DNA of 63,698 nucleotides, counting the filler, from Octopus bimaculoides (Eukaryota), in the NCBI RefSeq assembly GCF_001194135.2. It is 9 parts of 8 records of this genome, joined end to end, with 100 filler letters (N's around TTAATTAATTAA, not from the genome) between each part and the next. Parts side by side here need not be neighbours in the genome. Positions count along the whole stretch, not along the records: positions 3,406 to 30,150 come from NC_068985.1; 8 more parts are not named here. One strand, 5' to 3'. The position numbers were made by a program, and so were the translations under genes. The notes beneath the pieces were generated by a model. That model saw only the letters and a list, made by a program, of their open reading frames with translations. It was not told the DNA's origin and did no database searches. Positions 1-63,698 of the stretch are shown here, piece by piece. The number at the start of each line of letters is the position of its first letter. Within the stretch, counting starts at the first letter, position 1.

Positions 1-42
<42 letters not shown>

Positions 43-419
43 ATACATACAATTAGAATGTATACTTTTCACGTTCATATTTGAATTTTTTGCGTTACAA
101 TAAATTTTCTCTCTTTTTATTCATTCTCGAATTTGATGGACATATAGCGGTACGTAAGCCGACTCAAGAAATCTCTAATGAGACTTTTTATTGATGTACT
201 CGAAGAGACCGACATTGGGTCGAAACATGTGCTGTACCCAATAAAGTCTATTGTACATTCAATCTCTTATCTTATTAATACTGTTACCCCCAACCACTAC
301 TACGATGTTCCTGGAATAAATCTACGGATAACAACAAGTAATCGAAACTGTGCCGGTGCTTCACTCGTCATCCATTTATACATTTTGTATAATTTCTCCA
401 TTTTATATATATATATAGA

Positions 420-889
420 CAGGGTGATTGAAAAGTAACTGAGAGGAAAGGTTTTAGTATGAGGTTTTATTTAAAATTTGATATGGGCTCCAGATGTCAC
501 CACCAGCTTCTTGGGTCGCCCAGGAACTGCATCAACTGATTTCACCAGGAACTTTTGTGGAACGGAAGACATAACTTCTCATATTCGCTTTTCAAGTTCT
601 TCCAAAGTCTTTGCCTTGGTGCAGTAGACTTGTTCTTTTAACCAACCCCAAAGACAAAAATCACAGGGTGTTAAGTTGGGACTCCGGGCTGGCCACACGT
701 GTATACTACAATGACCCATCCACCTCCTGGGGAAGTGGGCATTCAGCCAGTCACGAACAAGAACGTTACGGTTACAGATTAAATTCTCATACTTCAAAAA
801 AACAAACACAAAAAAAATTGAGAAAAAATTGCAATTAATAAATAATTTATAAGTATGGTAAAATATGGAGTTACTTTTCAATCACCCTG
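420..889 (-). mobile_element. Internally deleted Tc1/mariner-superfamily DNA transposon with 21-bp perfect TIRs
   Basis: CAGGGTGATTGAAAAGTAACT (420-440) and its exact reverse complement (869-889). Minus-strand ORF 579-881 encodes WPARSPNLTPCDFCLWGWLKEQVY, matching the WPxxSPDL(T/N)PxD motif of the DDE/D catalytic C-terminus. Confidence 0.85.
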
Positions 890-2305
890 GGAATAAAAAT
901 CAGACTTTCCCATGAAAAAGAGAAGCCAGGGTGGCGGAAAATATTAAAAGAAACCCTAAAGCCTTCTACAAGTTCGCAAAAGAGTTTGCCTCAATGCGAT
1001 ACAGGATAGGGCTACTGTTTGATGAAAAAGGCTCACTGACTGCGGACCCCAAGAGGATAAGTTAAGCACTCAATAAACAATTCCAAAGTGTTTTCACCTT
1101 CCCACAAGAAAACATGAAAATAAGCAGACCTGGTGAGTTCTTCAACACCTCTAACCTACAAGAGAAAAAGGCGACCATCGATAACATTGACATTACAGAA
1201 AAGGCCATTGATGAGATAAACCCAAACTCTGCAACAAGCCCCGATGGACTCCCAGCAATTCTGTTAAAAACATGCAAGAGAGCTAAGGCAAAACCACTGC
1301 AAATGCTTTTCCAGAGTTCCCTTGAATGCGGTACATTTCTTCAAACGTTAAAAAAAGGAATAATCTGCCCTGTCCACAAAGGAGGAAGCAGAGAAGACGC
1401 TATAAACTACAGACCCATCTCTCTGACTTCGTATGTCAAGCAAGATCATGGAACGCATTGTCAGAAAAAGACTGACCAAGTTCCTAGAAGAAAATGATTT
1501 GCTTACAGACACGCAACATGGTTCCGTCCTGGAAGAATCTGCCTAACACAGCTCCTACAGCACTTCGACTGGATACTAAAGCAACGGCTCAACCATTCAA
1601 ATGTAGATGTGATATATCTCGACTTTGCCAATGCCTTTGACAATGTCGATCATGGGATATGTCACAAATTGCGTAACCATGGTAAAGTTGGGAGACTGGG
1701 AGAGTGGCTGTATGATTTCCTGAAGGGCAGAAGTCAGGCTGTCACCGCAAATGGTGCTCTCTCTGAAGTGGAACCAATCCTCTGTGGTGTCCACCAGGGA
1801 ACAGTGCTGGGACCACTACTGTTTGTGGTTGCCCTCAGCCATTGAGTCGGCCACACTCACCAGCTGCGCCGATGATACGAAAGTATCGCAGGCGGTCAAG
1901 GATCCTACTGACATCCTAAGACTGCAGAATGACCTGAATGCAATATATAAATGGGCCGATGAGAATAATATGCAGTTCAATGGCGCAAAATTTCAAGCAC
2001 TCTGCTATCAGCCCACAAACAAACTACAGCTGAAATACATGGGACCAGCAGGCAATGTAATCCCAGAGTTGTAGTCCTAGTTAGAGTCGGTGCGTGACCT
2101 GGGAATCCACATGAGCAACGACGCACCTTTCCATGTGCACATTGCTCAGAAAGCAACACTATGCAGAGGGGTGGCAGGTTGGATCCTTAGATCCTTCAGG
2201 ACCAGGAACAGAGATACAATGCTTCTTCTTTGAAAAACTTTTGTCCTCAATCGTCTGGACTACTGCTCCCAACTGTGGTCCCAACAGAGTGTAAAACTAA
2301 TATAT
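890..2305 (+). mobile_element. Decayed CR1/L2-group LINE ORF2 (reverse transcriptase) fragment
   Basis: Frameshifted pieces: IKRNPKAFYKFAK, NYRPISLTS, YLDFANAFDNVDH, GVHQGTVLGPLLF, CADDTK (YADD), LQNDLNAIYKWADENNMQFN, LDYCSQLWS. Confidence 0.85.
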
Positions 2306-3166
2306 ACAGTTTGAAAGAATATTTCTAACAAAAAATTTAACAAAAAATCCGATTTACACAAATTCGCCTGCATCAACTCAGATAGTTAAACAAGGTATGT
2401 CATCCAACTGAACAGGATTACCATTATATTTCCCCATTTTTAGGATATTGGATATTTTATCTTCTTAAAACCATTTAAAACAATACAATTTCAAGATATA
2501 TTCACAACAAGACATCAATGATAGTGTTAATACTTATTCTAAACCGAACTGAAACAATATTTTGAAAAATAAAACTTCTGTTCATTTTATACATGTTCTA
2601 GCAGATTCGAACGTGAATATTTGATCGCTGTTGTTTTTCGCTTTAGGGTAATATGTTCCCCCTTTCGATAATGAGTGTTCCATGCGATCCACCGGTGTAA
2701 ATTGACTTTGAAATACTGCGATGTTTTAGCATTGTTCTTTGTCTCCCCAGTCAAATTTAACCCCGCCGTAACGATGCATTCAACTGTTGTTTATAAAAAC
2801 CTGAAAATTTTATCAAGCTTTCTCTCATATTTTCGGACGAGGTCCCTTCAGTTGGTTTAGAATAATAGACAGCATTTACCTTGTTAGCTGTATCTTCAAT
2901 AAAGAGATGACAACCACCAGTATCACTGTATCCTGAAGATTAGACCACGTTGATTTAGAAGCTTTCCTAAAGTTAGGAACGTTACTGTTTCGAAAGAATT
3001 GTTAAAAACTCAAAGAAAGATGTGGAAAGTCCTTGAGATAAATGATAAAACTGAAATATAATTGTGTTTTACTAATTATATATTTCCTTCAAATGTAATC
3101 ACATGGGGATTGTTGGAGGTTTGTTTCCTCCTACTTCCTTTTCTCTAGGACTATCTTCCGTCTCCT

Positions 3167-3201
3167 GTTTCTGATGAAGAGCTTTGCTCGAAACGTTAAA
3201 C
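3167..3201 (+). ncRNA. Putative minimal type I hammerhead ribozyme (Penelope pLTR/retrozyme-like)
   Basis: GTTT-CTGATGA-A-GAGC-TTT-GCTC-GAAAC-GTT-AAAC. Core CUGAUGA/GAAA, stem II GAGC:GCTC, stem I GTTT:AAAC, palindromic ACGT stem III, NUH triplet GUU. Confidence 0.6.
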
Positions 3202-3305
3202 CATCTTTCTTCCTTTCCATGAGCGTCTGCTAATACTTAGCATGTACCACGTCTTCGGGTTGTTGTTTTTCTCTTGTGTTTGTTCTTCGTTTTTTTTATT
3301 TACTA

Positions 3306-3405
3306 NNNNNNNNNNNNNNNNNNNNNNNNNNNNNNNNNNNNNNNNNNNNTTAATTAATTAANNNNNNNNNNNNNNNNNNNNNNNNNNNNNNNNNNNNNNN
3401 NNNNN
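3306..3405. other. Scaffold gap with an artificial six-frame-stop linker (one of 8 such gaps)
   Basis: An identical TTAATTAATTAA is centred in N-runs at 3350, 30195, 36118, 40975, 47205, 51531, 57855 and 60684. Confidence 0.95.
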
Positions 3406-3662
3406 TGAACACTCAATATTTCATCTACATTCAATACTTTCTTTCATGGTGCCATCCATTTTTATTTTATTTTATTTTATATTGTATATTGTATATCATA
3501 TTATATATTGTATATTCCATATTCTATACCCCACATTAGTTCTGCAGGAATATAAATAAAACATAAAAAACAGACAGTGTTGGAACTCTTTTAAGCAAAA
3601 TAATATATTCCTCTATACACAATCATACAAAAAACCCCACCTTTTTTGTATTTATTTTTACT

Positions 3663-3696
<34 letters not shown>

Positions 3697-3698
<2 letters not shown>

Positions 3699-5240
3699 TT
3701 GTCCCTGAGAGCTCCTCTATGCTGATGACCTTGCTCTTATAGCTGAATCACAACCTCAGCCAGAGAAGTTCCAGGTATGGAAACAAGGTCTAGAATCAAA
3801 AGGTCTCAGAGTTAACCCAGCAGAAATTAAAGTCATAGCAAGTAAGAAGGCAGACAAATCATAAATCCCCTCAGGTAGATGGCCCTGCTTGATCTGTAGA
3901 AAAGCTGTAGTTAGAAACTCCATAAGATGCACCCAGTGTAAGCTTTGGACACACAAAAGGAGCAGCAACATCAAAGGAAGGTTTACAGAGAAACTAATCT
4001 TTGTATGTGGAAGGTGCACAGGCGTAATAAATGCTGAACATGTGCAGAAAATAGATTCCATCAACTGCCAGTGGGACAAGCTAGAAGTAGTAGATAGCTT
4101 GAGTATCTAAGCAACCAGGTTAGTAGTGGAGGTGGTTGTTCCGAGAGCATAGCTGTGAGAATAAGATTAGGCTGGGCAAAGTTCAGAGAGTTCCTACCCC
4201 TGCTGGCAACAAAGGGCCTCTCTCTCAGAGTGAAAAGCAGATTATTTGATGCCTGTGTGTGAACAGCTATGCTGCATGGCAGTGAAACATGGGCTATGAC
4301 AACTGAGGACATGCATAAGCTTGAGAGAAATGAAGCCAGTATGCTTTGCTGGATGTGCAATGTCAGTGTGCATGTTTGACAGAGTGTAAGCATCTTGGGA
4401 GAAAAGTTAGGCATAAAAGAAATTAGATGTAGTGTGGAAGAGAGATGACTGAACTGATATGGTCTTGTGATGTGTATGGACAAGGACAGTTGTGTAAAGA
4501 AATGCCAATCTCTAACTGTGGAAAGGACCTGTGGTAGGGGTAGACCCAGGAAGTCATGACCTTTGAACTTCGAACCTGACAGAGGCCATGACTAGTGACT
4601 GAGACCTTTGGCGATATGCTCATCAACCTTTGGATGTTGGGCCTAATGGAGGCAAAGTGACTGAATTCCTTTCGAGCATTGGGCCTCATGGAAGCAAAGT
4701 GGCTGAGTTCCTTTTGAGTGTTGGGCTTCACAGAGGTGAGGTGGCTGAGTGCCTTTCGAGCAGGCCTCACAGAGGCAAGGTGGCTGAGTTCCTTTTGAGT
4801 GTTGGGCCTCATGGAGGCAAAGTGGCCAAGCTCCTGTGCCCATGGAAGCAAAGTAGATGAGTTCCTTTCAAGTGTTGGGCCTAACAGAGGTGAGGTGGCT
4901 GAGTACCTTTTGAACAGGCTTCACGGAGGCGAAGTGGCTGAGTTCCTTTCGAGGGTTGGGCCTCATGGAGGCAATGCCCAAGACCTTTGGCATTATGTCC
5001 TGCTTGAGATGAAGACCCATCAAACTGAGCAATATCACAGTCATGGCAGATATCAATATCATGAAAATGGCACATAAAAGCACCCACTACACTCTTGGAA
5101 TGGTTGGCATTAGGAAGGGCATCCAGCCATAGAAAACCATGCCAAATCAGACTGGATCCTGGCACAGCCTTCTAGCATGCCAGCCCAGTCAAACCATCCA
5201 ACCCATACCAGCATGGACAATGGACATATGATGATGTATG
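3697..5240 (+). mobile_element. 5'-truncated RTE-clade LINE (RT C-terminus, Cys/His zinc-finger-like segment, 3' UTR with (GAT)n tail)
   Basis: ELLYADDLALIAES, QVWKQGLESKGLRVN, C..ICRKAV.RNSIRCTQCKLWTHKRS...FVCGRC, RIRLGWAKFRE, GRGRPRKS. The 3' end GGAAGGGCATCCAGC...CCAACCCATACCAGCATGGA...GATGATG is shared with other copies in the window. Confidence 0.85.
4630..4980. repeat. Minisatellite, ~39-42 bp unit, ~9 copies
   Basis: Unit GTTGGGCCTCATGGAGGCAAAGTGGCTGAGTTCCTTTTGAGT recurring at 4636, 4678, 4720, 4801, 4875, 4955. Confidence 0.9.
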
Positions 5241-5275
5241 TGTGTATGATGTAAAGGCAACTCTAGTGTAATAAA

Positions 5276-5485
5276 TATTATTAAATACATATACTAATGT
5301 ATATGCTTTGCGTATTTTCCAGTGGCTGCAATAGTGTAGCAGAGTATATAAACTCGCATGTCGCTGGTTAAAACACCATGACTAAGATGGTTTAACACTG
5401 GTGACATGAGAGTTTATACACTCTGCGATACCATTGCAGCCAATGGAAACTACACAAAGCATTAGTATATGTATTTAATAAAATA
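5276..5485. repeat. Long imperfect palindrome (fold-back/MITE-like), ~100 bp arms
   Basis: TATTAAATACATATACTAATG...GGCTGCAATAGTGTAGCAGAGTATATAAACTC...CACCAT pairs with ATGG...GAGTTTATACACTCTGCGATACCATTGCAGCC...CATTAGTATATGTATTTAATA around a loop of about 7 nt. Confidence 0.85.
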
Positions 5486-5655
5486 CAGGCAATCAACTTT
5501 TTTCAATTTTGCCAAAGCAAAATATTGTTATATTTTGGATCCTGTGTTGCATATGTAAAGGAAACACAATTATGACACTACCACATTTATTCAATATGAC
5601 CACCTCTGTCTAGGTGCGAATGCTTCACACATGACACGCAGCTGTTCTTGCAGAA

Positions 5656-6170
5656 TCAAAGCCCGTTCCTGGCACATTCCTGGGGCAGTTTTGTCTTCAG
5701 AGCATCAAGACTCTCATCTCCAAAATGGACCAAACAAAAATCCAGCAGGTTGAGATTGGGGTTTTTTGAGGGCCATACATTCTTGCCTATGAACGATGGA
5801 ATGCTTTTCTGAATCCAGTGTTGTGTGTTTTGAGCTGTGGGATGGTACACCTTGGAGCCTCCAAGGTATGCCTTGAAAGTGCTCATTTGCTCATGAAAGC
5901 AGTNNNNNNNNNNNNNNNNNNNNNNNNNNNNNNNNNNNNNNNNNNNNNNNNNNNNGTTAAAATTAAAACCCAGTGATACATAAGCAATATTCTGGAAACA
6001 GAAACGTGGGGGACCTTCCAGTGGCTGTCACAGCCACCCAAACCATAACTGACTGTGGATTTTGACGCTGATTTGCAAGTCTACCCTCGACAAAGCCAAA
6101 TACATTCCAAAGTTGGCTATTCTGGTGGTTTACTGTTCTAGAAATTTCATTTGTATGAACCAAATAGAGG
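5656..6170 (-). mobile_element. Tc1/mariner-superfamily transposase remnant (spans a gap)
   Basis: QNPQSVMVWVAVTATGRSP and PSFIGKNVWPSKNPNLNLLDFC motifs on the minus strand. Confidence 0.7.
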
Positions 6171-6317
6171 CCTACTGGTGTGTATAAAGTAAAAATTAAA
6201 ATATATTTGATGGTTCAGTAGGAGAAACAAGATGGGATTACAATGACAGAGGCATTTTCAGGGATTATTATGTAAGTTTAAGACAATAACATTTGTAGAA
6301 AATTTCTATATGTGGTT

Positions 6318-6480
6318 GTGGCTGTGTGGTAAGAAGCTTGCTTCCCAATCTCATGGCTCTGGGTTCAGTCCCACTGCATGGCACCTTGAGCAAGTGACTT
6401 CTTCTATAACCTTGGCTCAAACAAAGCCTTGTGAGTGGATTTGGTAGATGGAAACTAAAAAATGTCTGTCATATATACAT
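6318..6480 (+). mobile_element. tRNA-derived SINE, family A
   Basis: GGCTGTGTGGTAAGAAGCTTGCTTCCC...GGGTTCAGTCCCACTGC...AAAGCCTTGTGAGTGGATTTGGTAGATGGAAACT. A/B-box-like head; many copies in the window. Confidence 0.8.
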
Positions 6481-7179
6481 AAATATATATGTCTGTTTGT
6501 CCTTCACCATGGCTTGACAACTGGTGTTGGTGTGTTTACATCCCTGTGATTCAGCAGTTCAGCAAAAGAGTCTGATGGAATAAATACCAGGTTTTAAAAT
6601 GACTAAAAATTCTTTGAGGTGATGTCCCAGCATGGCCACACACTGAAATGAGTAAAAGATAAAAAATTGTCTTGCAGAAAAGGTTGGGGGACTATGCAAG
6701 AGTGACAATGGGGGTATGAAGGTAAAGTAGAGGAGTATACAACATAGTGACTAAAGTGAAATAGGTGCGGTGTGGCTGTGTGGTAAAAGCTTTGTGTGTG
6801 GATATGGTAGATGGAAACTGAAAGAAGCCCGTCATGTATGTATGTATGTGTCTTATTATTTGTGTTTGTCCTGCTGGGAGGACAGCGTGCGATGGAAGGA
6901 CAGGTTGAAAAAGATGGATGCTTGACTGCAGTTAAAGAGAGATGAAAGGGACAGGTGGAGGAGGAAATAAAAGTAGTAAGAGAGATAAAGGTGAAGAAAT
7001 AAAAGTAAGGATTGGTGGTACACACTGAGGAGAAAGTGAGGGGAAACAGAGATGAAAAAGAGTAGTGAGTAAAGAAGAAGGGAGATTAAAGAGAATGAAG
7101 GGGAATGTGTTAAGGAAACGTTATGAAAGGGGAGGGCTAAACGTATTCCAAATGGTCCAAACCAGTTTGAATTGGTATA

Positions 7180-8160
7180 ATCCAATTCAAACTGGTTTAT
7201 AACAGTCCAAGCCAGCTGATCTCGATCAGCTTGGCCTGGAATAACCTGCTTCTATCTGGTGTAGCAGACCTGGACAGGATCGCACAGAATATACAAGCAC
7301 TAACATTCCTCCTGGATCAGCTTAAACCAGCTTGGACTGGCAAACTGAGATTGGCATAGCTTGCCCCGAACTGGTGTAGCTCAGCTTCATCTAGATCTAA
7401 CAGTATAGACCAGCTTTAGATGTGCCTGGACTGGCTCAGCTAACATCAGCCTTAATAGGCAAATCAAGGTTGGCAGAGCCTACTCATGTAGCTCAATAGG
7501 TCTAGATCTGGCTAGATAGAACAGCAATAAATTCGACTGGTCTGACTCAGCTTCAATTAGCTTGAACTGGGACACAGAGGTGGTCAGAACCTGTTTTGAT
7601 CTCATGTAGCTCAGCCTGGTCTAGATATGCCTGGATAGACACCAGTAGATTTGCTTGGCCTGGGTCAGCTGAAATCAGCTTGGACTGGTAAACCGAGGTT
7701 GGCTGAGCCTCCTTTGATCTTGTGTAGCTCAGCCTTGACTAGATCTGCCCAGATAGACCTGCCATGGCCTGGATCAGATGAAATCACCTTGGATAGGCAA
7801 GCCAAGGTTGGCAGATCCTGATTCAATCTGGTTTAACTCACCTTGGTCTGGATATTCCTGCATAAATCTGTAATAGATTAGCCAGGCTCAGGTGAAATCA
7901 GCTTGGACTGGCAAACTGAGGTTGGCAGAGCCTGCTTCAGTCTGGTGCCTGGTCTGGATCTGCCTAGATGCACCAGCAATAGTCTGGCCTGACTTAGCTC
8001 AGATCAGCTTTGAATGGTAAACCAAGGTTGGCAAAGCCTGCTTCCATCTGGTGTAGTTCGGCCTGGTCTGGTGAAATCACCTTGGACAGGCAAACCAAGG
8101 TTGACAGAGCCTGATTCGATCTGATTTAACTCATCTTGGGCTGGATATGTGTGCATAGAG
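7180..8160. repeat. Degenerate minisatellite, ~110-120 bp unit, ~8 copies
   Basis: CAGCTTGGACTGGCAAACTGAGGTTGGCAGAGCC...GTAGCTCAGCC..GTCTAGAT recurs near 7328, 7447, 7558, 7677, 7785, 7898, 8005, 8078. Confidence 0.85.
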
Positions 8161-8204
8161 CTGTATGCAACAACATTGGAATAATAATAGTCTTTTCTAC
8201 TCCA

Positions 8205-8585
8205 AGTACAAAGCTTGAATGAGTGGGGAGGAGGCTAGTTGAATACATCAACCCCATTGCTTAACTATTTCATTGAACCTGAAAGGATAAAAAGCAAAGT
8301 TAGCGTTGGAAGAATTTGAACTCAGAATGTAAAACCAGAAGTAATGCTGCTAAGCATTTTTGCTGACACACTAAGAATTCTGCCAGATCACCACCCTAAT
8401 AATAATAATTCTTTCTAATTTTGGCACAAGGCCAGTAATTGTTTTGGAAAGGGGACAAGTTAATTACAGTGACTCCAGTGATTGACTGGTGCTTTACTTT
8501 ACGGACACCCAAAAAGATAAAAGACAAAGTCGACCTTGGCAGCATTTGAACTCATAATATAAAGATTTGGAAGAATTCCCACAAA
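8205..8585 (-). mobile_element. Two tandem copies of SINE family B (reverse orientation)
   Basis: Reverse complement of GTTCTGAGTTCAAATT...ACTTTGCCTTTCATCCTT...GGTCGAT, twice. Confidence 0.7.
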
Positions 8586-9344
8586 GTATTTTGACTAATG
8601 CCAACTAATAATAAAACAAATAACAACAACAAAAATAAAACTGAATCGGAAAGATTTTGAGTATTTTATTCATTTTCTAAAGAAGAGGATTGTTAAATTA
8701 TTAGTATCCATATGAAGTGTTGATAACATTGTTTTTAAACATTTTCCAGAACTAATGTTTGTAATCATCTTACCCATTATTATAACTGCTTGCTTCCATT
8801 TCCACAGACAATAACAATGTTATCAGAGAAACAAAAAGATCATTATACAAAATCATAGATACAAGATCATTATACAAAACACATGATAATGGCTTTTAGT
8901 TTTTCTTTCAAGAAGGGGGAAGTATCATATTAACATTTTCTTATAATGGGATTTAAGTAAATACTCAACACTAAATTCTTTCCTGTCTTCTTTTCATGAG
9001 TTATCATGAGGGATTTTGTCTTTACATTTTTTTGTTTGTTTCTAAAATTTGTTCATTTGCATGTTTTCAGACAACTCTTTTTATGATTCCGTTTTTATTT
9101 GCTTGTTTTATTTTATTTTTATTTATTTATTTATTTATTTATATTAGAAACTGATTTTTTTTCAATAGGATTCACTTCTTCCTGTTGATCACTCACTCAA
9201 AATATCAACTTGTAACCAAAGATAAAACAAATACAGCCAAATCCAATTACTGAGTACAAACAAAGTCCCTCATTGCCAACAGGTCTGTTTTATTTTTCTA
9301 TTTGATTAGTTAAAAAGTTACTGCCATACCTTCATATACGTACA

Positions 9345-9470
9345 GGTGTAGCTGTGTGCTAAGCAGTTTGCTTCCTAACCTTGTGCAAGTGTTTTCTACC
9401 ACAGCATCAGGCTGACCAAAGCCTTGTGAGTGGATTTGGTAGATGTAAACCTGAAAGAAGCCTATCATCT
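9345..9470 (+). mobile_element. SINE family A copy (internally deleted) at the left edge of the satellite block
   Basis: GTAGCTGTGTGCTAAGCAGTTTGCTTCC...GACCAAAGCCTTGTGAGTGGATTTGGTAGATGTAAACCTGAAAGAAGCC. Confidence 0.75.
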
Positions 9471-9714
9471 CTCTCTCCCTTTCTATAGGGTTAGGGTTAG
9501 GGTTGCTCAAAATTTTCATCAAATATTTTGCTTAAAATTTTCATCAAAAATTTTGCTCAAAACTTTTCAGCAAAATTTTCACAAAATTTTTCATCAAAAA
9601 TTTTGCTCAAAATTTTCCATCAAAAATTTTGCTCAAAATTTTCATCAAAATTTTCATCAAAAATTTTACTCAAAAATTCTCAGCAAAATTTTGATGAGGT
9701 TTCCCCATATGTGA

Positions 9715-10780
9715 TGCTTATGAGGTGCCACCCTCGTAAGTGTGCCATAGGGCTGCCCATATGTGCCGTCCTGGATGTGCCACCCTGCTAAGTGTGCCAT
9801 AGAGCTCCCCATTTGTGCCGCCCAGGATGTGCCACCCANNNNNNNNNNNNNNNNNNNNNNNNNNNNNNNNNNNNNNNNNNNNNNNNNNNNNNNNNNNNNN
9901 NNNNNNNNNNNNNNNNNNNNNNNNNNNNNNNNNNNNNNCCATATGTGCCGCCCAGGATGTGCCACCCTCGTAAGTGTGCCATAGGTCTGCCCATGTGCCG
10001 CTTATGATGTGCCACCCTTGTAATTGTGCCATAGGGCAACCCATATGTGCCGCCCTGGATGTGTCTCCCTCGTAAGTGTGCCATAGGCCTCCCCATATGT
10101 GCCGCCATGGATTTGCCACCCTCGTAAGTGTGTCATAGGGCTCCCCATATGTGCCGCCAACGATGTGCCACCCTCGTAAGTGTGCCACTAGGGTTAGGGT
10201 TGTGTAGCCAACGATGTGCCACCAACGATGTGTCACCCCAGTAAGTGTACCATAGCGCACCCCGCATGTGCCGCCAAGGGTCAAGGGTCAGTAGCTAGCT
10301 ACTGGTAAAGATTAGGGCGACAAGGGTGTGCCATACGGCACCCTAAATGTGCCACACTCGTGTGTCATAGGGCTCCCCATATTTGCCGCCAACGATGTGC
10401 CACCCTCGTAAGTGTGCTATTAGGGTTAGGTTTAGGGTAAGGGTTGTGCCGCCAACGATGTGCCGCTAACGATGTGTCACCCTCGTAAGTGTACCATAGG
10501 GCTCCGCATATGTGCCGCCAAAGTGTCAGTAGCTAGCTACTGGTAAAGATCAGGGGGAAAGGGTGTGCCATAGGGCACCCTATATGTGCCACCCTCGTAA
10601 GTGTGCCATAGGGCTCCCCATATCTGACGGCAAGTATTGCTACCCTAGTAAGTGTGCCTTAGGGCTCCCCATATGTGCCGCCAAAGATGTGCCACCCTCG
10701 TAAGTGTACCATAGGGCTCCCCATATGTGCCGCCAAGGCTCAAGTGTCAGTAGCTAGCTACTGGTAAAGATCAGGGGGGC
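9715..10780. repeat. 52-bp GC-rich minisatellite block 1
   Basis: Unit GTGTGCCATAGGGCTCCCCATATGTGCCGCCCAGGATGTGCCACCCTCGTAA with period 52 (9738 to 9790). Further blocks at ~11846-12505, ~13573-14213 and ~14971-15100. Confidence 0.9.
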
Positions 10781-10937
10781 TAGGTAGGGTTAGTGTTAGG
10801 GTCAGGGTTAATGTTATGGTTAGGGTTAGGGCTAGGGTTAGGGTTAGGGTTAATGTTAGGGCTAGGGTTAGAGCTAGGGTTAGGGCTAGGATTAGGGTTA
10901 GGGTTAGAGCTAGGGTTAGGGTTAATGTTAGGGTTAG
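10781..10937 (+). repeat. Variant telomeric repeat array (TTAGGG)n
   Basis: GGGTTA mixed with GGGCTA, TGTTA and GGATTA variants. Further arrays at 12506-13017 (gapped) and 14214-14540. Confidence 0.9.
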
Positions 10938-11167
10938 TCTCTGACCTTTGACGCTTTTCCCATTACCGTTTTTGATGAAAATTTTAATATAGATATTTGA
11001 TGATAATTTTTCGATGAAAATTTTTGATTTTAGAGGGTGGCATTACAAAGGGTGGCATTTCCTTGGTGGCACATCTAGAGAGCCCTATGGCACAGCTAGA
11101 GGGTGGAACTTCCGAGGGTGGCACATCCTGGGTGGCACATCCTGGGTAGCACCTATGTGGAGCCCTC

Positions 11168-11845
11168 GTAACGGAAACTAACGGAAAGTAACGGTAACTA
11201 ACTGAAGGTAACGGAAACTAACGGAAACTAATGAAAAGTAACGAAAACTAACGGAAAGTAACGGAAGCTAACGGAAAGTAGCAGAAACGAACGGAAACTA
11301 ACGGAAGGTAATGGCAAGTAACGGTAACTAACGGAAGGTAACGGAACGTTATGGAAACTAATGAAAAGTAACGAAAACTAACGGAAAATATCGGAAAATA
11401 ACGGAAACTAACGGAAAGTAACGGAAACTAACGGAAGGTAATGGCAAGTAACGGTAACTAACGGAAGGTAACGGAACGTTATGGAAACTAATGAAAAGTA
11501 ACGAAAACTAACGGGAAATATCGGAAAATAACGGAAACTAACGGAAAGTAGCGGAAACGAACGGAAGGTAATGGCAAGTGACGGTAACTAACGGAACGTT
11601 ATGGAAACTAACGGAAAATATCGGAAAATGACGGAAACTAACGGAAAGTAGCGGAAACTAACTGAAAGTAGCGGAAACTAACGGAAACTAATGAAAAGTA
11701 ACGAAAACTAACGGAAAGTAACGGAAACTAACGGAAAGTAGCGGAAACTAATGAAAAGTAACGGAAACTAACGGATAGTAGCGGAAACGAACGGAAACTA
11801 ACGGAAAGTAACGGAAACTACCGGAAGGTAACGGAACCTAACAGA
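11168..11845. repeat. 10-bp tandem array TAACGGAAA(C/G)
   Basis: Dozens of TAACGGAAAC/TAACGGAAAG/TAACGGAAGG units. Further arrays at ~13212-13572 and ~14751-14970. Confidence 0.95.
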
Positions 11846-14800
11846 AAGTTAGTGTGCCATAGGTCTCCCCAAATGTGCCACCCGTAACTGTGCCATACGG
11901 CTCCCTATATGTGCCGTCTTGGATGTGCCACCCTCCTAAATGTGCCACCCTCTTTACTGTGCCATAGGGCTCCACATATGTGCCGCCCAGGATGTGCCAC
12001 CCTCGTAAGTGTGCCATAGGTCTCCCCATATGTGCCAACCTTGTAATTGTGCCATAGGGCAACCCATATGTGCCGCCCGGGATGTGTCTCCCTCGTAAGT
12101 GAGCCATAGGTCTCCCCATATGTACCGCCCTGGATGTGTCTCCCTCGTAAGTGAGCCATAGGTCTCCCCATATGTGCCGCTTATGAGGTGCCACCCTCGT
12201 AAGTGTGTCATAGAGCCCCCCATATTTGCCGCCCAGAATGTGCCAACCTCATAAGTGTGCCATTGGGCTCCCATATGTGCCAACCTTGTATGTGTGCAAT
12301 AGCGCTCCCCATATGTTCCGCCAAGGATGTGCCGCCAACGAGGTGCCACTTTCGGGAGTGTGCCATAGGTCTTCCTCTATGTGCCGCCAAGGATGTGCCA
12401 TAGGGCTCCCCATATGTGCCGCCCAACATGTGCCACCCTCCTAAGTATGTCATAGGTGGCAATTCTGTGTGTGGCACTTCCTGGGTGCACACCTGGGGAG
12501 CCCTATGGTTAGGGTTAGGGATTGGATTAGTGCTAGGGTTAGGGTTAGGGACAGGGCTAGGGTTAGTGTTAGGTTTAGAGTTAGGGTTAATGTTAGGGTT
12601 AGGGCTAAATTTAGCTTTAGGGTTAGGGTTAATGTTAGGGTTAGGGCTACGATTAGGGTTAGGGCTAGGGTTAAGGTTCGGGCTAGGTAGGGTTAGTGTT
12701 AGGGTTAATGTTATGGTTAGGGTTAGGGCTAGGGCTANNNNNNNNNNNNNNNNNNNNNNNNNNNNNNNNNNNNNNNNNNNNNNNNNNNNNNNNNNNNNNN
12801 NNNNNNNNNNNNNNNNNNNNNNNNNNNNNNNNNNNNNNNNNNNNNNNNNNNNNNNNNNNNNNNNNNNNNNNNNNNNNNNNNNNNNNNNNNNNNNNNNNNN
12901 NNNNNNNNGGATTAGGGTTAGGGCTAATGTTAGGGCTAGGGTTAGGGCTAGGTTTAGGGCTAGGATTAGGGTTAGGGCTAGGGTTAGAGCAAGGGTTAGG
13001 GTTAATGTTAGGGTTAGTCTCTGACCTTTGACCCTTTTCCCGTGACCGTTTTTGATGAAAATTTTAATGAAGATTTTTGATAGTTTTTCATTAAAATTTT
13101 TGATCAAAATTTTGATGAAAATTTTTGATGTTAGAGGGTGGCATTTCCTTGGTGGCACATCTAGAGAGCCCTATGGCACAGCTAGAGGGTGGCACATATG
13201 TGGAGCCCTCGTGACGGAAACTAACGGAAGGTAACGGAAAGTAACGGTAACTAACGGAAGGTAACGGAAGCTAACGGAACGTAACGGAAACTAATGAAAA
13301 GTAACGGAAACTAACGGAAAGTAACGGAAACTAACGGAAAGTAACGGAAAATATCGGAAAATAACGGAAAGTAGCGGAAACGAACGGAAACTAACGGAAG
13401 CTAACGGAATCTAATGAAAAGTAACGGGAACCAACGGAAAATATCGGAAAATAACGGAAAGTAGCGGAAACGAACGGAAACTAACGGAAAGTAACGGACA
13501 CTAACGGAAACAAATGGAAGGTAACGGAAAATAACGGAAACCAACGGAAACTACCGGAACCTATCGGAAACTTAGTGTGCCATAGGACTCGCCAAATGTA
13601 CCACCCAGGATGTGCCACCCGTAACTGTGCCATACGGCTCCCTATATGTGCCGTCTAGGATGTGCCACCCTCCTAAATGTGCCATAGGGCTCCCCATATG
13701 TGCCGCTTATGAGGTGCCAACCTCGTAAGTGTGCCATAGGAATCCCTATATGTGCCACTCTCGTAAGTGTGCCATAGGGCTCCCAATATGTGCCGTCCCG
13801 GATGTGCCACCCTGCTAAGTGTGCCATAGGGCTCCCCATTTGTGACGACCAGGATGTGCCACCCACGTAAGTGTGCCATAGGGCTCCCCATATGTGCCGC
13901 CCTCGTAAGTGTGCCATAGGGCTCCCCTTATGTGTCGCCAAGGATGTGCCACCCTCCCAAGTGTGCCATTGGGCTCACATATGTGCCGCCCAGGATGTGC
14001 CACCCTTGTATGTGTGCCATAGGGCTCCCCATATGTTCCGCCAAGGATGTGCCGTAAACGATGTGCCACCCTCGTGAGTGTGCCACAGGTCTCCCTGTAT
14101 GTGCCGCCAAGGATGTGCCATAGGGCTCCCTATATGTGCCACCCTCCTAAGTATGTCATAAGGTGGCAATTCTGTGTGTGGCACTTCCTGGGTGGCACAC
14201 CTGGGGAGCCCTATGGTTAGGGTTACGGTTAGGGTTAGGGCTAGGGTTAGGGATTGGATTAGTGCTAGGGTTGGGGTTAGGGCTAGGGTTAGGGTTAGTG
14301 TTAGGTTTAGAGTTAGGGTTAATGTTAGGGTTAGGATTAGGGTTAGGGCTACGATTACGGTTAGGGCTAGGGTTAGGGCTAGGTAGGGTTAGTGTTAAGG
14401 TTAGTGTTATAGTTAGGGTTAGGGCTAGGGTTAGGGCTAGGTAGGGTTAGTGTTAGGGTTACTGTTATGGTTAGGGTTAGAGCTAGGGTTAGGGCTAGGA
14501 TTAGGGTTAGGGCTAGGGTTAGGGTTAATGCTAGGGTTAGTCTCTGACCTTTGACCCTTTTCCCGTGACCGTTTTTGATGAAAATTTTAATGAAGATTTT
14601 TGATGAAAATCTTTAGTAAAAATTTCGATGAAAATTTTTGTTGAAATTTTTGATGTTAGAGGGTGGCATTACAAAGGGTGGCATTTCCTTGGTGGCACAT
14701 CTAGAGAGCCCTATGGCACAGCTAGAGGGTGGCACATATGTGGAGCCCTCGTAACGGAAACTAACGGAAAATATCGGAAACTAACGGAAAGTAGCGGAAA

Positions 14801-16178
14801 CGAACGGAAACTAACGGAAGGTAACGGAAAGTAATGGAAACTATCGGAAAAGTAGCAGAAACGAACGGAATGTAACGGACACTAACGGAAAGTAACGGAA
14901 ACTAATGGAAGGTAACGGAAAGTAACGGAAACCAACGGAAACTACCGGAAGGTAACGGAACCTAACGGAAAGTGCCACCCGTAACTGTGCCATAGGGCTC
15001 CTTAGATGTGCCACCCTCGGAACTGTGCCATAGGGCTCCCCAGATGTCCCACCCAGGAAGTGCCACCCTCTGAAGTTCTACCCTCGTAAGTGTGCCATAG
15101 NNNNNNNNNNNNNNNNNNNNNNNNNNNNNNNNNNNNNNNNNNNNNNNNNNNNNNNNNNNNNNNNNNNNNNNNNNNNNNNNNNNNNNNNNNNNNNNNNNNN
15201 NNNNNNNNNNNNNNNNNNNNNNNNNNNNNNNNNNNNNNNNNNNNNNNNNNNNNNNNNNNNNNNNNNNNNNNNNNNNNNNNNNNNNNNNNNNNNNNNNNNN
15301 NNNNNNNNNNNNNNNNNNNNNNNNNNNNNNNNNNNNNNNNNNNNNNNNNNNNNNNNNNNNNNNNNNNNNNNNNNNNNNNNNNNNNNNNNNNNNNNNNNNN
15401 NNNNNNNNNNNNNNNNNNNNNNNNNNNNNNNNNNNNNNNNNNNNNNNNNNNNNNNNNNNNNNNNNNNNNNNNNNNNNNNNNNNNNNNNNNNNNNNNNNNN
15501 NNNNNNNNNNNNNNNNNNNNNNNNNNNNNNNNNNNNNNNNNNNNNNNNNNNNNNNNNNNNNNNNNNNNNNNNNNNNNNNNNNNNNNNNNNNNNNNNNNNN
15601 NNNNNNNNNNNNNNNNNNNNNNNNNNNNNNNNNNNNNNNNNNNNNNNNNNNNNNNGAAATTTTTGAAATTACTTCTATCAGTAAATTATGAACTTACTTT
15701 TATCTGTAATTCCGTCAGAAAAATAAAAAAAAAACGTTGCAAAAGTAAATAAGAAATTTGTAGGCAAATTTAACGAAGTGTACGGATTGAAGTGAAATTT
15801 ATGAAGTTACTTCTGTCAGTAAATTATGTATGAAATTATTTTCATCAGTAATTGTGAACTTCTTTCTGTCAGTAATTTGTTGTTGTTGTTCTTTGTAAAT
15901 AGCGATTGAAAACTTACAGTGAAAACAATAGAGAGAGTGGGTGAGATATAGATAGAGGGGAGAGAGTGAGCTAGCTAGTTAGACAAATTAGATATAGAGA
16001 GATCGATAAGATAGATAGATAAATAGATAGATAGATAGATGCAGTCTGTTGCTGTCTTTTTAAACCGGTTGCTTTCTTTCCCTAGCAAGTTGTCTCGTTT
16101 GGAGGCATAATCTATGTACATATTAAAGAGAACAACAAAAGTTATAACAGTTGGCAGGGTCGGTAGTTTTCACATTTC

Positions 16179-16368
16179 GGTAATTTTTTAGATTAACACC
16201 CGCACAATTACGTAACCGTAATCCTTAGACCCTAACCCTGACCCTAAAACCGTAACCATAACACTAACCCTCATCGTAACCCTAACCCTAAAACCCTAAC
16301 CCTGACCCAAAAACCGTAACCCTAACACCCTAGTGAAAATCGTGCGGGTGTTAATCTGAAAAATTACC
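16179..16368. mobile_element. MITE with ~31-bp TIRs and an 8-bp TSD, filled with (TAACCC)n-like repeats (possibly Merlin- or hAT-type)
   Basis: GGTAATTTTTTAGATTAACACCCGCACAATT vs AATCGTGCGGGTGTTAATCTGAAAAATTACC. Flanks CACATTTC (16171-16178) and CACATTTG (16369-16376). Confidence 0.8.
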
Positions 16369-16514
16369 CACATTTGTAATGAAGTTCACTGATTTGCAAT
16401 GTGTTGTCCATAAGCTCCGTAGTTTGTATGTATGAATGTGTATTCAAAAACATCTATATTTACACTTTAAAGTTGGTTTTTCACACTCAACCCTGTTCTG
16501 CAGAATCAGTGTAG

Positions 16515-16660
16515 CGACGGGAGGTTTGTACCCATCTCTACGTTCTGAGTTCAAATTCCGCCGAAGTCAACTTTGCCTTTCATCCTTTCGAGGTCTAAAA
16601 ATAAGTACCAGTTGGACACAGGGGTCGATATAATCGACTATTCTCCACCTACCCGAAGCC
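16515..16660 (+). mobile_element. SINE family B
   Basis: CGTTCTGAGTTCAAATTCCGCCGAAGTCAACTTTGCCTTTCATCCTTTCGAGGTC...AAGTACCAGTT...GGGGTCGAT. Confidence 0.8.
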
Positions 16661-17894
16661 ACCCTTGGGGGGAAAAATTTAAAATAATAATAATAATAAT
16701 AATGACGCCTGCCGATCAAACTCCCAACCCACAACTAAGTCTTAAGTGTATATATATATATATGGGCAACACACACACTAAATTAAAAAATGTTAGTAAG
16801 TAAAAGTGTTTTAAAAAGATTGTTAAGTTTTCAGATTAACACCAGTACTATTTTCACTACAGTGATAGGGTTAGGACGAAAAAGTGGAAAATGTGGATTT
16901 CTATAAACTTTTAAAAAGGCTTCACACAGATACAGAACTTCAGCATTATATATTAAGATGGGCAACACACACACACTAAATAAAAAAGAATGATAGGTAT
17001 TTGTATGTATGTGTGTATTAATGTGCATTCTCTGTGTGTGTATATATATATGGCTGTAATAATAATGACCTCTGCCGATGAAAGTCCCAACCCACAACTA
17101 AGTTTTAAGTGTATATATATATGGGCAACACACACACACACTAAATAAAAAATGTTAGTAAGTAACAGTGTTTTAAAAAAGATTGTTAAATTTTCAGATT
17201 AATACCTGCACGATTTTCACTACAGTGTTAGAATTGGGGCTTTAGGGTTAGGTAGGTAATCGTGCGGGTGTTAATCTCAAGATTTATGAAAAGATTTTCC
17301 AAAAAACTCAGTTTGTAGAGAATAAATGTTTGTCGATTGTATTTGAAAAAGATGTGACTATTTTTTTTCTGTCGTTATCATGGTGAAGGATGAGTTAGAA
17401 ATAACTTACAATTCCCGCTAATTAGAATGAGGTATGTATGTATATATGTAGTATTAAAATGAAACCATTAAAGTGAATCTGTCATTACAGTATCGAAATG
17501 TGATTGTTTCAGTTTTGATACTGAAATAGTTTTCTTTTACTGTCAGTGTTTCTCCTTCCTTTCTTTTTGTATTTGTTGTTGCATTGTTCGTAAAGGTTCA
17601 TAAGAGAAAGTAGGAGTTGAAAGGATTTGTATTAGAAAGAGGAAATTAGATTTTATTAGGGAGAAAATATTTACTCAAGTAGTTTTAAGGATTTTATTCG
17701 TTATTAGGAATTTCTTTGAGTGAAAAAATGACGCAGTGACCTAACAAATTGTATTTAGAATATTAATTGCGATTCTTTAATCCAAGAAATTTGGAATTGT
17801 GTAAATGTATGAATTTCAAACATACACACACACACACAGAGAAAATCTGCCTTTTATAGTATAGATACACACACATACATACATACATACACAT

Positions 17895-18100
17895 ATATGT
17901 GTGTGTGTTTATCACCCACCACTGTTTGACAACTGGTGTTGGTTTCTTTACATCCATGTAACTTAGTAGTTCCTAAGAGGCCGACAGAATAAGTACCAGG
18001 CTTAAAAGCAAAAAAGTAATGGGGTCAATTCATTCAACTAAAACCCTTCAAGGTGGTGCTCCAGCATGGCCACAGTCTAATGACTGAAACAAGTAAAACA
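17895..18100 (-). mobile_element. SINE family C (reverse orientation)
   Basis: Reverse complement of TCATTTGACTGCGGCCATGCTGGAGCACC...TACTTATTCT...ACACCAGTTGTCAA; multiple copies in the window. Confidence 0.75.
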
Positions 18101-18461
18101 TGAAAGCTTCCATAAAACTACATAAACAGGTGACCCCTGCTACAAATCACGACCTACAATTTTTAATAAAGAAGGACATGTTCAAGAATGTAGTCCCTAA
18201 CATTCTTTCACTTGTGTCAGGGCTGTGCCCCAACATTGCCTTAAAGTGGTTAGTTCATCAAATCAACTCCAGTACACAATTTAAACCTTGTACTTCTCTC
18301 CATCAGTCACTTCTTGCCAAACCAAAATGGGTTTTCAAGCAGTGAGAGATGCATAATTCATCCACAAGGCATTAGTGAGCTCAGTGGAACTGAACCAAAG
18401 ACATATGGTTGCAAAGTAGACTTCTTGGCACCACAGCCATGCCTGTGCATACATACACACA

Positions 18462-18504
<43 letters not shown>

Positions 18505-18875
18505 AATTCAAATTACGACAAACGTAAACAAACAAACGTAGTTTGCTTTTAGAAGCGTTGAGATGTCTTAGAAAGTTAAAGAATACAGAGACTGGTACAT
18601 CTTCAAATTTTTCTTTTAATTTAAGATACAGCATAATTAGTTAGTTGATCATTCTAACTAACTTAATTATGCTGTATAATTAATTGTCAAATTAAAAGAA
18701 AAATTTGAAGATGTACCAGTCACCTTCATAATTGTTTTGGATATATATATATATACATATATATATAACATTAATATTTAGTAGAACTTGAGTCACCTTG
18801 TTACTTCTGCTAAATATTAATAAAAATATATATATACTCATATTTTCAGTTCTATTTTTCCTGTTTGAACCACTA

Positions 18876-18911
<36 letters not shown>

Positions 18912-19446
18912 CTTATAAAAATATAATTATAGTTCAGGGCTACTGAAAATGACCATCGCCAATGCTATCCTGGAGAGGCTCTAACGTGGGAGTTCTGGCA
19001 TTGTGGAGAGCATGGAGACATCCCTTAATCACCATTACTAGCAGGTCCTGACTTGGAATGGTAGTACTTGTTAGGGTTCCTTCTATGAGTTAAATAGATT
19101 TCTCAAGGGTGGAGGAGGCTCCCGTTATTTTTGACAAAGCAATGAGGAAGGCAGCTCTTTTAGAAGGAAGATACTCTAACATAAAACTTACAGTCAAAAA
19201 TAATACCAGTCACCTTGCAATGCTGGTCATTGGAAACTACAATGGTGACAGAGTGAGTGATGAAAGTATAGTACAAGTTTTTGCCACTTAAATCCAATAA
19301 CATACAGATTGGACAAAGCCTTGTGAGTGGATTTAGTTGACAAAAACTTAGAGGTCTATCATGTGCATGTGTGTGTGTATGTGTGGTGTGTGTGTGTGTG
19401 TGTGTGTGTGTGCGCATGCGTGCGCACGTGTGTATATATATATATA

Positions 19447-20689
19447 TCAGATCATTAAGAATGAAATGTCCGATTTTCTTATGCACCAAGTTTGCCAGTT
19501 TTTAACTATAATATTTTATCCTGACAATTCTTTGTTTCACAACACTGAAGAGTTACATTATCACTTTTCGAAATACAATTCACGGTGTCTGTTTATATTG
19601 TGAGTTTTCTCTTGCAAATCAATTTTTGTGAACCCATGGAGAGAGAAAAAATTTGTGTTGTTCATGAATATGAGTGCCATCATGGAACCAATGCATCTCA
19701 GACAGCTTGAAATATCATTGAGGTGTTTGGTGAAGATGTGGCAAATGAGTGCACTGTACGTCGATGGTTTGAGAAGTTCTGGTCTGGTGACTTTACTCGT
19801 GAAAATCAGCCCTGTGGTAGACCCGAGACCAAGGTGGGTAATGATGAGCTGGAAACTGTAGTGAAAGTAGATACATCTCAAACTACACAAGTTAGCAGCA
19901 AAGTTTGATGTTTTGATTCCAACTGTATTGGACCATCTGAAACAAATCGGCAAGGTAAAGAAGGTACCACACAAACTGAACGAACATCAAATGACTTGTC
20001 ATTTTGAAACTTGCTGTTCTTTGCCGTCACAGCATAAAAGTGAACCATTTTTGCATCATATTGTTACATGTGATGAAAAATGGATTCTTTTCAACAATAG
20101 CAAGCATTCTGCAAAGTGGTTTAATAGAGATGAGGTGCCAAAATACAATCCAAAAAAGAATATTCATCAAAAAAAGCTAATGGTGTCTGTTTGGTGGTCC
20201 AGCACTGGTGTCATCCACTACAGCTTCATGAGACCTGGTAAGTCAATTACAGCAGATGTATAAATCAACCAATTGGATGAAATGATGAGTGAACTTGCAA
20301 TTAAACAACTGAGACTGGTCAATGGAGACAGGTCAATTCTCTTGCAAGACAATGCTTGCCCACATGTTGCACAAAGAATGTTACTCAAGTTACAGGAACT
20401 GAACTTAGAAGTACCCTGTCATCCACCATATTCATCAGATCTTGCACCAATGGACTATCATATTTTCCAGGCATTAGACAACTTTTGCAAGGAAAAAACT
20501 TCAAATCTGAAGAAGATGCAAAAACAGCCTTTCGTGATTTCATCACCTCTTGCTCTCTAGAATTCTTTACTGCCAGCATAAATAAGCTACCGATAAAATG
20601 GTAAAATTGTGTTGATAATTTAGGTGCATACTTTGATTAACTGCACTGCTTTTTGTTGAAAATTGGATATTTCATTCTTAATGACCTGA
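19447..20689 (+). mobile_element. Near full-length mariner (DD34D-type) transposon, frameshifted transposase
   Basis: TIRs TCAGATCATTAAGAATGAAATGTCCGATTTTC / GAAAATTGGATATTTCATTCTTAATGACCTGA with TA on both sides. Transposase motifs TVRRWFEKF, KVPHKL, TCDEKW, LLQDNACPH, HPPYSSDLAPMDY. Confidence 0.92.
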
Positions 20690-21609
20690 TATGTGTGTGT
20701 GTGTGTGTGTTAATGAATGAATATGCCCATAATTGTAGCTGAGGGTTTAGGATCCTTTATATTGGGGGGAGAGGCTGCAAACAAATCGGCACTGGTCTTA
20801 AGCAGTGAGATACACACACAAATATACATATATACAATAAGCTTCCATGTAGTTTTCATCTATCAAATTCTACAAGGCATTGTTTGACTCAGAGCTTGGC
20901 TGAGGGTCAGTGGGGCAGAGAGAGAATGGCAATATGTTATGCAATTTCAAACAAACTAACATCAGTTGTCAACCAATGATAATCAAAGTTAGTTTGAACA
21001 ACCTCACACAAGGTAATACAATGGGACTGAACTTGAAACCACATAGTTGCAAAGAGAACTCCTTAATCACACAGCCATGCCTGCACCTATATCAAAATAT
21101 TATAAAAAGCAAAAACAATAGTTAGAACACTTTTGATCAACTGCTTAATTTAAACTGACCTGGGGCTAAACAACAACTTGTACAGAACTAACAAGTTAAA
21201 CAACTTTTAAAAAATATGTTTAATCAATGAAAATTACATTTTTAATGAAGAGAAAAATTCATTAGGTTTAGTGACTGATTCCAGTCTAGAAAAATCTGGG
21301 ATTCCCTCCTAACTCATCTCTTTCCAGCAGGTGGTGAACTGCAATGGTTCAAAAAGAACATTGATGGCACCATTCCTACCATTCTCAGAGGGCCTATGAA
21401 AACCCCATACAGGCTGCTCCAGCAGTGAAAATACGAAATAAAAATTTTAAATCAGCAGAGACAACTTTGAGAGCAGAGTTAATTAAAAATCAAATGAAAA
21501 CATGAACTGGACTAATGTAATTTTAAATAATTTTAAATGGAAGTTGACTATCACAGTTTGGTATGAGACAAAGTAAAGATTAAGATTAAGTTAATGTTAA
21601 CATCTTTAA

Positions 21610-21824
21610 CCTTTTAGCATTAAGATTACTCTGTCAAATGTAATATTTTATTTATGCACATTGTTTTCAGTATGTTGTAGCATTATCTTATATCATTGAG
21701 ATGTGATTGCTTATTTTTATTTTGTGATTGCCTATTTTTAGGGTAGGTGTAAGAGGCTGGATCGGACCAGTTTGAAAATAAAACAAGTAGAATATATGCA
21801 CCAGACATAACTGGCTAAATGTTA
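21610..21824. mobile_element. piggyBac-type MITE (TTAA-CCC ends), degraded copy
   Basis: Starts TTAA|CCTTTTAGCATT; the body matches copies at 22231, 28635 and 49477. Confidence 0.6.
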
Positions 21825-22230
21825 ATTTGGTGAGTATAAAAGTAGCTCAAAACATACCTACATGAGAGCTGTGATCAATCAGCTGTTGGACAAGGTGACA
21901 AACTTATAAGTGAGGGACAAAGTAGGTCTGGTTAGAGTTGATATCATGGTGCTGACTACTCAGTTACACTGGAGTAGATATAGCTATATTGGTAAGTCCT
22001 ACCTACCTCACAAAGAACTTTACAGAGTACTTTCCAAAGGTCAATGAAAGTCTCTGGTTGATCACATAGGAAAGAACTATAGCATGTGTTATTCCGTCCA
22101 AGGTTAAAAAAAAACTCTGCCAATTTGGTGCCAATAGTAAAGTGTCAGTAATTCATGGAGGAAGATGCATGTATTTTCTGGTTTTGAATAGGAAGCCTAA
22201 ACTTTAAAGGATGCAGTTTTGATAATGTTA

Positions 22231-25200
22231 ACCCTTTAGCATTTTAACTGGCCATGTCTTTTGCATACCTCTCGCACCCACTCTATGTCAATCTAAAAAT
22301 AAACAGTCACATCATCAAAATCCTGTAACTACAAGATAATGCATGATCAACTCAAAACAATGTGAACGAATAAAGTATTACATTCAACAGCCCCTCTAAT
22401 AGTTACTCCTTTTTGTGGTGGAGGGGCTTGTGTGGACCAATGATCCTGAGAACAATGCCATTGGATGTTCTAAACTCCTGTTAGGGCCACCCTTGATGGC
22501 AAGGCAAAGACGAGGACCCAGACTAAGCACAACCAACCCCAAAAGACCCCAATAGTGGAACAAGTAGATGATGATTACAACAGATCTCAACAGCTGAACC
22601 AGCAGATGAAGAGGGTTAGGCATGATGGACATGCAACAAAAGGCGCTACTTAAAACTGTAACTGAGTCAGCAGAAGTTGAAGTCCACCTTAAACATATTC
22701 ACATCATCAGTACTTTCTTCTACTCTGATTTTCTTTCACCTCCAACCAACACTTGCAAAACCCATCAGCAAGAGGGAATGGATGATGAGAGTAGGTGTTG
22801 GTGAAACTAGAAGCTTCTAGTCTTGAACTTGCATGCTGGTGGTCAATGTGTGATGATCACTCTCCTAAGATCCAGTGACTACTTAGGAGTCTGCTCCTGC
22901 ATTCATGCTAGTTTAAGAGTATCGATGACCATCTCAATTGAGGAAGGTCTTAGATAAGGTGGACTAAATATTGGAAGTCACTACCACTACCCAGCTGGGA
23001 AACCACACCTGATGGACCACTCATCTTGTGACTGAAACAACAAGAAAGTTAAGACTACCAATATGATCTTTGGAATGTGAGGTGTTAGAACTCTTCTTGA
23101 CATCGACAACAACAATAGGCCAGAAAGATGCACAGCTCTAGTCTCAAAAGATGTAGTTAGACTCAATGTGGATATTACAGCCCTGAGTGAAATACAGCTT
23201 TCAGGAGAAGGAAGAGAAACTCAAACAGACTGGTTCTGGCTATACAATCTTTTGGAAAGGCTAGGATGAAGAGGAGAGAAGACTCCAAGGGGTCAGTTTA
23301 GTTATTAAAACCTGCATCATACAAGACCCTCACTTGACACCAACTGCCATCAACAAATGATTAACGTCTCTTTGTTTACCATTTCCTAAAAATAATTACA
23401 TTGCTCATTTCTGCTTATGCTCCAACTCTTAATGCTGATGAAGAAATAAAGAACCAATTTTACCAACAACTAAGTGACATCATTGTCAACACACCACCAA
23501 AGGACAAACTTTTGTTACTAGGGAATTTCAATGCAAGGGCAGGAAAGGAGCATCACTTATGGGAAAATGTCACTGGTAAAGAAGGCATCAGGAAATTTCA
23601 ACTCCAATGAACATATGCTACTAGGTTTATGCATGGAACATAATTTATTCATCCTGAATACATACTTTTGACTTCCAACTCGCTTCAAGACCAAATGGAT
23701 GCACCCCTGATACAAACACTGGCATCTGACAGACTATGCTATCATACGACAACAAGACAAAAGAGACATCCTCATCACCAAGGTGGGCTTTAATGCTAAC
23801 GACTGCTGGACAAATCATTGCCTTGTCACCACACACATGGGAATTACCATTCATAAAAAACCAAGAATGCAACATCAACTACCATCTCATAGAAAATATA
23901 CATCTCACAACTCCAGGACCCTGACACTACAATCACCCTTGAAGCCAAAATAAGTCAGGTACTTAGTTTTAATCCAGTCAATGACCAATCTGTTGATGAA
24001 GAATGAAGAACCATTTGTGAAATAATCACAAAAAACAGCAAACACTGTCATCAGCTTTGCCAAGATCAAAAATCAGGATTCGTTTGATGAAACAATATTG
24101 AAATCAACAACCTGATTAAGGCAAAAAAAAGAATGTTCAACTGGCTCATGAACAGGACCGAAGATCCAAACTCGAAAAAAAAAAAAGAAGCATTTCTAGG
24201 ACTAAGAGAACTGCATAACATTTGGTGAAACAAAAAGCAGTCAAACTTCAGGGTTATGCAGATGCATGTGATCTCAGAAATTTCTATGCCAGAATGAAAC
24301 CACTATTTGGACCAGTTTGAATATCAATTTGATCCTTTCTAGCAGCTGTCAAGACGAACATCCTGACCAATCCACAAGACATACTCCTACACTGGAAGGA
24401 ACACTTTTCCACCCTCCTAAATATAGACAGCTGAGAACTTCCTGAGAAACATTCCAAAGCATTCTCCTCAATTGTGGATGAAAATGAGGCCTACTTTCTA
24501 AGAATTCAAGCAAGCTATGAAGCAGATGAGGTCTCAGGTCCAGGTAACATCCATTTTGAACTGGTCAAACATGGGCTTCCCTTACAAATATGTATCTTCA
24601 TCCTCATTCTGAAGATGTGGAAATCCCAACAAGTTCCCAAAGAAATGAAAGATACAACCATCATAATGATCTTCAAAAAGGTGACCAAAAAGCCTGCAGG
24701 AATTATAGAGGAATATCATTACTTTCCAGCATTAAAAAAGTCTTTAGCAGGAACCTTCTAAATCAGCTCCAGGCCATCACCAAAAAGATCCTACCTGAAT
24801 CTCAATGTGGATTTTGTACCTCTCATGGCACAATCAACATGATTTTCTGTGCAGGGTAACTCCAAGAGAAAAGCAAGGAACAACAAAACCCCTTTTCCTT
24901 AATTTCTATGACTTAGAAAAGGCCTTTGATAGTGTTTCAAGGGCTACTGTGTGGAAAGTTCTTCATTGTTTTGGATGTCCTGAACACTTTATCTTCTTGG
25001 TTCAAGCAATTCATGACAATATGTCAGGAAACACACTGTCAGAAGAATGTTCACTCTTGTAACACATCTCAGAACTTCAATATGTTGATAACAATGCTGC
25101 CTTCTGCTATTCAAAAGAAGAACTCCAACTGTCTGTGAGTATCTCTGATATACCTCTCAAACAAGTAGAGCATTTTCCGTATCTAGGTAGCATTTTATCA

Positions 25201-25832
25201 AACAAGTGCAACTGAGAAAAGGATGTGGAACACAGAATTGGAGCTGCACACAGGGCATTTGGAAAGCTAATCATATGGATCTTCAACAACAAATACATGA
25301 ACTTAACAACAAAAATTATGTTCTATAATGCTGTTGTTATTTTAACTTTTGCTATATGGCTGCAAAATCTGGACTCTATATCATCACAACATCCAGCAAA
25401 TACTTCATCAAATGGGAATACTATGTGATAACAACAAAGTCCTGGAAAGAGCCAACAATCAAAGCATTGAATTATGAAAGATGACCAGGACATGTAGAAA
25501 GAATGTAAAAGTCAAGGTTCCTATGTCAAGTCTTATTCAGCAAGCTCACTTCAAGGAAAAGACCATGAGGTTGCCCTCTTTAAAGATAAAAGGATCAACT
25601 CGAAACAACACTGAAAGCCACTGGAGTTGAGCCTAAACCATTTGAAACACAATCCTAAGATGTAATTAACCTCGTCCTCTACTAACATTACCATACAGTC
25701 TATGACATCAACTCTTCCATGCAAGAATTGGTCTACATAGTCATCAACACTTTCACCATAAAGGAAGTGATCAACAAAGAAGAAATTAAATTCTTGGATA
25801 CAAGATAAAGTCAATCTGAATGTTAAAGGTTT
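22231..25832. mobile_element. piggyBac-type MITE split by an RTE LINE insertion
   Basis: The left part TTAACCCTTTAGCATT...TTACATTCAACAG ends at 22390. The missing end AGTCAATCTGAATGTTAAAGG resumes at 25809. Confidence 0.6.
22391..25808 (+). mobile_element. Decayed RTE-clade (BovB/RTE-1-like) LINE: APE endonuclease plus RT with an internal deletion
   Basis: WNVR..LD..NNRPERCTALVSK, LISAYAPTLNADEEIKNQFY, LLLLGNFNAR, CRNYRGISLLS, LPESQCGF, FYDLEKAFDSVSR, ISELQYVDN, YLGSILS. Many stops and frameshifts. Confidence 0.9.
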
Positions 25833-26095
25833 TAAGATGTGAGATTTTCATGAAATATCAACAGAGATTTGACTAATTAGCTAAAATCACCTAATTTTTA
25901 TGTTTAAAAATGCAATATATTCTTTAAGAAGTAATGTTGTAACAATATTTCCTTGATATGTGTAGTGATTGCATTTTGGTGCTGTTGAAGGAATCTAGGT
26001 AATAATGTCTTGGTTAGAGGATATTTTTTTGCATGTCTTACACGAAAATATAGCTTGTGTGTTGCCATCCACACACAAACTATAGTTTCATGTAG

Positions 26096-26211
26096 ATGGA
26101 AGAATGAGAAGCATCGTCAGTATAGGAAATTTGTTAGAACTGTGAGTGAGCAAGAAATGATGCTAGAAAAAGATAAAGTTGGAAAAAGTGAAAAGAGACA
26201 GTCTGAGACAG
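26096..26211 (+). CDS. Candidate internal coding exon of an unidentified host gene
   Basis: Acceptor TTTCATGTAG| and strong donor CAG|GTAAGT. Open frame (R)WKNEKHRQYRKFVRTVSEQEMMLEKDKVGKSEKRQSET, with coding-like composition in an AT-rich, non-repeat context. Confidence 0.4.
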
Positions 26212-27072
26212 GTAAGTGCTAAAATCAAAATTGTTTTTCTGTTCATAAGAAATTAATTTACAAAATATAAATAACTAAATTTACAAAATATAAATGAAAA
26301 ATAATAAAATATATAAAATATGTAGCAAAACAAAGAAAATTTTAATATATATATATATTTACAAAATAAAAAAATCACCACCAACAAAAATATTTACAAA
26401 ATCACACTTCATCCCACCCAATATACAAACAAATTTTCTTATAAAAAATAACAAAACCAAAAGAAAAAATTAATAAAATGTCAACAAATTAAAAAAATTA
26501 ATAAAATGTCAACAAATTTAACAAAAAACTCAAATGAAAAATCATTAGAAAGTTTATCCTCAGCTTCAGAAACTTCTCCTTCGCCCACCAAAAATCAGCT
26601 TTTTAAAAAAAATTCTTCTGTGCTACTAGTTCTAGTCACTGAAACCAGAAAAAGCAAATGTAGCAACTGGGTACCTTTCTATAGTGTTGCTAGCTAGATG
26701 TTTTCCACCATGATGGATAAGTTCAATTAGGGGCTCTGTTAGTAGAAATAACTCAAAGCATCATTTCACTTTTGGTTTGTTGCTGACCAATTTCATTGAC
26801 TGATGTTTGCCAACCACAAGTTATATTAACTTTTGGTGCAAAAAAGTTTCCTGGATTCAGTTTGAATATATTTATACAAAAAGTTGATATAAGTTGTGAT
26901 TGGTTAACAATATCAGTCAGCAACAATAAGGGTGGCTGAAAGTCATGCTTTGAGCTACTCCTATTAATAAAACATCAAATTAATGACATCATCTCAATTA
27001 ATTTCACAGTGTAGTGGATGACATCTGGCAGGTGACATCGTAGAAAAGTACCCAATGTCTTTGTTGTTGTCT

Positions 27073-27111
<39 letters not shown>

Positions 27112-27233
27112 AACACACACGCACATCCTCTCATGTGTGCGTGTGTGTGTGTGTGCAGTCTCATCTTGAACTCAAAGGGAATTTGTAGGGGACTACAATG
27201 TGAATGCTATTTACTGGCCCCTTCACATAGCTG

Positions 27234-27285
<52 letters not shown>

Positions 27286-27574
27286 GGAAGAAATTGATCT
27301 CAGTACCTCTTTGGTACTTTATTCATCAATCACATGATTAAAAACAAAGTTAGTCAAAGCAGGGATTGAACTCAGAGTGAAAAAGAGCCAAAATAAATAC
27401 CACTTGCCTTTTAGTAAGAAAGGAAAGCAGAACCAGGACCTCCAAGACTAGCAGGAAGGAGGACGGAAGATTTCCTTAAGGCAATTGTCCTAAGTTCTTA
27501 CAATTTCGTTAGCTTGCCATTCTGGAATAGTACTTTTATAGTAGCCTGGAAAGAATGAAAGACATGCATGCAAT

Positions 27575-27730
27575 GGCTGTGTGGTTAAGAAGTTTGCTGC
27601 TCAACCATGGAATTTTTGGTTAAGACTCACTATGTAGCATGTTGGACAAGTGTCTGCTACTATATCTCCACACTGACCAAAGCCTTGTGAGTATATCTGA
27701 TAGATGGAAACTGAAAGAAACTTGACACTA
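27575..27730 (+). mobile_element. SINE family A
   Basis: GGCTGTGTGGTTAAGAAGTTTGCT...GACCAAAGCCTTGTGAGT...GATGGAAACTGAAAGAA. Confidence 0.75.
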
Positions 27731-27766
27731 AAATACACATACAAACACACACAATGCTTTCATGTG

Positions 27767-27825
<59 letters not shown>

Positions 27826-28634
27826 AATCTCATCTTGAACTTGAATGATAATTGTAAACAAGTGTCACTATCATACGACCAATGTCATTTGTTTCCAATA
27901 TTCCGTGAAAACATGTCCAGTCATGGAGAAATATTTTCTTGCTTGGAAAGAAGTGAGGGTTGACAACAGGAAGGGCATCCAACTTCAGCAAATTTTGTCT
28001 GAACACATGCAAGCATTGTAAAGTGGACGTTAAACAATGATGATATATATACTGTATCTAGGGTACGTTTTTTTTGTCTCATAGGTGATTAAATTCATTT
28101 GTGAATGTAAATGGGATGGCTGTTGAGCTTGATGATTCTGAGGTGAGGTTGAGGTGAGCTTAAGAAGTCCTGGGATCTCATAATTGCATCTGTCACCCAC
28201 ACATACATATATAAAATATGAATAAATACATACATTTACAAGTAAACACACATATACATACATAAAGTTTTATTTTTATAAAATTTGATTAATTGTTTTT
28301 GTTCATGATCCGTTCATTGATTCAAATAAATAATTAGCAATAATTTAAATTGGAATTAACAAAATACAAAAATAAAACACAAATACAAGAGTATTTCAGA
28401 TGAATGATGTCAAACATCTTCACCGTTTTAAGATTAAATCTCTAGAAGTAAGCAAAGACAAAGATATGACTGCTGCTAAAATTTTATGTAAGAATATTGT
28501 CATAATTAGTACTGCTAGAATAATTAATGCTGCTGGAATAACCTTTTCTATGACTTATTATATAATTTCTCTAAAAAATAACTAAACCACTATATATTTC
28601 AAGCAGAAAGGCCTATCAGAAGTGACTGGATTAA

Positions 28635-28805
28635 CCCCTAGCATTTAAACTAGCCAGATACAGCCTAAATATTCTACGTGTTTTATGTTTGAACCAGCCA
28701 AATCCTATCTCTCACACCTACCCTACAAGTATAATGCATGATTAATTCAAAACATTGTGAATAAATGAGTATTACATTTGACAGAGAAGTATGAATGCTA
28801 AAGAG
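28635..28805. mobile_element. piggyBac-type MITE
   Basis: TTAA|CCCCTAGCATTT ... AATGCTAAAGAG|TTAA. Confidence 0.7.
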
Positions 28806-29381
28806 TTAAAGAAATGTAAGTCTTACAGGCCTTTGTGTCTGAAATCTATAAAGATTACTCAATTTTCTCATTTCATTTTGTAAGAAGCTCTCCATTATTT
28901 ATCTTACTTCTGTATCACAATGCTTCAAGCAAACTACAATGCTCCTAAAACACTACATTTTAAACAGCTTTATCTCTGTCCATTATTAGCTGTTATGTTT
29001 GCTATGTTTGCTCAAAGTTAAACTGCTTAAAGTCTGAATTGATGCACAAACCTTTATTTCATATAAGGCTCCAATATTTTTTTTTTTTCTTTTCTGTATT
29101 TTCTATTTTATCAAGTGAGCTATAAGAGAACATTGTCTTGCTAACAAACCCCAGATTAAAAGATTTATGAGCTTAAATCCATCTTGAGCAACTATGATCA
29201 AACCATTCCAAATTGTAGTGCTTCACNNNNNNNNNNCATCACTTCTGCAGTGAACCATTTCTGATATTTCATCCTTAAAAAAAAAACAATACAACAAAAA
29301 CAGACAAATAGAAAAGATAAGTGTAATGGTTTGAAAGAGTTCATCCCAGCAGCAGGATATTATTATTAACATTATCATGTT

Positions 29382-29423
<42 letters not shown>

Positions 29424-29651
29424 AGGCAGTATGCCAGTAGAATCATTAATGAGTTGGTCAAAATGATTAGTGCTATTTCTTCTGACCCTTTATATTCTGA
29501 ATTCAAATTCTACTGAAGTTGACTTTTGTTCTTTCAGGGGTCAAATGAAATAAGTAGCAGTACAGAACTGGGGTTGATATAATTGATTTAGTCCCCCCAC
29601 CTACTAAAAGTTATGGCCTTGTGCCAAAATTTGAAGCCACTATTATTATTA

Positions 29652-30150
29652 TTAAGGCAACAAGCTGGCAGAATCATTAGCACATAGGCAAAATGCTTAG
29701 TGGCATTTCATCTGTCTTTATGTTCCAAGTTCAAATTCTGCCATGGTCAACTTTGCCTATCATCCTGTCAGGGTCGATAAACTAAGTATCAGCTACGCAC
29801 TGGGGTCGATGTAATCGACTAGACCCCTCCCCCAAAATTTCAGGTCTTGTGCCTATAGCAGAAAGGATTATTATTATTATTATTATTATTTGGCTGAATC
29901 CCTATAACATCAGGAAAATAAACTTTGCAGTATCTGTTCCAGCTTTTTGCATAGTGAATTCAAATCCAGCAGATTTGAATTCATCTTTGCCTATCATCCT
30001 TCTGGGATTGATGAATTAAAGTCTCAATTAATAATAATCCTTTCTACTATAGGCACAAGGCCAGCAATTTCGGAGTAGGAGGTATTTTAATTATATCGAC
30101 CCAAGTGCTCAACTGGTACTTATTTTACCAACTCTGAAAAGGATGAAAGG
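29652..30150. mobile_element. Inverted pair of SINE family B copies (plus 29652-29875, minus 30029-30150)
   Basis: The plus copy ends CTTGTGCCTATAGCAGAAAGGATTATT. The minus copy begins AATAATCCTTTCTACTATAGGCACAAGG. Confidence 0.8.
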
Positions 30151-30250
30151 NNNNNNNNNNNNNNNNNNNNNNNNNNNNNNNNNNNNNNNNNNNNTTAATT
30201 AATTAANNNNNNNNNNNNNNNNNNNNNNNNNNNNNNNNNNNNNNNNNNNN

Positions 30251-30525
30251 CGACAAGCTCGATGTGCTTTTGGCTAGACACTATGACGGTGACGTCGTCC
30301 GCGTATGCCGACACGCTCGTCCCGCATCCCAACTCTCGCGGGATGCCCCTCAGCGTCGCCAGCTTCCGCAGTAGTGGCTCGAGAGTCAACACGTACAGAA
30401 GCGACGAGAGGGGGCATCCCTGACGGACCGAATGTGCAATGTCGAAGGGTCTTGATAGATGCCCATTGACGCGAACTACCGAACGGATGCCTCTGTACAA
30501 GGCGGCCATCCAGCCGCCAACCAAA
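30251..30525 (-). mobile_element. L1/Tx1-clade reverse transcriptase fragment (uninterrupted, runs into a gap)
   Basis: WMAALYRGIRSVVRVNGHLSRPFDIAHSVRQGCPLSSLLYVLTLEPLL...SAYADDVTV (RQGCPLS and YADD motifs). Confidence 0.92.
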
Positions 30526-30978
30526 ACACTGACGACGATGAAAACGAAGAGCAGGAGGCGGAGGAAGAGGAGGAGGGGAAGGCAAATAGTAATAACTAGT
30601 AGAAAGAGTTTTATATGGTAATAACATGTTAAAATCGGATCCATTCTTTTAAAGGGTTTCTTAGGCCTATATGTTTGCTTCTCTTTTCGCTCAGACAACA
30701 CTAATATAATTTTTACAATTGTTAACATAATGAGATGCCACTGACCACTGCAAGATATTTCTCTTAGCTCATTTTGGTTTAAATTATGCAAATTTGTTTT
30801 TGTTTGTTTTGTTTTTGTTTTTTGTTTTTTTTTTTGTTTTTGTATAAGTCTCTCGGCTACAGGAAATAAGATCGGACAACTATTTTACTGATAACGTTTA
30901 TTGAGGCAGAAACACAGACGGTTCGATGAAGTCTAAGCAGGCTGAAACTTCGAAATCACATTATTCTTGTTAAAGAAT

Positions 30979-31010
<32 letters not shown>

Positions 31011-31219
31011 TATNNNNNNNNNNNNNNNNNNNNNNNNNNNNNNNNNNNNNNNNNNNNNNNNNNNNNNNNNNNNNNNNNNNNNNNNNNNNNNNNNNNNNNN
31101 NNNNNNNNNNNNNNNNNNNNNNNNNNNNNNNNNNNNNNNNNNNNNNNNNNNNNNNNNNNNNNNNNNNNNNNNNNNNNNNNNNNNNNNNNNNNNNNATTCT
31201 TTTATTCTTTTATTGGTTT

Positions 31220-31330
31220 CAGTCATTTGACTGCGGCCGTGTTGGCATGTTGGAGCACTGCCTTTAGTCGAATAAATCAACCCCAGGACTTATTCTTTGT
31301 AAGCCTAGTACTTATTCTATCGGTCTCGCT
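31220..31330 (+). mobile_element. SINE family C (truncated by the palindromic element)
   Basis: GTCATTTGACTGCGGCCG...GGAGCACTGCCTTTAGTCG...CCCCAGGACTTATTCTTTGTAAGCCTAGTACTTATTCTATCGGTCTC. Confidence 0.8.
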
Positions 31331-31446
31331 GCAGAAGACATCACAAAAACTGTTACTCAGAGTTTTACGTTCCCGTTCGCCGGGAGCGTAAAATTCGACG
31401 AACGGGAACGTGGAACTCTGAGTAACAGTTTTGTGATGTCTTTGCA
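31330..31446. repeat. Near-perfect hairpin (~44-bp arms, ~19-nt loop); likely an internally deleted MITE
   Basis: AAGACATCACAAAAACTGTTACTCAGAGTTTTACGTTCCCGTTCG / CGAACGGGAACGTGGAACTCTGAGTAACAGTTTTGTGATGTCTT. Confidence 0.9.
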
Positions 31447-32141
31447 GATTTATTAATAAAGCATATTACTCTACCTCCCGTATTCGAGTACAATTTTTTT
31501 CCACCTTGTTGCACATTTATGTGCTTACTCTGGTGTGTGTGGGGGTGTATATATTGTATGTATATCTGCGCTTGTACGTTTATATTTGTATGTATATGCA
31601 TGTGTGTGAGCGTATGCGTTTATATATATATTTATACACACACAAACATACATGTGCATGTGTGTATATATACGTATAAATATATATTTATATTGTGTGT
31701 GTTGTGTGTGCATGTATGTTTGAGCGTGTCTACGTGTGTGCCTCTGTGTGTGTGTGCACGCAAGCGTGTGTGTGTGTGTTTGTGTGTGTGTGTTGGTATT
31801 AAGACATGCATTGGTGCATTGTTGGGTGAAAGAGAGAGACGTGGGAAGGGAGATCAGAGAAGGGTAGGGTGTACATATGTATTTATGTCCACCTCCGTAA
31901 ACAGGACACTATCAATGTAATCAACAGGAAGTGTAGCTAAATGTTGATGGGATTGAATGGCGGAAATTAAATATTGAACGCAAAAGAATTATGCAGAAGT
32001 TCCCTCCTACCACCAAGGGAGGTCACGGCAAGGCTTGTCCCATGATTAAACAGACTCCTATCAGTTCAGAAGATGATTAAGAGTTTTCTGGACGAGATCA
32101 AGAAACAGTGAGGGAAGCGGTACTAATTCACGTTGCAAGAT

Positions 32142-32208
<67 letters not shown>

Positions 32209-32666
32209 CAGTGAGGGTGGGGTGGTATTCGATCAAGCGTCACATAAATGATTATGGTCACTTCACATCTATCCCAGACTGCATACTCATCATTGTTCTG
32301 GATTCACATATGGCTGATAAGAATAATTTACATCTTCGAATATCTGCTTCCCTTAAGAGACTTGATATCTGTGAGAGACAGCATCTCTGAAACAAGGAGT
32401 ACAGTATTTATATACCTTACTCATGGTTTTAATTTCGACTGATTCCTTGTCTCTGAGGAAGTGACTCTCCATCTTGAATAAGAAACTGGCCATCCCGCCA
32501 GAATGATTCTGGATTGAGAGTCAACTGCAACCATCCAGTATATATCGTACACTTTCTCACCTTCCGTCTACCTTACACATCACAAAAATTATTAAACCTT
32601 TGTCCAAGAAATACTGTCAATAGACTATAATACGGGATAACAGCGCTAAGTAGTGATGTGTATAAA

Positions 32667-33011
32667 TACAAACTTGTTACCAGTTCAAATGTATATTCGA
32701 GTCTGTAAGGAAGTTTTCACGATGTTTTGTCATGGAGAACATTTCTCACTGTTGACAAATGGATGTGAATACGCTGAATCAGTTCACAGTGTCGCCCTTA
32801 TTTTCGGTGAGCCGCCAATTTGTGCTACCAGTCATTGAATGATGGTGGGAATGTCATAAGAGAGATACGGTCGCTACTCAGCTCGCAACGCCGTCTTGTC
32901 TGGGTTCTGTGGCTGAAGGGGAGATAACTACTGCGAAAGGCAATGCATCTTACAGTCTGGTCAGGTGGCACTGCGAGCCTCAAGCATATTTGAACTGGTA
33001 ACAAGTTTGTA
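32667..33011. mobile_element. 345-bp MITE-like element with 24-bp perfect inverted repeats
   Basis: TACAAACTTGTTACCAGTTCAAAT (32667-32690) and its exact reverse complement (32988-33011). Confidence 0.75.
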
Positions 33012-33089
33012 ACCATCTGTAGAATCTTCCAACATTCCACAGTTTAATATTAATCTTTTGAAACAAAAACGCGGAACTGTAGCATTCCA

Positions 33090-33390
33090 TCAGATATGAT
33101 CTATCCATCCATCTCCGCCGACTAGTCTTGGGAGGGCTGTGGTTATGGAGTCCTCATGCACCTCCTACATAGAGTTTTATCAGAAGCAACTGTCATCAAA
33201 TTTTCCAAGTAGATTCTCGAGCGAGACCAACTGAACCTCTGGATATTATCCAACCATCTCATTCTTGGTCTGCCAGTAGGTCACCTGCTGATCAGCTCGG
33301 CTTGAAGAGTCGGTCTTGCGATTCTTTCTTATAACATTCTAATCACATGTCCGCAGTACCAGAGCTATGACCTCTCAATGTGGAAAAGAA
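33090..33390 (-). mobile_element. RTE-like LINE 3' end fragment
   Basis: Minus-strand LWYCGHVIRML.ERIARP...PTGRPRMRWLDNI followed by a (GGAT)n-like tail. Confidence 0.75.
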
Positions 33391-33499
33391 TAGTCTACTA
33401 GATTTCATTACCTGAAAAGAAAAGGAATGCTGTTCAAATTATCCCTTAATGACTATAGCTATTACTTAATTGATATATAATTATATTATAACAAAACTA

Positions 33500-33960
33500 T
33501 ATAGTGATATAACTATAAATGTTAAACACACAGTCTAAACATTTGTGAACACACAAATGCACAATGTAAATACTACCTAACGCAGCTTAAACGATGCCTA
33601 AACGCGAAACCTAAACACAAACTAAACAGACTTAAACACTGCCTAAACACAATATAAAGACGCAATCTAAACATTACCTAAATACAAAACCAAAATACTA
33701 CATAAACGCACAACTTAAACATTGCCTAAGCACATAAACAGTACCTAAATCCAAAACCTAAACGCAACATAAAAACAGGCTAGCTGTTTTTGGTAGTGTT
33801 TAGATAGTGTTTAGATTGTGTTTAGGCTACCTAAACACATAGCCTAAATGCAATTCAAGCACACTGCCTATACAGACAACCTAAACATCTAAATCCAACG
33901 CTACCTAAATGCAATCTAAATGCGCATCCTAAGCACGAAACCTAAATACAACTTACCAGA
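33500..33960. repeat. Degenerate ~18-20 bp tandem array (CCTAAAC-ACAA) with an internal inverted block
   Basis: Recurrent CCTAAAC/CTAAAC motifs; GTGTTTAG copies in the opposite orientation at ~33783-33825. Confidence 0.7.
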
Positions 33961-34124
33961 CATAACCAGAGACTAACTAATAAAAAGACCCAGGATGGAT
34001 TATGGTCGGCCTTTCTGGTCCCTAATCTCTCCACAACAAATTGTAAAACATCCTACATTGTAGACAGGTCACACTCAGAGACCACAATGAAACAACATTC
34101 AATATGAGAGTCCATCTCTTTAGT

Positions 34125-34305
34125 ACGCCGGGCGAAATGCTTAGCGGCATTTCGTCCGTCTTTATGTTCTGAGTTCAAATTCCGCCGAGGGCGAATTTGC
34201 CTTTCATCCTTTCAGGGTCGATAAAATAAATACCAGTTGATCACTGAGGTCGATGTAATTGACTTACCCACTCCCCCGAACTCGCTAGCTTTGTGTCGAA
34301 ATTTA
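34125..34305 (+). mobile_element. SINE family B
   Basis: CGCCGGGCGAAATGCTTAGCGGCATTTCGTCCG...GTTCTGAGTTCAAATTCCGCCGAGG...GGTCGATGTAATTGAC. Confidence 0.85.
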
Positions 34306-34794
34306 AAAGATCATCTGAACATGTAAGGAACACAGTTTGTTGCTACAAGAAATACAGGCAACTATAACCACTAAGACAGCAAACACAGGCAACTATAACC
34401 ACTACTACAACACTAGAATAACCACCACCACCACCACCACCACTACACTGCTGTCACCACCCAACTATAACCGTCACCTCTACATTACAAATATCATATC
34501 ACTGTTATGCCCGTCGCTACGATTACTACCAATACCACCATCATTATCACCAACACTACCACCGCCATTAGTCAATGAGAGATCCCCTGGATGATCACTG
34601 TACCTGATAGAAACAACATCTTTATATAAAAAGAAAAAGGACACATTGAATAGTGTAGTCCAAGGTAACACTGTGAAACGAAAAATAACTGGATGGTCAC
34701 TGACTGAATATACTTTCGATCAAATCACCACCATATTTGCTGCCACAGTGGTCGTTTCGTTCCTGATCTTATTGTTGTTGCTGTAGTTACATTT

Positions 34795-36075
<1,281 letters not shown>

Positions 36076-36173
36076 NNNNNNNNNNNNNNNNNNNNNNNNN
36101 NNNNNNNNNNNNNNNNNTTAATTAATTAANNNNNNNNNNNNNNNNNNNNNNNNNNNNNNNNNNNNNNNNNNNN

Positions 36174-36210
<37 letters not shown>

Positions 36211-36500
36211 CATCGATACATAACCTTGTGTATGCAAGCAAAACATACACACACAATATAAATATTTACGTTGCATAAATACTTTTGTGTGTAAATATGC
36301 ATCAGTAAGCATCTTTTCCTATTAATGGTATGCGCACGTGTGTGTGTGTGTATGTAACTACGAGTGTATGTGAGTGCATGAGGGTGTGCTTGCATATAGG
36401 TGTATGAGAGCATATATACATATATGTGTACGTATATGTTTGTATGCATGTGTACATATCGTGTGTGTGTGTGTGCGTACATATATGCATATATGTATGC

Positions 36501-36562
<62 letters not shown>

Positions 36563-39464
36563 ATGTATGTCTGTTTGGAAGAAGCAATCAATGCTCTCCA
36601 ACCATAATTTATATGTCCATAAATATTGAAGTCGCCTGTTAAAGATACTCGAATTGTTTCAATTCTGTTTAATACAATCGTTATTTACTACTGTAGGTGG
36701 GAGGAGGGATGATGGTGGGATGCGCTAGTATTGAATGACGTGTAAATTGGGCAGGGGATGGAGATAAGTATTGACGATATGAAGAAGAAAGAGTATTTAT
36801 GGTGCGTAAAAGGTAAAAGGCAAAAGAAGATTGTATTGATGTAGTGGTAGGAGAAGAGAAAGTCTATGCAGTGTGTAGTCGGAGGAAAGAGGAAGGGGGT
36901 TGTATTGATGATGTAGTAGAAGTTTTCCAAAGATTTCCACAATTCGACTCTGATAGACTTTAAGACAATTAAATGGTTTCTTTTGGAGCAGACGTAAGGT
37001 CTTTTGCTGTAACGATTGTCGGGTCGTTTAGTTGATTTATAGACACCCACTTTTCTGTCTTTCACTCTCTGTTTCTCTCACAATATACACATATATATAT
37101 ATATAAATGTATGTATGTATGTAGGGAAGTTGGTAGGTAGGTATAATTTAAAACGTAAAGCAAACTTATTAGCATATATTTTTAGCAAGCTCGTATTTTT
37201 AGTATACGCACACCAATAGTTACGCTGCAAATTGACATTATATTTATACATAGTACAAAATTTGAAATTTGGTGGAAGAGGAATAGTAGGTTATAGCGAC
37301 TTCGGTACTCGATAGGTACTTCATTTGATCGAAACCCCAGTGGGACGAAAAGTAAAGTTGACCTCGATAGCACATGAACTCAGAATGTAAAGAGCCGGAA
37401 GAAAGAATGTAAAGAATTTTCCGACATTAACGCTTATGAGAATCTACTCCCTATATGTAACATGTAGGTTTCACACTTTGGCAGAAGACCTTCAGTTTCG
37501 GTGGAGGGGATTAGTCGATTACATCGGCCCCAGTGTTCAACGGGTCCTTATTTTATCAACCCCAAAGAATGAAAGCAAAGTCGACTCCGGCGGAATTTGA
37601 ACTCAAAACGTAGACACGGACAAAATGCCTGAAGCAATACAATATAAGCAATTCAAGTGTGATGTTGTCAACGTTAATTGTGTATAGTTGTTTAGATCAC
37701 ACATTGTAGGGGTATTATCTGAGTTTTATTTACGACCAAGTGGTTCATTAACGGATAGGAGCAGCTTTCCATTATATCATTAATTAAATTTATTGATCAT
37801 TGTATTAATTAGTAGAAAGGCAAATCTTATTGAGAGCGTGAATGAACTCGATCACCTACAGACTAAAAATGATCTCTATACAGTTATTTGATCTTCGCTA
37901 ATAGCAACCAATTGTCCCTCAAATCACACTTTTGAACAGGAACGGCACAATGGATAGAAAATAATGTTCATAATATGTTTGAAAGGAAAAAAATAGGTTA
38001 TTCGTGATTAAAGTACTTTTTATAGATCTGATCGATGACAAATTTTACTAAAATAACAATTAGCATTACAAGGAAGCGAGTATTACAAGACGGTGAGACC
38101 GAGATGGTTGCGGAGATTACAAAGAGACGGGACCGAGATAAAACCGAACATCATAGAAGGTGGGATTAAGGTAACACTGAACATTACAAGGAGCCGGGAG
38201 TTAGGTACACAAGAAAGCGAAACCAAGGCGACAGTAAACATTACAAGATTACAGCCAAATTTATTCTACTTCCTCTTATTTGACTGCCTTCTATCACGTT
38301 ATTTTATCTTAAAGAAAGAACGGCCAGTTGGAAAATAATGTAGTTCTAAATATATAACCTGGAAAGCAAATGGAGTTGGAGGTGGCTCAAATACCGTTGA
38401 TCATATGGCTGAGTAAGGCTGATCAAAAACAACAAACAACAACACCAAATATTTATAAACTAATAAAACTAAATAAATATAAATGTCTTTTTTTGTTGAT
38501 ATTTTGGTGGTGTTTTTAATTTTTTTTTTGGGGGGGGGGNNNNNNNNNNTTTTGGGGGGGGGTGCAAAACAAGGTGGGGCTGCTTAAAAGTCTTTCAAAT
38601 CTTACGACTTAATTCTATCTTCCTATTTGTTAGACAAACAATTCCAGCTATGTCTCACAAACAACAATGTCGGTTATTGATCCTAAATACTTCAGCCTGA
38701 CGCCATTGCCTAATTTCAACTTTTAATGAGTTTTATTTTATTCTATTTTTTTTATGGAACTTGCGAAAGAAATAATTGACTAAGGAAAAAAGGAAGAAAC
38801 TACTGATGACTTGTTTTGTATGTTATATTACTGTTTACGGCGACGACGGTGACGACGGCAGCCTCGGCACTGGGGGTGATGGTTATAATGATGTAGTGGT
38901 GGTGGTCGTCGTGCTAGTGGTGGTAATATTGTGTTGTATAACTATGTTGCTCATGCCCTTATATATAATTGCGTATGGTTCTGGCTCAACCTCTTGAATA
39001 TAATACAGCTGTGGTGATAATCATGTCTCTGCTTGTAAATAGGTATCTATGTAAACATTGCTGTTGTCGTTTGTTTTAGTTGTCGTTGTTGTGGCAGTCG
39101 TTAATAAATTGTTTTAGTTATTTCTATTTTCACTTATGTATATATTCTTTTATTTTTCATTGGCTCTGCCTGTTAAAATTTACATTTTTATTTATTTATT
39201 TCTTTTTTTTTTGTTACGAAAGAAAGATTTCATTCAAATAAGTATTTTGCCATGTAATGTACGATCGAAATGCTAAGCGGTATTTCGTCTGTGTGACACC
39301 GGTTGAAATGTTTAGCGGTGTAGCCTCTCCGTGAGATTGGATTGTTACTAGTTATTTGAGTGCGTCTGTACAGTAAGTGCAAGTTTACATTGACTGTTTT
39401 TGTGTGTTCTTGTTATAACTATTGTGTGATAGTCTTCGTTTCAAAACTATCGTGTGTTTTCCCT

Positions 39465-40514
39465 ATGGGGGAAACAGTAATTGCTGGTAAGATGCCGAAT
39501 AATGTATCTTCGTCTGGCGAAGAGGAGTCAACAGGAGGAAAAAATATAGAAAATTTATTGTTTGGAGAAGTTTCGGATTCTTCTGGAGAGGAGTTTCCAA
39601 GTCGAGCAAATTGTACCGTTACAACGAGGAACATAAATGTGAAAAGCATACAAACAGAAGAAGAACAAAAAAGAAGTTTTGCGTCGGCGGCTGGAGGTGG
39701 AACCCACCAGCTGTCGACAAACAAAAGAGACATATTAAAATACAAAGACATGTTAAAAATTGAAAACGGTGTTGTCAAAGTTCAACCAGCGGAAGAATTT
39801 TTATTAACAGAAAAAAAAACAATTATTTTAAAAGTTTACTGCAAAAAAGGAAGGAAAATCGAGCGAGTCAGCGAAGAAAGAATTGAACAATGTCTAAAGC
39901 CCAATTGGCAGGACATTACTTATCTAGCAAGAAGCAAAAAATTCGGTACCATTGAGGTACATTTAAAAAACATTGAAACTGCACAAGTGCACTCTGTAAA
40001 ATCCTTGGAAACCGAGGATATAATTTTAATACCGATTTACATGAGGATGAGGACATCCAATGTAAAAATAACAAAGGTCCCACTTCAAATTGACCCAATG
40101 TGGTTGATGGCGGTGGTCCTGACAAAGAAGGTAGATGAGGTAAATATACTTCAAGCTATCGTCACCGAAAAACCATATTGGATAGGCCACATGGTCCACT
40201 TATTAATTCAAGGAGAACAGGCTGTAATTGAACAACTTCCAAAAAAAATAGAAGTTGGGGAGGAGTTGTTCCTCAGCGTTTTTGTCGGGGGTCGAAAGCC
40301 CCGGTGTTTTTTGTGCGGCAAATTAGGCCACATTCGAAGGAACTGCATGGAAAATAAGGAAGACGAGGAAGAGGAGAAAGAAGAAAAAGAGGAAGAAGAA
40401 GAAAAAGAAGAAAAAGACGAGAAGAAAACAACAAACAAAAGAAAAATGCAATCAGCAGCTCAACCGAGAGTGTCGACTACTATAGAACAACGACCAACAA
40501 AAGCAGCAAAATGA
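39465..40514 (+). CDS. ORF1 (gag-like, CCHC zinc knuckle) of an L1/Tx1-like non-LTR retrotransposon
   Basis: The frame is open from 39360, with the first ATG at 39465. CX2CX4HX4C motif CFLCGKLGHIRRNC (40305-40346) is followed by an acidic/basic tract, and an endonuclease-like ORF2 start lies downstream. Confidence 0.85.
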   Translation: MGETVIAGKMPNNVSSSGEEESTGGKNIENLLFGEVSDSSGEEFPSRANCTVTTRNINVKSIQTEEEQKRSFASAAGGGTHQLSTNKRDILKYKDMLKIENGVVKVQPAEEFLLTEKKTIILKVYCKKGRKIERVSEERIEQCLKPNWQDITYLARSKKFGTIEVHLKNIETAQVHSVKSLETEDIILIPIYMRMRTSNVKITKVPLQIDPMWLMAVVLTKKVDEVNILQAIVTEKPYWIGHMVHLLIQGEQAVIEQLPKKIEVGEELFLSVFVGGRKPRCFLCGKLGHIRRNCMENKEDEEEEKEEKEEEEEKEEKDEKKTTNKRKMQSAAQPRVSTTIEQRPTKAAK

Positions 40515-40825
40515 AACCGACCACAAATAACAGGAAAGAAGTGGAGAACAGAGGGATAGTAGCACTTAACAGCAAAAATGTTGATTTAATGAGAGAAATA
40601 AAAGCAAAAAAATCAGCCACCAGAATAGCTGAACTGTCTGAAAAATTTCAAAATTATGAACTATACGAAATGGATTCAAAGATTCATAAGATGTTATTAA
40701 CTACTTACAGAACATCTGTATCGGCAATGAGACTGGAATTTAACCAGTCCATTTTTCAAGACTTGCCACCTCCGACCCTATGTCAAAAAAAGGTGAAGAG
40801 TCCCTCTCCACCGGACAAGCCCTGA
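40511..40825 (+). CDS. 104-aa ORF between ORF1 and ORF2 (extra ORF, or frameshifted ORF1 tail)
   Basis: Its ATG overlaps the ORF1 stop as ATGA (40511-40514). No recognisable domain. Confidence 0.5.
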   Translation: MKPTTNNRKEVENRGIVALNSKNVDLMREIKAKKSATRIAELSEKFQNYELYEMDSKIHKMLLTTYRTSVSAMRLEFNQSIFQDLPPPTLCQKKVKSPSPPDKP

Positions 40826-40839
40826 TTAACAGGTAAGAC

Positions 40840-40930
40840 ATGTCTGTTGACATTGGTTGTTTAAATGTTCGTGGCCTGTTGTCTAGCTGGAAGCAAGGAC
40901 GCTTCCTAAAGGACATCAGGTCAAGAAAAT
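40840..40930 (+). CDS. Start of ORF2 (APE endonuclease N-terminus) of the Tx1-like element, cut by a gap
   Basis: MSVDIGCLNVRGLLSSWKQGRFLKDIRSRN; LNVRGL matches the (S/W/L)NVxGL motif at the start of L1/Tx1 endonucleases. Confidence 0.8.
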
Positions 40931-41059
40931 NNNNNNNNNNNNNNNNNNNNNNNNNNNNNNNNNNNNNNNNNNNNTTAATTAATTAANNNNNNNNNNNNNN
41001 NNNNNNNNNNNNNNNNNNNNNNNNNNNNNNATAAATATATATATGGAAATGTGCTGTGC

Positions 41060-41490
41060 GTGAGAAGACCCGGCAAGCCAAGTGAGATCGTTGCCAGTGC
41101 CCCTGGACTGGCACTTGTGCAGGTGGCACATAAGATGTACCATCCTGAGCGTGACCGTTGCCAGTACCGCCTGACTGGCCTTGTAGGGTTTTCGAGCGAG
41201 ATCGTTGCCAGTGCCCCTGGACTGGCTTTTGTGCGGGTGGCACATAAAAAACACCATTTCGAGCGTGGCCGTTGCCAGTACCGCCTGACTGGCCTTCGTG
41301 CGAGTGACACGTAAAAGCACCCACAACACTCTCTGAGTGGTTGGCGTTAGGAAGGGCATCCAGCTGTAGAAACTCTGCCAAATTAGATTGGAGCCTGATG
41401 TTGCCATCCGGTTTCACCAGTCCTCAGTCAAATCGTCCAACCCATGCTAGCTTGGAAAGCGGACGTTAAACGATGATGATGATGATGATG
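41060..41490 (+). mobile_element. RTE 3' UTR fragment with an internal ~120-bp tandem duplication
   Basis: GAGATCGTTGCCAGTGCCCCTGGACTGGC occurs twice. The tail GGAAGGGCATCCAGC...CCAACCCATGCTAGC...(GAT)n matches 5060-5240. Confidence 0.8.
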
Positions 41491-41699
41491 ACACACTGCT
41501 TTATGTGTGTGTCTGTGTGTGTACATACAAATATGCATGTGAACACACATACATATATCATCATCCTCTAACGTACACTTTTCCATTCTTGCATAGGTTG
41601 GAGGCAGATTTTCCTGTGGCTAGATGCTCTTCCTAACACTAGCCTATACCTGAGTAATAGCTCACAAGGTAATATATATATATACATTCTTTTATTTGT

Positions 41700-41898
41700 T
41701 TTAGTCATTTGACTCCAGCCAGGCTGGAGCACCACCTTTAGCCGAACAAATCGACCCCAAGACTTATTCTTTGCAAGACTTATTCTATTAGTCTCTTTTG
41801 CCACACCACTAAGTTATGGGAACGGGGACATAAACACTCCAACATCAGTTGTCAAGCGATGTTGTGGGGGTGGGGGACAAACACAGACACATAAACAT

Positions 41899-41900
<2 letters not shown>
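41700..41900 (+). mobile_element. SINE family C
   Basis: GTCATTTGACT...CTGGAGCACCACCTTTAGCCGAACAAATCGACCCC...CAGTTGTCAAGCGATG...GGGGACAAACACAGACAC. Confidence 0.8.
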
Positions 41901-41943
<43 letters not shown>

Positions 41944-42344
41944 NNNNNNNNNNNNNNNNNNNNNNNNNNNNNNNNNNNNNNNNNNNNNNNNNNNNNNNNN
42001 NNNNNNNNNNNNNNNNNNNNNNNNNNNNNNNNNNNNNNNNNNNNNNNNNNNNNNNNNNNNNNNNNNNNNNNNNNNNNNNNNNNNNNNNNNNNNNNNNNNN
42101 NNNNNNNNNNNNNNNNNNNNNNNNNNNNNNNNNNNNNNNNNNNNNNNNNNNNNNNNNNNNNNNNNNNNNNNNNNNNNNNNNNNNNNNNNNNNNNNNNNNN
42201 NNNNNNNNNNNNNNNNNNNNNNNNNNNNNNNNNNNNNNNNNNNNNNNNNNNNGAATCATTTGCCCAAGGTACCATGCAGTGGAACTGAATTTGGAACCAT
42301 GTGGTTGGTAAGCAAGCTACTTACCACACAGCTACTCCTGTGCC

Positions 42345-42422
<78 letters not shown>

Positions 42423-43280
42423 GAGGGTGTCCATAAAGTTACTATACAGTTAGGCCAAAAATGATATGCTTGCTGAGGCCTAAGAAGCCCAAAGAAACCA
42501 ATTTGCTGTGCTAGTTCAGAAATTGGTATCAAATGAACATCAATTCATAAAGTACTTACAAATTGCAATATGAAACCTTACATTCTGCACCTAATTCACG
42601 GACTTCTAGAGGTTGATCCGGATCGCAGGTCTCAATTTTGCGAACAGTCTGTAAGTCAAGGAAGCCAAGAAGTACTGAAGATCTTCGGCAGTTCATTATT
42701 GATGCATTTGCTAACCTTGATTGAGACTTGTGTACCAAAGTTTGTCACAGGGTGCTTTCATATTGTCGAGAACACATTGAAGCTAATGGCTCTCAATTTA
42801 AACATTTATTATAACTGTAGTAAATGAAATTGATTGCTTATATTGCTACAGTATCTTCTAATGTAATACATATATTTTCTAAAAACCTTTTTAGTCTAAC
42901 CATGCATGGAGGTGCAATGGCCCAGTGGTTAGGGCAAGGGACTCGCAGTTGGAGAATCGTGGTTTCGATTCCCAGACTGGGCGTTGTGCGTGTTTATTGA
43001 GTGAAAACACTTAAAGCTCCACGAGGCTCCGGCAGGGAGTGATGGTGACCCCTGTTGTACTCATTCGCCACAACTTTCTCTCACTCTTTCTTCCTGTTTC
43101 TTGAGCAATGCTGCGATGGACTGGTGTCCCGTCCAGCTGGGGAGAACACATATGGCATAGAAACCGGGAAACCGGGCCCATGAGCCTGGCTAGGTTTTAA
43201 AAAGGGTACATAAATAAATAAATAAATAAATGATATTTCTTTATTACAAGTAACTGTACTGTAACTTTACAGGCACCCTG
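42423..43280 (+). mobile_element. Deleted Tc1/mariner-superfamily element (CAGGGTG-type TIRs, TA flanks) with a nested SINE
   Basis: TA|GAGGGTGTCCATAAAGTTACTATACAGTT vs AACTGTACTGTAACTTTACAGGCACCCTG|TA. Internal KPYILHLIHGLLEVDPDRRSQFCE resembles the N-terminal transposase region. Confidence 0.75.
42908..43230 (+). mobile_element. tRNA-derived SINE family D, full length with a (TAAA)n tail
   Basis: A-box-like TGGCCCAGTGGTTAGGGC, B-box-like GGTTTCGATTCCC. A 5'-truncated copy lies at ~58407-58680. Confidence 0.85.
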
Positions 43281-44358
43281 TATGTATGTATGTATATACA
43301 AATGAGTAAGTAATTGAAAGAAAAGGGCACACAACATATTTAGTAGGAGTTACATGTATTATTTAAAACAGTTTGATTTGGTTTCATGTGACTTGAAGTT
43401 TCCCAGGCCTCTAACAGAAGCCCATCTCTTTCAGTGCAACATGATGGCCTCTACTTTGAATGCTAGGCTGCTTTTGTTGTAACTTGACAAATAAACCAAA
43501 TAAGTTACTAATATATTGCAAAACTTTTGACTCAACACTATATATGAATGCCCCAAACCTCACATATGCATGTGCTCACATTTTTTGCGGATGCTTGTAT
43601 AAGTGAGTGTACTCGTGACATGCAGCTTGCCTGAGGGTATTTATACATCCATATCTATTAATGGTTATTTTTAATACTTTTCTCACTGGATTGCGTGTTT
43701 GTTTCTCTTTTTGTCATCTGCGATTTCATTTTTGATCTTCTATATAAATGAAGATATTTTCTCCATCTGGCTGTTTTTCTCTCTACAAAATGGAAAGTTA
43801 CATTGCGAAACAGTCATTTTAATGTGTTGTATTTTTTTTTATTTATCTATCACCCGATGAGATACATCTGCACCACAGGATGCTCCTGAACCAGTTGTTG
43901 AGTGTCCCACCCAAGAGGAATCGATGCTTGATGTGTTGAAACAATTGTTGTGATTAATAATAAATTCTCGTATATTCCATCTTCTTTCTTTCATTTGTTA
44001 TATATANNNNNNNNNNNNNNNNNNNNNNNNNNNNNNNNNNNNNNNNNNNNNNNNNNNNNNNNNNNNNNNNNNNNNNNNNNNNNNNNNNNNNNNNNNNNNN
44101 NNNNNNNNNNNNNNNNNNNNNNNNNNNNNNNNNNNNNNNNNNNNNNNNNNNNNNNNNNNNNNNNNNNNNNNNNNNNNNNNNNNNNNNNNNNNNNNNNNNN
44201 NNNNNNNNNNNNNNNNNNNNNNNNNNNNNNNNNNNNNNNNNNNNNNNNNNNNNNNNNNNNNNNNNNNNNNNNNNNNNNNNNNNNNNNNNNNNNNNNNNNA
44301 CATCCATTTGTTGTTTACACCACCTGTCTTCGTCTGTTGTTTTTTTGTGAATTCTCCT

Positions 44359-44401
<43 letters not shown>

Positions 44402-44963
44402 CTCCTACTTTCATTGAATTCTTTAAATGATTTTCTTTTTTCTTCTTTTGTCTGTTTTAAAAGAAAGTCAAAAGTGACATTAAAGTAATAACAAAATTAA
44501 TCACAGAAGGTATATTAATATTGCTAATCATCAAATCATCAAGTTTATTGTTGTTGTTTCAATAAAACTATCTGCTCTGAAAAAGATTTGACATAAAATT
44601 AATGTGAGGTTTTAATTAACTTATTCATAATGTTTCAATCTTTATACAAAGAATATCATAGGACAATAATGAAGAATCAAAACTCACATCATTCTACTTC
44701 TCAAAATGTAGACTAATGAGTATAAACTTATGTACATATGCATGCATTTATTGGTAATCTTCATGAGTAAAACTAAGGAATTTGAGAAGTGTTTGATAGT
44801 TTGGATAAGGAATGCTTATATTTATGTTACACATGTACACGTGTGTTAGTCTGTGTCTTATCTGTTATACATGTATATATGTGTGTGTGTGTGTGTCTGT
44901 ATGTGTGTGTGCATGCATGCATGCATGCAATGTGAGTGAGCATGCAAGCGTGCATGTGTACAT

Positions 44964-45005
<42 letters not shown>

Positions 45006-46029
45006 CACACAGAAATATATGCACACACATTAATATATATTATGCATTAATCTGAAACATCATGTCACTGAGTTATTTCTGCCAATGGATTTAGGGGTCG
45101 TTAGTTTTTATTTTTAATCCCAATTCAGTGTTGAGAAAGGTATCATATTTGATATGGTTTACACTAAAATCTTGCATGTATCATAAAACACATATATGCT
45201 TATGTGTATATGGTTGTATACACATGCACACACACGTGAATATGTATATTTGTGTGTATATATATATATATGTGTATGTGTGTGTCTGTGTGTGTGTCTG
45301 TGTGTGCATGTCTGTGTGTGTGTGTGTGTGTGTGTGCGTGTGTGTGTGTGCACATAAATGTGTGTGTACAAGCAAATATGATTTAATAGCGTATACTACT
45401 TAGTAGTATGTATTATGTTTTTGCAAAACTGTTTCTTTGGTGCTTATGCACTTGCAAGCAAGATATAGATAGGTAGATCTCCACTCTCAACCCTTCAATC
45501 CATTTGTATGTGTGTGTATGTGTGTGTGTGTGGTGTGTGGGCGCGCACGTGTGTGTGTGTGCGTGTGTGTGTGTGAAGGCATATGGCTCAGTGTTTAGAC
45601 ATGAGAAAGTGAGTTCAATTGCCAGACCAGGCTGGGTGTTGTGTTCTTGAGCAAGGTACTTTATTTCACATTGTTCCAATTCACTCAGCTGTATAAATAA
45701 GTTGCGATGTCACTGGTGCCAAGCTGTATTGGTCTTTGCCTTTCCTTTGGACAACATCAGTGTTGTGGAAAGGGGAGACTGGTATGTATAGGTGACTGCT
45801 GGTCTTCCATAAACGACTTTACCTGGGTTTGTGCCTTGGAGGGGAACTTTCTATGTGCAATCCCATGGTCATTCATGACCAAAGGGGTTTTTACTCTTTT
45901 ATATAGACATGTCAGAAGTAAATAGACACCCCATGAAACATCGTTTTATGTTTATTTCTATTTGTAAAGGCTTGCATTTTTTATTAATTGGCATTCTTAT
46001 GTTTCAGGTTCTATATGTGACTGCCTAAT

Positions 46030-46800
46030 CATGCCATGTACAAAAGAAGCCTTGGAGCCGTCTGAATTTCAAAGAGGCCATACCAAGGTGAACATAGCAT
46101 AAAATCACAGAAAACCTTGGGATCCTGTTTTCTGCTGTTAATAGAGTGATTGTGCAATTCATCAGAGAGGAGAAGGAGTCCAGATCAACCAGGGAACCTC
46201 TGACTGGACCCTTTTTTTTTTTTGTTAAGAAAGTGTGGAGGATAATCCTCGTTGCAAGGCCTCTGACATAGCAGAACAAGTTAATGTCAGTCCCAGAACA
46301 GCTGTCAGGTATCTCCACAAACTTGGTTACTGTGGCAGTGCAGCATGAAGGAAGCCACTTCTTCGACCAGCCAACATCAAGCAGAGAAAAGATTGGACCA
46401 GTGAGGTGGTAGAGAGGCCACTAGCATTTTGGGACACTATCATATTCTCTGATGAGTCCAGAGCTGCTGTATTACCTGACAATAGTTGAGTTTCGGTCTG
46501 GAGACTCAGTGATCAAGAGTTTGATGTGAAAAGATTGCAGCCAACAATGAAACATGGCAGCTATTCTGTGATGGTCTGGAGAGCAATTTGGAGCAATGGT
46601 GGAGTGTGAGGGAAACATAAACTCAAATAAATATATGTCCATATTGCAGAAAGGACTCTTTCCAATCTTCTCAAGTGGTGAAATGATTAAGGAAGACTCT
46701 TTATTTATGGAAGATGGGGCTCCTTGTCATATGGCTAAAATGACCCTTGATTTGTTGGAAGAGAATGGCATTAAAAAGTTTCTATGACCAAGCCAGTCAC
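46030..46800 (+). mobile_element. Tc1-family transposase pseudogene
   Basis: [57 protein letters not shown], with stops and frameshifts. Confidence 0.85.
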
Positions 46801-47111
46801 ATTTCTCCAAGAGTGGCAGACTCAGATTCTAAAATTGAACACCAACAAAATCAATCTCACTAGTTTGGTTTTGGTGGGGAGACTGTGAATGACATCTTTT
46901 ATCTTTATTCTTTGTGGCCATACTGGAGCACAGCTTTGAAATTTTAATCTAATGTAATGACCCCCCAGGACTTATTGCTTTAAAGTCTAGTACTTACTCT
47001 ATCAGTCACTTTTGCTGAACCACTAATGTTACAAGTTACAGGGATATAAACACACTAGCACTGGTTGTCAAGTGAGTGAGAGACAAACACACACACATAT
47101 TCATACATACA

Positions 47112-47152
<41 letters not shown>

Positions 47153-59612: not shown

Positions 59613-60752
59613 GTCTCTCAGTCTCTCTCTGTATATGTGTATATTTTAGTACACACATATCTACATACATTACGTGTGGCTGTGTGGTGAGAACCACATG
59701 GCCCTGAGTTCAGTCCAGCAGTGTGGTGGGACCTAGGCCCTAGAAGAATTCTAGTCGATCGAAGCGGCTGCGGTATTTATTGCGTACTGGAGTCGATCTA
59801 ATCAACTGGTTCACTACCTACAAAATTTCGGGCCTTGTGCCTTGAGTAGAAAAGAATTATTAGAATGGTAAGAATTTTGGAAAAAAAAAAACAAAAAAAA
59901 CATTTACAATGCTAAGTATGTACAAAGGATTTTATTGTAAGAAAAATCTGTAGCCAGCATCTGAAGGGATCTTAGAAATTGAAAAGTAAACTAAAAACTA
60001 ACCTCAAGTAATCGCCCTTTAAATTGTAGATCACACGCCAAAGTAGCACCACCATGCCTACATGAGGGGGATTTGGCTGTTATTTTTGGCAGATCAAGTG
60101 ACTGCTTAAGGCATTTATGGACAGCCTTATACCGAGAAGCGGGCCGCATGAAACACTCCTGCTCCTCAGAAATGCCCGCGAGTTGGAGTTTACACACGAC
60201 TGGTTTAAGGGCTTCCTTGGCCTTTACGTCGTATTGATAAGGTCTTCATTGTTAAGGTCAGTAATGGCATGTCTTCAGTGGCACAGTGCCGCTGGTGTGA
60301 ATGCAGTGACGGTGTATTCTCATCAGAATGGAGAAGGTTATGTGTTGTGGTGTCACATGCATGCAGGTGCTCGAGGGGAATCCTTTCGCGTTGCCGCATA
60401 TTTACTGTTTCAGTGTGCTCCCGCTGGCAAACGGTCAGTGTGCCCAGGCCACACTGGACATTGCACATGGCTGCTTTGATTGGTTGGTAAACAATCTAGT
60501 GATTAGTAAAAGAACAATAAAAGAAAAGATGAAAGGAAAAAAATCATCCTTCGAAAAGACAGCGAAAACAAAACAACACGAAGGTTGAATAGAAGAGAGA
60601 GAGAGTGAGTGAGTGAGAGAGAGAGAGAGAGAGAGAGAGNNNNNNNNNNNNNNNNNNNNNNNNNNNNNNNNNNNNNNNNNNNNTTAATTAATTAANNNNN
60701 NNNNNNNNNNNNNNNNNNNNNNNNNNNNNNNNNNNNNNNGTGTGTTCCTTTT

Positions 60753-60830
<78 letters not shown>

Positions 60831-62399
60831 TGTGTATATTCAAATGTATTTTATATGTATATAGTCACAAATAATCTATACATTGCAATACATATCCTCA
60901 TTGGGCGCTAATGCATAATTGTGCATACTTCATGTGCATTCTTCAAAGTTTCATTAAGTATTCAATTAAGATAAACTCTACATTTACAGGCATTATCTTA
61001 TAAGTCGGAACTGCGGTTAAAGAACAAACTCCACATTCTCTCTACCTGCAAAAACACTTCGGTTAATCTCCTAGCTCCTGTCATTTTGTTTTGCCCTTTC
61101 TCGGAGATCAGTTACACATTTTTACTGATCATTGAGAAAATAATATCTCTTAGTTATTCACAGATAGCAAAATCTCCCTGGGAAATTAATCTCTCTGACC
61201 TAATTTGCATAACACAATAATCGTTACAAATGTGTATTAATAATTTGTAAGAAAATTATGGATTTTCAGAGAAAACTAGGAATGGGGTAGTTATTATGCA
61301 TAAAATTTATTCGGATTACAGTAGATGAAATACTTATAAGCGACTGTTATTTCTGGCATCAAGAAATTTAGTAGCCAGTCTCTAATGAAACTTAAATATA
61401 ACATTGAAACTAATTTAGTCGATAAGGTTTTTTTCTAGTCAGAAATAGAAAGAGCTATTTTTTACAACTCGGTTAAAGTTTGGTACTTGGTAAGAACACA
61501 TCCCCGTAACATCTCAACTTATATTTATTTATCGAGGTGTCTGAGACACTGAAGTCACTATTACATCGGAGATCAAACAGCTATGATATCATGCAATGCA
61601 CATATTAAGTATGAATATAAGTATTAAGTAAGTTATGGCTGTTTTGAAACAACTGTCGTGATGAGACTTTATACAATTCTGCTGTTATGCTTTGCATGTT
61701 TCTTTATTCAGTAATCTGCACTTTGTGGTCCATGTAAATAGCGCTATGTTAAGTATTTTTAATGGTAAGCAAAGTGATAATTATTGCTGAAATGCCAGCT
61801 TCGATCTGGTTGTTTAAATCCTTGTTGTTGTTTAGAGATTAGAATCAAGTCAGTGATGGTTCATTGACTTATGAGCCAAAGAAGTATTCGAATCAGAGGC
61901 CATGGTTAACATGCTCACCTTGCAAACATGTAGTTTCAAGTTCGGTTCTAGTGCACAGCATCTTCTCTGAGTGTCTGCTACTACAGTCAAAGGTTGAGCA
62001 ATGCCTTGTGAGTGAATTTCATCGATGGAAACTGCATGTAAAGCTTTCAACGAGGTGCTCCAGCAAGGCCGATAGTCATGTAATGAGTGGTATTTATTCT
62101 GTTTGTTTAACCAAACCTGTAGAATTTGTGTAGATATATCCGTGAATTGCCTATCAAATAAAGTTTAGTCCGAGATTGCAGCACCTCATCTGGGTGTATG
62201 TTCCTACAACCCAAGACTGAACAATGCCTCATGAGTGAATTTGATTCATGGAAACTATATGCAGAACTGTCAACGCGGTGCCACAGCTTTTACTGTTTGA
62301 TTTACAAATATTGTAGAATTAGTTATAGATACATCCGAAAATTCCCTATCAAATCAAGTTAGTTTCAGTGCGTAGCATCTTATCTAAATGTCATCTCGA

Positions 62400-62560
62400 T
62401 AACCGGTGTAGGCGTGTTTACCTCCCCGTAACTTAGCGGCTCAGAAAAACATACCGATAAATAAGCTCTAGGCTTACAAAGAATAAGTCCTGAGGTCGAC
62501 ACGTTCGACTAAAGGTGGTGCTCCAGCATGGCCGCAGTCAAATGACTGAAAGAAGTAAAA
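62400..62560 (-). mobile_element. SINE family C (reverse orientation)
   Basis: CCCCGTAACTTAGCGG...GGCTTACAAAGAATAAGTCCTGAGGTCGAC...GGTGCTCCAGCATGGCCGCAGTCAAATGACTG. Confidence 0.8.
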
Positions 62561-63037
62561 GAATAAAAAAAGATTAAAAAAATACCGTAGAATTTAGCCC
62601 ATTACTGAACCATAACCAGCGTTCACATCAATATATTTGCTGTTGCTATAAGCTCAGCAGCCATTAGCAACGGATGACTAAATACACTCTAAATTAGATT
62701 CAAACTTAGCTTGGTCATGCTTTAATGAGAAAATCTATTAGCTCTATATTGGACGGGATGTTTTTCAGCATTTTAAGTTGTGTTTTTCGCAGTAAGATAA
62801 CGTGCGTACGTACGAATGTGCGCATGTGCAGCCTTGTGCGTGTACGTGTGTGTTCGTGTGTATGTGTGTGTTTGTGCGTGCGTGTGTACATGTGGCTATG
62901 TATATATATATATATAATATATATATATAGGTATGTATGTATATATATGCATATATATATTTATATAATGATATTTATAAATATATATGTAATAATATGC
63001 GTAGATAAATATATCCATGAATGCGTGCATGTATATA

Positions 63038-63096
<59 letters not shown>

Positions 63097-63220
63097 ACAT
63101 TTATACTGATTATTGCAATTATTATTTATATAAATTATATGTTATCTATACAAACATAAATGGTAAGAAAACAAAAACCAAAAGTAAGAATTAATGAAAA
63201 TCATAATCCGAACAAAAAAA

Positions 63221-63258
<38 letters not shown>

Positions 63259-63698
63259 CCCAAAACAAATTGCACAAAAAAAAACATACAAAAAAGGCAA
63301 ACATTTGCACATATACAATAAATGGGTCGTAATTGTAAAATGATTCATTTATATATATTTTAGATAAAAAAAAATGTTGTAAGTCAATTTGAGAGATTTT
63401 ATCGTCTAAAATGTTATATAAATCATACAATTATAAATTTCATTAGAACTTTTTTGTTATAGTTCCTAAACTGCTAATGGTGCAGTTTACGCACGCATGT
63501 GTGAGCGTGTGTGTATGTATGTATGTATGTATGTATGCGAGTGCAGCTAGGTGCATGTATGCGTTTTTCACTATATCTAACTGTCTCTGTATCAATCTAT
63601 TTGTCTCTCTCTCTCTCTCTCTATCTATTTCTCTGTCTTTACCAAACTGTTTGCCTGTCTGTCTATCTCTCCATCCTTCTATCTATCTATCTATCTAT

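Follow-up and report, generated by a model that had tools for sequence, protein, structure and literature searches.

In macrosatellites and complex minisatellite clusters, units of kilobase size enclose smaller repeats. The locus described here occupies positions 9486–15100 of the window (the whole stretch of 63 698 nucleotides from Octopus bimaculoides) and resembles them in its kilobase-scale head-to-tail unit with internal short-unit arrays, in its whole-unit length changes and in the homogenization between copies, but few copies (3.5) are seen here.

Interstitial telomeric sequences are often bordered by satellites and mobile elements (PMC6410037). In common with the het-ITS and subtelomeric ITS of that report, the octopus locus contains degenerate TTAGGG-like arrays away from the sequence end, these arrays adjoin other tandem repeats and mobile elements, and they are amplified within a larger repeat unit. 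In contrast, the octopus hexamer tract takes up only 150–340 bp of each unit; the 1.5–2 kb unit, seen only 3.5 times, includes it among five unrelated arrays.

A third comparable system is found in the Pacific oyster, where Cg_HINE are non-autonomous Helentron elements carrying satellite-like arrays and consist of a microsatellite, a central satellite-like array, short inverted repeats and a 3′ palindrome (PMC7492417). Like these elements, which can be arranged in tandem, the octopus module is a mollusc repeat of modular build, with a microsatellite-like segment, a central tandem array, short conserved flanks and a palindrome. It has, however, four or five distinct arrays in each unit, where Cg_HINE has one, and no dispersed copies were seen in about 41 kb of octopod DNA; the features that define Cg_HINE (subterminal inverted repeats, an adjacent complementary repeat and insertion at TT sites) are not assigned to it. 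On balance, we read it as a composite (mosaic) tandem repeat at the level of the locus, without coding capacity and probably grown by local duplication of modules.

Anatomy of the modules

The region is an ordered mosaic in which a non-coding unit of about 1.5–2 kb recurs head to tail in at least 3.5 copies. Each module runs from a 52-bp GC minisatellite through a degenerate TTAGGG array, a 33-bp linker, AT-rich GATGAAAATTT repeats and an inverted GC patch to an array of the 10-mer TAACGGAAAS. TRF returns the corresponding periods of 52, 6 (TTAGGG-like), 12–13 or 25 (TTTTGATGAAAA) and 10, 20 or 30 (TAACGGAAAS). The 52-bp unit is built in turn from three TGTGCC-type sub-repeats (14 + 18 + 20 bp), and the GC content of the period-52 arrays is 53–59% compared with 24–35% in the flanks. 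In all modules the arrays and the linkers lie on the plus strand and the inverted patches on the minus strand.

The left boundary is a short (TAGGGT)3 run (9486–9502, plus strand) directly after a SINE-like dispersed repeat (9378–9468). It is followed by an AT-rich array of about 14 units (9503–9692, minus strand), which is inverted relative to the other modules and has a unit of 12–13 or 25 bp that is the reverse complement of TTTTGATGAAAA. The 52-bp minisatellite of module 0 (9702–10784, including a gap at 9839–9938) contains a 244-bp higher-order repeat (10128–10776) that combines 52-bp units with short runs of TTAGGG (starting at 10188 and 10420) and a palindromic spacer, whose 16-bp palindrome is CAGTAGCTAGCTACTG. 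Next come a TTAGGG array of 153 bp (10785–10937; canonical hexamers 11/25, longest perfect run 2), the linker (10938–10970), AT-rich TTTTGATGAAAA repeats (10971–11030), an inverted GC-unit patch, patch A, with extra 14-bp GGGTGGCACATCCT repeats (11031–11168) and about 68 units of TAACGGAAAS (11169–11849) with a 130-bp higher-order period.

Module 1 opens with about 11 units of the 52-bp minisatellite (11850–12443). A second inverted GC patch, patch B (12444–12506), is absent from module 0; together with the end of this array it makes a long, imperfect palindrome. The TTAGGG array (12507–13017) is broken by an assembly gap (12738–12908) and leads to the linker (13018–13050), AT-rich TTTTGATGAAAA repeats (13051–13129), patch A (13130–13213) and about 36 units of TAACGGAAAS (13214–13572). 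Module 2 repeats this layout with a 52-bp array collinear with that of module 1 (13573–14149), patch B (14150–14214), a 326-bp TTAGGG array (14215–14540; 21 of 54 hexamers canonical) in which most of the canonical G-quadruplex motifs of the piece are located, the linker (14541–14573), TTTTGATGAAAA repeats (14574–14654), patch A (14655–14751) and about 22 units of the 10-mer (14752–14973). A fourth 52-bp array, the start of a partial module 3 (14972–15100), is cut by a gap of 555 N (15101–15655) that conceals the right boundary.

The earlier note had described telomere-like arrays at an interstitial position in a modular repeat with near-invariant junctions, and this description holds; all of the parts that it named are present in the order and orientation given. 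Its fixed six-part module is correct as to the ordered parts but misses patch B in modules 1 and 2, and module 0 has the palindromic spacer and the 244-bp higher-order repeat where these two carry patch B. Similarly, the recurrence as three copies plus a partial copy is borne out, except that the AT-rich array is inverted in the leftmost partial copy.

The open reading frames of the region are translations of the repeats. A Pfam search with them gave no match, no homologues of their products were found among 5.8 billion proteins and no Rfam family is present in the region, which is presumably devoid of function.

Turnover of arrays and identity of junctions

The linker-to-linker periods are 2080 bp (including an estimated gap of 171 N) and 1523 bp, in line with the periods of about 2.1 and 1.5 kb proposed previously. 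The gap at 12738–12908 lies inside the TTAGGG-like array with equal orientation on both sides, and when its flanks are joined without N they align end to end to module 2 (95.1%, 369/388), and the meeting point shows no more than a 10-bp indel. In reality the gap is therefore likely to be close to zero, and the first period about 1.9 kb instead of 2.08 kb.

The 52-bp arrays of modules 1 and 2 (594 and 577 bp) align unit for unit with 88.7% identity (487/549; 626/706 over a longer stretch), and their indels of 14 and 17 bp correspond to sub-repeat sizes. The TTAGGG-like arrays of the same modules (about 340 and 326 bp) carry their variant hexamers in the same order (95.1%), with indels that are mostly multiples of 6, and self-BLAST recovers a collinear match of 1291 bp (11477–12737 versus 13210–14433). 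The chief length difference is in the 10-mer arrays (681, 359 and 222 bp in modules 0, 1 and 2) and consists mostly of indels in multiples of 10 bp. The proposal that only array lengths change thus holds only in part, chiefly for the 10-mers; the 52-bp and TTAGGG arrays are of near-equal length in modules 1 and 2. Between the 52-bp arrays we count 41 transversions and 21 transitions, a 2:1 ratio that would be expected from shuffling of non-identical units, unlike ordinary point mutation. Because the arrays are collinear variant by variant and were already decayed, whole modules were duplicated after the decay; this also rules against conserved linkers amid independently growing arrays.

The linker TCTCTGACCTTTGACCCTTTTCCCGTGACCG occurs three times, at 10938 with three mismatches and at 13018 and 14541 as exact copies, compared with no match in window shuffles, and in this sense it is indeed almost invariant. 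However, the invariance is not unique to the linker, since the unique junctions of modules 1 and 2 show no substitution in 203 comparable base pairs (patch B, 63; linker with the first AT repeat, 58; patch A, 82). Given the divergence of the arrays, the probability that 205 bp of junction would show three mismatches or fewer is about 6.5 × 10⁻⁸. Judging from these alignments, the identity would fit recent duplication or gene conversion, and the selection on the linker that had been suggested is not required. Merging or mixing of copies by a short-read assembler could be another source of identical junctions beside arrays that have diverged by 5–11%.

The inverted patches derive from the same GC unit: the 52-bp consensus has minus-strand matches at 13147–13197 and 14687–14737 (86.5% over 52 bp). 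Patch B, located between the 52-bp and TTAGGG arrays of modules 1 and 2, pairs imperfectly with the final 52-bp units to give a hairpin of about 100 nt; for 14118–14216 the DNA fold is −29.3 kcal/mol (z = −4.3).

Alternative origins of the locus

The source sequence is a short-read scaffold and a single locus was examined. The piece that holds the region is interrupted by seven runs of N whose sizes are estimates; three of these lie within or border the region. The 30 nt on either side of the gap at 9839–9938, which lies inside a 52-bp array, are 28/30 identical, so that the contig ends may overlap. Such ends, together with the seamless flanks of the second gap, are typical of contigs broken inside repeats, and the junctions are 100% identical over 58–82 bp, exceeding typical k-mers. 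An assembler could in this way have run reads of similar repeats, perhaps from more than one locus, together into a single path, but that the tandem arrangement is partly such an artefact is very unlikely. The gap-free stretch 12909–15100 spans more than one complete period, making the order of the parts independent of scaffolding, and every part is found in the same order in the gap-free stretch 9939–12737. In addition, the copies carry many private substitutions and unit-sized indels that are consistently collinear, which is not expected from simple collapse.

The hexamers raise the question of a chromosome end: a telomeric or proximal variant-repeat tract with telomere-associated minisatellites might have been amplified and have become internal, or still lie near an end. 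In cephalopods, TTAGGG is the one telomere motif that has been determined by experiment (PMC13218726; PMC6160780), satellites and mobile elements are frequent neighbours of interstitial telomeric sequences (PMC6410037), the G-strand is on one and the same strand in all arrays, and CTAGGG, known as a variant in the proximal part of human telomeres (PMC8287962), is among the most frequent variant hexamers. Nevertheless, such a relic is unlikely. The region is embedded in ordinary interspersed-repeat DNA (at least 15 kb on the 3′ side and 6 kb before), only 40–45% of the hexamers are canonical and perfect runs never exceed two, unlike a recently captured telomere. The hexamer arrays are moreover collinear copies of each other, which leaves at most one capture event. 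Within the 244-bp higher-order repeat, hexamer runs of 2 and 4 coincide exactly with the TAGGG in the 52-bp unit, and the arrays may consequently have arisen in place, without import from a chromosome end.

Doubtful, too, is a non-autonomous mobile element with internal tandem arrays (a rolling-circle Helitron, a Helentron-type HINE or a MITE), present here as a head-to-tail array of elements and carrying telomere-like hexamers to internal sites by transposition. Oyster HINEs combine comparable parts and whole Helitron-type elements can be tandem (PMC7492417); tandem arrays of several kinds, GC patches in inverted orientation and a strong palindrome are present in the module, whose microsatellite-like AT repeats adjoin a conserved 33-bp piece starting with TC. 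The Helitron ends proposed for comparison are not recognized, however: the sole visible outer boundary, directly after the SINE-like repeat, opens with TAGGGTTAGGG instead of 5′-TC and on the other strand ends in …CCCTA, with neither 3′-CTRR nor an adjacent hairpin. The junction before the linker reads GGGTTAG|TC and not CTRR, no subterminal inverted repeat pairs with the linker region, and the junction piece varies between patch B (modules 1 and 2) and the palindromic spacer (module 0). As the left edge is rearranged, with its inverted AT-rich array, a transposable-element terminus could have been lost there. Neither the other 21 kb of the piece nor 20 kb of chromosomal sequence from Octopus sinensis yielded a solo copy or other module fragment, while SINE-like repeats turn up several times; within these roughly 41 kb the module is not a very abundant dispersed family. 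At the locus examined, nothing identified the module as a mobile element or the region as a displaced end of a chromosome, and the subtelomere-derived or rolling-circle unit that the earlier note had inferred is neither supported nor refuted.

A separate MITE-like element with a CCCTAA-like array between inverted repeats lies 1 kb to the right (16176–16372). Its degenerate telomere-like array is 74–80% alignable with the module arrays, but it is without 52-bp, 10-mer, AT-rich or linker parts and has 31-bp terminal inverted repeats, which the module lacks, and a possible target duplication of 7–8 bp. Mobile carriage of such arrays thus does occur in this genome.

Proposed formation of the composite repeat

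Under the favoured local duplication of modules, a cluster of five adjacent short-unit arrays would first have formed and decayed, comprising the 52-bp GC minisatellite, TTAGGG hexamers, AT-rich 12–13-mers, TAACGGAAAS 10-mers and the two inverted GC patches, with short unique stretches joining them. Head-to-tail duplication of this entire cluster of about 1.5–2 kb, giving at least 3.5 copies, would have followed, likely by unequal exchange between sister chromatids or homologues, or by replication slippage with template switching; internal repeats, the 100-nt palindrome and the G-quadruplex-prone hexamer arrays may have favoured this. Later, whole units would have been gained or lost within the arrays and adjacent units would have exchanged sequence, while the unique junctions remained identical or were made so by gene conversion. 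Slippage at the TAGGG within the 52-bp unit, or a break there that telomerase healed, may have provided the seed of the hexamer array. In the simplest view, the telomere-like part is an interstitial array of hexamers that is old and decayed, and the composite repeat that contains it is a real but ordinary kind of repetitive DNA.

Organization of the composite repeat

The region 9486–15100 consists of tandem repeats throughout, the parts of which recur in a fixed order. It is a composite tandem repeat, real and well ordered, with decayed interstitial telomere-like arrays. Three successive copies (M0, M1 and M2) are followed by a partial one. M2 is the cleanest copy, is free of gaps and shows the order of the parts along the plus strand. 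It starts with a GC-rich minisatellite with a 52 bp unit (13573–14149, plus strand, about 11 units), followed by a single GC unit that is reversed (patch B; 14150–14214, minus strand). Next come a degenerate TTAGGG array (14215–14540, plus strand), a unique linker of 33 bp (14541–14573, plus strand) and AT-rich TTTTGATGAAAA repeats that follow the linker on the plus strand and end at 14654. A further inverted GC patch (patch A; 14655–14751, minus strand) and an array of the 10-mer TAACGGAAAS (14752–14973, plus strand) complete the module, after which the next 52 bp array begins.

The linker is found three times (at 10938, 13018 and 14541, with spacings of 2080 and 1523 bp) and not once in shuffles of the window. 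Repetition is head to tail, as seen from the three complete linkers, the identical order and orientation of the parts and the collinear self-matches. Satellite DNA forms long arrays with a high copy number in the genome, mostly in heterochromatin; here 3.5 units are visible ahead of a gap of 555 N. The ordered modular repeat described in the earlier note is thus borne out, with its parts, linker copies and inverted patches all recovered. All parts named in its six-part module are present, while patch B had been missed. Patch B and the last 52 bp units fold into an imperfect hairpin that spans about 100 nt (−29.3 kcal/mol, z = −4.3); no shuffle equals it.

The GC content of the 52 bp arrays is 53–59%, compared with 24–35% in the flanks. 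The 52 bp unit in turn comprises three TGTGCC-type sub-repeats (14, 18 and 20 bp), and these explain why variant periods (38, 66 and 90 bp) and indels of 14 and 17 bp occur. Its consensus matches the minus strand with 86.5% identity over 52 bp, and patches and arrays are joined by many inverted pairs. A strict higher-order repeat is a block of diverged monomers of one family, with the blocks being more alike than the monomers. The module is instead a mosaic of unrelated arrays and not a multimer of one monomer, and true higher-order periods are seen only within arrays (244 and 130 bp in the 52 bp and 10-mer arrays of M0, respectively).

The modules are not identical in build. M0 is devoid of patch B and instead carries a spacer with the perfect palindrome CAGTAGCTAGCTACTG inside the 244 bp higher-order repeat. 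In the leftmost partial copy, (TAGGGT)3 precedes the AT-rich array, which is in inverted orientation, and the copy abuts a SINE-like dispersed repeat. The chief length difference resides in the 10-mer arrays (681, 359 and 222 bp, mostly in 10 bp steps); the shorter hexamer array of M0 is a further one.

The 27 kb piece of the window that holds the composite repeat is a scaffold with N gaps. The gap at 12738–12908 sits within a TTAGGG-like array. When its flanks are fused without the N, they match M2 end to end with 95.1% identity (369/388) and a 10 bp indel at the join, which suggests that its real size is probably close to zero and that the period is probably about 1.9 kb rather than 2.08 kb. 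The gap at 9839–9938 sits within a 52 bp array, and the 30 nt on each side are identical at 28/30 positions, which makes even an overlap of the two contigs possible. The right boundary of the composite repeat is hidden by the gap at 15101–15655 (555 N). The first sequence past this gap, 15669–15934, is a dispersed repeat (88% identity over 268 bp to positions 4048–4311 of L001, a 20 kb Octopus sinensis chromosome locus picked at random), which places the right edge inside the gap. The gap-free stretch 12909–15100 exceeds one complete period, and in 9939–12737 all parts are found in an unchanged order. This order is therefore independent of the scaffolding, with the caveat that a contig built from short reads can still be a mixture.

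Telomere-like hexamers and putative binding sites

Canonical TTAGGG makes up only 40–45% of the hexamers in the period-6 arrays, where CTAGGG, TTAATG, TTAGTG and TTAGAG are frequent among the variants and the longest perfect TTAGGG run in any array is two units. All seven plus-strand G-quadruplex motifs of the 27 kb piece fall within the TTAGGG-like arrays. These arrays are interstitial telomeric sequences, being at least 6 kb away from one end of the piece and at least 15 kb from the other. Subtelomeric repeats lie next to a chromosome end; past the composite repeat, ordinary interspersed repeats continue for 15 kb. TTAGGG is the telomere motif reported for an octopod (PMC13218726) and the only cephalopod telomere motif determined by experiment (PMC13218726; PMC6160780).

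In two short stretches within the 244 bp higher-order repeat, 10182–10203 and 10414–10444, the TAGGG of the 52 bp unit is occupied by telomere-like runs of two and of four hexamers. The runs replace the CTCCCCATAT segment at the place where the unit normally reads GTGCCA-TAGGGCT-CCCCATAT. As they sit exactly on this TAGGG, we infer that the hexamer arrays could be seeded inside the minisatellite, at the unit's own TAGGG. Slippage, or the healing of a break by telomerase, might bring about such seeding.

Read as its reverse complement, the linker at 13018–13048 is CGGTCACGGGAAAAGGGTCAAAGGTCAGAGA and contains three RGGTCA-like half-sites, one of which is broken in the M0 copy. On this strand, GGGTCAAAGGTCA may resemble a nuclear-receptor direct repeat, as may GGGTCA-A-AGGTCA. 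The 10-mer TAACGGAAAC contains TAACGG, a putative Myb-like site.

Duplication history of the modules

The 52 bp arrays of M1 and M2 correspond unit for unit, with diagnostic variants in common, an identity of 88.7% and gaps of only 14 or 17 bp. In the TTAGGG-like arrays of M0, M1 and M2 the variant hexamers follow a common order and indels are mostly multiples of six. A single self-match of 1291 bp links 11477–12737 to 13210–14433. This collinear order of variants indicates that decay of the arrays preceded the duplication of the entire module, and it contradicts the picture of conserved linkers amid arrays that change independently.

The unique junctions (63 + 58 + 82 bp) do not differ by a single substitution between M1 and M2, whereas the arrays differ by 5–11%. 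Given the array divergence, the probability of at most three mismatches in 205 bp of junction is about 6.5e-8. Among the differences in the 52 bp arrays, 41 are transversions and 21 are transitions, the ratio expected from exchange among non-identical neighbouring units and not from point mutation. A simple reading would be recent duplication or ongoing gene conversion, combined with fast turnover inside the arrays. Selection on the linker, which the earlier note had considered, is unneeded since the other unique junction pieces are just as invariant between M1 and M2; the M0 linker carries three changes. The data are most readily accounted for by tandem duplication of entire modules, with array turnover and junction homogenisation afterwards.

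A more far-reaching reading, prompted by the two presumed motif resemblances, would make the module a genome-wide and perhaps lineage-wide octopod family. Its hexamers would have been born in place from the TAGGG of the 52 bp unit, as a telomere mimic and not a captured telomere, and its invariant junctions would be selected as putative protein-binding platforms. We consider this combination very improbable. If true, the locus would serve as a chromatin or telomere-protein sink or, being mobile, would carry such sites.

Mobile elements, neighbours and possible relatives

Amplification as a Helitron- or HINE-like unit had also been suggested. Helitrons have 5′-TC and 3′-CTRR termini and a hairpin 10–20 bp before the 3′ end, and they insert between A and T without duplicating the target. 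The sole visible outer boundary, at the left between ...CTTTCTA and TAGGGTTAGGG, has no TC on the plus strand and no CTRR or hairpin on the minus strand, the edge copy being rearranged, and at the internal junction preceding the linker GGGTTAG is followed by TCTC and not by CTRR. In oyster HINEs, a microsatellite, a central tandem array and a 3′ palindrome occur along with subterminal inverted repeats, and insertion is at TT and creates no duplication (PMC7492417). Their inverted repeats, 5′ and 3′, measure 11–12 bp, with a complementary repeat nearby in the left module (PMC7492417). The composite module contains candidate counterparts of these pieces, namely AT-rich 12–13-mers downstream of the linker, several arrays and the palindrome 14118–14216. 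A search of 14140–14780 for inverted repeats returned only palindromes of the AT-rich array and patch A, none of which pairs with the linker, and tandem copies by themselves do not reveal where an element would end. Terminal inverted repeats as in a MITE are absent: every inverted GC patch lies inside the module and pairs with the main part of a 52 bp array. No target-site duplication is seen at the left boundary, and pieces of the module are not found elsewhere in the window or in the 20 kb O. sinensis locus. From a single locus, membership of a mobile-element class is neither shown nor firmly excluded.

A complete MITE-like element lies 1 kb to the right of the composite repeat (16176–16372). 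Its ends are inverted repeats of about 31 bp (GGTAATTTTTYAGATTAACACCCGCACRATT), and CACATTT borders it on either side as a possible target duplication of 7–8 bp. A degenerate CCCTAA array with a 20 bp period makes up the interior. Partial copies at 16811–16873 and 17187–17286 have only two or three telomere-like hexamers each, which suggests that the array grew within the element. With such a CCCTAA-carrying element nearby, the idea of a mobile carrier stays alive for this genome.

The flanks are otherwise ordinary interspersed repeats, including SINE-like copies, a mariner pseudogene and other minisatellites. Five copies are present (9378–9468, 6383–6472, 6786–6835, 19314–19362 and 27647–27719) of a SINE-like repeat in which a simple-sequence tail comes after a conserved core (CAAAGCCTTGTGAGTGGATTTGGTAGATGGAAACTGAAAGAAGCC); the composite repeat starts about 18 bp past such a core, at the expected position of the tail. 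A SINE-like piece at 16538–16638 is 88% identical to the O. sinensis locus. The mariner-type transposase pseudogene (19444–20658; Pfam Transposase_1) has an in-frame stop at 20261–20263. Its best protein matches are at most 70% identical and of mixed taxa, and the mariner copy is 79% identical over 1231 bp to O. sinensis DNA. The protein matches are too mixed to place the organism; the dispersed repeats in common with the O. sinensis locus are more informative and mark the piece as octopod DNA. Two minisatellites, at 4627–4974 (42, 81 or 154 bp period; TTGGGCCTCATGGAGGCAAAGTGGCTGAGTTCCTTTCGAGCA) and 7483–7758 (118 bp period), are unrelated to the module.

A coding or RNA role was rejected: the region's ORFs are repeat sequence in translation and have no Pfam match, and no Rfam family matched. 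Against 5.8 billion proteins, a linker-spanning peptide gave 8000 low-complexity candidates, none of them significant, and the ORF of the 52 bp array gave no candidate sharing a word. Exact patterns of the linker and the 52 bp core are absent from metagenome, prokaryote-genome and viral collections, and the ORFs of the window have no exact match on record in public assemblies. HMMER with the 52 bp array ORF against 1.84 billion representatives produced one match, P0065 (E = 3e-12 over four repeated stretches). This protein is the translation of a homogeneous 52 bp satellite of at least 12 kb on L002, a eukaryotic ENA metagenome contig (ERZ26859072, ctg11374, 207 kb). The satellite (CAGGAACGCCACATCCAGAAAACCCATTGTGGCATCCCCTACGGGTCAATCA, at 8725–20687 of the contig) has 36 and 88 bp variants and is adjoined by 63 and 44 bp satellites and a reverse-transcriptase ORF. 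It has the same period as the 52 bp unit of the window and resembles it weakly, and decoy tests leave room for chance. BLASTN between the two repeats found nothing, and the consensus-versus-consensus score was reached by 27 of 1000 shuffles. With nhmmer the real array scored 29.9 bits and simulated consensus arrays 17.7 to 21.6 bits; two of 1500 shuffled-unit decoys reached 20–25 bits, which makes the evidence insufficient for a match picked from billions. The L002 organism has no dispersed repeats in common with the window or O. sinensis. We therefore rejected its satellite as a relative, the similarity being within chance for the best of billions.

The repeats of cephalopod genomes are poorly catalogued, and neither descriptions of octopus satellites nor these motifs were found in the full-text literature. 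As it stands, the locus is ordinary repetitive DNA and a fresh example of a known sequence type. It is a clean example of a mosaic of micro- and minisatellites turning into a kilobase-sized tandem unit, in which telomere-like hexamers can reside, and perhaps originate, in a minisatellite that already contains TAGGG. Such loci would give false 'telomere' signals in assembly quality checks, and it is here that short-read scaffolds are least trustworthy. Should the module prove to be dispersed with defined ends, an element carrying telomere repeats would be added to the mobile-element repertoire of molluscs.
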